Below, piece by piece: positions 1 through 36,398 of a stretch of DNA of 36,398 nt. The notes under the pieces are model-generated. The model was not told where the DNA came from and did no database searches. It saw only the letters and a program-made list of their open reading frames with translations. The number at the start of each line of letters is the position of its first letter. Within the stretch, counting starts at the first letter, position 1. The DNA lies in the UHGV virus genome UHGV-1395479. The stretch is one strand, 5' to 3'. The DNA is from a virus. The translations under genes were made by a program, and so were the position numbers.

Positions 1-344
1 GCATACGCGCTGAACCATTCATTCACGCGCACAGACGGCCCCGCCATCACGCTGAACCAGCGGTTACGCACGGAATCCTCATGCCAGCGGGTATCGCTGT
101 AATGCGTTTTTTGCTCATCTTCAGCGTTGGCATAACTGAATGACGTAATCAGCCCCAGCGTGTCCGTAAACTCATAACGGTATTTCACGTTAATCCCGTT
201 CAGATCATCACTACCGGGAACGTTCGTCGAGGCATGAAGATACCCTGCGCTCAGTGTGGCCTGCTGCTCAGACGCCCATGCAGGCGCACCGGATACGGCC
301 AGACAGATGGCTGCGGACAAAATGGCTGCACAAACTTTACGCAT
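1..344 (-). CDS. lom: Lom outer-membrane protein (Ail/Lom family), 3' end truncated by window edge
   Basis: Minus-strand translation from ATG at 344-342 reads MRKVCAAILSAAICLAVSGAPAWASEQQATLSAGYLHASTN..., near-identical to lambda Lom N-terminus with signal peptide; GAGAGG SD upstream; lies directly downstream of J as in lambda. Confidence 0.85.
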   Translation of the reverse strand, partial: MRKVCAAILSAAICLAVSGAPAWASEQQATLSAGYLHASTNVPGSDDLNGINVKYRYEFTDTLGLITSFSYANAEDEQKTHYSDTRWHEDSVRNRWFSVMAGPSVRVNEWFSAY

Positions 345-365
345 AATTACCTCTCGCTTTTCTGC

Positions 366-394
366 AATAAAAAAGGCGCCATTTCTGGCGCCCG
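366..394 (-). terminator. Rho-independent terminator between J and lom
   Basis: GGCGCC/GGCGCC 6-bp stem (375-380, 387-392) with 6-nt loop, followed on the minus strand by a T-run (plus-strand A-run 368-374). Confidence 0.6.
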
Positions 395-411
395 TATCTG
401 GGTTATAAAAT

Positions 412-3400
412 TCAGCTAATCGTGATGCCTGCAGTGGCTTTCTTCATCACCACAACCAGCAAATCGCTGATACTTGCTGTGGGATACCAGTTATTTACCA
501 GCCATGCTGACACCGAAAACTCCAGTGTCATGTGACCGTGACCGGCAGGCATATCAATAACACCACTGTAAATCAGCGTATTATCCAGCGCGGTACGGTT
601 ATAAATTTCAGCACCGTTTTTCCGTACTATCAGGCGGCATGACGAATAAATATCGTTATTCTCCCGCTCATGTTTAGCGCCGCTGAATGCCACCGCCGGA
701 ATAACAATCTGCCGGTCAAACGGCTGATCGTCATAAACCCTGACGGTGATGGTCCCTGATGGCCACCGTTCCGGTGCACGGGAGTCCCGGGGGAAAGCTT
801 TGCCCACTGTTTTAACGAGATCGCCTTCAATCTGGTTGGCGGACAGTTTTCCCAGAACCCGACAGTTCTCGTTAATCGTGACGTTGTTGAGCGTCCCGGA
901 GTTCGCATTCACGTTACCGCTGATATCGGCATTTTTCGCCGTCAGCCGCCCGTCCGGTGTCAGGGAAAATACCGGAGGATTACCGCCGCTGGTAATGGTG
1001 GGAGCCGTCAGGCGTTTCAGGAACACTTCGTTCATGAATATCTGATCGCCCTGCCCAACAAACATCGGCTTTGTGTTGCCATTCGCAGGATTAATCATCG
1101 CAATCCTGTCTGCTGCCAGCAGCACCTGACTCTGCATGCCGTCAGGGGTGTTCTCAATACCGGCACCAATACCCGCGATATAAAGGCGTCCGTCCTGCAT
1201 CTGCTGCAGCTTCACAGCCCACATGCTGTTCAGGTTATTATTTGTATCAACCTGAACCTTCTGTATCTGCTGAATTGCCGCACTCTGGTCTTCCAGTTTC
1301 TTATTGACGGTCTGCGTGATTTCATTGCTGACATCCGTAATGGACGTCCTGATTTCAGCCAGGTCAGGCGCAAGCTGACCGTTATCAATCTGCGTCCACA
1401 GCTCCTGAGCCAGATGGGTTTTCCCTATCTCGCCTTTGAAAAAATCCAGATAACCGGATGCATCATCACTCGGCTGACCAACAGCCTCCACGAATGCCGA
1501 TTTGCCAACGGTGTTCACACTGCGGATATAAAAGTAATAATCATGGCCCGGTTTGATATTGATACTGGCGGCTATCCAGTACAGCGCCGTGCCAAGATAG
1601 CGTGCTGTGGTTTCAACCTGCCTGATATCCGCAATCCGCTTTTCCGAGAACCAGAACTCAAACTGTACCGTCGGATCATAAACCGCAAGATGCGGCGTGG
1701 CGGTTATCTGAAAATAGCCCGGCGTCAGCTCAATCCGCGACGGCGCTGCCGGTGCGGCAATCCGGAACGATACCGATGCCGGATCGCCCTGCTGCCCCCA
1801 CGCATTTACTGCCCGGACTGTCAGCCTGTAGTTCCCCAGCGCCAGTTGTGTGAAGCGGTAAGTGGTTTCCGTCGTCCGGGCCGTGCTGACCAGCCGCTCA
1901 CTGCCGTCATCCGCTGCCACGGTCAGGCGAAGCATAAAGCTCACCCCCTTCACCACCTTCGGCGTGTCCCAGCGCGCCAGCACCTGATATTCCCCGCTGT
2001 CTGCGGTGACTTCGGCAGTCAGGTGCTGCACCGCTGGCGGCGTGACACCATTCACCGTGCCACTCTGTTCGCCGTCAAAGTGCGCCCCGTTATCCACGAT
2101 GGCCTCTTTTTCCGGCACATGCTGCACGGCGGTGATGGCATACATGCCGTCGTCGTTTTCACGGATACTCACACAGCGGAATAGTCGCTGGCGCAGCGTC
2201 GGCAGCTTCAGCCCCCATACGCTGTATTCAGCAACACCGTCAGGAACACGGCTCACTTTTACCTTCACGCCGTCGGTGACGGACTGGACCTCCACGCTGA
2301 CCGGATTGCCACTTCCGTCAACCAGGCTTATCAGCGTGGTACCGGAGGATGGCAGCGTGATTTCACGGTCGAGCGTCAGCGTCCGGGTCTGGCTGTTCAC
2401 CGCCAGCACGCGCCCGCCGGTGCTGATACCGGCATAGTCATCATCGCAGATTTCAATGACATCGCCCGGTACATGGCGAAGCCCTTCAGCACCCACGCTG
2501 AAATCCACGGTCTGCGTCTCCAGCAGTTCCGTTTTAATCAGCCACAGCCCGGCGCGGTGTGCCTGCCCCCGGCTGGTACAGCCAAAGGCATCCATCTTCG
2601 TGACATTACGACCGTAACGGGCAATGGCCTGCGTATCTTCAACAAGCTCTGTCGCCGTCTCCCAGCCGTTGTTCGGGTCAATCCAGTTCACCTCAACGGC
2701 ATTATGGCGGTCCTTCAGGGCGCTGAAGCTGTAGCGGAACGGCGCGCCATCATCCGGCATCACCACATTACTGCGGTTATAGGTCCACACCTTATCCGAC
2801 GGTCGGTCCTGCACGAACGTCAGCGTCTGCCCGTTCCATACCGGCATACAGCGCATCGCCGAGCAGAAATCACTGAGCACATCCCACGCCTTACGCTGTG
2901 TGGTCAGCCAGGCATTACAGGTGATGCGCGGCTCCGTGCCGCCAAAACCGTCCGGCACCGACTGATCGCAATGCTGGCCGATGACATACAGCGCCCATTT
3001 GTCCACATCCGCCGCACCAAGACGTTTCCCCATGCCGTAGCGCGGATGGGTCAGCATATCCCACAGACACCAGGCCATGTTGTTGCTGTATGCTGGCTTA
3101 AACGTTCCGTCCCAGATACCGCTGTATTGCCGCGTCTGCGGGTTATAGTTCGACGGCACCTGCAGAATACGCCCGCGAAGATGATAATTACGGCTCACCT
3201 GCTGGCTGCCGAACTGCTCCGAGTCCACCTGTACGCCGACCAGTGCCGTGTTCGGGTAGCACTGTTTCACATCGATGATTTCGGTGTATGACGACCAGAG
3301 CGTTTTGTTCTGCAGCTGGTCTGTGGTGCTGTCCGGCGTCATCCTGCGCATCCGGATGTTGAACGGGCGCGGCGGCAGATTATCCACCACTACCGAGGCC

Positions 3401-3891
3401 AGATACTGCGAGGTGGTTTTGCCCTTAATGGTGATGTCTTTTTCCGTCACCCAGCCACCGTTACGCTGTATCTGAACCAGCAGGCGGACTTCCGACGGAT
3501 TCCGGTCCCCCTTTGAAGTGGTTTCCACCAGTGCCTGCACGCCGAAGGTAAAACGCAGTCGGTCGATGTTTGCCGACGTGATGGTCCGGGTGATCGGCGT
3601 GTCGTATTTCACTTCCGTACCCAGCACCGTCTCGGAGCCGGAGGATTCAAATCCCTCCGGCGGTGTCTGCTCCTGCTCACCGGCCCGGAACACCACCGTG
3701 ACACCGGAGATATTGGTATTCCCCTCACTGTCCAGCACCGGCGTACTGTTCAGCAGCACGCTTTTTAATCCGTCCACCGGACCTTCAATCGGCCCTTCGC
3801 TGATGGCGTCTATCACGCTCAGCATCTGGGATGATTTCAGGTTGTCCTTCGCTTCGCGCGGGGTATGCCCCTTACTGCTGCCTTTACCCAT
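412..3891 (-). CDS. J: Tail tip / host specificity protein J (central tail fibre)
   Basis: 1159-aa ORF; N-terminus [20 protein letters not shown]... and most of the length match lambda gpJ as recalled; last gene of the tail operon. Confidence 0.95.
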
Positions 3892-3951
3892 TCCTCACGC
3901 TCCATAAACGACAAAACCGCCCGCAGGCGGTTTCACATAAAACGTTTTTCA

Positions 3952-4623
3952 TCAACGACCAATCACCACAACCTGACCACCGTCCCCCTCGTCTGCCGTG
4001 CTGATCTCCTGAGAAGCCACCCGCGACCCCACGCGCATTTCACCGTACAGAACAGGCAGAACATTGCCCTGGGCAACCATGTTATCCAGTGAGGAGAAAT
4101 AGGTGTTCTGCTTACCGTTATCCGTTGTCTGTGTACGGGGAGTTCTGGCTTTCGGTGCCAGCATCTGGGCCACACCACCGAGCACCATACTGGCACCGAG
4201 AGAAAACAGGATGCCGGTCATACCACCGGCCCCAATGGCTGCCCCCCACGCTGCAAGGGTGGCTCCGGCAGTAAAGAATGATCCGGCAATGGCGGCTGCT
4301 CCCAGGACAATCTGGAATACGCCACCTGACTTGGCCCCGGCGACTCTGGGAACAATATGAATCACAGCGCCATCAGGCAGAGTCTCATGTAACTGCGCCG
4401 TTAACCCGGACGTGCTGACGTCCCGCCCGGCAATCCGTACCTGATACCAGCCGTCGCTCAGTTTCTGACGAAACGCCGGGATCTGCATGGCCAGCGCCCG
4501 GATGGCTTCGGCCCCCGTTTTCACACGCAGATCGATGCGGCGGCCAAATCGTTGTAAATCCCCGTAAAGGCAGATGCGTGCCATGCCTGGTGACGCCAGA
4601 GGGAGTGTGTGCGTCGCTGCCAT
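3952..4623 (-). CDS. I: Tail assembly protein I
   Basis: 223 aa, MAATHTLPLASPGMARICLYGDLQRFGRR... matches lambda gpI; C-terminal Gly/Ala-rich hydrophobic region. Confidence 0.9.
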   Translation of the reverse strand: MAATHTLPLASPGMARICLYGDLQRFGRRIDLRVKTGAEAIRALAMQIPAFRQKLSDGWYQVRIAGRDVSTSGLTAQLHETLPDGAVIHIVPRVAGAKSGGVFQIVLGAAAIAGSFFTAGATLAAWGAAIGAGGMTGILFSLGASMVLGGVAQMLAPKARTPRTQTTDNGKQNTYFSSLDNMVAQGNVLPVLYGEMRVGSRVASQEISTADEGDGGQVVVIGR

Positions 4624-5264
4624 TTGTCGGTGTACCTCTCTCGTTTACTCAGTTGTTCAGGAATATGGTGCAGCAGCTCACCGTCACCACAGTAAATGGC
4701 GGCATGATTCGGCACCGATGAACCAAAACAGCACAGCAGCACATCGCCCGGCTGCGCCGCTGACAACGGCATCTGATACAGCCCTGTGGCCTCCAGATTA
4801 TCCAGATAGAGATTCTGGCCGTGACGCCACCAGTCATCCTCACGATGAAAATCCGGCATCTCAATCCCCGCCAGATGGTAAGCATCCCGGAACAGCGTGT
4901 AACAGTCCGTCACACCGTGCTCAAAGCGCCGCCCGGTGAGATGCGGCACACAGCGGAACTTATGAATCGTCCCCCGGCAGACCAGCCACCAAGGCAAATC
5001 ACTCTGCACCTGCAGCCGCCGGTCGGCCTCACTCAGCCAGGGCAGACCACCGGGGTGGCTGTGGACCAGCGCCACAATCTCACCCTGCATCTCTGCCTGC
5101 AGCCAGTCTTCCGGCGACATACGGAAATACGCCTCCGGCTCACCGGAGATATTCACGCAGGGAAAATATCTTTCCCCTTCCGGCGTTCTCACCACGAAGC
5201 CGCACGACTCCGCTGGCGCACATCGCCGGGCGTGCGCCAGAATCGCTGATTCTGTCTCTGTCAT
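4521..5264 (-). CDS. K: Tail assembly protein K (JAMM/MPN plus NlpC/P60 domains)
   Basis: MTETESAILAHARRCAPAESCGFVV... matches lambda gpK; HSHPGG JAMM-type motif; 3' end overlaps I as in lambda. Confidence 0.9.
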   Translation of the reverse strand: MTETESAILAHARRCAPAESCGFVVRTPEGERYFPCVNISGEPEAYFRMSPEDWLQAEMQGEIVALVHSHPGGLPWLSEADRRLQVQSDLPWWLVCRGTIHKFRCVPHLTGRRFEHGVTDCYTLFRDAYHLAGIEMPDFHREDDWWRHGQNLYLDNLEATGLYQMPLSAAQPGDVLLCCFGSSVPNHAAIYCGDGELLHHIPEQLSKRERYTDKWQRRTHSLWRHQAWHASAFTGIYNDLAAASICV

Positions 5265-5269
5265 GGGAT

Positions 5270-5968
5270 TTACTGCGAAAGTTTGTTAATGGAAAGGAAG
5301 CCGCCAAAGTTGCCGACATTATTGCGGAACTTACAACCGCTCAGGCATTTGCTGCATTTATCCTTCGTGATATCGGACGTTGGCTGGTCATATTCATCCG
5401 CGACTGCCGGACCGTGATAACCGCACTCATCACCGCGATAGGTCCAGGTGCAGGTGTTGGCCAGCATGATACGTCCCGGAAAAACAGCGCCATCCGTTTC
5501 CGTCGGCGTGGACAGTACAAAGGAGGCACTCACCGCGCTCAGTTCGCTGCACTGCTCGATGCGCCAGCGGCTGATCACCTCCTGCTCCGGATCGGCGTCA
5601 CTGTTTCCGTTGACGAAGTTCACCGCATCCAGAAAACGGGCGTAAACCTTACGCCGGACCACCGTTCCGCCGACCAGACTCTGCAGATCTTCCGCCATCC
5701 CGGTGACCATACCGTACAGGTTAGAAACCGTCAGCGTGGGGCGCGTACTGGTGCCTTTGCCATTCAGTTCAAAACCACTCCCCTGAATGGGATACGGCTG
5801 ATACTGTCGCCCCTGCCAGGTGACCGGCTCACCTTTTTCGTTCTGCTCATTACAGAAAAAATAACGTTCTCCACCGACCTCTGTCAGGTCGATTTCCCAG
5901 AGCACCACGCTGGCCGACTGCTCCGCACGGGTGCATTCATTCAGTGTTTCCTGCCGGATATCCTGCAT
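5270..5968 (-). CDS. L: Minor tail protein L
   Basis: 232 aa, same length and position as lambda gpL; cysteine cluster near C-terminus. Confidence 0.9.
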   Translation of the reverse strand: MQDIRQETLNECTRAEQSASVVLWEIDLTEVGGERYFFCNEQNEKGEPVTWQGRQYQPYPIQGSGFELNGKGTSTRPTLTVSNLYGMVTGMAEDLQSLVGGTVVRRKVYARFLDAVNFVNGNSDADPEQEVISRWRIEQCSELSAVSASFVLSTPTETDGAVFPGRIMLANTCTWTYRGDECGYHGPAVADEYDQPTSDITKDKCSKCLSGCKFRNNVGNFGGFLSINKLSQ

Positions 5969-6297
5969 CAGTTCACCACCTGTTCAAACTCTGCGCTGAA
6001 CTCAACACGCAACATACTGACCCGCGACGACCATTTTGCGCAGGTCACCTTTATCTGCCGCCACTCATAAGGCGGCGTCCACAGAAAGGATTTCCAGCCC
6101 CCGTGCTCTTCCAGAAACGACTCCAGTACCGTGGCCTCCTCACGGGGGACAGAAAGCGTCACGCTGTACGTTTTCAGGTTGGCATTCAGCCCGGCAGGCG
6201 CTCGCTGAGAATAGCCATCACCAAAGCGCACCTTTCTTACAGAAGGGACCGAAGCCACATCCATACCGGGTTTCACTTTCCAGCGGAAGGTCTTCAT
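5968..6297 (-). CDS. M: Minor tail protein M
   Basis: 109 aa, same length and position as lambda gpM; start overlaps H stop. Confidence 0.9.
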   Translation of the reverse strand: MKTFRWKVKPGMDVASVPSVRKVRFGDGYSQRAPAGLNANLKTYSVTLSVPREEATVLESFLEEHGGWKSFLWTPPYEWRQIKVTCAKWSSRVSMLRVEFSAEFEQVVN

Positions 6298-8873
6298 CGT
6301 CCACCTCCGGAGAACAGGCCACCATCGCGCATCTGCCCGGTCACAACATCCATTGCCGCCTTACGGGCTACGTCATAAACAGCCTTCAGCGCCTGTGGCC
6401 CTATCTGCCCGTTCGTGCCGTCGTTGTTAATCACCACATGGTTATTCTGCTCAAACGTCCCGGACGCCTGCGACCGGCTGTCTGCCATGCTGCCCGGTGT
6501 ACCGACATAACCGCCGGTGGCATAGCCGCGCATCAGCCGGTAAAGATTCCCCACGCCAATCCGGCTGGTTGCCTCCTTCGTGAAGACAAACTCACCACGG
6601 TGAACAATCCCCGCTGGCTCATATTTGCCGCCGGTTCCCGTAAATCCTCCGGTTGCAAAATGGAATTTCGCCGCAGCGGCCTGAATGGCTGTACCGCCTG
6701 ACGCGGATGCGCCGCCACCAACAGCCCCGCCAATGGCGCTGCCGATACTCCCGACAATCCCCACCATTGCCTGCTTAAGCAGAATTTCTGTCATCATGGA
6801 CAGCACGGAACGGGTGAAGCTGCGCCAGTTCTGCTCACTGCCGGTCAGCATCGCCGCCATATTCTGTGCAATACCATCAAAGGTCTGCGTGGCTGCACTT
6901 TTTACCTGCGACATACTGTCCGTGGCGCTCTCTTCCCACTCACTCCAGCCGGACTTCAGGCCTGCCATCCAGTTCCCGCGAAGCTGGTCTTCAGCCGCCC
7001 AGGTCTTTTTCTGCTCTGACATGACGTTATTCAGCGCCAGCGGATTATCGCCATACTGTTCCTTCAGGCGCTGTTCCGTGGCTTCCCGTTCTGCCTGCCG
7101 GTCAGTCAGCCCCCGGCTTTTCGCATCAATGGCGGCCCGTTTTGCCCGTTGCTGCTGTGCGAATTTATCCGCCTGCTGCGCCAGCGCGTTCAGGCGCTCC
7201 TGATACGTAACCTTGTCGCCAAGTGCAGCCAGCTGGCGTTTGTACTCCAGCGTCTCATCTTTATGCGCCAGCAGGGATTTCTCCTGTGCAGACAGCTGGC
7301 GACGTTGCGCCGCCTCCTCCAGTACCGCGAACTGACTCTCCGCCTTCCACAAATCCCGGCGCTGCTGGCTGATTTTCTCATTTGCTCCGGCATGCTTCTC
7401 CAGCGTCCGGAGTTCAGCCTGAAGCGTCAGCAGGGCAGCATGAGCACTGTCTTCCTGACGATCGCCCGCAGACACCTTCACGCCGGACTGTTTCGGCTTT
7501 TTCAGCGTCGCTTCATAATCCTTTTTCGCCGCCGCCATCAGCGTGTTGTAATCCGCCTGCAGGATTTTCCCGTCTTTCAGTGCCTTGTTCAGTTCTTCCT
7601 GACGGGCGGTATATTTCTCCAGCGGCGTCTGCAGCCGTTCGTAAGCCTTCTGCGCCTCTTCGGTATATTTCAGCCGTGATGCCTCAGACTCGGCCCAGTC
7701 CTTTGCTGCCATCTCTCTGGCCTTTTCAAGATCGGCCTGCAACGTGGCGGCTGAAAGCCCAAGTTGCGCATTCGCTCTGTCCTCCCATGCTCCCCGGAGA
7801 TTGGCAAGAAATGCTGAGGTTTTACCGCGCCGGTGGCTCCGACTCTGATACCACTGCCATTTTTTGTCCGCCTCATCAAAAGCCTTTTCTGCTTTCTCCA
7901 GCATTCCCTGGGCAGTGTCCGGGCGACCAATATCCAGCACCGAATCCCACATGGATTTGAATGCCCGTGCTGTCCTGTCTGCCCAGGTCTCCAGCGTGCC
8001 CATGTTCTCTTTCAGGCGGCGGGTCTGGTCATCAAACCCTTTCGTTGCGGCCTCGTTCGCCGCCTGCAATGCCCCGGCTTCATCTCCGGAACGCTGCAAC
8101 TGAGCAACATACGCAATCTGCTCCGCCGTCACGTTACGGAACTGACGTGCCATCGCTGTCAGTCCCGACGTCGGGTCTGTGGTCAGCTTCCCGAAGGCTT
8201 CAGCGACCTTGTCCACCTCCACGCCGGATGCAGAGGAGAAACGCGCCACACTCTGGCTGATCGCCTCAAACTGCTCACCACCACGCACACCGGCATTCAC
8301 CAGCGCCGTCAGTGACTCGCTGGTCTGGTTAAACGTCAGCCCTGCCGCCTGCCCGGCTCTGGACAGGGCCAGAATACGATCTGCCGTCAGTCCCGCCTGA
8401 TTGCCGGAAAGGACCAGCGTTTTGTTGAAATCGGACAGGGTTGAGTTGCCCTGATACCAGGCATACGCCAGCGCACCGGTCGCCACCGCCAGCGAGGTGG
8501 CCCCCACCATCGGCAGGGTGATCGCACCGGCAAGCCCCCTGAACATGGGGATCATCCCGCCGAAGGAGTCCTTAACCTGACCACCCTGTTGCAGCAGGAT
8601 CAGCCACGGACTTTGCCCGCCTGCAAGCTGCGTGGCCACGTCGGTGAACTGTGCAGGCAGCATACGCATGGCGGCTTTATACTGCCCGACGGAAATCCCC
8701 GCTTTCTGTGCAGCCAGCGCCTGTCGGCTCAGCGACTGTTCAACGACTGCCGCTGTTTTTTTCGCATCAGTTTCCGTACCGGAAAAATGACGCCTGACTC
8801 TGGCCATCTGCTCGTCAAATCTGGCCGCATCCAGACTTAAATCAACGACCAGATCGCCTACCGGTTCAGCCAT
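6294..8873 (-). CDS. H: Tail tape measure protein H
   Basis: 859 aa; MAEPVGDLVVDLSLDAARFDEQMARVRRHFSG... matches lambda gpH; long coiled-coil-rich middle, Gly-rich C-terminus. Confidence 0.95.
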   Translation of the reverse strand: MAEPVGDLVVDLSLDAARFDEQMARVRRHFSGTETDAKKTAAVVEQSLSRQALAAQKAGISVGQYKAAMRMLPAQFTDVATQLAGGQSPWLILLQQGGQVKDSFGGMIPMFRGLAGAITLPMVGATSLAVATGALAYAWYQGNSTLSDFNKTLVLSGNQAGLTADRILALSRAGQAAGLTFNQTSESLTALVNAGVRGGEQFEAISQSVARFSSASGVEVDKVAEAFGKLTTDPTSGLTAMARQFRNVTAEQIAYVAQLQRSGDEAGALQAANEAATKGFDDQTRRLKENMGTLETWADRTARAFKSMWDSVLDIGRPDTAQGMLEKAEKAFDEADKKWQWYQSRSHRRGKTSAFLANLRGAWEDRANAQLGLSAATLQADLEKAREMAAKDWAESEASRLKYTEEAQKAYERLQTPLEKYTARQEELNKALKDGKILQADYNTLMAAAKKDYEATLKKPKQSGVKVSAGDRQEDSAHAALLTLQAELRTLEKHAGANEKISQQRRDLWKAESQFAVLEEAAQRRQLSAQEKSLLAHKDETLEYKRQLAALGDKVTYQERLNALAQQADKFAQQQRAKRAAIDAKSRGLTDRQAEREATEQRLKEQYGDNPLALNNVMSEQKKTWAAEDQLRGNWMAGLKSGWSEWEESATDSMSQVKSAATQTFDGIAQNMAAMLTGSEQNWRSFTRSVLSMMTEILLKQAMVGIVGSIGSAIGGAVGGGASASGGTAIQAAAAKFHFATGGFTGTGGKYEPAGIVHRGEFVFTKEATSRIGVGNLYRLMRGYATGGYVGTPGSMADSRSQASGTFEQNNHVVINNDGTNGQIGPQALKAVYDVARKAAMDVVTGQMRDGGLFSGGGR

Positions 8874-9704
8874 ACCGGACTCCTCCTGCGATCCCTTCTG
8901 ATACTGTCATCAGCATTACGTCATCCTCCGTCATGTCCGCCACATCCGGGGAAGTAGGGATAACTTCATTCCCGTCCGGGCCAAAGCGGACACCTCCGGC
9001 AAGCCCTGCCGCTTTCTGCATCAGCACATCATCTTCAGGCTCTTCGTCAGCCTCGCGCCGGTTCAGCAGACTGAAATCCAGCGGATGCATATCCGGATCG
9101 CTGAAAAACAGGCTGAGCACGGTGTACGTCAGCCCGGAAAAGTGCATATCCAGCAGAACATCATGAAAATAATGGGTACTGTAAAAGCGGTGCCAGTCGG
9201 CATACTCCGTGGATGACATCCCGGCAAGCATGGCGCGCCAGTCAGGTCGCCCCATCTCACGCGCCAGTTTCAGGGCAAAACTCAGCTCACCGTCGAACAC
9301 TTTCCCGCAGAAACAGGCTCTGCAGGCCCGGCGTCCTCTGCCTGTTCAGGGGCATCATTCACAACAAACTCAGACATACCGGACAGACGCATTACCACAT
9401 TTTCAGCCTGAGCAATTGCCTCTGTGGGCCAGGTGGTAAGCACTTCCTGCTCAATTTGTTTAACGGCTTCATTCATGGACGGCATCTTTGTCTTCTGCGG
9501 ATGGTTATGCCACAGGGACATCGCCACCAGAAAAGCACCGGTTCTGACGAGATCTTCCACGCTCACCTGTCGATTGAGACTGGATCCCGCCTGTTCTGCC
9601 TGTCGTTTCAGCAGGGCGAGATGCTCAATTCGCTGCAGGGCTGACAGTTCAGAAAGCGTGACGGTCACACCGTTATGTTCAAATGATTCGGTTTTCAGGA
9701 ACAT
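8866..9704 (-). CDS. GT: Tail assembly chaperone G-T fusion made by programmed -1 ribosomal frameshift
   Basis: T-frame ORF 8866-9300 (..FDGELSFALKLAREMGRPDW..) lacks its own start and overlaps G; slippery heptamer GGGAAAG on minus strand (plus CTTTCCC at 9300-9306). Confidence 0.85.
9282..9704 (-). CDS. G: Tail assembly chaperone G
   Basis: 140 aa, MFLKTESFEHNGVTVTLSELSALQRIEHLALL... matches lambda gpG; slippery heptamer near its 3' end. Confidence 0.9.
   Translation of the reverse strand: MFLKTESFEHNGVTVTLSELSALQRIEHLALLKRQAEQAGSSLNRQVSVEDLVRTGAFLVAMSLWHNHPQKTKMPSMNEAVKQIEQEVLTTWPTEAIAQAENVVMRLSGMSEFVVNDAPEQAEDAGPAEPVSAGKCSTVS
9300..9306 (-). promoter_or_regulatory. Slippery heptamer G GGA AAG for the G-to-T -1 frameshift
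   Basis: Plus-strand CTTTCCC at 9300-9306, i.e. GGGAAAG on the coding strand, positioned at the G/T overlap. Confidence 0.8.
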
Positions 9705-9719
9705 CGCTGACTCTCCGGA

Positions 9720-10460
9720 TTAACTGTCGGTGACGGTGATTCCTGCAACCACAGCAAGTTCACCATTACCGGATACAACCGGAATGTTGACCTTGCCTGC
9801 AGCAACACCTTTCACGGTGATGGTCATACCACTGACCGACACGGTGGCTTTTGTTTTATCCGCAGACACCGCACGGAAGCTCTTGTCGGTTGCGCCTTCC
9901 GGCTGGAATGCCACGGTCAGCGTGATGCTCCGCCCTTTCACCACCGAAGTGCTGGCAGGCGTCACGGTCATGCCGGTTGCCGCTGTTACCGTGCTGCGAT
10001 CTTCTGCCATCGACGGACGTCCCACGTTGGTGACTTTCACCGTGCGGGTGATCACTTCCTTCGCCGTCACCGCCTTACCGATACTGCTGACCCAGCCGCG
10101 GAACACATCGACCGTGCCGTTCGGGAAGCGGATTTTATAGGCACGGGTATCCCCTTTATTAAACCACGCCAGCAGCGCCTGCTGCCCCTGCTCTCCGGGC
10201 ATCCACGCCAGCGTGAAGCTGGTATCTCCGGCAGATTTCTGCCCCTGCCCGGTCGCAGTCCAGTCCGCATTTTCATCATCGAGATAGCTGTCGTCATAGG
10301 ACTCAGCGGTCAGTTCGCCGGGCGTCAGGTCTTTAACTTTTGCCAGACGCGACCAGTCAACGTCTGAAAGCGGATTCGCATAAGGGTCACCGCTCCCGTT
10401 ATAAACCCACAGGGTGGTCCCGGCCCCTTTCACCGGTGCCAGAGGATTTGGTGTTGGCAT
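9720..10460 (-). CDS. V: Major tail protein V (with C-terminal Ig-like domain)
   Basis: Matches lambda gpV from [20 protein letters not shown]...; start placed at internal Met at 10460 to give lambda-like 246 aa rather than the 256-aa maximal ORF. Confidence 0.9.
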
Positions 10461-10467
10461 ATCGTCC

Positions 10468-10863
10468 TCACATTTCATAGGTAATGACATAAGTCAGATC
10501 GGCTGAACTCCACAGGCCCGCATCATCGTCGCGCCGGTAGTCATAGCCGCTGGCCACCATACTGGTGATCAAATCTGACAGTGCCGGGATATCGCTCATC
10601 ACCGGATAAATCCGGGACTCCATCCACGCATCCAGCTCTGAATCCGGCACCTGAGCAGGCAGGAAAACTTCGATATGCAGCTCCGCCTGCCAGGTATCGC
10701 TGTCCAGCTCTTCGCCCGTGTATTCAGCGCCGGTGAGATAAACGGCAACTGCCGGAAAATCCGCCTCATCAAAAACAGCGGGGCGACCATCAAAAAACGT
10801 CGCCCCGGTGTCATGCTTCTCCAGTGCATCCAGTACGGCTGCACGGAGTTCAGTATGTTTCAT
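10468..10863 (-). CDS. U: Tail terminator protein U
   Basis: 131 aa, [31 protein letters not shown]... matches lambda gpU. Confidence 0.9.
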
Positions 10864-11438
10864 CGCTTTATTACCATCCTCAGTTGATGCTGCAGCGCAT
10901 AGCCCAGCTCTTTCGGAAGACGTTCACGCCGTATCCGTTCAATATTCTGTTTAAACGCCGTGGTCAGCGGCACCGCCATCGGGATTTTCACCACATCAAT
11001 GGGGTAACGGTTTTTCCCGGCCACACGCTGCATGACATGCCACCGGCCATTTTTCAGTTGCTGAATAAACGCGCCGGGAATACGACGGTTACCCACCACA
11101 AGCACACTGCCGCCACCTTTCAGGGCTGAACGCTGCCCCTTTTTACGACGCCTGCGTCGGGACAGGACAACCCGCGCGTTACCCAGCTTTATTACGGGCA
11201 AATCCCCCCGGTTAACCTTGATTCTGGCCTGCGGATTTTTGACCGTGGCCCTTTTCAGCCTGGCCCTTTCCTTTACCAGTTTCCGGCGTACCTTTGTCTC
11301 ACGGGCAACCTGTACCACCGACTGCGATATCGCGGATGAAGCAACGCGGTTAATGGCCATTGCGGCGGCACCGGGCACCGCCGTTCTGCTGATACGGCTG
11401 AGGTTTTCAACGGCCTGCTCAAGACCTTTTATGGCCAT
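10860..11438 (-). CDS. Z: Tail completion protein Z
   Basis: 192 aa, MAIKGLEQAVENLSRISRTAVPGAAAMAINRV... matches lambda gpZ. Confidence 0.9.
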   Translation of the reverse strand: MAIKGLEQAVENLSRISRTAVPGAAAMAINRVASSAISQSVVQVARETKVRRKLVKERARLKRATVKNPQARIKVNRGDLPVIKLGNARVVLSRRRRRKKGQRSALKGGGSVLVVGNRRIPGAFIQQLKNGRWHVMQRVAGKNRYPIDVVKIPMAVPLTTAFKQNIERIRRERLPKELGYALQHQLRMVIKR

Positions 11439-11449
11439 ACATCCCCCTT

Positions 11450-11803
11450 TCAGCGGCGACGGTTAACGGCAGGCGGTACGCCCCGCCCAAGCCAGAGATG
11501 ACAGCTTCCGCCATCATCCGGCGAAATCCGGTCTATCCAGAAGTTTTCCTCACCGATGGTCAGCGTGTCGCCGCGCCGCAGCTGCCGCACATCATCAGTC
11601 CGGACAAACAGGGACGGGCTGGAGCCTTCAACGCGCACGCCCTGTCCGGCATAGCTGATATTTTCAGGGTCATCAAAAACACCACGTATCACAGCACCGG
11701 ACTGCTCACCGGATGTCATGGTGGCTGACGTTCCCATGTACCCGCGTATCGTTTCATCGGCGCAGGCAATGGCAGCATCGAACAGGTTATCGAAATCAGC
11801 CAC
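11450..11803 (-). CDS. FII: Head-tail joining protein FII
   Basis: 117 aa, MADFDNLFDAAIACADETIRGYMG... matches lambda gpFII. Confidence 0.9.
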   Translation of the reverse strand: MADFDNLFDAAIACADETIRGYMGTSATMTSGEQSGAVIRGVFDDPENISYAGQGVRVEGSSPSLFVRTDDVRQLRRGDTLTIGEENFWIDRISPDDGGSCHLWLGRGVPPAVNRRR

Positions 11804-11814
11804 AGCGCCTCCCG

Positions 11815-12210
11815 TTATTGCATTCTGGCCAGGCCGCGCTCTGTCATTTCAGCTGCCACACCGGCAGAGACACGAAACGCCGTTCCCGGCAGCACAAATG
11901 CCACAGCCTCATCCCGCGTGGCGTGAAGTGCATCAGTATGCAGCGTCACCAGTGCCACAACCGTGACCAGATCAGCCGTATCAGTCACGGTATCCGGCTG
12001 CGCTGATACAACCTCATTTTCATGCACGGTCAGCACATTTTCCGGGCTGACAGACGTGTCCTGACCGGCTGCGTCATCCGTGTCATCAAGCTCCTCTTCC
12101 AGCTCTGCCACACGGAGCGCCAGTTCTTCTTTCGTCCCCGTCAGGCTGACATCACGGTTCAGTTGCTCACCCAGCGAACGGAGACGGGCAATCAGTTCAT
12201 CTTTCGTCAT
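11815..12210 (-). CDS. FI: DNA packaging / head assembly protein FI
   Basis: Lambda gpFI-like from MTKDELIARLRSLGEQLNRDVSLTGTKEELALRV...; start set at internal Met at 12210 (132 aa) rather than the maximal ORF start at 12249. Confidence 0.85.
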   Translation of the reverse strand: MTKDELIARLRSLGEQLNRDVSLTGTKEELALRVAELEEELDDTDDAAGQDTSVSPENVLTVHENEVVSAQPDTVTDTADLVTVVALVTLHTDALHATRDEAVAFVLPGTAFRVSAGVAAEMTERGLARMQ

Positions 12211-12251
12211 GGACTCCTCCACAGAGAGAAAATGGCCCCGAAGGGCCATGA

Positions 12252-13277
12252 TTACGCCAGTTGAACGGACACGAACTCATCAGGATCAGCCAGCAGCATC
12301 AGCGGTGCTGACTGAATCATGGTGAACTCTCGCGCCGGATCGCCGGATGTCTTCCAGTTTTTCGGATAACGGGGAGACGCATTAATACCCTCACTCAATG
12401 CATCCGCATCCTGAATACAGCCATAGGTGCGCAGACCGCGTGCATGAGTGTTACCCAGCACCATCGTGTTGTCCGGCAGGAAGTTCTTTTTGACGCCGTT
12501 TTCCACGTACTGTCCGGAATACACGACGATGGCCACATCGCCATACATTCCCTTATAAGACACCGCTTTGCCCAGGTCTTTTACCGCTGTCTCCAGTTCG
12601 GAATGAGAGCCGCGACGGGTATCCAGCTTCTCCCTGACGGCTTTGAAGGAACGGAACAGCGCCCAGCCTTTCGGGTCAAACACGATGATATTCACCACAC
12701 CGCTGGCGTTCAGCGCGTAGGCTTCGATATCGTCGGTCGGGTCATACGTGGACTTGTCGCGCTTGCTCCACCCCGTGCTGCCGGACTGCGTGATGTTATT
12801 CGCTTCACTGCGACCCATATCCACCTCAACCGGATCGAAGGCTTCACCGGTCATGGTGTATTTGCCCTTAAGCACGGCAGAAACTGCCTGCATCTCTTCG
12901 ACCTGAGCAATGGCCAGCTCTTCGTCACGCATGTTCTGCATGATGATGCGACGGCGGCGGTAAGCCGGGTCCGCCAGATTCTGCGGATCTTCATCCGGCA
13001 GGCGACGCAGGGTCATCTGCGGATTCACTTCATGCTTCGGCTTGACATATCCCGGCGTAAATTCAGAGGTGGAGCCGCCACGGGAACGGATAACCTCACC
13101 GGAAACAATCGGCGAAACGTACAGCGCCATGTTTACCAGTCCCGGAATTTGTGAGAGATAGACTTTCTCCGTAGTGAAGGGATAGCTCTCACGGAAAAAG
13201 AGACGCAGAAACAGCGGATCAAACTTAAATTTCTGCTCATTTGCCGCCAGCAGCTGGGCGGTTGTGTACATCGACAT
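12252..13277 (-). CDS. E: Major capsid protein E
   Basis: Lambda gpE-like from MSMYTTAQLLAANEQKFKFDPLFLRLFFRESYPF...; start placed at 13277 (341 aa) rather than 13304. Confidence 0.95.
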   Translation of the reverse strand: MSMYTTAQLLAANEQKFKFDPLFLRLFFRESYPFTTEKVYLSQIPGLVNMALYVSPIVSGEVIRSRGGSTSEFTPGYVKPKHEVNPQMTLRRLPDEDPQNLADPAYRRRRIIMQNMRDEELAIAQVEEMQAVSAVLKGKYTMTGEAFDPVEVDMGRSEANNITQSGSTGWSKRDKSTYDPTDDIEAYALNASGVVNIIVFDPKGWALFRSFKAVREKLDTRRGSHSELETAVKDLGKAVSYKGMYGDVAIVVYSGQYVENGVKKNFLPDNTMVLGNTHARGLRTYGCIQDADALSEGINASPRYPKNWKTSGDPAREFTMIQSAPLMLLADPDEFVSVQLA

Positions 13278-13332
13278 AAAAAAATCCCGTAAAAAAAGCC
13301 GCACAGGCGGCCTTTAGTGATGAAGGGTCAGG

Positions 13333-13665
13333 TTAAACGATGCTGATTGCCGTTCCGGCAAACGCGGTCCGTTTTTTCGCCTCGTCGCTGGCAGCCTCCG
13401 GCCAGAGCACATCCTCATAACGGAACGTGCCGGACTTGTAGAACGTCAGCGTGGTGCTGGTCTGGTCAGCAGCAACAGCAAGAATGCCAACGGCAGCACC
13501 GTCGGTGGTGCCATCCCACGCAACCAGCTTACGGGTGGAGGTATCCGGCATCAACGGAGTCATTGCTGGCGTTTTCTTACTCAATCCGCCGGGCGCGGTT
13601 GCGGTATGAGCCGGGTCACTGTTGCCCAGCGGCTGGTAATGGGTAAAGGTTTCTTTGCTCGTCAT
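13333..13665 (-). CDS. D: Capsid decoration protein D
   Basis: Lambda gpD-like from [29 protein letters not shown]...; start set at 13665 (110 aa). Confidence 0.9.
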
Positions 13666-13674
13666 AAACATCCC

Positions 13675-14070
13675 TTACACTGGTGTGTTCAGCAAATCGT
13701 TAACGGCATCAGATGCCGGGTTACCTGCAGCCAGCGGTGCCGGTGCCCCCTGCATCAGACGATCCAGCGCAGTGTCACTGCGCGCCTGTGCACTCTGTGG
13801 TGCTGCGGCCAGAATGCGGCGGGCCGTTTCCACGGTCATTCCGGGGGTTTCTGCCAGAACGCGCGCCTGTTCTTCGCGTCCGTGAGCCTCCTCACAGTTG
13901 AGGATCCCCATAATGCGGCTGTTTTCTGCCGCAACCGCAGCGGTGATCTGCGCGTTCACGTCCGGCTGCGCCGCGCTGGCGTTTTCGCCCTCCGTCGCTG
14001 GCACCACGTCAGTAACGTCAGCCTGCGAAGCAGTGGCTGAAACAGTTGTTGATTGAGTCTCTTTGGTCAT
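13675..14070 (-). CDS. Nu3: Scaffolding protein Nu3 (in-frame internal start within C)
   Basis: Internal Met MTKETQSTTVSATASQ... in the C frame gives 131 aa sharing the C stop, as for lambda Nu3; assignment by analogy to lambda only. Confidence 0.6.
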   Translation of the reverse strand: MTKETQSTTVSATASQADVTDVVPATEGENASAAQPDVNAQITAAVAAENSRIMGILNCEEAHGREEQARVLAETPGMTVETARRILAAAPQSAQARSDTALDRLMQGAPAPLAAGNPASDAVNDLLNTPV

Positions 14071-14974
14071 TCGCCCTCCTGAGAGACGGGATTTACGTGC
14101 ATCCAGTGCATCACGCATGACGGTGATCGCATCGGTGCTGTTGACAAGTTCATCAGCCAGTCCGGCATCAATGGCCTCCTGACCGCTGTACACTGCAGCC
14201 TCGGTATCCAGCACAGCCTGCACGGACAGGCCGGTATATGCCGACACCTTCTGCGCAAACATCCGGCGGGTTGCATCCATCCGGGACTGCAGTGTCTCCC
14301 GGACATCATCCGGTAGATGGCTGTAGGGGTTGCCATCCACCTTATGGCTGCCGCTGTAAATCAGCGTGATTTCCACGCCCTGTTTCTCCAGCGCAGCACC
14401 GTAATTACTGTGAGCCATCATGACGCCGATGGAGCCTGTCCGGGCGGTCTGCGTGACCAGACGCCGGGAGGCGGCACTGGCAAGCAGCTGACCTGCGCTG
14501 CAGTTCATGTCATTGGCCAGCGCCCATACCGGCTTTATGTCACGCACACGGGCGATGATGTCAGCGCAGTCAAATGCCCCTGCCACCATCCCGCCTGGCG
14601 TATCCATATCGAGCAGAATGCCATCCACCATCGGGTCGCTGGCAGCCTGTTGCAGACGGGCGATAATGCCGTTGTAACCGGTCATTCCCGAATACGGCTG
14701 CAGCGCCCGCGTCCGGCTGACCAGCGTGCCGGACACCGCCAGCACGGCGATGCCGTTCATGACCTGATAACTGCGGGCCTGTCGTGGTCCGTCATCATCA
14801 CCGGATAACGCCAGCGCCGCGGGTGCCTCTCCGGCAGTCAGGCTGTCGCCGGATACTGCATCCGTCAGGCGGCTGATCCCAAGCTGGCCTGCAAGCGCAC
14901 AAAAGAAAACCCGCGCATAGGCGGGTTCAAGCATCAGCGGCTCATTAAAGGCCATGCTGGCAATATGCGGGAGA

Positions 14975-14994
<20 letters not shown>
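13675..14994 (-). CDS. C: Head protease / minor capsid protein C
   Basis: Lambda gpC-like (..TAELRNLPHIASMAFNEPLMLEPAYARVFFCALAGQ..); start placed at the GTG codon at 14994 to give lambda-like 439 aa; the maximal ORF (to 15129) overlaps B. Confidence 0.85.
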
Positions 14995-18675
<3,681 letters not shown>

Positions 18676-18701
<26 letters not shown>

Positions 18702-19221
18702 TCAGCAACCCCGGTATCAGTTCATCCAGCGCGGCTGCTTTGTTCATGGCTTTGATGATATCCCGTTTCAGGAAATCAACATGTCGGTTTTCCAGTTCCG
18801 GAAAACGCCGCTGCACCGACAGGGGGATCCCGTCGAGAATACTGGCAATTTCACCTGCGATCCGCGACAGCACGAAAGTACAGAATGCGGTTTCCACCAC
18901 TTCAGCGGAGTCTCTGGCATTCTTCAGTTCCTGTGCGTCGGCCTGCGCACGCGTAAGTCGATGGCGTTCGTACTCAATAGTCCCTGGCTGGAGATCTGCC
19001 TCGCTGGACTGCCGCAGTTCTTCAACCTCCCGGCGCAGCTTTTCGTTCTCAATTTCAGCATCCCTTTCGGCATACCATTTTATGACGGCGGCAGAGTCAT
19101 AAAGCACCTCATTACCCTTGCCACCGCCTCGCAGAACGGGCATTCCCTGTTCCTGCCAGTTCTGAATGGTACGGATACTCGCACCGAAAATGTCAGCCAG
19201 CTGCTTTTTGTTGACTTCCAT
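18676..19221 (-). CDS. Nu1: Terminase small subunit Nu1
   Basis: 181 aa, MEVNKKQLADIFGASIRTIQNWQEQGMPV... matches lambda gpNu1 (N-terminal HTH). Confidence 0.95.
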
Positions 19222-19398
19222 TGTTCATTCCACGGCCAAAAACAGAGAAAGGAAACGACAAAGGCCCAAAAGTTCGTTTTCAGCACCTGTCGTTTCCTTT
19301 CTTTTCAGGGGGTATTTTAAATAAAAACATTAAGTTACGACGAAGAAGAACGGAAACGCCTTAAACCGGAAAATTTTCATAAATAGCGAAAACCCGCG
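19222..19398. promoter_or_regulatory. cosB-like region (terminase small-subunit binding sites)
   Basis: Reverse complement of 19222-19410 is near-identical to the first ~190 nt of the lambda genome as recalled (GGGCGGCGACCTCGCGGGTTTTCGCTATTTATGAAAATTTTCCGG...). Confidence 0.7.
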
Positions 19399-19410
19399 AG
19401 GTCGCCGCCC
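19399..19410. other. cos: cosN cohesive-end site (12-nt overhang sequence GGGCGGCGACCT on minus strand)
   Basis: Plus strand AGGTCGCCGCCC at 19399-19410 is the exact reverse complement of the lambda cohesive end; located immediately upstream of Nu1. Confidence 0.9.
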
Positions 19411-19845
19411 CGTAGCCTGCCGGATTGCCGGAAAGGACCCGTCAGCCGTTCTGGTCGACTTCGTAATGGGATTTAATAGCTGAACGACAAAAGTCGTGCG
19501 ACCACGGTTGCACAGACCTGAATACACGTCCTGTTTCTTCCACCCCCGCACAGGACTGGCGAGTATGAGGGACAAACCCGCGAATCATAAACGCGGTAAA
19601 AACCCGGTGTGCATCGTTTTTGATTATTCCCGCACACTCGCGCAGAAGGAATTCCCCGTCGGGCTACGGTCATGGTTAATGCGGGAATACGGCGACGATA
19701 CAGCGCATAATGTGTCAGGCTTGAATACCTTTATCGAATCCCGGTAACGAATTCTCCTGACGTTCCAGTCAGGTGATGATATGCATGGTGAGATTCAGAT
19801 ATGAAAAAGCCCCACTAAAAGCGAGGCCATAAATCACTTAATATC

Positions 19846-20220
19846 TTATTGAGGACGCTGGAGTAATCCGTGCTGAGCGAGAGTTAGAGCAATGTCATAA
19901 GACCCTTGCCTGTCTTTATAGCAAGTTTTATCAACTAGCTCAGCTTTGCTAATTCCGGGTAAATCAAGAATCAGATTCGCAACTTCAATTGCCCTTTGGT
20001 ACAACTTACCGATCTTTTTCTCCCCATGATGTGGTTTTACATTCTTCAGATAACCGCTATCCGCCAGAGCGAGAAACGTTGCCCTTGGGCATCCCTTCTT
20101 TCTTGCCGATTCGCTTTCTGTAACCTCAGCGACAGCAGCCTCCCATGCATCACGAGGAGACATTGAGTTATGAGCAACCAATTGATAAGCATTTAAAGCG
20201 GCTTGAGCGTATTGAGACAT
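19846..20220 (-). CDS. Hypothetical protein (moron between Rz and cos)
   Basis: ORF 19846-20271; start preferred at internal ATG 20220 (MSQYAQAALNAYQLVAHNSM..., 125 aa); AT-richer than flanking DNA by eye; no motif recognised. Confidence 0.5.
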   Translation of the reverse strand: MSQYAQAALNAYQLVAHNSMSPRDAWEAAVAEVTESESARKKGCPRATFLALADSGYLKNVKPHHGEKKIGKLYQRAIEVANLILDLPGISKAELVDKTCYKDRQGSYDIALTLAQHGLLQRPQ

Positions 20221-20258
20221 AATGCATCCATATACAAAAATCTTATGATAAGACTTTT

Positions 20259-20702
20259 CTAATATGAACACTGTGATCTCACATACTCTTGCAGACCATT
20301 CAATTGGTTAGTTACGGTTTCGATGCGCTCTCTGAGAACGAAATAATCCCGTTGAGCGGTGTCAGTAAGTCTGGGGCTGGCACCATCATCCACGCCGGAG
20401 GCGGCGGTGGTTTTATGCATGTCCTGACAGACTGCTTTGACGCGCAGCCACTTACGACCAGCAAAAACATCAGCACGTAGACTTTCGATAGTCGCGTTAG
20501 CATCAGCAAGCTCCTTTGTGTATCTGGCGTCGAGTTCTGCTACATCACGTTGACGCTTCTGCATGTCAGCGATAGTAGATGCGGCTTTGTCGCGCTGCTC
20601 TTTGTAGGCGATGGCGTTATCACGGTAATGATTAACAGCCCATGACAGGCAGACGATGATGCAGATAACCAGAGCGGAGATAATCGCGGTTACTCTGCTC
20701 AT
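20259..20702 (-). CDS. Rz: Spanin, inner-membrane subunit Rz
   Basis: [31 protein letters not shown]... matches lambda Rz (N-terminal TM, coiled coil); directly downstream of R. Confidence 0.9.
20312..20509 (-). CDS. Rz1: Spanin, outer-membrane lipoprotein subunit Rz1 (embedded in Rz in +1 frame)
   Basis: Embedded ORF with lipobox-like LLVVSGCAS and polyproline KPPPPPAW motif as in lambda Rz1. Confidence 0.85.
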
Positions 20703-21175
20703 ACCTCAATCTCTCTGACCGTTCCGCCAGCTTCTTTGAATTTTGCAATCAGGCTGTCAGCCTTATGCTCGAACTGACCATAACCAGCGCCCGGCAGTGA
20801 AGCCCAGATATTGCTGCAACGGTCAATTGCCTGACGAATATCACCGCGATCAATCATCGGTAAAGCGCCACGCTCCTTAATCTGTTGCAATGCCACAGCG
20901 TCCTGACTTTTCGGAGAGAAGTCTTTCAGAGCAAGCTGCTTACGGTAAGCATCCCACCAGCGTGAAAGAAGCTGATAACGTCCGGCGGCTGTTGATTTTA
21001 GTTTTGGGTTTAGTGTGACAAGTTTGCGAGGGTGATCGGAGTAATCAGTAAACAGTTCACCACCGACAATAACATCATAACCGTGGTTACGTGTCGGTTG
21101 TCGCCCGTTATCCGTTCCTTCTGACCATGCAACCATATCCAGGAAAGCTTTACGCTGGGAATTTAGTACCTGCAT
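20699..21175 (-). CDS. R: Endolysin R (lytic transglycosylase)
   Basis: 158 aa, ..[49 protein letters not shown]... matches lambda R. Confidence 0.95.
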
Positions 21176-21178
21176 AAA

Positions 21179-21514
21179 TTACTCCTTCGAGCTACCAAAC
21201 TTGTTACCGATTACTCTCATTGCAGCCCCACGAATAGCATCGACACCGATCAGCCCCACCCCACCACCAATGGCAACAGAAAGCGATTTAGGCCATCCGA
21301 CATACTCAAGCGCGGATGCAAAGGTCAACGTCAGAGCGCCACATAGCAAAATCTCGAGCGTTTTTCGCTTCCAGCCACCACCACCGCCAAAATAGGCGAT
21401 GCGCAAACCAGCCATAACAATCGACATAATCACTGCGCCCAGCGGCGTATCTCCACGCCACCAGCTCTGAAACAACTCCAGCCAGTCCGGCCAAGTATTT
21501 GGGTTATGAGGCAT
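21179..21514 (-). CDS. Putative holin (three predicted TM segments; not lambda S-like)
   Basis: Immediately upstream of endolysin; three hydrophobic stretches (LGAVIMSIVMAGLRIAYF, TLEILLCGALTLTFASALEYVGW, SLSVAIGGGVGLIGV) and charged C-terminus; start ambiguous between 21574 and internal ATG at 21514. Confidence 0.6.
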   Translation of the reverse strand: MPHNPNTWPDWLELFQSWWRGDTPLGAVIMSIVMAGLRIAYFGGGGGWKRKTLEILLCGALTLTFASALEYVGWPKSLSVAIGGGVGLIGVDAIRGAAMRVIGNKFGSSKE

Positions 21515-21591
21515 TTCGTCATCTCTCACCTCGCGATATTTGCGGGTGCTGTGTAATGGAAATAAAAAGGCCACCTGACGTGGCCACCAGA

Positions 21592-22644
21592 TTATTTCCC
21601 CACCAGCTCGTTTATCTCTTTCACTGTCTGGTTAAACCGCTCTGACTCAAGCTCAACACCTAAGGCCCGACGCCCCAGCGCCATTGCTGCTTTTATTGTG
21701 GAACCGGATCCCATAAAGAAATCAGCAACCAGATCGCCTTGTCGACTACTGGCACTGATTATTTGCCGGAGCATATCCGCAGGCTTCTCACACGGATGTT
21801 TACCCGGGTAGAACTGAACGGGTTTATGCGTCCAGACGTCGGTATAAGGCACGGAAACTGATACGGAGAAATAGCGCCGGAGAGTTTTAAACTCATCCAG
21901 CAATTCAGAATATTTGCGATTCAGTGAATCATAAGATGCCACCAGCTGGTGGTGTGGTTGTTCCAGTTGTTGTTCCTGAAATTTCTCTGCCGCTATACGG
22001 GAAAACAGTGCCTGCAACTTCCGGTAGTCAGCCTCATTCGGCAACTGCCACTGACTGGCACCAAACCAGTGGGAAACCATATTTTTCTTACCAGTGGCTT
22101 CGGCAATCTGTTTTGCCGTTATACCCAGTTCGGCACGAGCATCCCTGAAATACGAAATCAGCGGTGCCATTATGTGCTGTTTGAGTTCCCTTTCTTTTGC
22201 CGCATAATCGTCACTTTTGCCGCGATATGGCCCCTGGTAATGTTCAGCAAACAGAACGCGCTCTGTAGCGGGGAAATATGCCCGCAGGCTTTCTTTATTA
22301 CACCCGTTCCATCGTCCGGACGGCTTCGCCCAGATGATATGGTTAAGAACGTTGAAACGTTCACGCATCATGATCTCGATATCAGATGCCAGGCGATGTC
22401 CACAGAACAGGTAAAGGCTTCCGGCTGGTTTCAGTACCCGCCAGAACTGGGCCAGACAGTGGTCCAGCCACTTCAGGTAATCTTCGTCCCCTTTCCACTG
22501 ATTGTCCCAGCCGTTGGGCTTCACTTTGAAGTACGGCGGATCGGTAACAATCAGATCAATGGAGTCATCAGGCAGGGACTGAATAAAATGCAGGCAATCA
22601 GCGTTGATTAAATCAACACTGTTTATTTTTACAGTATTCTTCAT
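21592..22644 (-). CDS. Orphan DNA methyltransferase (amino-MTase, N6-adenine or N4-cytosine; DPPY then FxGxG order)
   Basis: 350 aa; N-terminal motif IV LIVTDPPY and C-terminal motif I FFMGSGST (beta-type motif order); no adjacent restriction enzyme gene; sits in late operon upstream of holin. Confidence 0.8.
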   Translation of the reverse strand: MKNTVKINSVDLINADCLHFIQSLPDDSIDLIVTDPPYFKVKPNGWDNQWKGDEDYLKWLDHCLAQFWRVLKPAGSLYLFCGHRLASDIEIMMRERFNVLNHIIWAKPSGRWNGCNKESLRAYFPATERVLFAEHYQGPYRGKSDDYAAKERELKQHIMAPLISYFRDARAELGITAKQIAEATGKKNMVSHWFGASQWQLPNEADYRKLQALFSRIAAEKFQEQQLEQPHHQLVASYDSLNRKYSELLDEFKTLRRYFSVSVSVPYTDVWTHKPVQFYPGKHPCEKPADMLRQIISASSRQGDLVADFFMGSGSTIKAAMALGRRALGVELESERFNQTVKEINELVGK

Positions 22645-22793
22645 GGATCAGTAAGCGTAACTCTGGTAGGCTCACTCTGCTTTTGCGCTAAAGCAGTGGG
22701 CCATGGTTCGCTTGTGACCAGTAAGCATGAGCGAATGGCTGGCAGGTGCTACCAACACCCACCAGCCGCCCATTTTCACAAATTAAAAGCCCT

Positions 22794-22988
22794 TCATTGC
22801 TGAAGGCGTCTGTAACAGCCGAACTGGTAATCTGCCAGCCCCGCCATAACCAGCTGGGTCAGTATTAACTGACAGCGTTCGCGTGAAAGGTATGTGTTTT
22901 GTGCTATCTCCCCGACTGTTGCCGGTTTGCCGTTTAATTCATTAAAAACAACTTTCGCCGTTTCTGTCATATCTTGCTGTTTTAGCAT
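22794..22988 (-). CDS. Small hypothetical protein (64 aa), possibly winged-helix-like
   Basis: ORF with AAGG-type SD upstream; sequence ..ATVGEIAQNTYLSRERCQLILTQLVMAGL.. resembles small HTH proteins; no confident family. Confidence 0.35.
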   Translation of the reverse strand: MLKQQDMTETAKVVFNELNGKPATVGEIAQNTYLSRERCQLILTQLVMAGLADYQFGCYRRLQQ

Positions 22989-23111
22989 GTCTTTTTACCT
23001 TCATGGTTAACATGACATACCAATAACTCTTGTCTAAAAAGCCAGCAAGATAAAAAGTCAGTATTCACGACCACCAGCGTGTTTACCGTACTGCACCAGG
23101 TTTACAGGTAT

Positions 23112-23137
23112 AAAAAAACCCGCTCGACGGCGGGTTT
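23112..23137 (-). terminator. Rho-independent terminator (minus strand), candidate tR'-like or early-operon terminator
   Basis: GC-rich hairpin CCCGC..GCGGG (23119-23134) preceded on plus strand by A7 (23112-23118), i.e. followed by U7 on the minus-strand transcript. Confidence 0.65.
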
Positions 23138-23258
23138 AAGCTGTGTGACGAAGTAATCACTCTTAACACAGTAACGCAATTTTTGCGGACCGCGATAATG
23201 TTTTTTACACCAAAAAAAGGTATTTTATGGAAAAAAATCAAGACATAGCGAGCAAAGA

Positions 23259-24128
23259 GTGACTAAAACAACTTCTTTTCAGATCTTCTACGATGCAGAG
23301 GATAATGAATTAGCACAGCATAAAATTGATGCCAAAACATTAAGCATTTCCATAGGTTCGATGGCAGATTTAATATCAGCAGCTGATAAAAGACTTAATG
23401 ACGGCCAACAAACCGTTAAGTTAATGGTTACTAATCCAGCTGAAGCGGGATCACTCGGCGTATCCTATACGATGATGGAGCTTGTTCCTCATGCCGTCGA
23501 CGTAGCAAAAGTGATTGGCCTAACAGGGATAGCCGGGGCTACTATTGGAGCTCCAGCATTATCACTAATCCGCCAACTGGGCAGCAAGAAAGTAATTTCG
23601 GTAACAAAACGGGCAGGAACAGAAGAATCTGTTCTTGAGCTTGAAGGGGAAGAAATTGTTTGCCATGACTCAGTGGCTAAGTTAGTAACAGATCCAGAAG
23701 TCCGTGATGCCCTTGTGAATGTAGTTCGTGCACCATTAGACGGCAAACAAGGAGCAGTATTTAAGGTGCTGAATGATGAAGGCGAAGAAGTCGTTCGTCT
23801 TGAAGGAAGTGAAACCGAAGAGATCAAACCGCTGCCTAGAGGCACACTACTTGAAAAAGAAGAGTCTGTAGAAGAAGTCAATGTTAGATTCGTACAGATC
23901 AACTTCGAGGGTACAAAGGGTTGGAGAATCGATTATTTAGGCGAAGAGCATGCTGTTACCTTTGAAGATCAGTTGTTTATACACCAAGTTCAAAACGGAA
24001 TCATCAGTTTTACAAAAGAAGATTTGTTTGTTGTTGAGCTAAAAACTATAAAAACTTTCACTGCGCGAAATGCCACAACCAAGTATGCTATAACCAAAGT
24101 AAAACGAAAACGCCCTGCTGAGGCTTGA
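23259..24128 (+). CDS. Hypothetical protein A of an opposite-strand three-gene moron operon (289 aa)
   Basis: GTG start at 23259; long ORF on plus strand amid minus-strand phage genes; AT-rich; acidic, with one hydrophobic Gly-rich stretch (VIGLTGIAGATIGAPALSLI); no catalytic motif recognised. Confidence 0.7.
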   Translation: MTKTTSFQIFYDAEDNELAQHKIDAKTLSISIGSMADLISAADKRLNDGQQTVKLMVTNPAEAGSLGVSYTMMELVPHAVDVAKVIGLTGIAGATIGAPALSLIRQLGSKKVISVTKRAGTEESVLELEGEEIVCHDSVAKLVTDPEVRDALVNVVRAPLDGKQGAVFKVLNDEGEEVVRLEGSETEEIKPLPRGTLLEKEESVEEVNVRFVQINFEGTKGWRIDYLGEEHAVTFEDQLFIHQVQNGIISFTKEDLFVVELKTIKTFTARNATTKYAITKVKRKRPAEA

Positions 24129-24394
24129 CAAAAGTGACACTAAACATGCAGATAGCACAACTGATCTTCTGGATAGGGGTGATAATGATCATCCCTGCCT
24201 TTAGTCGTTTTTGCTATTCAGCGTCAGCCTTGCTTTGGCGTCGACTATTCCCTACAAAAGTCTTCGAATTCCGATATCACGATGAAGATTCCGGAGTGAC
24301 CAAAACGCTAGTAATAAAAGTTCCAAGTAAAAAGGGAAAAATGCTAACAACCCTCATTGATGAGGCAATTGCGGAGAATTCAAAACGAAAATGA
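24125..24394 (+). CDS. Small membrane protein B of the three-gene operon (up to 89 aa, one predicted TM)
   Basis: Start overlaps stop of A (TTG 24125; alternative GTG 24134 or ATG 24146); hydrophobic stretch IAQLIFWIGVIMIIPAF; stop overlaps start of C. Confidence 0.6.
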   Translation: MTKVTLNMQIAQLIFWIGVIMIIPAFSRFCYSASALLWRRLFPTKVFEFRYHDEDSGVTKTLVIKVPSKKGKMLTTLIDEAIAENSKRK

Positions 24395-24813
24395 ATTCTC
24401 AAACTAAAGGTCTAAGCACAGGAAAAGCTACCCTTTCAACTGGTGGTTGGGGAGCAATTTTAAGTGTTCTTGTTAGCGCGATTTTAACCGACCCTAATAG
24501 CGTGTGGCGAACTGTAGCCTACGCATTAGTACCGGGTGTTGCGGCAACTTTAACTTACGTCATGAATTGGTTCATTTCGAGGCATGGTTTCGAATCTCCA
24601 GAAGACGCAGCCAAAAGAGCAAAATGCAAGCGTGATTTGGCTGAGATTGAGAAGCAGTTACGATCTGACCACTTAAGTCCTGAAATAAAATCAACATTGA
24701 TGCAGGCTAAAGCAAGAACAATCGAAATTTTGGTATCAATCGGAAGGGAATCTATACTTGAAACATCTGCGCGTAACATTACACCATCAAAAACTGCCGA
24801 TCCGCAAAGCTGA
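24391..24813 (+). CDS. Membrane protein C of the three-gene operon (140 aa, two predicted TM segments)
   Basis: ATGA start/stop overlap with B at 24391-24394; hydrophobic segments GGWGAILSVLVSAILT and VAYALVPGVAATLTYVMNWFI; charged helical C-terminus. Confidence 0.7.
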   Translation: MNSQTKGLSTGKATLSTGGWGAILSVLVSAILTDPNSVWRTVAYALVPGVAATLTYVMNWFISRHGFESPEDAAKRAKCKRDLAEIEKQLRSDHLSPEIKSTLMQAKARTIEILVSIGRESILETSARNITPSKTADPQS

Positions 24814-24836
24814 GCGGCAGTTGCTATTCTGGTAGT

Positions 24837-25217
24837 CTATTGGTCCATTTCCAAACAAAGATCAAGCATTGAGAGACAGCCTTCAATAAACCCCTCAGCC
24901 ATCTGTATCTCAATGCGTATTAGTTTCTCATCCTTTTTACGAGCTTTGGCGAGCTTTCTTTTAGAGATACCGTATAGGTAATGGGCAACAAGAAGCGAAT
25001 GTTCGTCTGGCCTTTTTTGCTTTAGACGAGCAAGACAACCTTCAATAATTAATGCATCACTATCTGAACAAGCCTGACGTGTTTTGCTTGTATAGGGAAG
25101 AAGTCCCTTAAACCCAGCAGCTATAGGCGAATAGTCTACTCCTGAACTGTCACTCGCCGCCCATGCACCCCAACGTTCAAGAACCATTTGAATATCACGC
25201 ATCAACTTTCTCCACAA
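24837..25217 (-). CDS. Q: Late-gene antiterminator Q (small QuuD/phage 82-type family)
   Basis: 126 aa; MRDIQMVLERWGAWAA... resembles my recollection of DLP12 QuuD; last gene of early-right operon, upstream of lysis cassette. Confidence 0.75.
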   Translation of the reverse strand: MWRKLMRDIQMVLERWGAWAASDSSGVDYSPIAAGFKGLLPYTSKTRQACSDSDALIIEGCLARLKQKRPDEHSLLVAHYLYGISKRKLAKARKKDEKLIRIEIQMAEGFIEGCLSMLDLCLEMDQ

Positions 25218-25219
25218 AA

Positions 25220-26215
25220 TCAGGCCAGCACGCCTATTGCCAGCGCACGATCGATAAAACGAAATATCAGCTCCAACTGGGAGCCATACTTCTCTTCAAA
25301 TGCCACGGTATCCGCATGCAGCTCGTCGTGATGCTTTCTGCACAAAGGCAACACAAAGAGGTCATGCGCTTTTGTACCCATTCCACCCTGACCGTGGCCT
25401 ATCAGGTGGTGGGGATCATCAGCAGGCTTTCCACAACATGCACACGGCTGTGTCTTAACCCAGCGCGTGTACTTTTCATTAACCCAGCGGCGGCGTTTTG
25501 GGCGTAACATAAAAGACTCCGGCGACTCCGGATCCACTTTCAGCGCCAGCACCTTTTTCGCTTTATCCTGGATGATGCTGGTGGCAGGAACCGAAGGCAC
25601 AAGGTCACTTTCCCGGGTGACAGACGGCACAACAGGCTTCGGTAATCTCAGTGCCTTACGGGCTGCACTTTCCGGTAAGGCATCCGCCAGGTCATTACGA
25701 ATCAGCCACCAGCACAGTTCCGGCATTGTCACAACGTGACTGTCATCAAAACCGAGATCCCGACGCACAACAGACAACACCCAGCGGGCACAGTTATCCG
25801 TTGCCATTGATTCCAGCCGTTCCGTGAACTGATCGCGCAGCTGGTTATCGCAGTGCCAGCACAGACGGATTGCACCCGGAGCGTGTCGCATTGTGGTCAT
25901 GTTCTCGCTGTGCCAGTCGGAATGAGGCCACTGGCAGCCTTTTTCACGAAGTAACCAGCTTTCAAGACATTCCACGCCACCAGCACGACGGATCACTGCC
26001 TCATTGCGGAACACGGCCCGAACGGCAGGATCATCCGCCAGCGGTTGTGATGCCGCCGGAACGGCACCACTGGCGAAAGATGAATAACGTTCCGGCTCAG
26101 GCTCCAGCAGGACACGCCCCTGCATAAACAGGGGCATCAGCTCTGAACCTGGTCTGAACAATACGATCCCCATACGCGGGGCAATTTCAGGGGTCAGTAG
26201 TGCTCTCACGGTCAC
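25220..26215 (-). CDS. DUF968-like protein with C-terminal HNH-like Cys/His motif
   Basis: 331 aa; C-terminal CACCGKPADDPHHLIGHGQGG...CRKHHDELH cluster; position in nin-like region upstream of Q; family call from memory. Confidence 0.45.
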   Translation of the reverse strand: MTVRALLTPEIAPRMGIVLFRPGSELMPLFMQGRVLLEPEPERYSSFASGAVPAASQPLADDPAVRAVFRNEAVIRRAGGVECLESWLLREKGCQWPHSDWHSENMTTMRHAPGAIRLCWHCDNQLRDQFTERLESMATDNCARWVLSVVRRDLGFDDSHVVTMPELCWWLIRNDLADALPESAARKALRLPKPVVPSVTRESDLVPSVPATSIIQDKAKKVLALKVDPESPESFMLRPKRRRWVNEKYTRWVKTQPCACCGKPADDPHHLIGHGQGGMGTKAHDLFVLPLCRKHHDELHADTVAFEEKYGSQLELIFRFIDRALAIGVLA

Positions 26216-26216
26216 C

Positions 26217-27014
26217 TCAATGAACGGTATCGAGCAGCTTTAACAGCTCAGGGAATCGGGATTCGAAGAAGTGCGGCTGCGTCTCGCGCGGATTTGCAGG
26301 ACTGGTGATGTTCTTGCCGAACATGCAGCCTTTCGCCGTCAGCGACCAGAATTTTTTGATGTTGTTAATCGCGGTACGGCTGTATCGTTCGCGCTGCTCG
26401 ACGATCCCCAGCTTCACCATCTGGTGATATGCCTGATTAGCCGTCAGGCGGATACCATACTGTTTCAGCAGTGCACTCAGCGACAGCGTGGGGCGACTTG
26501 AGCCATCAGGCGCGTCAGCAGGAGCATCAATGGCATAGCGCGGTGCCAGATTCGGTAAGCCAACAGCCTCCTGGAGTTTCTGACAGGCACCAAGCACAGA
26601 TGAGTTAGACAGGTTTAACTCCCGACGCATAAAGTCCAGCAGGATCACGCCAGCCTGCATCTTGTCAGCAGCCTGTCCTGATAATTTTTCCGGTGCGCTG
26701 GTTACCATATCGAAAGTACGGATCACCTTCAGATGGAATGACGGGCTGATCCACATTGCATAGGCATACACCAGTTCCTTGCAGACATACGTTCCCTGGT
26801 TATTTCCACCTCGAATGACATTTACTGGCGCTATATTGACCGAGTTGCAAATCTGCAACTCGCTTATTAAACGTTCAGTTTGCTCATTGCGGAGCCAGAA
26901 TGCAGGCTTATGCTTATCCAGAGAACCGGCAGCCCTGTGCAGATCGTTCAGGCTGTAACGACCATAAGCATCACGACGAACTTCAATACCATCAATAACC
27001 ATCAGATTACTCAT
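26217..27014 (-). CDS. KilA-N domain protein
   Basis: 265 aa; N-terminal ..IDGIEVRRDAYGRYSLNDLHRAAGSLDKHKPAFWLRNEQTERLI.. resembles KilA-N DNA-binding domain. Confidence 0.5.
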   Translation of the reverse strand: MSNLMVIDGIEVRRDAYGRYSLNDLHRAAGSLDKHKPAFWLRNEQTERLISELQICNSVNIAPVNVIRGGNNQGTYVCKELVYAYAMWISPSFHLKVIRTFDMVTSAPEKLSGQAADKMQAGVILLDFMRRELNLSNSSVLGACQKLQEAVGLPNLAPRYAIDAPADAPDGSSRPTLSLSALLKQYGIRLTANQAYHQMVKLGIVEQRERYSRTAINNIKKFWSLTAKGCMFGKNITSPANPRETQPHFFESRFPELLKLLDTVH

Positions 27015-27033
27015 ACTTCGTTTCTCCTCTTAA

Positions 27034-27423
27034 TCAGGCGGCTGCACCCGCCGTTTTCTCGTACTTACTGATAGTGATTTCGACCTTCCCTTCCGGGATA
27101 ACCGGCCCCCACTCCACCAGCATTCTTTTCACCTGGCTGTCGTCCACCCACACACCCGCGTGGGTCAGGGCGTCAAACAGCGCCTTGTTATAGTTGTCCA
27201 GATCGCGAAGCCGGTTATCCGGAGGAAACAACACGATCTCCACTGAAGCTGGTGCCGACGTTGGTTTCGGCAAACGACGTAACTGCTCAATGATGGCTGC
27301 ACACGCTGCGCTCTGGAATTTTCGCCCCGCCGCGCTTATCAGGCTCTTACCTGCAAGCGCCCCTTTATTGGGGTGTCGCCAGTACGTGTTCACGCTGGGC
27401 GGAAAAGGCAGGATCAATTTCAT
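27034..27423 (-). CDS. rusA: Holliday-junction resolvase RusA
   Basis: 129 aa; ..PPSVNTYWRH.. and ..RLRDLDNYNKALFDALTHAGVWVDDSQV.. match the RusA family catalytic core. Confidence 0.85.
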   Translation of the reverse strand: MKLILPFPPSVNTYWRHPNKGALAGKSLISAAGRKFQSAACAAIIEQLRRLPKPTSAPASVEIVLFPPDNRLRDLDNYNKALFDALTHAGVWVDDSQVKRMLVEWGPVIPEGKVEITISKYEKTAGAAA

Positions 27424-27746
27424 ACTTTCAGGCCCCTCTCATGTAACCAGTGGGCTGCACGCAGCCTGGCGTTTTCCTCACCGGCAAGCAGTGAGCGGAT
27501 AATCCCGACCGCCTCGCTGTCGTCGTCCTTCACCGCGGTATGAAGAGTGATACCCCGGGCCACGCCACGCTTTATCGTGATGACGCCTTTTTTCTCCAGT
27601 GCGCGGAGGTGCTCCACAGCTGCATTCACTGAACGGTATCCCAGCATGGTTGCCACCTCCTGATTGGTTGGCGGAAAGCCACGCTCTTTCTGATAAGAAA
27701 TCAGCATATCCAGCACCTGCTGCTGGCATTGAGTTAACGTCGTCAT
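27420..27746 (-). CDS. LexA N-terminal DNA-binding-domain-like protein (no S24 peptidase domain)
   Basis: From internal Met (start 27746, TAATG overlap with upstream stop): MTTLTQCQQQVLDMLISYQKERGFPPTNQEVATMLGYRSVNAAVEHLRALEKKGVI closely parallels the LexA winged-helix DBD (..[55 protein letters not shown]..). Confidence 0.65.
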   Translation of the reverse strand: MTTLTQCQQQVLDMLISYQKERGFPPTNQEVATMLGYRSVNAAVEHLRALEKKGVITIKRGVARGITLHTAVKDDDSEAVGIIRSLLAGEENARLRAAHWLHERGLKV

Positions 27747-28240
27747 TACGCCCCCACGTAATTCCCTGACAGATACCACTCTTCACCCGATGCAGCGCGC
27801 TTGCTGCTTTTCTGTAAGCACTGCTCACGACGCGCCAGAAAATTGTTTCGTTCTGGCTGGGAGTGGCTTTCACGGAATGCCGCCATCCACACGGTTGCAG
27901 CACGACGGTATAAGCCCCTTGACTCCAGTTCTTCAGCCTGGCGGGTCAGGCACAAAATCACCCGGGGCTCGTTAGTGCCGACATAGAAATTGCGCACAGG
28001 TCTGGTTTCACGAACTGGTTGTGGTTCCGGCTCCTGCGCTCTCTCAGTCAGGCGCGGGAAATGTCTGCGTGTATCTCCTTCACAACGGTGAGCCACACGC
28101 CCACTCTGACGTAACTTGCTTACAGACTGCAGAACGCGCTGCCGTGAGTAACCTGCAAAAGCATCCGCAATGTCTCCGGAAGTACACCCAGGATGGGCTT
28201 CAATGAATTTCTGAACGTCATTTAACAGACTCATGATCAC
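27746..28240 (-). CDS. Putative PerC-family transcriptional regulator-like protein
   Basis: 164 aa; C-terminal ..AEELESRGLYRRAATVWMAA.. resembles the PerC/Pch signature; ATGA overlap with upstream replication gene; family call from memory. Confidence 0.4.
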   Translation of the reverse strand: MIMSLLNDVQKFIEAHPGCTSGDIADAFAGYSRQRVLQSVSKLRQSGRVAHRCEGDTRRHFPRLTERAQEPEPQPVRETRPVRNFYVGTNEPRVILCLTRQAEELESRGLYRRAATVWMAAFRESHSQPERNNFLARREQCLQKSSKRAASGEEWYLSGNYVGA

Positions 28241-29178
28241 CCCCTGAATCCTGCCGGGATCTGGCTGTAGTCCACGTTGTCGTAACTGGATTTGAAGTAC
28301 GGGTCTTCGCGTTTTTCGGTGTACGTGCTGACGGACGGCGATAAGCGCAGGGAAAGCTCATCCCATTTTTCCCGCAGCTTCGACGGGCTGAGCACGTTAC
28401 GGCACCAGAACGGATCGCGACTGACGCGGCTGTACATCTCGCAGATTTGTTTATGATTACGACCATCCTGCACACACATCAGGCGAATTTCGTTTGCCCA
28501 GGCTGTCCAGTTCGGTTCTTTGGGACGAACCACCTCGCCGTCACATTCGGCGGCATGCTCGTACAGGGCGATGATTTTTTTCCAGAGCCACTGTGCGCAG
28601 GTCAAATCATCCTGCGTTCCCCACTGGCGCTTTTTAGGGCTGAATACAACCGCATCAGGATGACGAGTTAAAAAATCCTGTTCAGCCGTCTTCGTGTCCG
28701 GTTGCGGAGCGTCCGGACGAGAAGGTTTTTTATCTGACGGATCATGTTTTGATTTTACTGACGGATCCCCGCCAGATTCTGACGGGTGAAAACCCGCTTT
28801 TTTGCCAGATTTCGACGCATCAAATTTTGACGGGTCAGATTTTGATGCGTTAGATTTTGACGGGTCAGAATCTGACAGTTGAGAAAATGCCGCTGCCTGA
28901 AGCTTCGCAACGTTAAGCTGATAAACATTCGACGCATTGCGGTTACCCTGGCGACGCGCCTTACGCGTTAACCAGCCTTCTGCTTCCAGCCGTGCGATAG
29001 CCGTTCTGACGGTACTCATCCCCGCGCCAATCTGACGGGCAATGGTTTCAATTGATGGCCAGCACACACCTTCGTCATTACTGAAATCAGCCAGGCGGGC
29101 CATAATTGCCACGCTGGATAATTTCATGCCTGACGCAGCGCAACCATCCCATACATAGCCGGTTAATTTAGTGCTCAT
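28237..29178 (-). CDS. Replication initiation protein (O-like, N-terminal winged-helix, internal iterons)
   Basis: 313 aa; N-terminal HTH (..CWPSIETIARQIGAGMSTVRTAIARLEAEGWLTRK..); central repeated SDPSK linker encoded by tandem DNA repeats; follows cro/cII-like genes. Confidence 0.6.
   Translation of the reverse strand: MSTKLTGYVWDGCAASGMKLSSVAIMARLADFSNDEGVCWPSIETIARQIGAGMSTVRTAIARLEAEGWLTRKARRQGNRNASNVYQLNVAKLQAAAFSQLSDSDPSKSNASKSDPSKFDASKSGKKAGFHPSESGGDPSVKSKHDPSDKKPSRPDAPQPDTKTAEQDFLTRHPDAVVFSPKKRQWGTQDDLTCAQWLWKKIIALYEHAAECDGEVVRPKEPNWTAWANEIRLMCVQDGRNHKQICEMYSRVSRDPFWCRNVLSPSKLREKWDELSLRLSPSVSTYTEKREDPYFKSSYDNVDYSQIPAGFRG
28731..28880. repeat. Iteron-like direct repeat array inside the replication gene (candidate origin of replication)
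   Basis: About 7 copies of a GATTTTGACGGGTC-like unit (e.g. ATTTTGACGGGTCAGA at 28824-28839 and 28854-28869; TGACGGATC at 28735 and 28759; TGACGGGTG at 28780) spaced 15-30 bp, plus inverted GACGCATCAAA / TTTGATGCGT. Confidence 0.6.
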
Positions 29179-29187
29179 GACCGACCT

Positions 29188-29526
29188 CTATTTCCCTGAA
29201 TTTACGACGAAACTGTTCGAGCGGGCTGAAGCACTCATGCTCATAGCCTTCACGGAGGTAGATAACCCGTTGTGTTTCCGGCTCCCAACGAATGACTCTG
29301 ACGGGCACTCCGTAGTGATCTTTGAACCAGCGGTTAACTTGTCGCAAAGGACTGTCTCCTTCTGCCGGTTGAAATCACCCACAGCCCACTCTGCAAAGCT
29401 GTGGGTTACAATTTCCCTGTCACCTGGTACATTCACTGCATAGCAATATTCCACCTTCGCTTTTCCACCCGGTACAGGAAGCGCAATCAGTTGCGAGCGA
29501 CGGTAGTGTGTTGTTAAACTGTTCAT
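29188..29526 (-). CDS. Hypothetical protein (reading frame uncertain)
   Basis: ATGA coupling to upstream gene at 29523-29526, but a second minus-strand frame over 29190-29330 gives a more protein-like translation; see findings. Confidence 0.35.
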
Positions 29527-30080
29527 GCGTTAGTTTCTCCACAACCAGAAGCAATCGACGCCACGACGCCCGGAGCTGCACACTCGCGGGCGTCATTACT
29601 TTCTGAAATGCAAAAAATTTTGTAGACAAGTGCTGCATGCTCCTGCAGCTTCGAAATTGAGAGATACAGCTCGTCGTTAATTGCTGTCTTCTCATGCGGT
29701 TCCACTACACCGTCTTCGATTGCTGAACGAATCTGTTTTGAATAACTGCCGATCTGTTCAATGACTTCCAGCAGACGCTGGTTAATATCGGCGTTGTCCA
29801 CATCCTCGACGTCAGGAAGAGACACAAAGACGCCATTTGCAGACTGCGCCACAGCATCAGCAATGAAGTGAGTGCCACCAGCACGCTGTAAAACCATTGC
29901 CCATCCCAGCGGGAAAATCTGATCGCCATCTGCACGAAGGCGGTTGAATAAAGCGTTTTCTGTTACATCGAGCCAGTCAGCCGCTTCAGCGTAACCACCC
30001 GGCAACGCCGCGATAGTTTTTCTGACAGCTTTCACGTACCACTCAGGCTGTTTTTCCACTTTCCAGTGATGATTACCCAC
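29523..30080 (-). CDS. Hypothetical early protein in cII position (possibly YdaT-like)
   Basis: 185 aa, immediately downstream of and overlapping cro; family assignment tentative. Confidence 0.35.
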
Positions 30081-30333
30081 GGCTTACCTCCTGTTCCTGT
30101 GGTTTAAACCCATTCTGGTTTTGGCTAGATTGAAAACGTGCCGGATAAAGAATCTGCATTTCGCTGATTTCACCCTTAAAAAAATTGGCCAGACGTTCTG
30201 CAAGATCGATAGATGGAATTTGTTCCAGTCTTTCAATACGACTCAGCGTCGCTGGATTGACCTGAACGCCAGCAGCAACATGCTGCAAAGTAAATCCGTG
30301 CGCCTTACGCACATTCCGTAATGGTGATTGCAT
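30073..30333 (-). CDS. cro: Cro-like HTH repressor
   Basis: 86 aa; HTH FTLQHVAAGVQVNPATLSRIERLEQ; GGAGG SD; divergent from cI across an operator region. Confidence 0.8.
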   Translation of the reverse strand: MQSPLRNVRKAHGFTLQHVAAGVQVNPATLSRIERLEQIPSIDLAERLANFFKGEISEMQILYPARFQSSQNQNGFKPQEQEVSRG

Positions 30334-30347
30334 ATTACCTCCACATA

Positions 30348-30410
30348 TTGCGTGATGAGCATATTATTTCACGCAAATATTTTGCGCAAGTTGATTTGCT
30401 TAACGCGCAA
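30348..30410. promoter_or_regulatory. OR-like operator region with palindromic repeats between cro and cI
   Basis: 29-bp palindromes TTGCGTGATGAGCATATTATTTCACGCAA (30348-30376) and TTGCGCAAGTTGATTTGCTTAACGCGCAA (30382-30410). Confidence 0.6.
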
Positions 30411-30430
30411 TAAAGAAATGTAATAAACGC

Positions 30431-31123
30431 ATGAACATAGGAAACCGAGTCAGACAACTTCGCCAGGCGAAGAACATGAAAATCGCCGATCTCGCTGAAG
30501 CAATAGGAGTGGATGCGGCGAATATCTCACGCTTGGAAACAGGTAAGCAGAAACAATTCACTGAACAAGCCCTGAGTAATATTGCCAGGAGCTTAGGTGT
30601 TGATATTGCTGATCTCTTTACCTCAGACGTCAAAAGTAATACTGTATGTAAAAACAGTATTAGTGAGGATGTTGCGCAGGTGAAGGATGTATTCCGTATT
30701 GAAATGCTGGATGTCAGTGCCAGTGCGGGAAATGGCCTTATCCAGGGCGGTGATGTCATTGATGTGATTCATGCCATTGAATACAGAACTGATAATGCTG
30801 TATCGATGTTTGGCGGACGGCCAGCCAATCACATTAAAGTTATCAACGTTCGTGGGGACAGTATGTGTCCAACCATTGAGCCAGGAGATCTCATCTTCGT
30901 TGATGTCAGTATCAATCAGTTTGATGGAGATGGTATCTATGTATTTGGTTTTGATGATAAAATTTATGTCAAACGACTGCAAATGATACCTGACAAACTA
31001 CTGGTGATTTCTGATAACCAGATTTACCGTGAATGGGGAATTACCAGCGAAAATGAACACCGGTTTATGGTCTTTGGAAAGGTCTTAATCAGCCAGTCAC
31101 AAACCCTTAAGCGACACAATTAA
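30431..31123 (+). CDS. cI: cI-like repressor (N-terminal HTH, C-terminal S24 LexA-like autopeptidase)
   Basis: 230 aa; HTH IADLAEAIGVDAANISRLETG; S24 Ser/Lys dyad motifs VRGDSMCPTIEPGDLIFVD and FGKVL; no SD, start abuts operator (leaderless-type as in lambda pRM). Confidence 0.9.
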   Translation: MNIGNRVRQLRQAKNMKIADLAEAIGVDAANISRLETGKQKQFTEQALSNIARSLGVDIADLFTSDVKSNTVCKNSISEDVAQVKDVFRIEMLDVSASAGNGLIQGGDVIDVIHAIEYRTDNAVSMFGGRPANHIKVINVRGDSMCPTIEPGDLIFVDVSINQFDGDGIYVFGFDDKIYVKRLQMIPDKLLVISDNQIYREWGITSENEHRFMVFGKVLISQSQTLKRHN

Positions 31124-31143
31124 CCCTTACCTCCTCATCAATT

Positions 31144-31168
31144 AGCCACCCAAAGGTGGCTTTTCATT
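31144..31168 (+). terminator. Rho-independent terminator downstream of cI
   Basis: AGCCACC-caaa-GGTGGCT hairpin followed by TTTTCATT. Confidence 0.7.
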
Positions 31169-31178
31169 ACCCTTTAAA

Positions 31179-31217
31179 TTGCATATCTCGCAACAAAAAC
31201 ACTTGCATAATGCGCAA
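31179..31217. promoter_or_regulatory. OL-like operator repeats (TTGC-N7-GCAA 15-mers)
   Basis: TTGCATATCTCGCAA (31179-31193) and TTGCATAATGCGCAA (31203-31217), same architecture as TTGCTTAACGCGCAA in OR (30396-30410). Confidence 0.5.
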
Positions 31218-31642
31218 CTTCATTTTATCTTTCTTTCCAGACAAACAAACAAGGTACTAACAAAATTTGGTTGTAACACGGCGTATGGCACATGCGTCGT
31301 TAGCGGTCTGGGGACGTTAAAGGGGACAATCCACTCCTTGCTCGGGCAAACAAACCAGGTAGCCGGAATGTGCAAGTCAATGATGATGCTGATAAGACGC
31401 CTAACCAGCGTGGCGATTCGGTTTGACGCCTGGGAAGAGACCAGGGTGCAACGATGAGGGCATTTATGGAGCCGCGACAAAGTGTGGTGCCGTAACTGGC
31501 TAAGTGCTCTCAGCGTTGTGGTAATCCGCGAAATGGCGCGGCGGTAAGTATGGCGGGGTTACTATTTCCCCGTTGAGGACACCGGATTGTCAGGTTGACC
31601 ATACGCCTGAGTGACAACCCCACCACAACAGCCACTGCTTTG

Positions 31643-31690
31643 GCGGTACCAGTTTGTACCCTTGCTTCCGGCTGGTACCGCTCTTTTTAC
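31643..31690 (+). terminator. Hairpin plus T-run (candidate early-left terminator or regulatory RNA structure)
   Basis: GCGGTACCAG (31643-31652) / CTGGTACCGC (31672-31681) 10-bp stem, 19-nt loop, followed by TCTTTTTAC. Confidence 0.45.
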
Positions 31691-31825
31691 AAAACAGAGA
31701 AGAGCATCACCGGACGACGGGCTCATAACCCAATCCATCCGGGCGGCAGTCACCGCAGGTGTTCTTCTCTGTTTTGTGGAGAAACCAACCGACCTTGCAG
31801 GGTCGATATGATGAGGAGCAGCAAA

Positions 31826-32188
31826 ATGGCTAGCGAACGCAGTACTGATGTGCAGGCATTTATCGGGGAGCTGGACGGCGGCGTATTTGAAACCAAAATC
31901 GGCGCAGTTCTCAGTGAAGTCGCTTCCGGTGTGATGAACACGAAAACCAAAGGTAAGGTCTCACTCAACCTGGAAATCGAACCATTTGATGAGAACCGTG
32001 TGAAAATCAAACACAAACTCTCATATGTTCGCCCGACTAACCGCGGGAAAATTTCCGAAGAAGACACCACCGAAACGCCGATGTATGTCAATCGCGGTGG
32101 TCGCCTGACTATTCTGCAGGAAGACCAGGGACAATTACTGACTCTTGCCGGTGAACCTGACGGAAAACTCCGCGCAGCAGGTCATTAA
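31826..32188 (+). CDS. Hypothetical protein, YfdP-like (120 aa)
   Basis: Start chosen at ATG 31826 with AGGAG SD 7 nt upstream (MASERSTDVQAFIGELDGG...); the ORF track extends it to 31595 without support; size and neighbours resemble CPS-53 yfdP as recalled. Confidence 0.55.
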   Translation: MASERSTDVQAFIGELDGGVFETKIGAVLSEVASGVMNTKTKGKVSLNLEIEPFDENRVKIKHKLSYVRPTNRGKISEEDTTETPMYVNRGGRLTILQEDQGQLLTLAGEPDGKLRAAGH

Positions 32189-32253
32189 TATCGTTCTTAA
32201 TTAACCGATTATTTATCTCATCACTGAATATCTTTATATAGTGAGGACTTATT

Positions 32254-33078
32254 ATGTCTCAGAACTTAGACGCAACCGCAATTAATCAAATCCATGCCCT
32301 TATTTCTGCTCAGGGTGTTAATGAAATTATCAGTAAGATTGGTGCCGATGCTGTGGCATTGCCTGAGAATTTCCGCATTCATGATCTGGAAAAATTTAAT
32401 TTAAATCGCTTCCGTTTCCGTGGTGCGCTTTCCACTGCCAGCATCGATGACTTTACCCGTTATTCTAAAGATCTTGCAGATGAAGGCACCCGCTGCTTTA
32501 TCGATGCCGATAATATGCGAGCAGTCAGTGTGCTTAACCTGGGTACTATTGATGAACCAGGTCACGCAGATAACACCGCCACTCTCAAACTGAAAAAGAC
32601 AGCACCGTTCTCTGCCCTGTTGTCTGTTAACAGCGAGCGTAACTCCCAGAAGTCACTGGCAGAATGGATTGAAGACTGGGCCGACTACCTTGTGGGCTTT
32701 GATGCTAATGGTGACGCTATTCAGGCAACAAAAGCGGCTGCGGCGGTCCGTAAAATCACGATTGAAGCAAACCAGACCGCTGATTTTGAAGATAATGACT
32801 TCAGCGGCAAACGCTCCCTGATGGAGTCTGTCGAAGCGAAGACCAAAGATATTATGCCAGTGGCATTTGAATTTAAATGCGTTCCGTTTGAAGGTCTGAA
32901 AGAACGTCCATTTAAATTACGCCTCAGCATTATCACTGGCGATCGTCCGGTACTGGTTCTGCGCATTATTCAGCTGGAAGCGGTGCAGGAAGATATGGCT
33001 AACGAATTTCGTGATCTGTTTGTTGAGAAATTCAAAGACAGCAAAGTAGAAACCTTTATTGGTACTTTCACCGCCTGA
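32254..33078 (+). CDS. YfdQ-like protein (DUF2303 family), 274 aa
   Basis: 274-aa ORF followed by an HD-domain gene, matching the yfdQ-yfdR arrangement of E. coli prophage CPS-53 as recalled. Confidence 0.5.
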
Positions 33079-33205
33079 TTTCATTACTGCAAATGCCCCT
33101 GCGGGGGCATTTATGGAAACGTAATTGACTCAATAATCGCCGGACGGTGAGGGCTTCCTTTTACCCGAATTCAGCGCGGTGCAGCGCATATACGTGGAGA
33201 ACAAA

Positions 33206-33754
33206 ATGTCATTTATTAAAACTTTTTCCGGGAAGCATTTTTATTATGACAGGATAAATAAAGACGACATCGATATTAACGATATCGCGGTTTCCCTTTC
33301 AAATATCTGTCGCTTTGCAGGACATCTTTCACACTTCTACAGCGTCGCCCAACATGCGGTGCTTTGCAGCCAGCTGGTACCGCAGGAATTTGCTTTTGAA
33401 GCGTTAATGCATGATGCAACAGAAGCGTATTGCCAGGACATCCCGGCTCCACTGAAACGCCTTCTTCCTGACTATAAACGGATGGAAGAAAAAATAGACG
33501 CCGTAATCCGTGAGAAATACGGGTTACCCCCGGTTATGAGTACACCCGTGAAATATGCCGATCTCATCATGCTGGCAACCGAACGCCGCGATCTCGGGCT
33601 TGATGATGGCTCTTTCTGGCCTGTGCTGGAAGGTATCCCGGCAACAGAGATGTTCAACGTGATTCCACTGGCACCGGGCCATGCCTACGGGATGTTTATG
33701 GAACGCTTTAAAGAGCTGCATAAGATACATAAACAATCCAGACAGCGAAATTAA
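33206..33754 (+). CDS. HD-domain phosphohydrolase (YfdR-like 5'-deoxynucleotidase)
   Basis: HD motif region ..HLSHFYSVAQHAVLCSQ..ALMHDATEAY..; start set at internal Met 33206 (MSFIKTFSGKHF..); maximal ORF begins at 33179. Confidence 0.7.
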   Translation: MSFIKTFSGKHFYYDRINKDDIDINDIAVSLSNICRFAGHLSHFYSVAQHAVLCSQLVPQEFAFEALMHDATEAYCQDIPAPLKRLLPDYKRMEEKIDAVIREKYGLPPVMSTPVKYADLIMLATERRDLGLDDGSFWPVLEGIPATEMFNVIPLAPGHAYGMFMERFKELHKIHKQSRQRN

Positions 33755-33797
33755 CTAGTGAAATAGTTTTGTAGCAAAAGAAATGAGGTTATCAAAA

Positions 33798-34043
33798 ATG
33801 CTTCAAATGCTGACACTTGAGGAATGGGCTGCGGAAAAATTTAGGAGTAATCCTCCAAGTGTGTCCACATTACGTCGTTATGCTAAGCAGAATTTATTTT
33901 GTCCACCGGCAATGAAACAAGGTCGACTATGGCGAGTGCGTGAGGATGCAGAGTTAGTTGGGGAGTTAGTTACTCCAGTAATAAAGAAAAGTGATTCTAT
34001 TATTCTACAAAGGATTTTAGGTAATGGCAGCCAGACCACGTAA
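33798..34043 (+). CDS. xis: Excisionase Xis
   Basis: ..LTLEEWAAEKFRSNPPSVSTLRRYAKQNLFCPPAMKQGRLWRVRE.. parallels lambda Xis (MYLTLQEWNARQRRPRSLETVRRWVRECRIFPPPVKDGREYLF); start chosen at ATG 33798 with GAGG SD; overlaps int start. Confidence 0.8.
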   Translation: MLQMLTLEEWAAEKFRSNPPSVSTLRRYAKQNLFCPPAMKQGRLWRVREDAELVGELVTPVIKKSDSIILQRILGNGSQTT

Positions 34044-35154
34044 AAATAATGTTTCAGTCCCGAACTTGTATCCGCTTTATAGCAGAAAAGTAAATAAAGT
34101 CTATTGGCGATATAAACATCCAGTGACCGGGAAGTTTCATTCTTTAGGCACAAACGAAGCTGAAGCCATTGCTATTGCCACTGAGGCAAATTCACGCCTG
34201 GCTGAGCAAAGAACCCGGCAGATTCTGGCTATCAGTGACAGGATCGCAACCAGCAAAGGAAAAGCAATCACAACGTCAACCTGGTTAGATCGCTATCAAG
34301 CAATCCAGGATGACAGACTGGAAAGTGGCGATATAAAGCTCAACACCTATAAACAGAAAGCCAAACCAGTATCCTTGCTCAGGGAACGAGCAGGAATGAA
34401 ATTAATTTCATCAGTTGATGTAAGGGATATAGCACAATTGCTTGACGAGTATATCACTGCCGGGCAACCGAGGATGGCGCAAGTAGTCCGCTCCGTTCTA
34501 ATTGATGTATTCAAGGAGGCACAACACTATGGGGAAGTCCCTCCGGGCTATAATCCTGCACTGGCAACCAAACAACCCAGAAGAAAAATTACCCGACAAC
34601 GGTTAAATCTTGAAGAGTGGCAAAAAATCTTTGATATTGCAGATGCCAGTCATCGTTATATGGGGAATGCCATGCTGTTAGCACTGGTTACCGGCCAACG
34701 GTTAGGTGATATCTCACGTATGAAATTTAGCGATATTTGGGATGATCATCTTCACGTCATCCAGGAAAAAACCGGGAGCAAAATCGCCATCCCGCTTTCT
34801 CTGCGCCTCAATGCGATTAACTGGAGTTTGCGCGATGTAGTAGCCCGTTGCCGTGACTATGCTGTCAGCCCATACCTTGTACATTTTTTTCGTACTACTT
34901 CACAGGCTGAACGCGGCGCACAGGTTAAAGCCAATACCTTGACTATGAATTTCAGTAAAGCAAGAGATTTAGCAGGAATTGATTGGGGGAAAGGTTCACC
35001 TGCCACATTCCATGAACAACGGTCTTTATCTGAACGTCTGTACAAAGAACAGGGGATCGATACTAGAAAGCTACTGGGCCATAAAACCCAGCAGCAAACA
35101 GATCGCTACCATGATGACCGAGGGAAAGATTGGAGTAAAATAGCTATAATTTGA
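34024..35154 (+). CDS. int: Tyrosine integrase (lambda Int family)
   Basis: 376 aa; lambda Int-like throughout, including ..FHEQRSLSERLY.. and catalytic-Tyr region LLGHKTQQQTDRYHDDRGKDW. Confidence 0.95.
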   Translation: MAARPRKNNVSVPNLYPLYSRKVNKVYWRYKHPVTGKFHSLGTNEAEAIAIATEANSRLAEQRTRQILAISDRIATSKGKAITTSTWLDRYQAIQDDRLESGDIKLNTYKQKAKPVSLLRERAGMKLISSVDVRDIAQLLDEYITAGQPRMAQVVRSVLIDVFKEAQHYGEVPPGYNPALATKQPRRKITRQRLNLEEWQKIFDIADASHRYMGNAMLLALVTGQRLGDISRMKFSDIWDDHLHVIQEKTGSKIAIPLSLRLNAINWSLRDVVARCRDYAVSPYLVHFFRTTSQAERGAQVKANTLTMNFSKARDLAGIDWGKGSPATFHEQRSLSERLYKEQGIDTRKLLGHKTQQQTDRYHDDRGKDWSKIAII

Positions 35155-36004
35155 CTCTTGTAGGATCCATATCATCAGGAATAGAAATGCTATCACAAAA
35201 AAAGATTACTTCTGGCCCTTGGTACCTAGATTGAGCACTATAGCTGATACCGTACTCAATTTTTCTAAGACCAGTGTACATGTTGTTTATTTCAACAGTA
35301 TTATCGTAAGATACAATCCATGGATGCTTTGAATTAGATTTTATAATATTAGCAATTTCGACATGATCATCATGACTATAATGGTTTTGATACAAGCCCT
35401 TTCCTTTAACATAATATGGAGGGTCAAGATAAAGCAATGTTTTTAATGGGAATCCAGTTACAGTATTTTGCAAGAATGATTTAGCATCTTGGTTATAGAT
35501 ACAAATATCAGATTTACGGTCTGCTATTACCTTAATACGGTTTACTAAATCAACCTTATTAAATCGAGCATCTATTTTCCATTTTCCATTTTGTTCCTTA
35601 CCACCAATTACACCACCTAACAAAATTCCTGACCGATTTGTTCGATTAAGGAAAAACGTAGCGAATCCAACTTCCAATGAGGAATAATCACATTGATTAC
35701 TAATGATATTTTTATTCTTATACCATTCATCCATATTCACAGGGGTTTTTTCAATTAATTGGCAAAACTGATCAGTTTCTTCTAGAATTGACCGCCAAAA
35801 ACAAAAAATGGCGTTATTAAGATCGTTTAAATGTATACGTGATGCTTTCCCAGACAAAAGTAAATTAATGGCTACTCCAGCACCACCAGCATACGGCTCA
35901 ACATATTCGCAACCATCTAAACCATTGATCATAATGATCTTTGATAGATAGTTAGTTAATTTACCTTTACCACCAGGATACCGTAATGGGGTGCTGAATC
36001 TCAT
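35144..36004 (-). CDS. Dam-like (D12 class) N6-adenine DNA methyltransferase
   Basis: 286 aa; N-terminal motif I VEPYAGGAGVAINLL and C-terminal LYLDPPYY; very AT-rich; its stop overlaps the int stop (convergent). Confidence 0.8.
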   Translation of the reverse strand: MRFSTPLRYPGGKGKLTNYLSKIIMINGLDGCEYVEPYAGGAGVAINLLLSGKASRIHLNDLNNAIFCFWRSILEETDQFCQLIEKTPVNMDEWYKNKNIISNQCDYSSLEVGFATFFLNRTNRSGILLGGVIGGKEQNGKWKIDARFNKVDLVNRIKVIADRKSDICIYNQDAKSFLQNTVTGFPLKTLLYLDPPYYVKGKGLYQNHYSHDDHVEIANIIKSNSKHPWIVSYDNTVEINNMYTGLRKIEYGISYSAQSRYQGPEVIFFCDSISIPDDMDPTRVKL

Positions 36005-36398
36005 ATCTTATACTCAACGATCAAAAACTACTGTATATAATACCACATTATCTGGTTTCAGGATACCATAGAATCACTTAGTCACAACGCTCTTAACTCT
36101 TTCAGGATTAAGGCCAAATTCTTCCCCTATAACAAAGCGCAATGCTTCGATAAGAGTATCGTTAAACTTGTCTACCAATATTTTATTATCCTCAGCCCAC
36201 TTTCTATATGGATTGTATTTTACACCGCCACATTTTATCAGTTCTTGTAATGTTTTCTCCTGTATAAATTTTTTGAATAACTCTCTTATCCTTGAACCAT
36301 CAAGTTTATCTTTATTAACTTCTTTTATTTTTTCTTTTAATTTTTTTACTTTTATATAGTTTTCAATTTATCAGTATAAATAATAATGTGACTAAAAC

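Follow-up and report, generated by a model that had tools for sequence, protein, structure and literature searches.

A solitary M.EcoGII-family adenine methyltransferase in a lambdoid late cassette, preceded by a conserved structured RNA leader

The closest described system is M.EcoGII from a prophage of Escherichia coli O104:H4 C227-11 (EGT69837.1; twin M.EcoGI), which is beta-class, prophage-borne, and without a restriction gene, as is the methyltransferase described here. In vitro, methylation by M.EcoGII reaches up to 99% of dA, and 12 six-cutters as well as 6 four-cutters are blocked (PMC5778455); the substrates of the enzyme include ssDNA, RNA, and DNA:RNA hybrids (PMC5778455; PMC7544214), with activity on RNA approximately 100-fold below that on DNA (PMC11551740, Table S3). 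Clones expressing it constitutively grow slowly and are unstable, and the gene is unexpressed in the lysogen (PMC5778455). M.EcoGII and two synthetic reconstructed ancestors of its clade, Anc291 and SUPREM (Anc284), were all found non-site-specific by experiment (PMC5778455; PMC11551740), the ancestors being active and dimeric (PMC11551740). The nearest site-specific relative is M.PflMI (recognizing CCANNNNNTGG), which is ~27% identical to M.EcoGII and shares the beta-class fold and a similar type of target-recognition domain (TRD) with the M.EcoGII family (PMC11551740). It belongs to a restriction-modification (R-M) system and is without the charged interdomain linker, in contrast to the methyltransferase described here. 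Anti-restriction with late or induced expression is the published interpretation for M.EcoGII (PMC5778455; PMC12707154). No explanation was found in the literature of how so dangerous an enzyme stays silent in lysogens and is released late. To our knowledge, the role of M.EcoGII within its phage has never been shown directly, the anti-restriction benefit having been inferred without demonstration by phage crosses.

Relation of the methyltransferase to M.EcoGII

The window analyzed is the 36,398-nucleotide virus genome UHGV-1395479. In the program-made ORF list exactly one ORF spans 21592..22644 on the minus strand, encoding from an ATG start a 350-aa protein (MTase) assigned by homology as an M.EcoGII-family beta-class N6-adenine DNA methyltransferase. 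It matched PF01555 (N6_N4_Mtase; E = 8e-42, 144.1 bits against a cut-off of 26.7) over residues 29-341 and profile positions 1-220 of 221, as well as PADLOC MTase_II (E = 2e-151), and the PF01555 match and motifs lie far above chance expectation. The same protein is RefSeq WP_104778333.1, annotated as “DNA-methyltransferase” on a 100%-identical E. coli chromosome segment. As read from the translation, the catalytic motif IV LIVTDPPY occupies residues 31-38 (22531..22554, minus strand) within DSIDLIVTDPPYFKVK, and the SAM-binding motif I FFMGSGST occupies residues 309-316 (21697..21720, minus strand) within DLVADFFMGSGSTIKAA. With DPPY at residues 35-38 and FxGxG (FMGSG) at 310-314, the motifs follow the beta-class order, IV before I. 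Across 20 family members no variation was found in D35, P36, P37, and Y38 of motif IV, and F309, F310, G312, S313, G314, S315, and T316 of motif I were invariant, while ~170 residues between the two motifs are without match among other solved methyltransferases. These data confirmed the sequence-only reading of an amino-methyltransferase of this length with LIVTDPPY near the N-terminus and FFMGSGST near the C-terminus, and its mention of M.EcoGII proved to reflect a real family relationship.

The MTase was 81% identical to the published M.EcoGII over a full-length, collinear alignment (349 vs. 350 aa); because the reference was machine-read from the SUPREM paper and contains OCR errors (HH for HI, an extra R, and THKPV misread as TKVP), the true identity is slightly above this value. 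Identity was 83% to the database cluster nearest M.EcoGII, 89% to Anc291, 70% to SUPREM, and 97-99% to the genes of the cultured phages cdtI, mEp460, Ayreon, and SfV. A neighbor-joining tree, a distance tree of only 22 sequences, placed the MTase beside Anc291 in a subclade with cdtI, mEp460, and SfV, M.EcoGII in a sister subclade of Stx phages, and SUPREM basal in the other clade; on this tree the MTase lies inside a clade bracketed by enzymes proven to be non-site-specific. It also carries the M.EcoGII-clade states P43, G45, and Q179, whereas SUPREM has E179 and higher RNA activity.

The domain layout may be common to the two enzymes as well. A helical TRD region is placed at residues ~160-237 (21934..22167, minus strand) between charged linkers at residues 135-159 and 238-260, using the limits of the M.EcoGII model (PMC11551740), and an AF2 model built from 20 close homologs predicted helices at 146-223 and 238-255 with moderate confidence (pLDDT 64.6). 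Predicted dimer-interface residues were identical to M.EcoGII at 12 of 14 positions in 97-110 and 24 of 25 in 116-140, one mismatch being an OCR error of the reference. The MTase is thus, judged by its sequence, one more member of the known M.EcoGII family of prophage adenine methylases, and taken alone the gene adds little beyond another prophage copy of a well-characterized, commercially used enzyme family.

Gene order of the late cassette

The lambdoid prophage that harbors the MTase is integrated next to icd, and the minus-strand order is Q, a leader with terminator, a 64-aa ORF, MTase, S, R, and Rz. Antiterminator Q (24837..25217, minus strand) belongs to the PF06530 family (Pfam E = 4e-53), the lambda-family holin S (21179..21514, minus strand) matched TIGR01594 (E = 9e-37), and Rz (20259-20702, minus strand) matched PF03245 (E = 1e-40), all three in agreement with the RefSeq annotation; the endolysin (20699-21175, minus strand) lies downstream of the holin. 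A gap of 77 nt separates the MTase from the holin on the same strand. The same cassette was found in cdtI, mEp460, Ayreon, SfV, phiP27, 1720a-02, and the Stx2 phages, where the MTase sits between Q and stx2AB, and its conserved components are a Q-specific leader with terminator, a 64-aa winged-helix ORF, a terminator, a structured RNA of ~130 nt, the MTase, a terminator, and the holin. The place originally read from the letters, in the late operon directly upstream of the holin, was therefore upheld in the window and in cultured phages of the same order, while the conserved small ORF and structured RNA leader had been overlooked.

Three terminator-like hairpins were identified by the terminator scan on the minus strand of this region. 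The first, a strong hairpin at 23116-23137 that is a candidate tR', lies in a late leader segment (22989..23208, minus strand) which directly follows Q in phages without an insert and shares homology with DNA adjoining Q in Stx2 phages, 1720a-02, and cdtI. In the alignment, the part of this segment upstream of the hairpin varies together with the type of Q and is a candidate pR'/qut region; a sigma-70 scan of minus-strand positions 23138-23208 gave no convincing match, and the late promoter was not pinpointed. A second hairpin with a U-run (22791..22806) is located where the small ORF ends, immediately 5' to the RNA leader, and GC-rich hairpins occupy the equivalent place in most Enterobacteriaceae loci. 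The third (21569..21585), GGCCACGUCAGGUGGCC followed by UUUUUAUUU, lies 6 nt past the MTase stop and before the holin, at a place equivalent to an annotated terminator of phage Ayreon. In this window, Q and the Q-specific leader are separated by an inserted 1.6-kb module of opposite orientation.

The small ORF (22794..22988, minus strand) encodes a winged-helix-like protein of 64 aa that matched phrog_331 (E = 6e-35) and weakly TrmB; some records annotate it as “TrmB family transcriptional regulator.” It was detected in 53 of 78 species-representative loci, and in all 55 phage records having it the ORF lies ~150 nt upstream of the MTase. The small ORF thus usually travels with the MTase.

Structured RNA leader and ribosome-binding region

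A folded, covarying RNA exists directly before the MTase. Alignments, covariation, and a covariance model defined a conserved leader of ~130 nt (22645..22786, minus strand) that abuts the MTase start codon and comprises, on the same strand, helix P1 (22770-22772 with 22697-22699), hairpins P2 (22737-22767), P3 (22707-22735), and P4 (22677-22696), and a candidate P5 (22700-22703 with 22668-22671). As the MTase relatives on viral contigs were all at least 98% identical and unusable for covariation, diversity was drawn from a scan of species-representative genomes. Nucleotide identity of the leader was 72-93% across loci where MTase protein identity was only 62-92%, and its conservation exceeded that of both flanking genes. 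In the covariation analysis 83% of cells were paired compared with 30-49% in slid controls, and compensatory changes were found in 21 of 30 pairs against 7-9 when slid, a count reached by none of 500 shuffles. The covariance model gave a single match in each locus, whose end coincided every time with the MTase ATG (159 bits in the window).

The leader is restricted to the site directly before M.EcoGII-family MTases across Enterobacterales, the exceptions being two truncated remnants, and was present in 1,057 of 5,426 complete E. coli genomes (~19%). The closest relatives of M.EcoGII in the set (E. albertii, 95%; a Stx2d phage, 92%) also have the small ORF and RNA leader upstream. The leader occurs in each of the two major clades throughout Enterobacterales and therefore appears to match the enzyme family in age. 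Rfam 15 held no match to the leader, either in the whole window at gathering thresholds or in 21450-23350 at E<=5, and no report of this RNA was found in the literature. Sub-threshold Rfam matches nearby (Trp_leader, isrK, anti-hemB; E 0.1-1.2) fell on the tR'-like hairpin, off the leader, the isrK-like match to the hairpin region 23113-23186 scoring 17 bits compared with the 50 needed.

The minus-strand ribosome-binding region (22646..22657) reads CGCUUACUGAUC, followed by C and AUG. A canonical SD is absent, and the region shows complementarity to the P3 3' strand (22709-22719), which yields a candidate RBS-occluding helix. These two segments pair with each other in the MFE structure of the window leader (z = -4.3), and in a cross-clade duplex test the RBS region gave -10.7 kcal/mol with its own partner, -8.3 with swapped partners, and -5.5 +/- 2.3 when shuffled. 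The helix was 87% paired against 20-45% when slid, with 5 of 10 pairs changed on both sides; its covariation was weaker than that of P2 and P3, as 59 of 500 shuffles matched its count of covarying pairs, and it consists in part of invariant GAUC-containing sequence. The leader thus holds two conserved helices that cannot form together, one of which would hide the RBS, and it presents features of a cis-regulatory RNA in its covarying structure, fixed place before one gene family, and exclusive helices, with moderate support for the RBS-occluding helix. Tentatively, and at somewhat less than even odds, the leader may represent an undescribed cis-regulatory RNA class gating translation of toxic M.EcoGII-type methyltransferases. 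The three-way junction P1/P2/P3 could serve as the sensor, with the P3 3' strand doubling as anti-RBS, and candidate inputs are a metabolite, for example SAM or SAH (a true riboswitch), the co-travelling 64-aa protein acting as Com does on mom, the MTase through autoregulation, and the co-transcriptional kinetics of Q-modified polymerase.

A doubtful alternative is that the conserved spacer is no RNA switch and instead represents a short coding sequence, a DNA operator for the winged-helix ORF, or a processed trans-acting sRNA. An invariant ATG, together with a 33-codon ORF in the window, would suit a peptide gene; this candidate was rejected, as the frame is variable with a stop after 7 codons in 18 of 46 sequences and substitutions lacked codon periodicity (319/294/298). 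The usual adjacency of the winged-helix ORF would fit an operator, yet the compensatory changes in 21 of 30 pairs indicate a folded single strand as opposed to a duplex operator, and the leader persists in 22 loci without a detectable small ORF. Trans-acting sRNAs are encoded in prophage late regions (PMC4104026), and lambda 6S or StxS-type pR'-tR' transcripts and the IsrK, AsxR, AgvB, and Pas sRNAs share the neighborhood of the leader in the moron region after Q. Unlike these sRNAs, the leader measures ~130 nt, has a junction of several helices, lies in sense orientation, abuts a start codon, and away from the MTase start left only the two truncated remnants. AsxR and AgvB are convergent sRNAs of 51-60 nt downstream of moron genes (PMC4104026), and the source paper on the Pas sRNAs makes no mention of methylases; these three were rejected as the identity of the leader, being different objects. 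An additional trans-acting role of the leader is possible.

The com-mom genes of phage Mu are expressed late; a ~60-aa ORF precedes mom, whose translation start is masked by mRNA structure. Com is an RNA-binding zinc-finger protein, and Mom does not belong to the SAM methyltransferases. Since com-mom also concerns a toxic DNA-modifying enzyme that is silent in the lysogen (PMC12707154), it may offer a regulatory analogy to the MTase cassette, the two being alike in a ~60-aa ORF and a putative start-hiding mRNA structure before the gene although they are not homologous. In contrast to the zinc finger of Com, the small ORF of the MTase cassette looks winged-helix and is dispensable for leader retention. 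A strict Com/mom-like dependence on the 64-aa ORF was weakened by the 22 leader-only loci together with 17 Xenorhabdus/Photorhabdus loci that kept the small ORF and in which the full leader was undetected. Three terminators and a structured leader with an RBS-occluding alternative helix suggest a concrete, testable answer to how the enzyme is silenced and released. If the leader is a ligand- or protein-responsive switch, it would constitute a new regulatory RNA class widespread in Enterobacterales prophages, which could become a tool for tight control of toxic genes and may help explain the silent native M.EcoGII loci.

Proposed function and search for a partner nuclease

The best explanation, held with a probability of approximately 0.75, is that the MTase is a solitary beta-class N6-adenine methyltransferase of the M.EcoGII family with a late anti-restriction function, guarded by terminators and a leader switch. 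An anti-restriction function expressed late or on induction, as the sequence-only reading had proposed, would fit the terminator-flanked place downstream of Q, and the same place suggests that lysogens do not express the gene. Once the prophage is induced, RNA polymerase modified by Q would start at the late promoter and traverse in turn the terminator at 23116-23137, the small ORF with the hairpin at its end, the RNA leader, and the MTase with its own hairpin before reaching the lysis and morphogenesis genes. The MTase, probably a homodimer, would then methylate adenines of phage DNA as it replicates, largely or wholly irrespective of sequence, and in the next host the packaged genomes would withstand the many restriction enzymes of Types I, II, and III that are blocked by adenine methylation. 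Because indiscriminate methylation harms the cell, expression would be guarded at two levels, first by three terminators passable only by antiterminated polymerase and second by a translational switch in the structured 5' leader, where the RBS-occluding helix competes with P3. Counted against this explanation are m6A-dependent Type IV enzymes, which would target hypermethylated DNA, and the 1.6-kb antisense module that parts Q from the late leader segment in the window.

Specificity would be set in the TRD and linkers, and the 19% of MTase residues that differ from M.EcoGII (~65 substitutions) are concentrated there, with 77% identity in the TRD and 68-70% in the charged linkers. Few substitutions can suffice to change the specificity of a methyltransferase. 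The divergence could therefore point to a site-specific or relaxed-specificity orphan that protects against a subset of restriction systems or acts as an epigenetic regulator, and many family members are named “site-specific DNA-methyltransferase” in RefSeq/NCBI, although this name is a generic pipeline label. Such an enzyme is unlikely here, as the MTase is bracketed by the non-site-specific M.EcoGII, Anc291, and SUPREM, and the charged linkers separating M.EcoGII from M.PflMI, its ~27% identical site-specific relative (PMC11551740), are also present in the MTase sequence.

A non-specific MTase might also have its main role elsewhere, in host reprogramming or shut-down via DNA or RNA methylation or in marking phage DNA for replication, packaging, or self/non-self distinction. 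This was judged distinctly unlikely even though M.EcoGII also methylates ssDNA, RNA, and DNA:RNA hybrids (PMC5778455; PMC7544214), its expression harms cells (PMC5778455), and prophages in about one-fifth of complete E. coli genomes retain the gene. The ~100-fold lower activity of M.EcoGII on RNA (PMC11551740) argues against it, the place and timing just before lysis and packaging suit the modification of exported DNA, and reviews treat the enzyme as anti-restriction (PMC12707154). The anti-restriction reading is thereby preferred.

The initial description of the MTase as an orphan also held, since homology searches of the flanks for a cognate restriction enzyme found none. Searching the accessory ORFs against Pfam, NCBIfam, PADLOC, and PHROGs detected no restriction endonuclease in the window, and none is listed in the RefSeq annotation of the 100%-identical E. 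coli chromosome segment. The neighbors of the MTase are the 64-aa winged-helix ORF and the holin, which is not the arrangement of a Type II R-M system. It is highly improbable that the MTase is the modification half of an unrecognized restriction or defense system whose nuclease is the DUF968 protein next to Q (25220-26215), which matched HNH endonuclease families (phrog_96, E = 3e-177; HNHc_6, E = 4e-6), or lies in the oppositely oriented module, whose LAPAL protein matched the PADLOC candidate defense family PDC-S42 (E = 8e-33), because neither gene lies next to the MTase or shares its orientation as an operon partner would, DUF968 adjoins Q in phages irrespective of downstream content, self/non-self discrimination for a sequence-specific nuclease is impossible with a non-specific MTase, and both were rejected as partners on the finding that the cassette occurs with different or no inserts there in Ayreon, mEp460, Stx2 phages, and cdtI. 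DUF968 (ydfU) is presumably a general nin-region gene of lambdoid phages, including the Qin prophage. The only other methyltransferase in the window (35144-36004) belongs to a separate PD-lambda-5 defense pair located ~12.5 kb away.

The methyltransferase and its relatives

The methyltransferase (MTase) gene of the prophage was one minus-strand ORF of 350 codons (21592..22644). Its translation carried LIVTDPPY at residues 31-38 and FFMGSGST at residues 309-316, placing motif IV before motif I, and residues 29-341 matched Pfam PF01555 (N6_N4_Mtase; E=8e-42). The ORF list, translation, and PF01555 match thus agreed in every detail with the sequence-only reading, which had described a 350-aa amino-methyltransferase with these motifs in this order. 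The best solved relatives (9c3u/8urk, M.RsrI, M.MboIIA, and CcrM) aligned to residues ~9-115 and ~281-347 only, so that the ~170 residues between constitute a family-specific insert. An AlphaFold2 model built with 20 close homologues (pLDDT only 64.6) placed helices 146-223 and 238-255 between the Rossmann halves, in agreement with the published layout.

Searches with tblastn identified genes 97-99% identical to the MTase in the cultured phages cdtI, Ayreon, mEp460, and SfV (annotated; orf48 in SfV) and in several ECOR-derived phages, along with genes 81-85% identical in Stx2-converting phages, phiP27, and Citrobacter phage phiNP. Thousands of relatives across the Enterobacterales were present in a collection of 5.8 billion proteins. 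A few database proteins (P0006, P0049, and P0114) had a 98-99% identical MTase portion fused to Rz (PF03245), PF26078/PF26079, or Ail/Lom-type outer-membrane domains and are probably products of deletion, frameshift, or gene-calling artefacts.

The M.EcoGII link mentioned in the sequence-only reading was confirmed by a full-length identity of 81%, interrupted by two 1-residue gaps; the M.EcoGII reference, which contains a few OCR errors, was machine-read from Table S1 of the SUPREM publication (PMC11551740). The MTase aligned without gaps, at 83% identity, to a database protein that is itself 90% identical to this reference. Identity to M.EcoGII was 89% in the N-terminal Rossmann half, 77% in both the TRD and the C-terminal half, and 68-70% in the linkers, while the dimer-interface stretches were identical at 12/14 and 24/25 positions. 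Among reconstructed ancestors of the M.EcoGII clade, the MTase was 89% identical to Anc291 and 70% to SUPREM (Anc284). M.EcoGII methylates adenines irrespective of their context (up to 99% of dA in vitro, 86% in vivo) and blocks 12 six-cutters and 6 four-cutters; it was not expressed in the lysogen, and constitutive clones were slow and unstable (PMC5778455). Anc291 and SUPREM are likewise non-site-specific. M.PflMI, the closest enzyme for which site specificity has been proven, shares only ~27% identity with M.EcoGII and has no charged interdomain linker (PMC11551740). A neighbour-joining tree built from 22 sequences placed Anc291 next to the MTase and M.EcoGII in the subclade sister to theirs, while SUPREM branched basally in the second major clade, such that the MTase is bracketed by enzymes with the non-specific phenotype.

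The immediate neighbours of the MTase were a 64-aa small ORF and the holin. As the earlier reading had stated, no restriction endonuclease was found nearby, either in the accessory ORFs (Pfam, NCBIfam, PADLOC, and PHROGs scans) or in the RefSeq annotation. The sole other methyltransferase in the window was a D12-class, Dam-like enzyme matching PD-Lambda-5_B (35144-36004, minus strand; E=2e-121), whose gene lies in DNA of 35% GC with the prophage integrase on one side and icd on the other. A 1.7-kb AAA-ATPase gene, mostly beyond the window end, adjoins it in the reference genome, and together they resemble a complete PD-lambda-5 defence pair on the prophage margin. The MTase is therefore a solitary, late-operon M.EcoGII-family member in a lambdoid prophage and, in itself, a further member of an already known enzyme family.

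Prophage gene order and predicted late expression

Window positions 19000-26300 matched the E. coli EC190486 chromosome at 100% identity, and there the segment belongs to a lambdoid prophage integrated beside icd. The minus-strand order comprised a DUF968/HNH-like nin gene (25220-26215), antiterminator Q (24837-25217; PF06530), the small ORF (22794-22988) between the Q side and the MTase, and, next after the MTase, a lambda-family holin (21179-21514), followed by endolysin, Rz, a DUF6979 gene, small and large terminase, and then head and tail genes. The DUF6979 (phrog_5039) gene at 19846-20271 on the minus strand lay within the late operon between Rz and the small terminase. In the EC190486 copy (L001, NZ_CP143092, 2208-14278), the major capsid gene was split into two pseudogene halves by an ~11-kb element carrying integrase, TIR-domain protein, primase, Icd-like, and Abi genes as well as its own capsid, decoration, and small-terminase genes, thereby resembling a phage satellite. 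The capsid ORF was intact in the window (12252-13304), indicating that its strain is without this insertion.

The Q proteins of Stx2 phages and of phage 1720a-02, which carries an MTase very similar to M.EcoGII (PMC5778455), were 74-75% identical to that of the window. In these phages, a ~220-nt segment homologous to window 23208->22989 starts within ~18 nt of Q and is followed by the small ORF, MTase, tRNAs, stx2AB, and eventually the holin. This direct succession identifies as an insertion the 1.6-kb antisense module (23259-24813, plus strand; 42% GC) that separates Q from the late leader segment and small ORF in the window. The module has three genes, one for a LAPAL-motif protein of 289 aa and two small ORFs of 89 and 140 aa that look membrane-associated and whose stop and start codons overlap. 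The LAPAL protein matched NCBIfam NF053583 (E=1e-59) and phrog_3243, as well as PDC-S42 (E=8e-33), which PADLOC lists as a candidate defence family. The module is possibly a prophage-expressed defence moron, convergent with late transcription. The same post-Q spot is occupied in phage cdtI by another antisense insert, of two genes (L005 1055-2443), and is empty in Stx2 phages; the junction just 3' of the Q stop (window 24790-24836), where a hairpin and U-run occur in the 24 nt between the stop codon and the insert end, seems to be a hotspot at which antisense cargo inserts.

Within the late leader segment, a strong terminator-like hairpin (23116-23137, minus strand) is a candidate tR'. DNA 5' of the hairpin was common to phages with the Q family of the window and different in Ayreon and mEp460, which have another Q, while DNA 3' of it was common to all compared phages. 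Such a pattern is expected of a Q-specific promoter/qut region with tR' downstream; a promoter was sought in the Q-specific region and not pinpointed. At 23113-23186 on the minus strand, the Rfam families isrK (17 bits against a gathering score of 50), Trp_leader, and anti-hemB gave weak matches below threshold; these were not significant, although compatible with a short terminated late-leader transcript. Further minus-strand terminator-like hairpins were found at the small ORF end (22791-22806) and 6 nt past the MTase stop codon (21569-21585), the latter being an annotated terminator in Ayreon. From anatomy and synteny, the prediction of late, Q-dependent MTase expression is well supported. 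Together with the family assignment, the lack of a restriction partner, and the position between Q and S, this supported the earlier interpretation of an orphan enzyme with a putative anti-restriction role, expressed late or on induction.

A conserved structured leader ahead of the methyltransferase

The small ORF belongs to phrog_331 (unknown function; labelled a TrmB-family regulator in some records) and was present in 55 phage records, in every one of which it preceded the MTase by ~150 nt. The spacer between them, with the leader at 22645-22786 (minus strand), was near-invariant in alignment even where the small ORFs of the phages were only 52% identical. Eighty loci were fetched from species-representative genomes, ranging from Escherichia to Providencia, Yersinia, Photorhabdus, and Xenorhabdus (MTase identity 62-92%). 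Of the 78 with upstream sequence, 58 kept the spacer, with a nucleotide identity of 72-93% that exceeded the conservation of either flanking gene. The small ORF and this leader are separable, since 22 loci kept the leader with no small ORF detected and 17 Xenorhabdus/Photorhabdus loci kept the small ORF with at most a reduced leader.

Compensatory change was abundant in the spacer alignment, for example window GCUGGUGGGUG...CACCUGCCAGC to Providencia ACUGUAAAGGUG...CACCCUUACAGU and Yersinia GCAGAAGAGUG...CACUGCUUCUGC. RNAalifold and manual inspection gave a structure comprising a long-range helix (P1), a 12-bp hairpin (P2), a 10-position hairpin with an internal loop (P3), a hairpin (P4), and a possible short helix (P5). 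In the MAFFT alignment, 83% of cells were paired in the proposed structure versus 28-49% with slid partners, 17 pairs versus 6-8 had changed on both sides, and none of 500 shuffles reached the observed covariation. The covariance-model alignment, which is biased towards the model, had both-side changes in 21/30 pairs (7-9 in controls) and 101 cells (17-34 in controls). P5 was well paired with hardly any covariation; it is incompatible with a 5-bp P1 and forms a pseudoknot with a 3-bp P1.

With the covariance model, each locus gave a single leader match, whose end invariably fell at the MTase ATG, and the window likewise had only one (22642-22786; 159 bits). An exact 21-mer from the leader was present in 80 viral contigs, and the MTase began 130-133 nt further downstream in 76 of the 78 testable copies. 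The other two (L183 and L221) were truncated remnants of the first ~55 nt (P2) only, with unrelated AT-rich DNA replacing the remaining leader and MTase. In Photorhabdus/Xenorhabdus loci (L138-L166), where MTases were ~64% identical to that of the window and the small ORF was present, the spacer was only ~95-100 nt, keeping the 5' part (GAAAUGG... and a P2-like hairpin) without P3 and P4. These short spacers gave no significant covariance-model match and may represent a reduced or alternative leader version.

A coding function was rejected, as the frame from the invariant ATG varied and reached a stop after 7 codons in 18 of 46 sequences, with no codon periodicity of substitutions. Rfam 15 had no leader match at gathering score or E<=5, and the element was not found in large structured-RNA surveys, EHEC/EPEC prophage sRNA papers, or a full-text search for its sequence. 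Of 5,426 complete E. coli genomes, 1,057 contain the leader variant of the window, in which it carries no RNA annotation. A leader ahead of M.EcoGII-type enzymes throughout the Enterobacterales is thus absent from the searchable literature and Rfam.

Possible role of the leader

The MTase start had no canonical Shine-Dalgarno sequence, and the conserved CUGAUCYAUG could pair with a GGAUCA stretch near the 16S rRNA 3' end. In the minimum free energy fold of the window leader and start (z=-4.3), the P3 3' strand (GGUCACAAGCG) paired with the RBS region (CGCUUACUGAUC) instead of the P3 5' strand. This alternative helix was kept across clades, including Providencia/Morganella with a wholly different tail (GGUUUCCCUGAUC, pairing with GAUCACGGAC). 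Mean duplex energies were -10.7 kcal/mol with the own partner, -8.3 with other-clade tails, and -5.5 +/- 2.3 with shuffled tails, the own partner being better in 39 of 44 comparisons. On the alignment, the alternative helix was 87% paired versus 20-45% when slid, with both sides changed in 5/10 pairs. A pair of conserved, mutually exclusive helices of which one hides the RBS is the arrangement typical of a translational switch. By analogy with com-mom of phage Mu, the 64-aa protein would be an obvious candidate for the switch input, although loci with the leader alone, or with the small ORF and at most a reduced leader, show that the two are separable. The leader is probably a cis-regulatory RNA, and its action as a switch is plausible but unproven.

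Follow-up and report, generated by a model that had tools for sequence, protein, structure and literature searches.

Accessory genes of lambdoid prophages include modifiers of the host envelope (the lc/nmpC porin and bor/iss) and stx, which lies downstream of the late promoter PR' and is Q-dependent. In P2/P4 hotspots, a three-gene system combining a 2TM, a 1TM and a soluble protein, Rst_2TM_1TM_TIR, was reportedly described by Rousset et al. in 2022. More recently catalogued is PDC-S42 (Payne et al. 2024, PADLOC-DB v2), a single-gene candidate for anti-phage defence.

Here, we describe a cassette of three plus-strand genes (A, B and C) that is convergent with the minus-strand antiterminator gene Q in an Escherichia coli lambdoid prophage, within a 36,398-nucleotide stretch of DNA (hereafter, the window). 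Protein A matches PDC-S42 over its full length, and both are unvalidated candidates; whereas PDC-S42 is catalogued as a single gene, two conserved genes for predicted membrane proteins, neither matched by any library, come after A here and in a clade that reaches Pseudomonas megaplasmids. The cassette also resembles RexA/RexB, in that it is prophage-borne and places a soluble protein of ~280 aa before a small membrane protein (144 aa for RexB and 140 aa for C). One distant A homolog (L049) lies directly after a CI-like repressor, a further likeness to rexAB, and the proposed logic of a cytoplasmic component with membrane partners is analogous. However, the cassette has three genes rather than two and sits between Q and the candidate PR' rather than in the immunity region, and RexB is described as multi-pass, with more hydrophobic segments than either B or C. 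Homology to RexAB was considered and rejected (hhalign probability of 1.4% between RexA and A, and of 0.5% between RexB and C). Rst_2TM_1TM_TIR shares only its architecture with the cassette: A has no TIR domain, Pfam and PADLOC gave no match of that kind for A, B or C, and the three proteins match no PADLOC model of that system. The lc/nmpC porin of PA-2/DLP12 is likewise Q-adjacent accessory cargo convergent with Q, although the genes differ, and stx differs in position, being downstream of PR', whereas the cassette lies upstream, between Q and its putative target promoter. The reading that we favour, at somewhat better than an even chance, is that the cassette is prophage cargo encoding a lysogen-expressed, inner-membrane-associated anti-phage system.

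Gene content, conservation and transcriptional borders

The three open reading frames convergent against Q were first noted in a preliminary description made from the sequence alone, and they were borne out (Table 1), as was the ATGA at 24391-24394 in which the B stop and the C start overlap, an arrangement that recurs in homologous loci. The B start had also been placed over the A stop, which comparison with relatives contradicts: TTG 24125 is not conserved (it is missing from loci L044 and L048), and the candidates supported instead are GTG 24134, with GAGG 11 nt upstream, and ATG 24146, so that A and B are close (5-17 nt from the A stop to the B start) without overlapping.

Table 1 Features of the cassette and its borders, in window coordinates
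Feature	Coordinates	Strand	Details
PR'-like block ending in intrinsic terminator	23111..23205	-	left border of cargo slot
Leader ORF	23227..23262	+	MEKNQDIASKE, 11 codons; stop overlaps A GTG (GTGA)
Gene A	23259..24128	+	GTG start, 289 aa
Gene B	24134..24394	+	start GTG 24134 or ATG 24146; 82-86 aa
Gene C	24391..24813	+	140 aa; ATG overlapping B stop (ATGA)
C/Q hairpin	24792..24822	both	first arm encodes last C codons; TTTTT after on minus strand
Q gene	24837..25205/25217	-	Q21/Q933W antiterminator family; right border of cargo slot

All three are real coding genes under strong purifying selection, with dN/dS of 0.02-0.03 for A, 0.08-0.12 for B and ~0.05 for C (computed against relatives with A 89-92% identical, for which synonymous sites are near saturation). 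They are also conserved and co-inherited: prophages of Klebsiella, Serratia and Edwardsiella carry the trio in synteny, as do Pseudomonas megaplasmids and, amid a different gene context, two metagenomic contigs (L015 and L016), with A identities of 32-92% overall and of 32% for the megaplasmids. In L015, a gene of 288 aa lies upstream of A, and it is not a paralog of A. Within the species, the cassette was found in 31 of the 5,426 complete E. coli genomes. The block had been judged by eye to be about 40% GC between flanks above 50%; the cassette, at 41.9%, is indeed AT-rich relative to the window overall (52.3%), but its flanks are lower in GC than was stated (43% for Q and 49% for the methylase gene), and the AT-rich stretch extends past the cassette, with Q forming no boundary to low GC.

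The one and two TM-like segments first ascribed to B and C, respectively, were recovered. B carries an N-terminal TM-like helix (KD19 of 2.01 at residues 1-19) and a short basic C-terminal domain (pI 9.8), and in C two helices are predicted within the hydrophobic N-terminal half, ahead of a helical, coiled-coil-like C-terminal region (AlphaFold2 helices at residues 18-31, 38-65, 70-90 and 97-129, with a pLDDT of only 58). A juxtamembrane motif in C, YxMNWxISRHGxESPEDAAKRAKCKRD, is highly conserved in an alignment of 17 homologs. In Klebsiella, Serratia, Edwardsiella, L015/L016 and pBM413, A is likewise followed by an ortholog of B (78-88 aa); gene B is unannotated in RefSeq, having been left out by PGAP. 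Neither B nor C had a significant match in Pfam, PADLOC, PHROGs or NCBIfam.

Both genes follow A in every locus of the window's clade and are restricted to a gammaproteobacterial branch of the A family. A distant 'solo' subfamily differs, with 76 of its 78 loci having no TM ORF downstream of A and the other 2 having one. The preliminary description likened the trio to a sensor with membrane effectors; because most members of the family are solo genes, A may be a self-sufficient core to which B and C are accessory. The same distribution bears on a toxin-antitoxin-like addiction module, in which A or the membrane proteins would be toxic, another part would neutralise them and loss of the prophage would kill the cell. 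Such a module would suit the tight coupling of small genes, the frequency with which membrane proteins act as toxins, the patchy spread of the family over mobile elements and the position of some distant homologs (L052-54) beside toxin-antitoxin pairs of the HigBA and Gp49/HTH types; we nonetheless give it a low probability, given that most family members stand alone with no possible antitoxin partner and that A, B and C bear no likeness to known toxin-antitoxin families in Pfam, PADLOC or NCBIfam. It is only partly a rival to an anti-phage role, since toxin-antitoxin and abortive-infection functions overlap.

The leader ORF reported to overlap the GTG of A is present in the window and in its closest relatives (L002 and L035), but it is lineage-specific, being missing from L044 and from other genera, and where it is missing A begins with an ATG ('MEK/MEQ-TTSF'). 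It is probably what remains of the ATG-GAA-AAA at which A once began, before an out-of-frame insertion of 32 nt (23236-23267) displaced that start. At the other end, the C/Q hairpin (-18.7 kcal/mol, z -3.26, on the plus strand; -19.3 kcal/mol, z -2.67, on the minus strand) is likely to be a bidirectional terminator insulating the cassette from transcription through Q. The minus-strand terminator placed near the 5' end of the cassette was also found, as a hairpin at 23116-23137 (-12 kcal/mol, z -2.55), over which Rfam returned only a sub-threshold Trp-leader-like match. A simple sigma-70 scan gave chance-level matches, from which neither a convincing operon promoter nor PR' hexamers were assigned; the lack of an operon promoter among them counts against the anti-phage reading.

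Variable cargo between Q and its candidate late promoter

Q matches PF06530 (E 3.3e-53), is labelled 'antiterminator Q family protein' by PGAP and belongs to the Q21/Q933W family, following 10.1101/651190. The Q21-type layout, in which Q is directly followed by PR'-QBE-SDPE-tR', is not the layout of the window: the gap between Q and gene C is only 23 nt, and the PR'-like block is 1.6 kb away. The block abuts Q only in the cargo-less locus L057, where it begins 13 nt past the Q stop. Its consensus comprises AAAAATCAyTAACGCGGTCCGCA, ~10-15 variable nt, TAAyGTGTTAAGAGTGGTyACTTCGnCACACAGCTTA, the terminator hairpin described above and a T-run. This arrangement is kept in all seven of the aligned loci (four genera and three different cargoes), and a search of 60 loci for the pattern gave exactly one occurrence in each of 40, with a PF06530 Q in every matching locus for which gene content was examined. 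We regard the block as a candidate late promoter PR' with a Q-binding/pause region and tR'.

The interval from ~23206 to 24836 is best interpreted as a foreign, self-contained cargo cassette (moron) between Q and that promoter. Comparison among loci places the borders of the slot at the Q stop and the PR'-like block; in a related prophage with a 94.5% identical Q, for example, homology ends at window position 24842, barely within the stop codon of Q. Where Q is 90-94.5% identical, related prophages have other plus-strand genes in the same slot. Cargo seen there elsewhere includes a KAP NTPase (PADLOC PDC-S20, related to PifA and QatA), a 339-aa unknown, the cdtI orf54/orf53 pair, a 148-aa unknown and, in DLP12-type prophages, a porin transcribed convergently with Q, whereas L057 has an empty slot. 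The Q-adjacent cargo hotspot of the preliminary description is a variable slot for opposite-strand genes, the contents of which differ among related prophages. Because it also carries a porin, its cargo is not solely defensive.

Protein A and its association with defence

Protein A is, as first described, acidic (pI 5.1) with a single hydrophobic Gly-rich stretch (residues 79-104, KD19 of 1.64); across 43 diverse members of the family, this Gly/Ala-rich segment (residues ~79-107), followed by a basic motif, is kept. The initial view of A as undescribed and matching no named system was overturned by profile searches. A matches PADLOC PDC-S42 (model PDLC05015, E 8.2e-33, residues 4-287 on profile positions 3-292 of 302), as do 43 of the 43 diverse family members tested; it also matches NCBIfam NF053583 ('LAPAL motif-containing putative phage structural protein'; 202 bits against a curated cutoff of 60 bits, E 1.3e-59) and phrog_3243 (E 3e-60), and a protein identical to it stands in a published prediction table. 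The statement that A has no recognisable motif holds for Pfam, in which the window protein had no match, DUF7946 (PF25678) included, but fails for the PADLOC, NCBIfam and PHROG families. DUF7946 matched the N terminus of 8 of 43 distant family members (best E 2e-8).

In predicted structure, A comprises three alpha/beta domains (AlphaFold2, pLDDT 81), with no significant match in the PDB, and a profile search against PDB sequences gave chance-level matches only (E at least 0.17). A BFVD match to a DUF6575 protein (E 6e-9) had a TM-score of only ~0.3, and the conserved residues D12, H21, S65 and D237 were considered as a possible hydrolase triad, a reading not adopted, there being no nucleophile-elbow context. 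Homologs form 1,881 clusters at 50% identity and are spread over many bacterial phyla, on plasmids, in prophages and in chromosomal islets.

The NCBIfam name raises the idea that A serves the phage itself, as a virion or structural protein, or that the cassette regulates lysis timing, an explanation that we consider very improbable. It would draw on that name, on phrog_3243 being a phage/prophage family and on the proximity of the cassette to the holin and endolysin genes, as B and C resemble holins and antiholins in being small and membrane-bound by prediction. However, A had no tblastn match among 50,697 sequenced phages, the closely related functional phages cdtI and PhiR40_1 hold unrelated genes in the slot, some prophages hold none, and homologs lie on non-phage plasmids and chromosomal islets. 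Moreover, the cassette lies on the strand opposite to that of all late genes and upstream of the candidate PR', so that late transcription would not read it. The LAPAL motif itself is degenerate in the window protein, where IDAKTLSISIGSM stands at the position aligned to ...DVRxLAPALLAI... in distant members, and on indirect evidence 'phage structural protein' is not a description that fits A.

The sequence of A is identical to WP_021549515.1, listed as a 'Predicted novel defense gene' with a mean log-odds of 5.78 (DefensePredictor Table S10; PMC13092281), and the criterion for a PDC was to lie inside a BREX, DISARM or type I RM system (10.1101/2024.01.29.577857). The A family is in this way flagged as putatively defensive by two independent computational methods; PDCs are predictions, and both supporting screens are computational, with the A family tested in neither. 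A literature search gave no paper that mentions PDC-S42, DUF7946, the LAPAL motif or the accessions of the protein, nor one with experimental data on anti-phage activity of PDC-S42. Neighbours in 30 diverse A-family loci include MADS, PARIS-like, SoFic, RM and DISARM genes, and one distant homolog (L050) adjoins integrases, PIN and Mrr. The neighbourhood survey was nevertheless mixed, with many neighbours of distant homologs being housekeeping genes, and the association with defence islands relative to background is a rough estimate only.

These neighbourhoods also bear on whether the cassette might be a lysogenic-conversion module with no defence role, in which A, B and C would alter host envelope or membrane physiology (stress tolerance, transport or colonisation). 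We judge this unlikely, although the porin in the equivalent slot of DLP12-type prophages, the predicted membrane location of B and C, the partly housekeeping surroundings of distant homologs and the lack of a defence-type enzymatic domain in A, B and C (by Pfam and, for A, structure search) would all accord with it. Set against these are the estimated enrichment of the family near RM, MADS, PARIS, toxin-antitoxin and integrase genes, its selection by guilt-by-embedding, and the defensive score of the exact protein A; the occurrence of the family across many phyla, plasmids, prophages and islets fits a conflict system better than a niche-specific host trait. The candidate defence or exclusion module originally proposed remains the best-supported reading, given the PDC-S42 match, the DefensePredictor score, the KAP NTPase as alternative cargo and the defence and mobile-element neighbours.

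Possible mode of action and implications

If the cassette is an anti-phage system, it would be expressed from the resident prophage in the lysogen, with A kept on the cytoplasmic side of the inner membrane by its Gly/Ala-rich segment, by B and C, or by both. For B and C, cytoplasmic domains are predicted from the positive-inside rule. Upon infection by another phage, and through a presumed sensing or killing step, the complex might compromise the membrane (abortive infection) or, alternatively, block an envelope-associated step of the invader (exclusion). As the hydrophobic segment of A is a helix-loop-helix in a soluble-looking AlphaFold2 model, its membrane insertion is speculative. A bolder version, which we put forward tentatively and hold to be possible rather than probable, is that A-B-C is a mechanistically new anti-phage system in which A is a self-contained membrane-active immune protein with the Gly/Ala-rich segment as effector, B and C are a clade-specific membrane adaptor pair, and the Q-PR' gap of Q21-type lambdoid phages is a dedicated, insulated dock for lysogen-expressed defence cargo.

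What is new here is the three-gene form with B and C, the A family itself being an already catalogued candidate. Were the cassette to protect lysogens, the computational candidate PDC-S42 would become a validated defence family (~1,900 clusters at 50% identity, with no solved-structure match), and a system catalogued as 'single-gene' would turn out to exist also as three genes, with membrane partners of which current annotation misses one. Whatever the function, the comparison delimits a slot for cargo between Q and the putative late promoter in Q21-type lambdoid prophages of the Enterobacterales, which offers a precise place to mine for further prophage defence genes and in which the same Q with different cargo provides isogenic-like natural variants.

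A conserved three-gene cassette on the strand opposite Q

The window is an Escherichia coli lambdoid prophage in which the minus strand holds almost every gene from the tail region through replication, a pattern broken by three plus-strand ORFs (A, B and C); several complete genomes carry the 1.9-kb query at 100% identity. All three ORFs are genes. Relative to loci in which A is 89–92% identical, synonymous sites are near saturation and non-synonymous change is rare (dN/dS of 0.02–0.03 for A, 0.08–0.12 for B and about 0.05 for C), and the constraint on A is unusually strong for a cargo gene. The trio is conserved and linked: it occurs in the same order in Klebsiella, Serratia and Edwardsiella prophages, on metagenomic contigs where the surrounding genes differ (A 37% identical) and on Pseudomonas megaplasmids of the pBM413 type (A 32.5% identical), with syntenic sizes of 287–308, 78–88 and 130–140 aa for A, B and C, respectively. 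Gene A and its counterpart in one related locus (L035, 8001–8870) share 92% protein identity at a saturated dS of about 2 and a dN/dS of 0.02. In the two RefSeq genomes inspected, PGAP annotates A and C and leaves B unannotated; the conservation of B, with a dN/dS of about 0.1, extends from E. coli to Pseudomonas.

The preliminary description had the A stop codon overlapping the B start. The TTG at 24125 that would create this overlap is missing from two related loci (L044 and L048), whereas GTG 24134 (with GAGG 11 nt upstream) and ATG 24146 are conserved start candidates, the latter agreeing with the N-terminus of distant B orthologs; A and B thus lie close together without overlap. The proposed ATGA overlap between B and C, by contrast, is real and conserved. 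The 11-codon leader ORF is present in the window but limited to the closest relatives; it opens with ATG-GAA-AAA, the same codons that start A in other genera, where A begins with ATG ('MEK..TTSF'), and in the window 32 extra nucleotides separate these codons from ACA-ACT-TCT. The leader looks like a displaced ancestral A start, with A now apparently re-initiating at the GTG within a GTGA overlap. The cassette is indeed AT-rich (41.9% GC versus 52.3% for the window), but Q is AT-rich as well (43.1%) and the neighbouring methylase has 48.9% GC, so Q does not mark an edge of the low-GC block.

Features of the window and contents of the cargo slot in related loci
Feature	Position	Strand	Remarks
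64-aa ORF	22794-22988	-	directly downstream of terminator
Conserved block, about 95 nt	23205 to 23111	-	left slot border; ends in intrinsic terminator
Terminator	23116-23137	-	
Leader ORF	23227-23262; with the 32 extra nt, 23227-23267	+	
Gene A	23259-24128	+	GTG start, 289 aa
Gene B	24134-24394	+	
Gene C	24391-24813	+	140 aa
Hairpin	24792-24822	both	first arm = last codons of C
Q	24837-25205	-	PGAP annotation; convergent with A, B and C
CI-like repressor	30431-31123		
Plus-strand genes	32254-33754	+	between CI-like repressor and integrase
D12-class adenine methyltransferase	35144-36004	-	286 aa; just past integrase
Slot cargo: 339-aa protein	L023 3950-4969		related prophage
Slot cargo: KAP-family NTPase	L024 3619-4950; L055 2119-3450		related prophages
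Slot cargo: 313 + 147/149-aa pair	L056 2026-3438; L059 3580-4968		L059 = phage cdtI, orf54/orf53
Slot cargo: 148-aa gene	L060 3760-4206		isolated phage PhiR40_1
Slot cargo: porin			DLP12-type arrangement
Slot cargo: none	L057		related prophage

A cargo slot between Q and a PR'-like block

In a related prophage whose Q is 94.5% identical, homology to the window ends at 24842, just inside the Q stop codon, and resumes at about 23205 on the other side. The site beside Q is a cargo site, as had been proposed: between these borders, related prophages hold differing content or nothing, and every cargo lies on the strand opposite Q. The slot KAP NTPase matches the PADLOC phage-defence candidate PDC-S20 (E = 9 × 10−177) and, more weakly, PifA and QatA. 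The two-gene pair and the 339-aa protein had no PADLOC match; together with the 148-aa protein they make further candidates for this slot, two of which come from phages that have been isolated and are functional. A non-defence lysogenic-conversion function for the cassette, at a site that holds a porin in one arrangement and a defence candidate in others, is less well supported than a defensive one.

The block at the left border is kept in E. coli, Klebsiella, Edwardsiella and Serratia regardless of cargo. Of the 60 loci compared, 40 contain its core pattern exactly once, with a PF06530 (Q21-type) Q in every pattern-matching locus whose gene content was examined, and in the cargo-less prophage the block (3394–3434) starts 13 nt past the Q stop. 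This matches the textbook order, in which the Q gene is followed by PR', the Q-binding element (QBE), a sigma-dependent pause element and a terminator. For the Q21/Q933W family (PF06530), the binding element is a direct repeat (10.1101/651190), and the block contains TGTTAAGAG/TGGTTACTT, 10 nt apart. Given this order and the direct repeat, the block is probably PR'-QBE-tR', pause element included; this identity is inferred, as no promoter hexamers were assignable. The cassette would accordingly sit between Q and the target promoter of Q, a placement that would put it outside the late transcript. At its other end, the hairpin probably terminates both the operon and transcription leaving Q. The minus-strand terminator reported beyond the 5' end of the operon is present, and the 64-aa ORF that follows is conserved in first place behind the terminator in many lambdoid phages (for example, Ayreon, cdtI and PhiR40_1), without a Pfam or PADLOC family.

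Elsewhere in the window, the adenine methyltransferase matches PADLOC PD-Lambda-5_B (E = 1.9 × 10−121), the methylase part of a two-gene system whose partner position would be past the window end. The plus-strand genes beyond the CI-like repressor include a DUF2303 protein (E = 3 × 10−91) and a weak YfbR-like 5'-deoxynucleotidase match, both without a PADLOC hit.

Family and neighbourhoods of protein A

Protein A, previously considered unrecognisable, matches PDC-S42 over its full length in a PADLOC scan (E = 8.2 × 10−33), as well as NCBIfam NF053583 ('LAPAL motif-containing putative phage structural protein'; 202 bits) and phrog_3243 (function unknown). Pfam gave no hit for A itself, and 8 of 43 distant relatives touch DUF7946 via their N-terminal part. 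PDC status is a prediction, made for genes that lie within BREX, DISARM or type I RM loci (10.1101/2024.01.29.577857). Independently, DefensePredictor Table S10 gives the identical protein, WP_021549515.1, as a 'Predicted novel defense gene' with a mean log-odds of 5.78, and the tables of tested systems do not contain it (PMC13092281). The family of A is thus called defensive by two computational methods; a literature search found no experimental work on it. The 'structural protein' label is unsupported, as tblastn of A against 50,697 phage genomes returned no homolog and non-phage plasmids and chromosomal islets carry A homologs; a function serving the phage itself is less well supported than defence.

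An exhaustive profile search recovered 1,881 clusters of full-length A homologs at 50% identity (about 290–300 aa), and in a species-genome survey the distant subfamily was found in Burkholderiales, other Gamma- and Betaproteobacteria, Melainabacteria, Desulfobacterota and CPR lineages. A TM-containing ORF lies directly downstream of A in just 2 of 78 loci of this subfamily, and among 30 diverse A loci each neighbour family turns up in at most 3. As a rule, then, A stands alone, and B and C belong to an elaborated form seen in one clade. Among the genes next to solo homologs are MADS components, PARIS-like ATPases, SoFic, PDC-S04, type IIG and type III RM, and DrmD, along with integrases, PIN, Fic, AbiEii-like ATPases, Mu-like prophage genes and also housekeeping genes. 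Judged from these lists, the context is mixed, mobile and conflict-rich, typical of defence genes. Individual A homologs follow directly on a CI-like repressor, lie in a region with integrase, PIN and Mrr, or adjoin toxin-antitoxin pairs; that the cassette is itself an addiction module is less well supported than defence.

Membrane features and putative function

The physical properties first described for the three proteins were borne out. A is acidic (pI 5.1), with a single hydrophobic Gly-rich stretch (residues 79–104), and its AlphaFold2 model is confident (pLDDT 81, pTM 0.64), with three alpha/beta regions and low confidence in a loop within that stretch. The segment (small-residue-rich, about 22–25 residues, followed by a basic 'LKGR'-type motif) was present in 43 of 43 diverse members examined and in solo homologs, and is a hallmark of the family, in which D12, H21, G64-S65, R149, W222 and D237 are conserved polar residues. 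B and C are membrane proteins: B has a strong TM segment at its N-terminus, and in C two helices are predicted within the hydrophobic N-terminal half, followed by helical regions, and a juxtamembrane motif is strikingly conserved; the structural model of C has low confidence. The positive-inside rule would place the soluble portions of both on the cytoplasmic side.

Of the readings considered, the best supported is an anti-phage cassette, carried by the prophage and acting at the inner membrane, with A as the proposed core and B and C as putative membrane partners; this may lead either to abortive infection via damage to the membrane or to exclusion at an envelope-linked step. Lambda RexAB is the closest functional analogy, with homology ruled out by hhalign (probabilities of 1.4% for RexA/A and 0.5% for RexB/C).

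The preliminary description was therefore largely correct in observation and reasonable in interpretation, and overstated novelty, the large protein A being an already catalogued candidate; new here are the three-gene architecture, the unannotated gene B and the precise definition of the Q-to-PR' slot. The cassette is a well-delimited, good target for plaque assays rather than a surprise in itself, and, if the conserved block is PR'-QBE-pause-tR', phages of this group would take up cargo between Q and the promoter on which Q acts.

What the first reader, a model, noticed from the sequence alone, without database searches (positions are those of the whole stretch)
27420..28240. LexA DNA-binding-domain-only protein, translationally coupled to a PerC-like regulator
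Seen in sequence: the 108-aa product starting at 27746 aligns by eye along its whole N-terminal 70 residues with the LexA winged-helix DBD but has no S24 peptidase domain (no Ser/Lys dyad region), so it could not autocleave. It overlaps (TAATG) the preceding gene, whose C-terminus carries a PerC-like ..LESRGLYRRAA..W motif. Inference: a non-cleavable LexA-DBD mimic could bind SOS boxes or heterodimerise with LexA to rewire the host SOS response, or tune prophage induction; a PerC-like partner would suggest host-gene regulation by the prophage.
Basis: partly seen in the sequence, partly recalled or inferred. Interest (0 to 1): 0.6.

Follow-up and report, generated by a model that had tools for sequence, protein, structure and literature searches.

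The report
Phage LexA DNA-binding-domain-only regulator gene
A common prophage gene encodes just the DNA-binding half of the bacterial SOS repressor LexA plus a short helical tail; it is real and cannot self-cleave, it is already catalogued in about 40% of E. coli genomes, its function is untested, and its link to the neighbouring PerC-like gene is incidental.

Summary
On the minus strand, 27420-27746 encodes a 108-aa protein. Residues 1-68 are a full LexA winged-helix domain (Pfam E=2.9e-19; 43% identical to E. coli LexA 1-86; model fits the LexA-DNA crystal structure at 1.0 A). There is no S24 peptidase domain. Its ATG overlaps (TAATG) the stop of a 162/164-aa YfdN-type PerC-family gene.

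The gene is ordinary in distribution. It occurs in 2233 of 5426 complete E. coli genomes and in SfV, SfII, SfIV, mEp460, cdtI and Stx2c phages, annotated "LexA family transcriptional regulator". The conserved neighbours are a DNA methylase upstream and RusA downstream. The PerC adjacency here results from an exact ATG-to-ATG absence of the dam cassette.

Family-specific features are a conserved C-terminal two-helix hairpin and universal loss of LexA contact residue Glu44, with Ser39, Asn41 and Ala42 largely kept.

My best reading (inferred, ~0.4) is a non-cleavable early-operon LexA surrogate that dimerises through the hairpin and binds CTGT-type palindromes after host LexA is cleaved. The main rival is a regulator with its own operator, like GIL01 gp6. 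Heterodimerising with LexA is not supported.

Two strong SOS boxes lie in the window, but they also occur in phages lacking this gene.

The parts
27420..27746 (-). LexA-DBD-only gene, 108 aa (WP_000210164-type 'LexA family transcriptional regulator'; PHROG 362)
   Evidence: ORF list. Pfam PF01726 E=2.9e-19 and no S24 hit. PHROG 362 E=1.4e-59. PGAP annotation of a 100% identical locus.
27591..27632 (-). Codons 39-52, the recognition helix (SVNAAVEHLRALEK). It keeps LexA contact residues Ser39, Asn41, Ala42 and Glu45; Glu44 is Val.
   Evidence: Model helix H40-52. Alignments to LexA. Contact-residue list from PMC3091678.
27438..27524 (-). Codons 75-103, the family-specific C-terminal helical hairpin (H75-88, H93-103) with conserved hydrophobic positions and invariant Ala97. 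It is the proposed dimerisation or partner-binding element.
   Evidence: AF2 secondary structure, pLDDT about 85. Conservation across 29 homologues down to about 40% identity.
27744..27748 (-). TAATG stop/start overlap between yfdN and the LexA-DBD gene, preceded by a GGGGG Shine-Dalgarno-like run
   Evidence: Sequence. The same TAATG joins yfdN to dam in SfV.
27420..27423 (-). ATGA start/stop overlap between the LexA-DBD gene and rusA
   Evidence: The same 4-nt overlap is seen in SfII, SfV, Cronobacter and Citrobacter loci.
27746..28240 (-). yfdN-type PerC-family gene (162/164 aa): a weak MarR-like winged helix at the N terminus (aa 10-57) and a PerC domain (aa 98-149)
   Evidence: Pfam PerC E=6.6e-9, above the gathering score; MarR_2 E=3e-4, below it. 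Weak ANR hit, 22 bits against a cut-off of 32. PHROG 1324. PGAP gene name yfdN.
27034..27423 (-). RusA Holliday-junction resolvase gene, the conserved downstream neighbour
   Evidence: Pfam RusA E=1.1e-14. Synteny.
28237..29178 (-). O-like replication initiator gene (upstream of yfdN), with 15-bp iterons at 28806-28880
   Evidence: PHROG 391 E=9e-134. Repeat family D1.
30640..30659 (.). Near-consensus SOS box TACTGTATGTAAAAACAGTA inside the cI-like repressor gene. It is a candidate site for host LexA and possibly for the phage protein; no link to the phage protein has been shown.
   Evidence: PSSM score 25.3 bits, with 0.003 boxes of at least 20 bits expected per shuffled window. It is an island of identity within a diverged linker.
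22617..22636 (.). Near-consensus SOS box CACTGTTTATTTTTACAGTA in codons 3-9 of the late-operon N6/N4 DNA methyltransferase gene. It is a candidate LexA-type site; no link to the phage protein has been shown.
   Evidence: PSSM score 22.6 bits. The box is kept in SfV, mEp460, phiNP and Morganella phage IME1369_02.

Best explanation
Shown: 27420-27746(-) is a real, conserved prophage gene. Its product is a LexA-type winged-helix DNA-binding domain followed by a 35-residue conserved helical hairpin, with no S24 protease domain. It lies in the tightly packed early-right (nin-like) operon of a lambdoid prophage integrated at icd. The gene order is cro, cII-like, O-like, yfdN, [dam in most relatives], LexA-DBD, rusA, KilA-N, DUF968, Q. 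It has overlapping stop/start codons on both sides.

Inferred: the gene is silent in the lysogen and is made after CI inactivation or on infection. The hairpin replaces the LexA C-terminal domain as the dimerisation module. The dimer binds CTGT-type palindromes (SOS boxes or close variants), because the recognition helix is nearly that of LexA. Because it cannot be cleaved by the RecA*-stimulated reaction, it would act as a stable LexA surrogate once host LexA has been destroyed. In that role it would re-impose control on SOS-box promoters of the host, of co-resident mobile elements, and perhaps on the phage's own two SOS boxes. This matches what is known for stabilised LexA 1-84 fragments (my own knowledge, not checked here). 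The sign of regulation (repression or activation) is not determined. The PerC-like neighbour is a separate early gene, not an obligate partner.
For: Domain identity.

Real gene: homologues of 106-135 aa down to about 40% identity occur in E. coli, Shigella, Salmonella, Citrobacter, Cronobacter, Atlantibacter and Hafnia, with the same length and synteny.

Recognition helix: it is 75% identical to E. coli LexA here and 71% on family mean, against 50% for the whole domain and 30-41% for helices 1 and 2. Ser39 and Asn41 are invariant. Wing residues Arg64, Gly65 and Ile66 are invariant and identical to LexA.

Closer to LexA than to the diverged phage homologue: GIL01 gp6 shows no BLASTP-detectable similarity to this protein, and its helix 3 is different.

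Operon placement: no promoter-like or terminator-like site lies on the coding strand across 26900-29400. Start/stop codons overlap on both sides.

Need for two DBDs: S24-less proteins with tandem LexA_DNA_bind domains exist, and the tail has conserved hydrophobic positions.

Strong LexA-type sites exist in this phage.
Against: Nothing here measures DNA binding, oligomeric state or expression.

Glu44, one of five LexA contact residues, is replaced in all 29 family members. Residue 45 varies (E, D, T, G or I), so specificity may be shifted and may differ between clades.

Cronobacter and Citrobacter loci that carry homologues have no SOS box of at least 14 bits within 12 kb.

The window's two SOS boxes also occur in phages phiNP and IME1369_02, which lack the gene. 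They are therefore explained by host LexA alone.

A repressor sitting on the box at the start of the late-operon methylase gene would seem counter-productive for a lytic phage.

The only characterised precedent, gp6, evolved a different operator and activates transcription.

A linked-dimer structure prediction could not be run.
Confidence: 0.4

Rival explanations
1. It is a phage-specific transcription factor with its own operator, working like GIL01 gp6. A LexA-derived DBD has drifted in specificity (Glu44 lost) and activates or represses one or a few phage promoters, for example timing of late, lysis or cargo genes. It would have no action on the host SOS regulon.
For: gp6 is a LexA-DBD-only early protein that binds GaCACAC-GTGTGaC at -43.5 of the late promoter and activates it. 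Glu44 is lost family-wide and residue 45 varies. Diverged homologue loci contain no SOS boxes. Short stand-alone LexA-DBD proteins are common in phage proteomes.
Against: No palindrome (half-site of 5-6 nt, spacer 0-14) is shared among five diverged loci that carry homologues. These phages already have a Q antiterminator for late genes. The recognition helix stays much closer to LexA than gp6's does.
Confidence: 0.3
2. It is a DNA-transaction accessory rather than a transcription factor. The winged helix would target or modulate the neighbouring Dam methylase, RusA resolvase or replication proteins on phage DNA.
For: The gene lies directly downstream of a DNA methylase (Dam in E. coli, Cronobacter and Citrobacter; a C5 methylase nearby in a Salmonella locus). 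It is usually directly upstream of rusA with a 4-nt overlap. In one metagenomic locus it lies next to a phage recA.
Against: Nin-region gene order is mosaic, and RusA and Dam occur widely without this gene. The fold and conserved residues are those of a sequence-specific operator-binding domain.
Confidence: 0.1
3. It forms a dedicated two-gene regulatory pair with the PerC-like YfdN protein. The pair would be translationally coupled, act together, and control host (virulence) genes.
For: The TAATG overlap in this window. In E. coli and Shigella phage records the two genes nearly always co-occur within one 2-kb module. PerC-family proteins of mobile elements regulate LEE and adhesion genes.
Against: dam separates the two genes in SfV, SfII, mEp460 and in 7 of the 11 full-length hits in a 12-row sample of E. 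coli genomes. The overlap is inherited from the yfdN-dam junction. Citrobacter and cdtI have the LexA-DBD gene only, and ST64B has YfdN only. Every adjacent gene pair from the O-like gene to rusA overlaps in the same way.
Confidence: 0.05
4. It is a LexA poison or decoy. The protein would heterodimerise with host LexA, or block its sites without repressing, and so induce or prolong the SOS response.
For: It shares the DNA-binding surface with LexA. By my own knowledge (not checked here), LexA N-terminal domains can contact each other on DNA.
Against: The LexA dimer interface, in the C-terminal domain, is absent. The tail is a different, helical structure. At the time this early gene is predicted to be made after induction, LexA is already cleaved.
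Confidence: 0.03

Closest known systems
E. coli LexA repressor, N-terminal domain (the LexA 1-84 cleavage fragment)
   Same: Same fold and the closest sequence relative: 43% identity over 90 residues, rmsd 1.0 A to 3JSO. The recognition helix is SVNAAVEHLRAL against [12 protein letters not shown]. Wing residues RGI are identical. Homology runs on into the linker and cleavage-site region (LLAGE against VAAGE).
   Different: There is no S24 domain, no Ser/Lys dyad and no C-terminal-domain dimer interface. Glu44 is Val. A conserved helical hairpin (residues 75-103) follows the domain. The 'AG' dipeptide is not conserved in the family (AN, VG, EG and NG variants occur). The gene is phage-encoded in an early operon rather than an autoregulated chromosomal gene.
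Bacillus tectivirus GIL01 gp6 (ORF6), a truncated LexA homologue that activates late promoter P3
   Same: It is a phage-encoded early protein consisting of a LexA DNA-binding domain without the protease domain, acting when host LexA is inactivated.
   Different: It is an independent derivation. There is no BLASTP-detectable similarity. gp6 is 66 aa with no C-terminal hairpin. Its helix 3 is SHKTAHRYLMQL with the critical Lys38. Its host is Gram-positive and its phage type is unrelated. Whether the window protein activates or represses is unknown.
PerC/Pch family (EPEC PerC, EHEC PchA-E, K-12 YfdN, PICI EcCIMP1_025), for the upstream gene
   Same: The upstream protein passes the Pfam PerC gathering score and is the orthologue of K-12 yfdN by PGAP naming. 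Family members are typical cargo or regulators of prophages and PICIs.
   Different: At 162 aa it is longer than PchA-C (315-bp genes), with an extra N-terminal MarR-like winged helix. The papers read report no regulatory activity for YfdN itself. Family members can activate, do nothing, or repress LEE.
Other S24-less LexA_DNA_bind architectures (tandem double-DBD proteins; 65-150-aa phage 'LexA DNA-binding domain' proteins)
   Same: They have the same domain without the protease and are frequent in phage and metagenome proteins.
   Different: Those proteins solve the two-DBD requirement by tandem duplication, or have no extension at all. This family instead has a single DBD plus a conserved helical hairpin.

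Membership tests
LexA repressor (TIGR00498 equivalog) | N-terminal LexA-type winged-helix DNA-binding domain | tested here: met
   PF01726 matches the full profile, E=2.9e-19. Foldseek best hit is 3JSO, rmsd 1.0 A, 51% identity.
LexA repressor (TIGR00498 equivalog) | C-terminal S24 peptidase domain with the Ser119/Lys156 dyad | tested here: not met
   The protein ends at residue 108. There is no Peptidase_S24 hit. The TIGR00498 score is 70.8, below the 110.95 cut-off, and only model positions 1-91 are matched.
LexA repressor (TIGR00498 equivalog) | Ala84-Gly85 cleavage site used in RecA*-stimulated autocleavage | tested here: not met
   An Ala-Gly pair (residues 87-88) aligns with LexA's VAAGE, but it is AN, VG, EG or NG in homologues and lies in a predicted helix-turn. 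No protease domain is present to cleave it in cis.
LexA repressor (TIGR00498 equivalog) | Binds the CTGT-N8-ACAG SOS box as a dimer | not testable with these tools
   Four of five contact residues are kept (Ser39, Asn41, Ala42, Glu45), and Glu44 is Val. Strong SOS boxes exist in the window but are not specific to phages that carry the gene.
gp6-type phage LexA-DBD-only regulators (GIL01) | Phage early gene encoding a LexA DBD without the S24 domain | tested here: met
   with the operon context.
gp6-type phage LexA-DBD-only regulators (GIL01) | Sequence orthology to gp6, including the Lys38-type recognition helix | tested here: not met
   No BLASTP alignment at E<=100. Helix 3 differs.
gp6-type phage LexA-DBD-only regulators (GIL01) | Binds a palindrome overlapping the -35 element of a late promoter and activates it | tested here: inconclusive
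   No palindrome is shared among five diverged loci. No experiment was possible.
PerC family (PF06069), upstream gene | PerC domain above the Pfam gathering score | tested here: met
   36.4 bits against 22.6, residues 98-149.
PerC family (PF06069), upstream gene | Activates LEE1/ler transcription | not testable with these tools
   Family members differ: PchA-C activate, PchD and PchE have little effect, and EcCIMP1_025 represses. No data for YfdN were found in the papers read.

The most novel reading that the evidence does not exclude
The protein is a phage-made, RecA-proof LexA surrogate. It would be produced from the early operon only after host LexA and CI have been cleaved. It would dimerise through its helical hairpin and re-occupy SOS boxes. 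That would shut the host SOS regulon back off and silence LexA-controlled functions of rival prophages, colicin plasmids or defence genes. It might also act on the conserved SOS boxes inside its own cI gene and at the head of its late methylase/lysis block. As the gene is in about 41% of complete E. coli genomes and in Stx2 phages, this would be a widespread viral take-over of the SOS switch.
Probability: 0.25. Interest if true: 0.65.

Novelty: new member of a known kind. Interest (0 to 1): 0.35.

Why it matters
If the protein binds SOS boxes, a very common prophage gene would let induced phages reset the host DNA-damage response. The gene is in 2233 of 5426 complete E. coli genomes, with up to four copies per genome, and it is present in Stx2a, Stx2c and Stx2k converting phages and in Shigella serotype-converting phages. 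Resetting the SOS response bears on Shiga-toxin phage induction by antibiotics, on competition among co-resident prophages, and on SOS-driven mutagenesis. If instead it has its own operator, it adds an unrecognised regulator to the otherwise well-studied lambdoid early operon. Either outcome can be reached with simple experiments. As it stands, the gene is an already annotated, homology-named family, and the concept has a published precedent (GIL01 gp6).

Tried and rejected
1. SOS boxes as targets of the phage protein. I built a symmetric PSSM from 24 E. coli SOS boxes recalled from memory. It finds two strong boxes in the window. All phage records with this cI allele (13/13) or with a methylase 5' end at least 95% identical (27/27) also carry the LexA-DBD gene. 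However, Citrobacter phage phiNP and Morganella phage IME1369_02 keep the boxes without the gene. Cronobacter and Citrobacter prophages with the gene have no box within 12 kb. I therefore rejected the boxes as evidence for a specific target.

2. A shared operator. I enumerated all inverted repeats (half-site 5 or 6 nt, spacer 0-14) across five diverged loci. Nothing was shared except a hairpin at the end of the cII-like gene.

3. Dimer prediction.

4. An own promoter or terminator for the gene. None was found on its strand. No consensus promoter lies beside either SOS box.

5. An RNA element or repeat in the finding's span. Rfam gave nothing in the whole window. The only repeats nearby are iterons in the O-like gene.

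6. A defence or anti-defence role. PADLOC gave no meaningful hit for either protein.

7. Literature. I found no paper on SfV orf42 or this family. The LexA-DNA structure paper and Porter et al. 2005 were not held. The contact-residue list is therefore second-hand.

8. The relic 'AG' as a trans-cleavage site. I rejected this because the dipeptide is not conserved.
Full report
**What is at the coordinates**

Both genes of the finding are on the minus strand. ORF 27420-27746 (ATG at 27746, 108 aa) follows ORF 27746-28240. The upstream ORF is 164 aa from the GTG chosen by PGAP, or 162 aa from the ATG at 28234. The two overlap in the sequence GGGGGCGTAATGACG, so the TAA stop and the ATG start share one base. 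The 108-aa ORF in turn overlaps the rusA start by ATGA.

**Identity of the 108-aa protein**

- It matches Pfam LexA_DNA_bind over the entire 65-position profile (E=2.9e-19). There is no Peptidase_S24 hit.
- It matches the NCBIfam lexA equivalog only over model positions 1-91 and scores below that model's cut-off.
- BLASTP against E. coli LexA gives 43% identity over 90 residues.
- All PDB sequence hits are LexA.
- An AlphaFold2 model built on 29 homologues (pLDDT 82.7) has the LexA topology of three helices and a two-stranded wing, followed by two further helices at residues 75-88 and 93-103.
- Foldseek places the model on LexA in the LexA-operator crystal structure at 1.0 A rmsd.

**Identity of the upstream protein**

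It passes the Pfam PerC gathering score at residues 98-149. It also has a weak MarR-like winged helix at residues 10-57 and a sub-threshold ANR hit. PGAP names it yfdN in a 100% identical E. coli chromosome.

**Genomic context**

The window is a lambdoid prophage at the icd site, next to intE and xisE. The gene order is as follows.

- The immunity region has a cI-like S24 repressor (30431-31123, plus strand), cro, and a CP76/cII-like ymfL.
- The early-right operon continues with a DUF4222 gene, an O-like initiator carrying 15-bp iterons, yfdN, the LexA-DBD gene, rusA, a KilA-N gene, DUF968 and Q.
- Two opposite-strand cargo genes follow, then a small ORF, an N6/N4 DNA methyltransferase, and the lysis genes.

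No promoter-like or terminator-like site lies on the coding strand between 26900 and 29400. The simplest reading is that the gene is transcribed only from the CI-repressed early promoter.

**How common the gene is**

- The 327-bp gene is found at 90% identity or more in 2233 of 5426 complete E. coli genomes, with up to four copies per genome. It is annotated "LexA family transcriptional regulator".
- It occurs in 61 phage records, including SfV (orf42), SfII, SfIV, mEp460, cdtI, Ayreon, 2H10, and Stx2a, Stx2c and Stx2k converting phages.
- Homologues of 106-135 aa, down to about 40% identity, occur in prophages of Salmonella, Citrobacter, Cronobacter, Atlantibacter and Hafnia.
- It belongs to PHROG 362, named "transcriptional repressor" by homology.
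- I found no paper that tests its function.

**The PerC link is incidental**

- In SfV, SfII, mEp460 and 7 of the 11 full-length hits in a 12-row sample of E. coli genomes, a dam methylase gene lies between yfdN and the LexA-DBD gene.
- The junctions show why. SfV reads ...GGGGGCTTAATGAGTAAT (dam) ... GGTGGCATGACGACG. The window reads ...GGGGGCGTAATGACGACG. The dam cassette is absent exactly from its ATG to the next ATG, and the TAATG overlap is the old yfdN-dam junction.
- At 45-50% protein identity, Cronobacter prophages keep PerC-Dam-LexA_DBD-RusA. Citrobacter prophages have Dam-LexA_DBD-RusA with no PerC gene.
- Phage cdtI has the LexA-DBD gene but no YfdN-type gene. Salmonella phage ST64B has the YfdN type but no LexA-DBD gene.
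- The conserved neighbourhood is a DNA methylase upstream and RusA/DUF968/Q downstream.

**What the sequence says about mechanism**

Across 29 family members, the recognition helix is the region most like E. coli LexA (mean 71% identity). The whole domain averages 50%, and helices 1 and 2 average 30-41%.

The LexA contact residues, as summarised in PMC3091678, are Ser39, Asn41, Ala42, Glu44 and Glu45. Their fate in the family is as follows.

| Residue | In the family (29 members) |
|---|---|
| Ser39 | invariant |
| Asn41 | invariant |
| Ala42 | largely kept |
| Glu44 | never kept: V, A, T, L, N, F or G (Val here) |
| Glu45 | E or D in most members; T, G or I in four |

Wing residues Arg64, Gly65 and Ile66 are invariant and identical to LexA. 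The domain thus looks built to read a CTGT-like half-site, with one contact changed throughout the family.

Sequence homology to LexA continues through the linker and cleavage-site region (LLAGE against VAAGE). This suggests descent from a full-length gammaproteobacterial LexA by truncation. The Ala-Gly pair is not conserved, and the segment is predicted to be helical.

The 35-residue tail has conserved hydrophobic positions and an invariant Ala97. A two-helix hairpin cannot bury these residues alone, so it probably packs in a dimer or against a partner. S24-less proteins with two tandem LexA domains exist, which fits a requirement for two DNA-binding domains.

**Candidate DNA sites**

A PSSM built from 24 E. 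coli SOS boxes recalled from memory finds two boxes of at least 20 bits in the window. Only 0.003 such boxes are expected per shuffled window.

- TACTGTATGTAAAAACAGTA lies at 30640-30659, in the linker-coding part of cI.
- CACTGTTTATTTTTACAGTA lies at 22617-22636, in codons 3-9 of the late methyltransferase gene.

Both look selected. The cI box is an island of identity in an otherwise diverged linker between this allele and that of Citrobacter phage phiNP. The methylase box keeps its CTGT...ACAG core in a Morganella phage whose gene is only 72% identical.

However, phiNP and the Morganella phage lack the LexA-DBD gene. The Cronobacter and Citrobacter prophages that have it show no SOS box within 12 kb. 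The boxes are therefore explained by host LexA and give no specific support to the phage protein binding them, although it might. No palindrome is shared among five diverged loci that carry homologues.

**Comparison with what is known**

The only characterised LexA-DBD-only phage protein I found is GIL01 gp6. It is an early protein that binds a palindrome unlike the Bacillus LexA box at -43.5 of the late promoter and activates it. gp6 has no BLASTP-detectable similarity to the window protein, lacks the hairpin, and has a different helix 3. The two are independent truncations of different LexA proteins.

Short LexA-domain proteins are common in phage proteomes.

From my own knowledge, not checked here:
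- The isolated LexA N-terminal domain binds operators specifically but weakly, and it dimerises on DNA.
- A stabilised LexA 1-84 fragment keeps repressing SOS genes.

These points make the surrogate model mechanistically reasonable.

**Verdict**

The finding is real, and its first-order reading is right: a LexA DNA-binding domain that cannot autocleave.
- the proposed PerC partnership;
- heterodimerisation with LexA;
- action in the lysogen.

The gene is an abundant, already annotated family of unknown function. Its most likely role (about 0.4) is a non-cleavable LexA-type regulator of the induced or infecting phage. A gp6-like regulator with its own operator is the main alternative (about 0.3). 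Interest is moderate-low, because the concept has a precedent and nothing here is surprising. The hypothesis is cheap to test, and the gene sits in medically relevant phages.

Noticed in passing
window 30640-30659 (inside the cI-like gene 30431-31123, plus strand); also L002 7283-7302 (SfII) and L011 35267-35286 (phiNP): A near-consensus 20-bp LexA box (TACTGTATGTAAAAACAGTA, 25.3 bits) lies in the linker-coding region of the CI-type repressor gene. It is an island of nucleotide identity in an otherwise diverged linker between two cI alleles. No consensus promoter is adjacent, and I found no description of it in the papers I searched. Its function is unexplained; it could be an intragenic promoter, a roadblock, or a site for the phage LexA-DBD.
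   Followed up: partly
window 22617-22636 (codons 3-9 of the N6/N4 DNA methyltransferase gene 21592-22644, minus strand): A second strong LexA box (CACTGTTTATTTTTACAGTA, 22.6 bits) lies just inside the first gene of the late block, after Q and its terminators and before the holin gene. The CTGT...ACAG core is kept in SfV, mEp460, Citrobacter phiNP and a Morganella phage whose gene is 72% identical. It might act as a LexA roadblock against leaky late/lysis transcription in lysogens.
   Followed up: partly
window 27744-27748, compared with L003 (SfV) 29609-29616 and 30262-30268: The dam methylase cassette present in most relatives is absent here as an exact ATG-to-ATG indel bounded by ATGA microhomology. 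This fuses the yfdN stop directly to the LexA-DBD start.
   Followed up: yes
window 28806-28880 (inside the O-like gene 28237-29178, minus strand): Overlapping 15-bp-spaced iterons (CAGATTTTGACGGGT-like; four 30-nt copies spanning five 15-bp units, plus flanking inverted copies) lie within the replication-initiator gene. This is probably the phage origin. The repeats encode the repetitive DPSKS(N/D)ASKS segment of the protein.
   Followed up: no
window 23259-24128 (plus strand) and 24391-24813 (plus strand): Two opposite-strand cargo genes lie between Q and the late block. The 289-aa product matches the PADLOC candidate defence family PDC-S42 (E=8e-33). The 140-aa product has no hit. Genes of similar size in the same arrangement sit at this position in a Citrobacter prophage (L008); their homology was not tested.
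   Followed up: no
window 35144-36004 (minus strand), continuing beyond the window end (L001 28145-30784): A D12-class adenine methylase matches PD-Lambda-5_B (E=1.9e-121). It lies next to an AAA ATPase gene just outside the prophage integrase. This is probably a PD-Lambda-5 defence system abutting the prophage at icd.
   Followed up: no
proteins P0156, P0160, P0133, P0148: These proteins have two tandem LexA_DNA_bind domains and no S24 domain (140-352 aa). This is another way of making an uncleavable two-headed LexA-type binder.
   Followed up: partly
L013 404-2231 (metagenome scaffold): A 133-aa family member lies two genes downstream of a phage-encoded RecA. In Salmonella locus L014 the homologue follows a C5 DNA methylase. 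This is a recurrent association with DNA-transaction genes, of unclear meaning.
   Followed up: no

What the first reader, a model, noticed from the sequence alone, without database searches (positions are those of the whole stretch)
31230..31825. About 600 bp of structured non-coding sequence downstream of the OL-like operators with no N-like antiterminator gene
Seen in sequence: no ORF with an Arg-rich N-type motif between the OL-like repeats (31179-31217) and the first credible gene (31826). The interval contains a 10-bp-stem hairpin plus T-run (31643-31690) and a long-range inverted repeat (tACAAAACAGAGAAGAGc at about 31687-31704 versus GTTCTTCTCTGTTTTGTGg at about 31757-31775) enclosing a GC-rich loop. 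On the right side cro overlaps the next gene, leaving no room for a nutR/tR1 region. Established knowledge: lambda needs N and nut sites, whereas HK022-type phages use cis-acting put RNA stem-loops instead of N. Inference: this phage may use RNA-based antitermination or attenuation, or encode an sRNA here.
Basis: partly seen in the sequence, partly recalled or inferred. Interest (0 to 1): 0.5.

Follow-up and report, generated by a model that had tools for sequence, protein, structure and literature searches.

The report
Mosaic non-coding RNA leader with DicF-type sRNA

Summary
The operators, the 10-bp hairpin plus T-run, the long inverted repeat and the absence of an N-like ORF are all present.

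The interval is a mosaic of four conserved RNA modules on the + strand. Each module also occurs alone in other enterobacterial phages.
- Module A (31265-31447) is a ~180-nt pseudoknotted RNA with strong covariation. It has no Rfam match and often sits next to phage tRNA genes.
- Helix X (31449-31520) is a covarying processing helix.
- Module B (31522-31637) is the conserved leader found just upstream of dicF in the K-12 Qin prophage.
- The sRNA slot (31619-31688) ends at the hairpin/T-run. It matches all but one of the last 72 nt of the published, RACE-mapped sRNA-17 of E. coli K1. It occupies the DicF position but fails the Rfam DicF model and has lost most of the ftsZ-pairing core.
- Module C2 (31689-31777) is the inverted repeat. 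It is a covarying 20-bp stem carrying an invariant hairpin identical over 14 nt to the initiator tRNA-fMet anticodon arm, and lies in the yfdP 5' UTR.

HK022 has no similarity to this interval, and there is no second copy in the rightward operon. The put-like antitermination reading is therefore unsupported, and the "encodes an sRNA" alternative is right. The functions of modules A and C2 are unknown, and both appear undescribed.

The parts
31144..31161 (+). Hairpin with a weak T-run ending the cI repressor gene (30431-31123). Read-through from cI would enter the RNA cassette.
   Evidence: Terminator-like site. cI identified as a CI-like repressor by PHROG 4/6201.
31179..31217 (.). Two OL-type operators, TTGCATATCTCGCAA and TTGCATAATGCGCAA. 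The presumed PL promoter overlaps them.
   Evidence: The exact palindrome is found only here and at 30396 in the OR region. The promoter position is inferred (a -35 TTGCAT at 31203 and a -10 TATCTT at 31226, read from the sequence); the promoter scan did not call it.
31265..31447 (+). Module A, a conserved pseudoknotted RNA.
- P1: 31279-31299.
- P2: 31303-31311 with 31355-31363, enclosing a variable hairpin.
- Invariant 19-mer GGUAGCCGGAAUGUGCAAG: 31358-31376.
- Variable P3.
- P4: 31397-31411.
- Pseudoknot: 31403-31406 with 31420-23.
- P5: 31429-31445, loop GAAGAGA.
   Evidence: Alignment A2 of 45 copies. 96.1% of cells paired, 13 of 28 pairs compensatory, 0 of 500 shuffles reach the score, slid controls 27-49% paired. 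Covariance model R1 scores 169.7 bits on the window. No Rfam family at E <= 10. 22 of 45 copies have no stop-free frame.
31449..31520 (+). Helix X. The 5' arm CAACGAUGAGGGCAUUUA and the 3' arm AGUGCUCUCAGCGUUGUG enclose a hypervariable insert. It is a likely processing site. The position equivalent to the sRNA-17 5' end is 31514.
   Evidence: Cognate arms pair at -21.2 kcal/mol on average, against -15.0 for non-cognate arms, across 17 variants. The published full-length sRNA-17 primer starts at CGTTGTGG in the 3' arm. In Uetakeviruses a tRNA-Arg begins about 3 nt after this helix.
31522..31637 (+). Module B, the conserved leader that precedes dicF in the Qin prophage.
- Hairpin: 31526-31541.
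- Helix: 31548-53 with 31599-604.
- Hairpin: 31554-31572.
- Possible pseudoknot: 31587-91 with 31613-17.
   Evidence: 88.6% identical to K-12 Qin L011:2752-2874, which ends 9 nt before dicF. 89% identical to phage Evi, just upstream of an Rfam DicF hit. 75% identical to the leader of the P1 ban operon, where the match overlaps the annotated 'dicF-like region'. Covariation is modest: 96.2% paired, 4 of 21 pairs compensatory.
31619..31688 (+). sRNA slot. It has a single-stranded 5' part (CACCACAACAGCCACUGCUU), then the terminator hairpin 31643-31652 / 31672-31681 with a CU-rich 19-nt loop, then the T-run 31682-31688. This is the 3' domain of sRNA-17 and an allele of the DicF slot.
   Evidence: One mismatch over the last 72 nt of the primer-defined sRNA-17 on mEp460. 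Shares the UUUGGCGGUAyCAGUUU core with DicF. No DicF hit at E <= 10. Many other alleles occupy the same slot, and of five slot alleles tested only L230 passes the DicF threshold.
31689..31777 (+). Module C2.
- 20-bp outer stem: 31689-31708 with 31758-31777.
- Inner stem: 31710-14 with 31738-42.
- Invariant hairpin GGG-CUCAUAA-CCC: 31719-31731.
- Variable hairpin: 31743-46 with 31753-56.

It is a likely RNase III helix that carries a mimic of the initiator-tRNA anticodon arm.
   Evidence: Alignment A4 of 55 copies: 95.9% paired, 10 of 32 pairs compensatory, 0 of 500 shuffles reach the covariation score. CGGGCTCATAACCC at 31718-31731 equals metZ nucleotides 29-42. With copies collected through the outer stem only, 58 of 92 keep the exact 21-mer and nearly all keep CAU. 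In Qin the analogous 19-nt inverted repeat starts 10 nt after dicF, and the position where the reported RNase III-generated 72-nt DicF would end falls inside its 5' arm (PMC5069750).
31778..31825 (+). Conserved GGAGAAACCAAC, a small hairpin at 31790-31805, the Shine-Dalgarno GAGGAG at 31813-31818, then the yfdP start at 31826.
   Evidence: Sequence. The GUGGAGAAAC-hairpin-SD-ATG arrangement is conserved downstream of C2. yfdP is named by RefSeq annotation and matches PHROG 204.

Best explanation
The interval is the untranslated leader of the early-left operon of an N-less lambdoid prophage that shares this leader with phage mEp460. It is assembled from separately mobile RNA modules, all read on the + strand.

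**Proposed sequence of events.**
1. Transcripts start at PL (inferred) or read through from cI (inferred).
2. They first make module A, a compact pseudoknotted RNA of unknown function.
3. Helix X is then cut. This step is inferred from the published sRNA-17 5' end and from the tRNA 5' ends that sit at the same place in other phages.
4. The cut releases a roughly 175-nt RNA made of module B plus a seed region and a terminator hairpin. This is the window's allele of the DicF/sRNA-17 family.
5. That RNA most likely acts in trans through its single-stranded 5' part and its CU-rich terminator loop (inferred). Its targets differ from those of DicF, because the ftsZ-pairing core is changed.
6. The intrinsic terminator defines the sRNA 3' end. 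It also limits transcription into yfdP-yfdQ-yfdR and the genes beyond.
7. Polymerases that read through make module C2. Its 20-bp stem is probably an RNase III site that separates the RNA cassette from the yfdP mRNA, by analogy with the Qin dicF-dicB spacer. C2 also displays a copy of the initiator-tRNA anticodon arm about 95 nt upstream of the yfdP start; its role is unknown.

**Shown:** homology, synteny, covariation, and published RNA ends in a sister prophage.

**Inferred:** the promoter, the processing enzymes, trans-action and targets.
For: - **Mosaic homology.** Each segment matches different phage contexts.
- **Module B and the sRNA slot.** Their order and position match the K-12 Qin dicF locus and phage Evi, where Rfam calls DicF right after module B. 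A family of slot alleles all end in a GGCGG...CCGCC hairpin followed by a U-run.
- **Published sRNA-17.** RACE and northern mapping were reported; its primer and probe sequences map to the + strand of mEp460, L002:2885-3078, and its last 72 nt equal window 31619-31688. Deleting it raised yfdP about 95-fold, which fits a working terminator.
- **Literature on DicF.** DicF lies in a long untranslated region. Its 5' end is made by RNase E, and its 3' end by the terminator or by RNase III (PMC5069750).
- **Covariation.** Modules A, C2 and B and helix X all show it.
- **Strand.** G-U pairs in the + strand (for example UG in 43-44 of 44 sequences at two pairs) would be A-C mismatches on the other strand.
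- **Non-coding.** There are no conserved frames, and length variants are not multiples of 3.
- **Prevalence.** Module A is in 1376 and the sRNA slot plus C2 in 2495 of 5426 complete E. coli genomes, unannotated in the records listed.
Against: - No expression data exist for this exact allele. sRNA-17 was mapped in a prophage whose 5' 120 nt differ from module B.
- The window sRNA fails the Rfam DicF model and has lost the UCCG that pairs with the ftsZ Shine-Dalgarno. 'DicF family' therefore rests on synteny plus a 20-nt core.
- The yfdP increase in the sRNA-17 deletion could come from the inserted CmR cassette rather than from loss of the terminator.
- No promoter passes the consensus scan at OL.
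- How enough polymerase passes a strong terminator after induction is unexplained.
- The functions of modules A and C2 are not established.
Confidence: 0.7

Rival explanations
1. Cis-acting processive antitermination in the manner of HK022 put. A leader RNA, most plausibly module A, would modify RNA polymerase so that it reads through the sRNA terminator and later terminators, replacing N.
For: - The phage lacks N, and the published SfII/SfIV/SfV comparison reports no N in related phages (PMC3851460).
- A strong terminator lies between PL and the first ORF.
- Module A is complex, highly conserved and usually lies upstream of terminator-ended sRNAs.
- Some loci carry TGCTCTTTAACAA, which I recall as the rrn boxA consensus, right after module A (L094).
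Against: - There is no similarity to the HK022 PL/PR region by blastn or by the module-A model.
- There is no second copy in the rightward operon, and no room for one.
- Module A also sits after trnI inside the P1 ban operon and in front of tRNA-Arg in Uetakevirus morons.
- The Qin dicF locus has the same terminator problem but lacks module A.
- The boxA-like sequence in helix X is not conserved; only its pairing is.
Confidence: 0.1
2. The cassette is mainly a cis-regulatory attenuator or insulator. The terminator would exist to keep cI read-through and basal PL transcription out of the yfdP...xis/int operon in lysogens, and the released RNA would be a by-product with no trans targets.
For: - cI is co-oriented and ends in only a weak terminator.
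- sRNA-17 is detectable in an uninduced lysogen, and its deletion de-represses yfdP and yfdR.
- No target is known.
Against: - The slot carries many alleles that differ in seed and loop while keeping the hairpin. That pattern is expected for trans-acting seeds under diversifying selection.
- The canonical allele, DicF, is a proven trans-acting sRNA (PMC5069750).
- The sRNA-17 deletion was reported to change some tens of genes and virulence phenotypes.
Confidence: 0.25
3. The interval encodes small proteins. Candidates are the 66-aa + strand ORF at 31611-31811 and the - strand ORFs at 31220-31480 and 31562-31753.
For: Two of these ORFs hit PHROG families of unknown function: phrog_33599 at E = 6e-18 and phrog_3651 at E = 1e-36. 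Several phage records annotate hypothetical proteins here.
Against: - Half of the module A copies, and a quarter of the module B copies, have stops in all six frames. The open frames differ between copies.
- C2 length variants differ by 1, 2, 4, 8, 19 or 23 nt.
- Substitutions are compensatory for RNA helices.
- The PHROG hits are probably families of ORFs called over conserved RNA.
Confidence: 0.03
4. The interval is a decayed phage tRNA array with no present function.
For: - Modules A and C2 lie next to tRNA genes in other phages.
- C2 contains a perfect tRNA-fMet anticodon arm.
Against: - ARAGORN finds no tRNA in the window, and the Rfam tRNA model gives nothing at E <= 10.
- The modules are conserved with compensatory changes across Enterobacteriaceae. 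Neutral decay would not give this.
Confidence: 0.03

Closest known systems
DicF sRNA and the dicBF untranslated region of the Qin prophage (Rfam RF00039)
   Same: - It occupies the same place: the first long untranslated stretch of the repressor-controlled early operon.
- The same conserved leader (module B, 88.6% identical) lies directly upstream.
- It shares the UUUGGCGGUAyCAGUUU core and a GGCGG...CCGC hairpin with a U-run.
- A long inverted repeat follows at once, before the next ORF.
   Different: - It fails the Rfam model even at E <= 10.
- The 5' seed UUUCUGGUGAC is absent.
- The ftsZ-pairing core AUCAGUUUUACUCCG has become ACCAGUUUGUACCCUUG.
- The downstream gene is yfdP, not dicB.
- Module A lies upstream here, and Qin lacks it.
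sRNA-17 of E. coli K1 RS218, in an mEp460-like prophage (PMC7719688)
   Same: - The 3' 72 nt, comprising the seed, the terminator hairpin and the T-run, match with one mismatch.
- The position upstream of yfdP is the same.
- Helix X lies at the 5' end in both.
   Different: - The 5' 120 nt of sRNA-17 are replaced here by the Qin-type module B.
- The paper would class this allele as 'degenerative sRNA-17'.
- In the passages I searched, the paper cites DicF only as an unrelated example. It places a promoter and an ArcA site inside what is here conserved structured RNA.
HK022 putL/putR antiterminator RNAs
   Same: It is a lambdoid phage without N, with structured RNA in the PL leader.
   Different: - There is no sequence or model similarity.
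- There is only a single copy.
- The modules occur in non-PL contexts.
- It is 600 nt long, against about 70 nt for put (from memory).
Lambda N / nut
   Same: The position is the one that N and nutL occupy in lambda.
   Different: - There is no Arg-rich ORF.
- The boxA-like string in helix X varies freely as long as pairing is kept.
Anticodon-arm mimics in mRNAs (for example the E. coli thrS operator, from memory) and initiator tRNA as a target of VapC toxins (PMC7180214)
   Same: C2 displays a hairpin with the three G-C pairs and the CUCAUAA loop of tRNA-fMet, in a 5' UTR.
   Different: - No partner is known.
- The mimic lies about 95 nt upstream of the start codon rather than at the Shine-Dalgarno.
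- It sits on top of a 20-bp stem.
- No binding or cleavage has been tested.
Large ornate phage RNAs next to tRNA genes (ROOL, GOLLD; from memory)
   Same: Module A is a complex, highly conserved RNA in temperate phages, often directly beside tRNA genes.
   Different: - There is no Rfam hit to any family.
- It is much smaller, about 180 nt.
- It is found only in Enterobacteriaceae.

Membership tests
DicF (Rfam RF00039) | Scores at or above the family's gathering threshold (48 bits) with the covariance model | tested here: not met
   There are no hits on the window at the gathering threshold. There is no DicF hit at E <= 10 on 31100-31900 or on 31600-31700. The positive controls Qin and Evi score 76-77 bits.
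DicF (Rfam RF00039) | Lies in the untranslated region of the immunity-proximal early operon, right after the conserved leader (module B) | tested here: met
   Module B is 88.6-89.4% identical to the sequence ending just before dicF in Qin and Evi.
DicF (Rfam RF00039) | 3' Rho-independent terminator hairpin that starts UUUGGCGG | tested here: met
   A 10-bp stem plus TCTTTTT is present, and the core aligns with DicF.
DicF (Rfam RF00039) | ftsZ-pairing sequence (AUCAGUUUUACUCCG) and 5' seed for xylR | tested here: not met
   The alignment shows the core changed and the 5' seed replaced. The roles of these regions come from PMC5069750.
DicF (Rfam RF00039) | RNase E-made 5' end and Hfq binding | not testable with these tools
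   This needs RNA-end mapping and Hfq co-immunoprecipitation.
sRNA-17 (PMC7719688) | Sequence identity to the RACE-mapped 193-nt RNA | tested here: inconclusive
   The 3' 72 nt match with one mismatch. The 5' ~120 nt are not homologous.
sRNA-17 (PMC7719688) | Located between the prophage repressor and yfdP, on the yfdP strand | tested here: met
   The primers map to the + strand of L002 upstream of the yfdP homologue, and the layout is the same in the window.
HK022 put RNA | Similarity to the HK022 immunity region that carries putL and putR | tested here: not met
   blastn finds only matches of at most 21 nt, with E >= 0.34. Model R1 finds nothing in L239 or L240. I did not locate the put sites themselves.
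HK022 put RNA | One copy in each early operon (PL and PR) | tested here: not met
   There is no second copy in the window. cro overlaps the next gene.
HK022 put RNA | Makes RNA polymerase terminator-resistant in cis | not testable with these tools
   This needs transcription assays.
Lambda N / nut | N protein with an arginine-rich motif encoded just downstream of PL | tested here: not met
   See the ORF list and the PHROG scan.
Lambda N / nut | Conserved boxA next to a boxB hairpin | tested here: not met
   The boxA-like UGCUCUCAG lies inside helix X. It changes with compensatory changes in other copies.
tRNA gene | Cloverleaf recognised by ARAGORN or by Rfam RF00005 | tested here: not met
   ARAGORN finds 0 genes. 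There is no tRNA hit at E <= 10. Only the anticodon arm of tRNA-fMet is copied.

The most novel reading that the evidence does not exclude
Modules A and C2 would be two undescribed classes of functional phage RNA.

- Module A would be a ~180-nt pseudoknotted RNA with a 19-nt invariant junction, on the scale of a riboswitch or ribozyme. It would be excised by the tRNA and sRNA processing machinery and would act on a host factor.
- Module C2 would be a molecular mimic of the initiator-tRNA anticodon arm. It would either steer 30S, IF3 or MetRS during early phage translation, or act as a decoy for nucleases that cut tRNA-fMet, such as the enteric VapC toxins.

Together with a slot that swaps sRNA seeds, the cassette would be a mobile RNA-only 'moron' shared by lambdoid, P1-like and Uetakevirus phages.
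Probability: 0.3. Interest if true: 0.85.

Novelty: new variant of a known kind. Interest (0 to 1): 0.62.

Why it matters
- The sRNA slot plus module C2 lie in 46% of complete E. coli genomes, and module A in 25%. The RefSeq records listed for these matches carry no annotation there.
- The result links three things that were treated separately: DicF of Qin, the 'dicF-like region' of P1, and sRNA-17 of neonatal-meningitis E. coli. All three belong to one modular cassette in which a conserved scaffold presents interchangeable sRNA seeds.
- It suggests that the published sRNA-17 5' end is a processing site inside a conserved helix, not a promoter start. It also suggests that the yfdP de-repression seen on deleting sRNA-17 may be a cis effect.
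- It flags two conserved structured RNAs that are not in Rfam 15. One carries an exact initiator-tRNA anticodon arm, which gives a directly testable lead on how temperate phages interact with translation initiation or with tRNA-targeting defence.

Tried and rejected
- **Rfam.** The whole window at gathering thresholds, and 31100-31900 and 31600-31700 at E <= 10, gave only chance-level hits.
- **tRNA genes.** ARAGORN finds none. The 'tRNA-Arg' label under a BLAST hit belonged to a neighbouring real tRNA, not to the homologous segment.
- **HK022 put.** Nothing was found.
- **boxA reading of helix X.** Rejected, because the string is not conserved while its pairing is. A boxA-like TGCTCTTTAACAA does follow module A in a few other loci, but not in this window.
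- **RNAalifold's long-range pairing** of GGCACAU with AUGUGC in module A. It can be neither supported nor excluded, because both sides are invariant. The local P1 hairpin has the covariation.
- **Duplex prediction against the ftsZ leader.** It was uninformative. Full-length duplexfold gives long unrealistic duplexes, and neither DicF (shuffle fraction 0.12) nor the window sRNA (0.86) stood out.
- **Extended pairing of the C2 loop (CUCAU) with AUGAG at the downstream start codon.** It is present in some families but absent in many, so I dropped it.
- **Searches of paper texts** for the module sequences found nothing relevant.
- **Unavailable sources.** Faubladier & Bouché 1994 is not held. The RS218 genome is not in the collection.
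Full report
**Setting**

The window carries a lambdoid prophage whose rightward operon runs on the - strand.
- Rightward genes: cro (30073-30333), a CII-like gene (29523-30080), an O-like gene (28237-29178), RusA, and a Q-like antiterminator (24837-25217).
- Leftward side: cI (30431-31123) and the leftward operon run on the + strand.
- After cI come a weak hairpin terminator (31144-31161) and two operators. The operator palindrome TTGCRN6GCAA occurs without mismatch only at 31179, 31203 and in the cI-cro spacer at 30396.
- The first credible gene is yfdP (31826-32188), followed by yfdQ and yfdR.
- cro overlaps the next gene by 8 nt.

**Observation**

- The hairpin has arms 31643-31652 and 31672-31681. 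It is a perfect 10 bp with a 19-nt loop, followed by TCTTTTT, at -21.2 kcal/mol.
- The long inverted repeat has arms 31689-31713 and 31753-31777.
- The interval is richer in G+C (0.54-0.57) than its flanks.
- It folds with z = -4.8 on the + strand and z = -3.9 on the - strand.
- No + strand ORF is Arg-rich, and none hits an antiterminator family.

**The interval is a mosaic**

BLAST against phage records shows that different sub-segments match different phages and contexts.
- 31265-31442 matches P1, in the gap between trnI and ban.
- 31278-31521 matches Uetakeviruses (phiV10, TL-2011b, SPN9TCW), just upstream of a tRNA-Arg inside a divergently oriented moron.
- 31515-31637 matches the K-12 Qin prophage, phage Evi, and the leader of the P1 ban operon, where the match overlaps the annotated 'dicF-like region'.
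- 31641-31802 matches SfII, and overlapping parts match SfV and SfIV.
- 31683-31789 matches Salmonella ST64B.
- 31695-31745 matches a Klebsiella phage, right after a tRNA-Arg downstream of Q.
- Some part of the 701-nt query is present in 4768 of 5426 complete E. coli genomes. The whole of it is present in about 1000.

**Module A (31265-31447)**

- From that scan and the phage records I took 45 non-redundant copies.
- Blocks of invariant sequence alternate with helices that vary in sequence and length.
- I proposed four helices plus a loop-to-downstream pseudoknot. On this structure 96.1% of cells pair and 13 of 28 pairs show changes on both sides. No shuffle out of 500 reaches the covariation score. 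Sliding the 3' partners drops pairing to 27-49%.
- The pseudoknot covaries: CACC/GGUG changes to AACC/GGUU.
- G-U pairs fix the strand as +.
- Half of the copies have stops in all six frames.
- No Rfam 15 family matches.
- A covariance model (R1) finds one copy in the window at 169.7 bits, and none in HK022 or in the Qin locus.
- Among 120 distinct contexts, about 33 are followed at +164 to +229 by tRNA-Arg(UCU). About 14 are preceded at -170 by a tRNA(CAU). About 22 are followed by module B.
- A few copies are followed instead by a hairpin and the sequence TGCTCTTTAACAA, which I recall as the rrn boxA consensus. One copy lies about 20 nt before an ORF.
- In one genome per species (GTDB), the 19-mer occurs only in Enterobacteriaceae, apart from two MAGs that are probably contaminated.
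- Near-identical copies are in 1376 of 5426 E. coli genomes, with 256 places on plasmids. The records listed carry no annotation under the match.
- The function of module A is unknown.

**Helix X (31449-31520)**

- A 14- to 17-bp helix closes a hypervariable insert directly after module A.
- Across 17 sequence variants, cognate arms pair at -21.2 kcal/mol on average. Non-cognate combinations give -15.0.
- The 3' arm looks like boxA in this window (UGCUCUCAG). That string is not conserved, only its complementarity is, so I reject a nut-like reading.
- What follows the helix within about 3 nt is either a tRNA 5' end, a small GC hairpin, or module B.

**Module B and the sRNA slot (31522-31688)**

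- Module B is 88.6% identical to the sequence that ends 9 nt before dicF in Qin, and 89% identical to the equivalent sequence in phage Evi. Rfam calls DicF immediately downstream in both.
- Its structure is supported only modestly, because the sequence barely varies: 4 of 21 pairs are compensatory.
- An IMG/VR scan with a module-B pattern shows that module B is always followed by a short RNA ending in a GGCGG...CCGCC hairpin and a U-run. The seed and loop of that RNA differ between loci: canonical DicF, the window type, and at least seven other types, including the P1 'dicF-like' one.
- Of five such slot alleles tested, only L230 passes the DicF gathering score. L199, L205, L221 and L232 do not, and the window allele does not at E <= 10.
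- The window RNA shares UUUGGCGGUAyCAGUUU with DicF. It lacks the 5' seed and has ACCCUUG where DicF has the ACUCCG that pairs with the ftsZ Shine-Dalgarno.
- According to PMC5069750, dicF lies in a long untranslated region. Its 5' end is made by RNase E. Its 3' end is made by the terminator (53 nt) or by RNase III (72 nt). Its 3' part pairs with ftsZ and pykA, and its 5' part with xylR.

**Published counterpart: sRNA-17**

- PMC7719688 describes sRNA-17, a 193-nt RNA mapped by 5'/3' RACE and northern blot in an mEp460-like prophage of E. coli K1 RS218.
- Its primers from the supplementary table map to the mEp460 locus at L002:2885-3078. The 5'-RACE primers and the northern probe are antisense to the + strand, so the RNA has the sense proposed here.
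- Its 5' end (CGUUGUGG...) lies in the 3' arm of helix X. Its 3' end is the hairpin/T-run.
- Its last 72 nt equal window 31619-31688 with one mismatch. The preceding ~120 nt are replaced in the window by module B.
- Replacing sRNA-17 with a CmR cassette raised yfdP about 95-fold and also raised yfdR. This fits loss of a functional terminator, although read-through from the cassette is not excluded.
- In the passages I searched, the paper cites DicF only as an unrelated example. Its complementation fragment starts inside module A, at window 31315. The promoter and ArcA site it proposes therefore lie within conserved structured RNA. I infer that the mapped 5' end is a processing product.

**Module C2 (31689-31777)**

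- An IMG/VR scan gave 55 distinct copies.
- The proposed structure has a 20-bp outer stem, an inner 5-bp stem, a 3-bp hairpin with a 7-nt loop, and a variable hairpin.
- On this structure 95.9% of cells pair, 10 of 32 pairs are compensatory, and 0 of 500 shuffles reach the covariation score.
- The small hairpin, GGG-CUCAUAA-CCC, is identical over 14 nt (16 of 17) to nucleotides 29-42 of the K-12 initiator tRNA gene metZ. That stretch holds the three G-C pairs and the whole anticodon loop. It is the only 13- or 14-mer of metZ anywhere in the window.
- That hairpin was part of the first search pattern. I therefore repeated the collection with a pattern on the outer stem only. Of 92 distinct copies, 58 keep the exact 21-mer GACGGGCUCAUAACCCAAUCC, and nearly all keep CAU and the GGG/CCC stem. 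The changes seen are not compensatory. This is constraint on sequence, as expected for a mimic that something recognises.
- In most copies C2 follows an sRNA terminator and precedes GUGGAGAAAC, a small hairpin, a Shine-Dalgarno sequence and the first ORF of the operon. That ORF belongs to several unrelated families.
- In Qin, a 19-nt inverted repeat starts 10 nt after dicF and ends just before dicB. The position where the reported RNase III-generated 72-nt DicF would end falls inside its 5' arm. By analogy I infer that the C2 outer stem is an RNase III site.
- The purpose of the tRNA-fMet arm is unknown. Enteric VapC toxins cleave tRNA-fMet in the anticodon stem-loop (PMC7180214), so a decoy role is one testable idea. 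Binding to the 30S P site, IF3 or MetRS is another.
- The sRNA slot plus C2 are in 2495 of 5426 E. coli genomes, and the records listed carry no annotation under the match.

**The whole cassette recurs**

In the Uetakevirus TL-2011b the order is: promoter region, module A, helix X, tRNA-Arg, a DicF-like hairpin with a U-run, then an ORF. In P1 a module-B-like leader, tRNA genes and module A all lie in the ban operon. These are RNA-only mobile units shared by three kinds of temperate phage.

**Mechanism, and what is inferred**

- *Shown:* homology, synteny with dicF, covariation, non-coding character, the strand, and published ends for the sister allele.
- *Inferred:* PL as the start site; cleavage in helix X and in the C2 stem; trans-action of the ~175-nt RNA through its 5' tail and CU-rich loop; partial terminator read-through feeding yfdP and the genes beyond.
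- I found no antiterminator structure that competes with the hairpin. How induced phage gets past the terminator stays open.

**Verdict**

- The sRNA itself is a new allele of a known kind, the DicF/sRNA-17 family.
- Modules A and C2 appear undescribed. They are absent from Rfam 15, and no text in the paper library contains their sequences. They are the most interesting content of the interval.

Noticed in passing
window 31718-31731: CGGGCTCATAACCC is identical to the anticodon stem-loop of initiator tRNA-fMet (metZ nt 29-42). It is the invariant core of a covarying module found in nearly half of E. coli genomes.
   Followed up: yes
window 31265-31447: A ~180-nt pseudoknotted RNA with a 19-nt invariant junction. 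It is not in Rfam, is restricted to Enterobacteriaceae, and often lies directly beside phage tRNA-Arg(UCU) or tRNA(CAU) genes.
   Followed up: yes
L003 (phage TL-2011b) 2380-3115: A Uetakevirus moron carries the same cassette order: module A, helix X, tRNA-Arg (2742-2818), a DicF-like hairpin with a U-run (2862-2897), a second terminator (2982-2997), then an ORF.
   Followed up: partly
L004 (phage P1) 217-340 and 2501-2685: The P1 ban operon starts with a module-B-like leader that overlaps the annotated 'dicF-like region'. It also carries module A right after trnI and before ban. Nothing is annotated at the second site.
   Followed up: partly
L094, L038, L051 (IMG/VR contigs), about 110-140 nt after the module A 19-mer: In these loci module A is followed by a hairpin and GCTCTTTAA. 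In L094 the sequence is TGCTCTTTAACAA, which I recall as the rrn boxA consensus. This hints that Nus-factor antitermination is used in some versions of the cassette.
   Followed up: no
window 31562-31753 (-) and 31611-31811 (+): ORFs over the sRNA slot and C2 hit PHROG families 3651 and 33599 (unknown function). These families are probably built from ORFs miscalled over conserved RNA.
   Followed up: partly
L002 (phage mEp460) 354-542 (-): Rfam finds C4 antisense RNA and isrK next to the Rha/antirepressor gene of mEp460. The window itself has no such hit.
   Followed up: no
window 31315-31335 and 31386-31406: A complementation primer and a further reverse primer listed just before it in the sRNA-17 supplementary table lie inside module A. 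The promoter and ArcA site proposed in that paper would therefore overlap conserved RNA structure, which suggests the mapped 5' end is processed.
   Followed up: partly
L425 and L437 (GTDB contigs): Two MAGs labelled Oscillospiraceae and Bacillota carry the enterobacterial module A 19-mer. This is probably contamination or mis-binning.
   Followed up: no
window 31808-31813: Two in-frame ATG codons (ATGATG) lie 18 and 15 nt upstream of the annotated yfdP start and overlap its Shine-Dalgarno region. The start at 31826 has the better spacing.
   Followed up: no

Follow-up and report, generated by a model that had tools for sequence, protein, structure and literature searches.

PD-lambda-5 is a validated two-gene prophage system from strain ECOR7, described as "ParB/HEPN, methyltransferase" (Vassallo et al. 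2022, PMC9519451). It protected against nearly all phages tested, its cloning needed an mrr-deleted host, and Vassallo et al. interpret it as a compacted prophage RM+Abi system (PMC9519451). A second point of reference is HEC-04, a validated ABC-ATPase-TOPRIM defence protein that protects as a single gene and whose protection needs both the Walker A lysine and the E/DxD metal site. The third is e14, a cryptic prophage of E. coli K-12 that integrates within icd and provides a replacement for the icd 3' end (PMC6379469).

Here we compare these systems with the integrase-proximal end of a 36,398-nucleotide stretch of viral DNA (UHGV-1395479), the whole of which we refer to as the window. We propose, with a probability of roughly 0.8, that the AT-rich end of the window is the cargo slot of an icd-integrating e14-like prophage occupied by a decayed ATPase-methylase anti-phage pair, and not a prophage boundary. 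The features on which this reading is built are collected in Table 1.

Table 1. Features at the integrase end of the window; positions are counted from the first nucleotide of the window.
Feature	Position	Strand	Basis
xisE-type excisionase	33783..34043	+	Pfam Exc, E 2.7e-12; annotated xisE in EC190486
intE-type tyrosine integrase (int), 376 aa, e14 kind (icd integration)	34024..35154	+	Pfam domains; identity to K-12 IntE
int-cargo junction, conserved int to variable cargo	35137..35154	.	End of homology to phage 689R6; alignment of three int 3' ends
Alpha-class N6-adenine DNA methylase, intact, 286 aa, ATG start	35144..36004	-	PADLOC; Pfam PF02086
Spacer from ATPase stop to methylase start, 69 nt	36005..36073	.	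Identical to EC190486
Remnant of ATPase 3' end, codons 481-569 of 569 plus stop	36074..36343	-	Translation and DNA identity to the EC190486 ATPase
Unmatched, very AT-rich DNA, 55 nt, GC 0.16, in place of the remaining ATPase gene	36344..36398	.	

A variable cargo slot between int and icd

What the window covers is the int end of a lambdoid, e14-like prophage whose integration site is icd. Positions 33274-36343 are 100% identical to the chromosome of E. coli EC190486, in which the genes yfdP-yfdQ-yfdR-xisE-intE are followed by the methylase and a 569-aa ATPase on the opposite strand, and then by icd. That 569-aa protein is annotated "AAA family ATPase", and RefSeq relatives of xisE use a start equivalent to 33798. 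The product of int matches the Pfam arm-binding domain of lambda integrase (E 7e-37) together with Phage_integrase, and is 94.7% identical to IntE of K-12 e14 and 96% identical to the integrase of phage vB_EcoM-689R6. Records of the exact methylase protein exist for 511 contigs and for 1062 blocks of the assembly collection. Each of the ten distinct contexts listed for it has the order icd - ATPase (569 aa) - methylase (286 aa) - int (376 aa); the loci among these contexts are intact only, with no truncated copy of the ATPase.

The attachment site can be placed from EC190486, where attL and attR have in common a 28-nt block, TGCTGCGCCATATGGGTTGGACTGAAGC, that opens a 164-nt duplication of the icd 3' end. 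The icd adjoining the ATPase contains one copy; the other is found at the opposite prophage end, in an icd fragment of 168 nt. Projected onto the coordinates of the window, this would place the att core at around 38090-38116, some 1.7 kb outside the window. Since the att core of the relatives is inside icd and beyond the ATPase, the methylase and ATPase are phage cargo carried between int and attP. This was one of two options raised in the initial annotation; the other, an att site in the 3' end of the methylase gene or adjacent to it, or a prophage boundary at 35144, is contradicted by the same relatives, whose icd duplication is an att direct repeat of the kind, well beyond 36398, that the initial annotation had itself named as counter-evidence. 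It had also reported the lambda attP core GCTTTTTTATACTAA as missing downstream of int, and a search of both strands of the whole window did not find it.

Variable cargo between int and attP is a property of e14-like prophages, in which the att core sits inside a phage-borne copy of the icd 3' end. The same int-icd slot is filled by ymfD-ymfE-lit in K-12 e14 and by a DUF262 protein and a hypothetical protein in phage vB_EcoM-689R6. In the lineage of the window it holds a horizontally acquired, AT-rich two-gene operon, consisting of the 569-aa ABC-type ATPase and, 69 nt further on, the methylase. The sharp compositional drop that had been noticed from 35144 onward holds up on measurement, with a GC content of 0.322 for 35144-36398 versus 0.530 for 1-35143 and a lowest value of 0.414 for any 1255-nt segment elsewhere in the window. 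Equally, int and the methylase converge with overlapping stop codons as described: the two open reading frames have 11 nt in common, both stop codons included, and the same 11-nt overlap was present in 10 of 10 related contigs examined.

The position of the junction accounts for both features. DNA homology of the window to phage 689R6 stops at about 35137, and alignment of three int 3' ends shows that int alleles with different cargo lose homology within their last six codons, such that the conserved ...DRGKDW is followed by SKIAII in the window and by SKVAL or MYIHQF in the other two cargo variants. The cargo cassette therefore starts inside the end of int and supplies its last codons, which explains the overlapping stops as well as the abrupt step in composition. 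A scan of 34900-36398 for promoters and terminators returned counts no higher than those of shuffled controls. With lit in K-12, the DUF262 protein in 689R6 and the ATPase-methylase pair in the present lineage, the int-to-att slot of icd-integrating prophages presents itself as a defence hotspot. A defence gene in an e14-type slot was already known from lit, and what the window contains is in that respect the ordinary, degenerate cargo of a common prophage.

Linkage of the ATPase to a PD-lambda-5_B-type methylase

The methylase belongs to Pfam D12 class PF02086 (E 8.7e-18), in agreement with the class originally assigned to it, and contains the motifs YAGGAG and DPPYY; DPPY and the N-terminal PLRYPGGK are invariant across 34 homologues. 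The further description "Dam-like" does not extend to the dam family proper, as the protein scores 61.3 bits against a cut-off of 114.85 for NCBIfam dam (TIGR00571). It matches the PADLOC profile PD-Lambda-5_B (PDLC04018) with E 1.9e-121 over profile positions 3-280 of 291, equal to the genuine PD-lambda-5_B of strain KL53 on the same profile (E 2.2e-121). By these profile matches and its place in the family tree, it is a member of the PD-lambda-5_B family and of the clade linked to the ATPase.

The intact ATPase of EC190486 matches Pfam AAA_15/AAA_21 and carries Walker A and Walker B motifs in an ABC ATPase head. HEC-04 is its best PADLOC match, with E 3.4e-22 and part of the profile covered; the best 25 of its 114 PADLOC matches do not include PD-Lambda-5_A. 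For the C-terminal domain, nothing was retrieved from Pfam at E values up to 10 or by a PDB profile search, and structure comparison gave weak Toprim matches only; against solved structures the ATPase shows 15-20% identity. Four acidic residues, E358/D359 and D412/D414, are invariant across 45 homologues. Taken together with the weak fold matches, these conserved motifs suggest that the C-terminal part is a Toprim-like nuclease domain. PADLOC 2.0 and NCBIfam 20.0 hold no model specific to the ATPase family, for which a prior computational description is possible.

The association between the two genes was sampled from both sides. In the forward direction, 80 ATPase-encoding loci from different species were considered, two of which were cut by a contig end, leaving 78 informative. 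A D12 methylase lies directly downstream of the ATPase, on the same strand and after a spacer of 29-163 nt, at 72 of the 80 loci; at five more it is nearby in another arrangement, and four of these five also contain a PD-lambda-5_A homologue. A methylase thus accompanies the ATPase at 77 of 78 informative species loci, which span Gamma- and Betaproteobacteria, Bacteroidota, Mycobacterium, Listeria, Geobacter and Acidobacteria. The one ATPase without a methylase is an apparently intact solo gene of Aggregatibacter kilianii in which all motifs are present. In the reverse direction, 80 metagenomic loci with a methylase of the PD-lambda-5_B family were considered, three of them too short to tell. 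A PD-lambda-5_A-like protein was encoded just upstream of the methylase at 39 of the 80, the ATPase was its partner at 35, both effectors were found at one, and two had neither despite upstream room. One of the two effectors therefore occurs at 75 of 77 informative loci, in a roughly equal split.

The methylases also follow their partners in descent. Their nearest neighbour has the same partner type in 138 of 141 cases, about five partner switches are needed on a 153-tip methylase tree, and methylases of one partner type are on average 66% identical, compared with 48% across the two types; selection of the genomes via the ATPase biases proportions and not clustering. Linkage of the ATPase and methylase is hence near-obligate and accompanied by co-divergence. 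The pair is found in a range of mobile contexts: adjoining int in another E. coli prophage (JJ1886), as int-ATPase-methylase inside the circular genome of Citrobacter rodentium phage phiNP, in an integrative conjugative element, beside a CI-like repressor in Pseudomonas, and among tail genes in Acinetobacter.

By analogy with PD-lambda-5, and on the gene linkage too, the intact ATPase-methylase pair is probably a sister system of PD-lambda-5 that acts against phages in a restriction-like manner. Its methylase would mark the cell's and the prophage's own DNA, and the ATPase-Toprim protein would either attack incoming unmarked DNA or trigger abortive infection. We give slightly less than even odds to the broader proposal that ATPase/Toprim-like proteins and D12 methylases make up an anti-phage system, as yet unnamed, that matches PD-lambda-5 approximately in frequency and occurs in at least 77 species of Proteobacteria, Bacteroidota, Actinobacteria, Firmicutes and Acidobacteria. 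Under this proposal, two unrelated effectors, one ParB/HEPN-like and the other ABC-Toprim, would be licensed by a single methylase family, usually one at a time and occasionally together, in a methylation-gated design between R-M and abortive infection, of which the window would carry a natural effector-loss derivative. The window copy, having lost its effector, would be at most a solitary methylase. This enzyme could still pre-methylate phage DNA and thereby shield the induced phage from related systems.

A different division of labour is conceivable and, in our judgement, rather unlikely: the ATPase-Toprim protein might be an autonomous sensor-effector of the HEC-04, PARIS or PrrC kind that causes abortive infection upon a phage trigger, with the methylase as a separate epigenetic or anti-restriction partner ("RM+Abi") and not a means of self-protection. 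The single-gene protection conferred by HEC-04 is in line with this, as is the intact solo ATPase of Aggregatibacter, which indicates that the nuclease does not always depend on a neighbouring methylase. ABC-Toprim effectors such as PARIS respond to anti-restriction proteins, and PD-lambda-5 itself has been read as a compacted RM+Abi system (PMC9519451). However, at 72 of 78 informative species loci the methylase is linked to the ATPase on the same strand, and methylases diverge together with their type of partner, observations which together argue for direct functional dependence. The window adds to these objections, since a restriction-like pair tolerates loss of the effector first and not the reverse, so that an effector lost and a methylase kept fits R-M logic.

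With the ATPase, the methylase family of PD-lambda-5 gains another effector partner, which accompanies it just as often as the first. If the pair protects against phage, genome surveys that score such loci as orphan methylases undercount a common defence system, and two effector types on one methylase scaffold would then offer a direct way to ask how non-classical nucleases read methylation.

The partner-gene remnant and the end of the window

Beyond the methylase, the initial annotation had drawn attention to a minus-strand frame with no start codon and considered it a decayed partner gene, such as a controller or an endonuclease. The frame and its missing start were correctly seen; the coordinates given, about 36078-36374, were one base out of frame. 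The frame is open from 36367 down to 36077 and ends in a TGA stop at 36074-36076, and no ATG, GTG or TTG start within it gives an ORF of at least 40 aa. Its translation equals residues 481-569 of the 569-aa ATPase of EC190486, to which DNA identity runs through 36343, with the first mismatch at 36344. This identity marks the start-less ORF as the 3' stump of the gene with which the methylase is paired. The idea of a decayed partner was therefore sound, and its identity as a controller or endonuclease is replaced by that of an ABC ATPase with a Toprim-like domain. In the structure model of the full-length ATPase (mean pLDDT 87) only helices follow residue 459; the stump corresponds to the C-terminal helical bundle alone, and both the ATPase and the Toprim-like parts are absent.

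The 55-nt tail that takes the place of the remaining gene contains four stop codons in the ATPase frame, by which a divergent ATPase allele upstream of the junction is ruled out. An internal deletion joining the upstream region of the ATPase to its 3' end was likewise considered and rejected, the tail being unlike that region. No meaningful match to the tail was found in complete E. coli genomes, plasmids, phages, IMG/VR (three patterns), GTDB representative genomes or JGI metagenomes, and it has no second copy within the window. The ATPase gene of the window thus appears to be cut at 36343/36344, leaving its last 89 codons beside an intact methylase, a putative truncation that rests on the 55 nt at the end of the window.

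It is improbable, to our mind, that this truncation is a contig-end or chimeric assembly artefact and that the source genome has an intact ATPase-methylase pair. Several observations would nonetheless be expected of an artefact: the divergent tail is exactly 55 nt long, a common de Bruijn k; it is found at the extreme end of the window and is low-complexity, A/T-rich sequence (GC 0.16) without a match in the collections searched; and every other copy seen (10 contexts listed) is intact. A chimeric contig end, or one of low coverage, would fit the tail as well. A k=55 assembly leaves 55 nt where a contig runs into a multi-copy element. By the same token, a real insertion of a multi-copy element would leave a 55-nt overhang in such an assembly, and decayed copies of the pair do occur at two other loci.

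An orthodox type II R-M remnant, with the start-less ORF as the decayed gene of a controller protein or PD-(D/E)XK endonuclease, is very improbable. The methylase does match the PADLOC type II model MTase_II (PDLC03358, E 6.2e-103), and the convergent, AT-rich and mobile context is typical of R-M systems. However, what adjoins the methyltransferase where a cognate endonuclease would be expected is a remnant comprising residues 481-569 of an ABC ATPase, no restriction endonuclease or controller-protein family matches this stump, and at 152 of 155 informative loci the methylase is partnered either by the ATPase or by a PD-lambda-5_A-like protein. Least credible of all is that the prophage ends at about 35144, with att inside the 3' end of the methylase or adjacent to it, and with the methylase as DNA of the host or another island: the GC drop exactly at the int stop, the break in int-allele homology at about 35137 and the closeness of the att core to int in lambda would suit such a boundary, but the methylase-ATPase block travels with int beside icd in 10 of 10 contexts listed, the att duplication of EC190486 is in icd beyond the ATPase, K-12 e14 and phage 689R6 carry other cargo between int and icd, the circular phage genome of phiNP contains int-ATPase-methylase, and the window has no att-like core.

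Comparison with described systems

As a prophage, the element in the window is closest to e14 of K-12, with which it has in common an IntE of 94.7% identity, xisE, the att layout in icd with its duplicated 3' end, and the position of the cargo slot. The two differ in what the slot contains, ymfD-ymfE-lit in e14 and the methylase with the ATPase remnant in the window. Unlike e14, moreover, the window element has kept a full lambdoid set of tail, head and lysis genes.

The kinship of the ATPase to HEC-04, OLD, GajA, AriA-AriB and the retron PtuA-type ATPases is distant, and the ATPase differs from these systems in that a D12 methylase nearly always comes with it. As it now stands, the locus also resembles the orphan Dam-type methylases borne by phages, since it is a solitary D12-class adenine methylase in a prophage. 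It differs from them in that the methylase falls outside NCBIfam dam and its relatives are solitary in only 2 of 77 informative loci.

The nearest described defence system is PD-lambda-5. Both systems have a methylase of the same family, preceded by an effector gene upstream on the same strand, and both are found in prophage hotspots. In contrast to PD-lambda-5, the partner in the present system is an ABC ATPase of about 570 aa with a Toprim-like domain and not a ParB/HEPN-like A component, the methylases of the two partner types form separate clades, and the window copy is without a functional partner. A genuine PD-lambda-5 pair, located in the P2 hotspot of strain KL53, matches the A profile with E 7e-167 and the B profile with E 2.2e-121; in the window, up to position 36398, component B is present and component A is absent. 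The locus is thus best described as a degenerate example of a sister system to PD-lambda-5 that apparently has no name.

Start codon of the methylase and neighboring signals

The RefSeq annotation of the methylase from EC190486, an E. coli chromosome identical to the window over 33274-36343, uses an internal start and yields a protein of 262 aa (9001-9789 of locus L001), and its counterpart in the window (35144-36004) is 286 aa long. The longer form is likely the correct one, since it aligns with the family profile from position 3 and includes the invariant PLRYPGGK motif. In the spacer between the ATPase and methylase genes, TACTGTATATAATACCACAT (window 36029-36048) agrees by eye with the LexA box consensus TACTGTATATATATACAGTA over the first 11 bases of that consensus, but fits its second half-site poorly (13/20). 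A short way 3' of the methylase stop, and within the int coding sequence, lies a terminator-like hairpin, a type of site whose count was not above that in the shuffled control.

Effector partners at other loci

The ATPase, a homologue of the ParB/HEPN-like protein PD-lambda-5_A and a single methylase occur together at six loci (L028, L039, L042, L079, L113 and L164), from Enterovibrio, Edaphovirga, Kushneria, Mycolicibacter, Sterolibacterium and one metagenome contig. One methylase can apparently serve both effector types. The ATPase homologue of Aggregatibacter kilianii carries the full set of ATPase and E/DxD motifs, and neither a methylase nor a methylase remnant was found within 4 kb of it.

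Possible cargo elsewhere in the prophage

The same prophage encodes a second DNA methylase in the interval that separates its lysis/Q genes from its head genes; this protein is not related to the D12 methylase beside int. Next to the Q antiterminator gene is a second stretch of lower GC content (0.40-0.45, window 22800-25200), which may be another cargo slot; neither of the two ORFs searched there was matched in Pfam.

Features of the window and of related loci
Feature	Location	Strand	Remarks
Second DNA methylase, 349 aa	window 21592-22641	-	Pfam N6_N4_Mtase, E 8e-42
ORF in lower-GC stretch	window 23259-24128	+	no Pfam match
ORF in lower-GC stretch	window 24391-24813	+	no Pfam match
Q antiterminator gene	window 24837-25217	-	
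Terminator-like hairpin	window 35070-35095	-	11 pairs, then T-rich run
ATPase homologue, apparently intact	L114 3818-5671		A. kilianii, between fabA and permease gene
Far (attR) end of prophage in EC190486	L017 1-4100 and L018 6000-9500		

In EC190486, the major capsid gene of the prophage is interrupted by a gene of an abortive-infection family. The e14-like prophages in icd have defense slots at both ends. The attR end in EC190486 holds genes for a type II restriction endonuclease, a C5 cytosine methylase and a GIY-YIG protein, along with two copies of IS3, whereas the e14 element of K-12 carries mcrA at the matching place.
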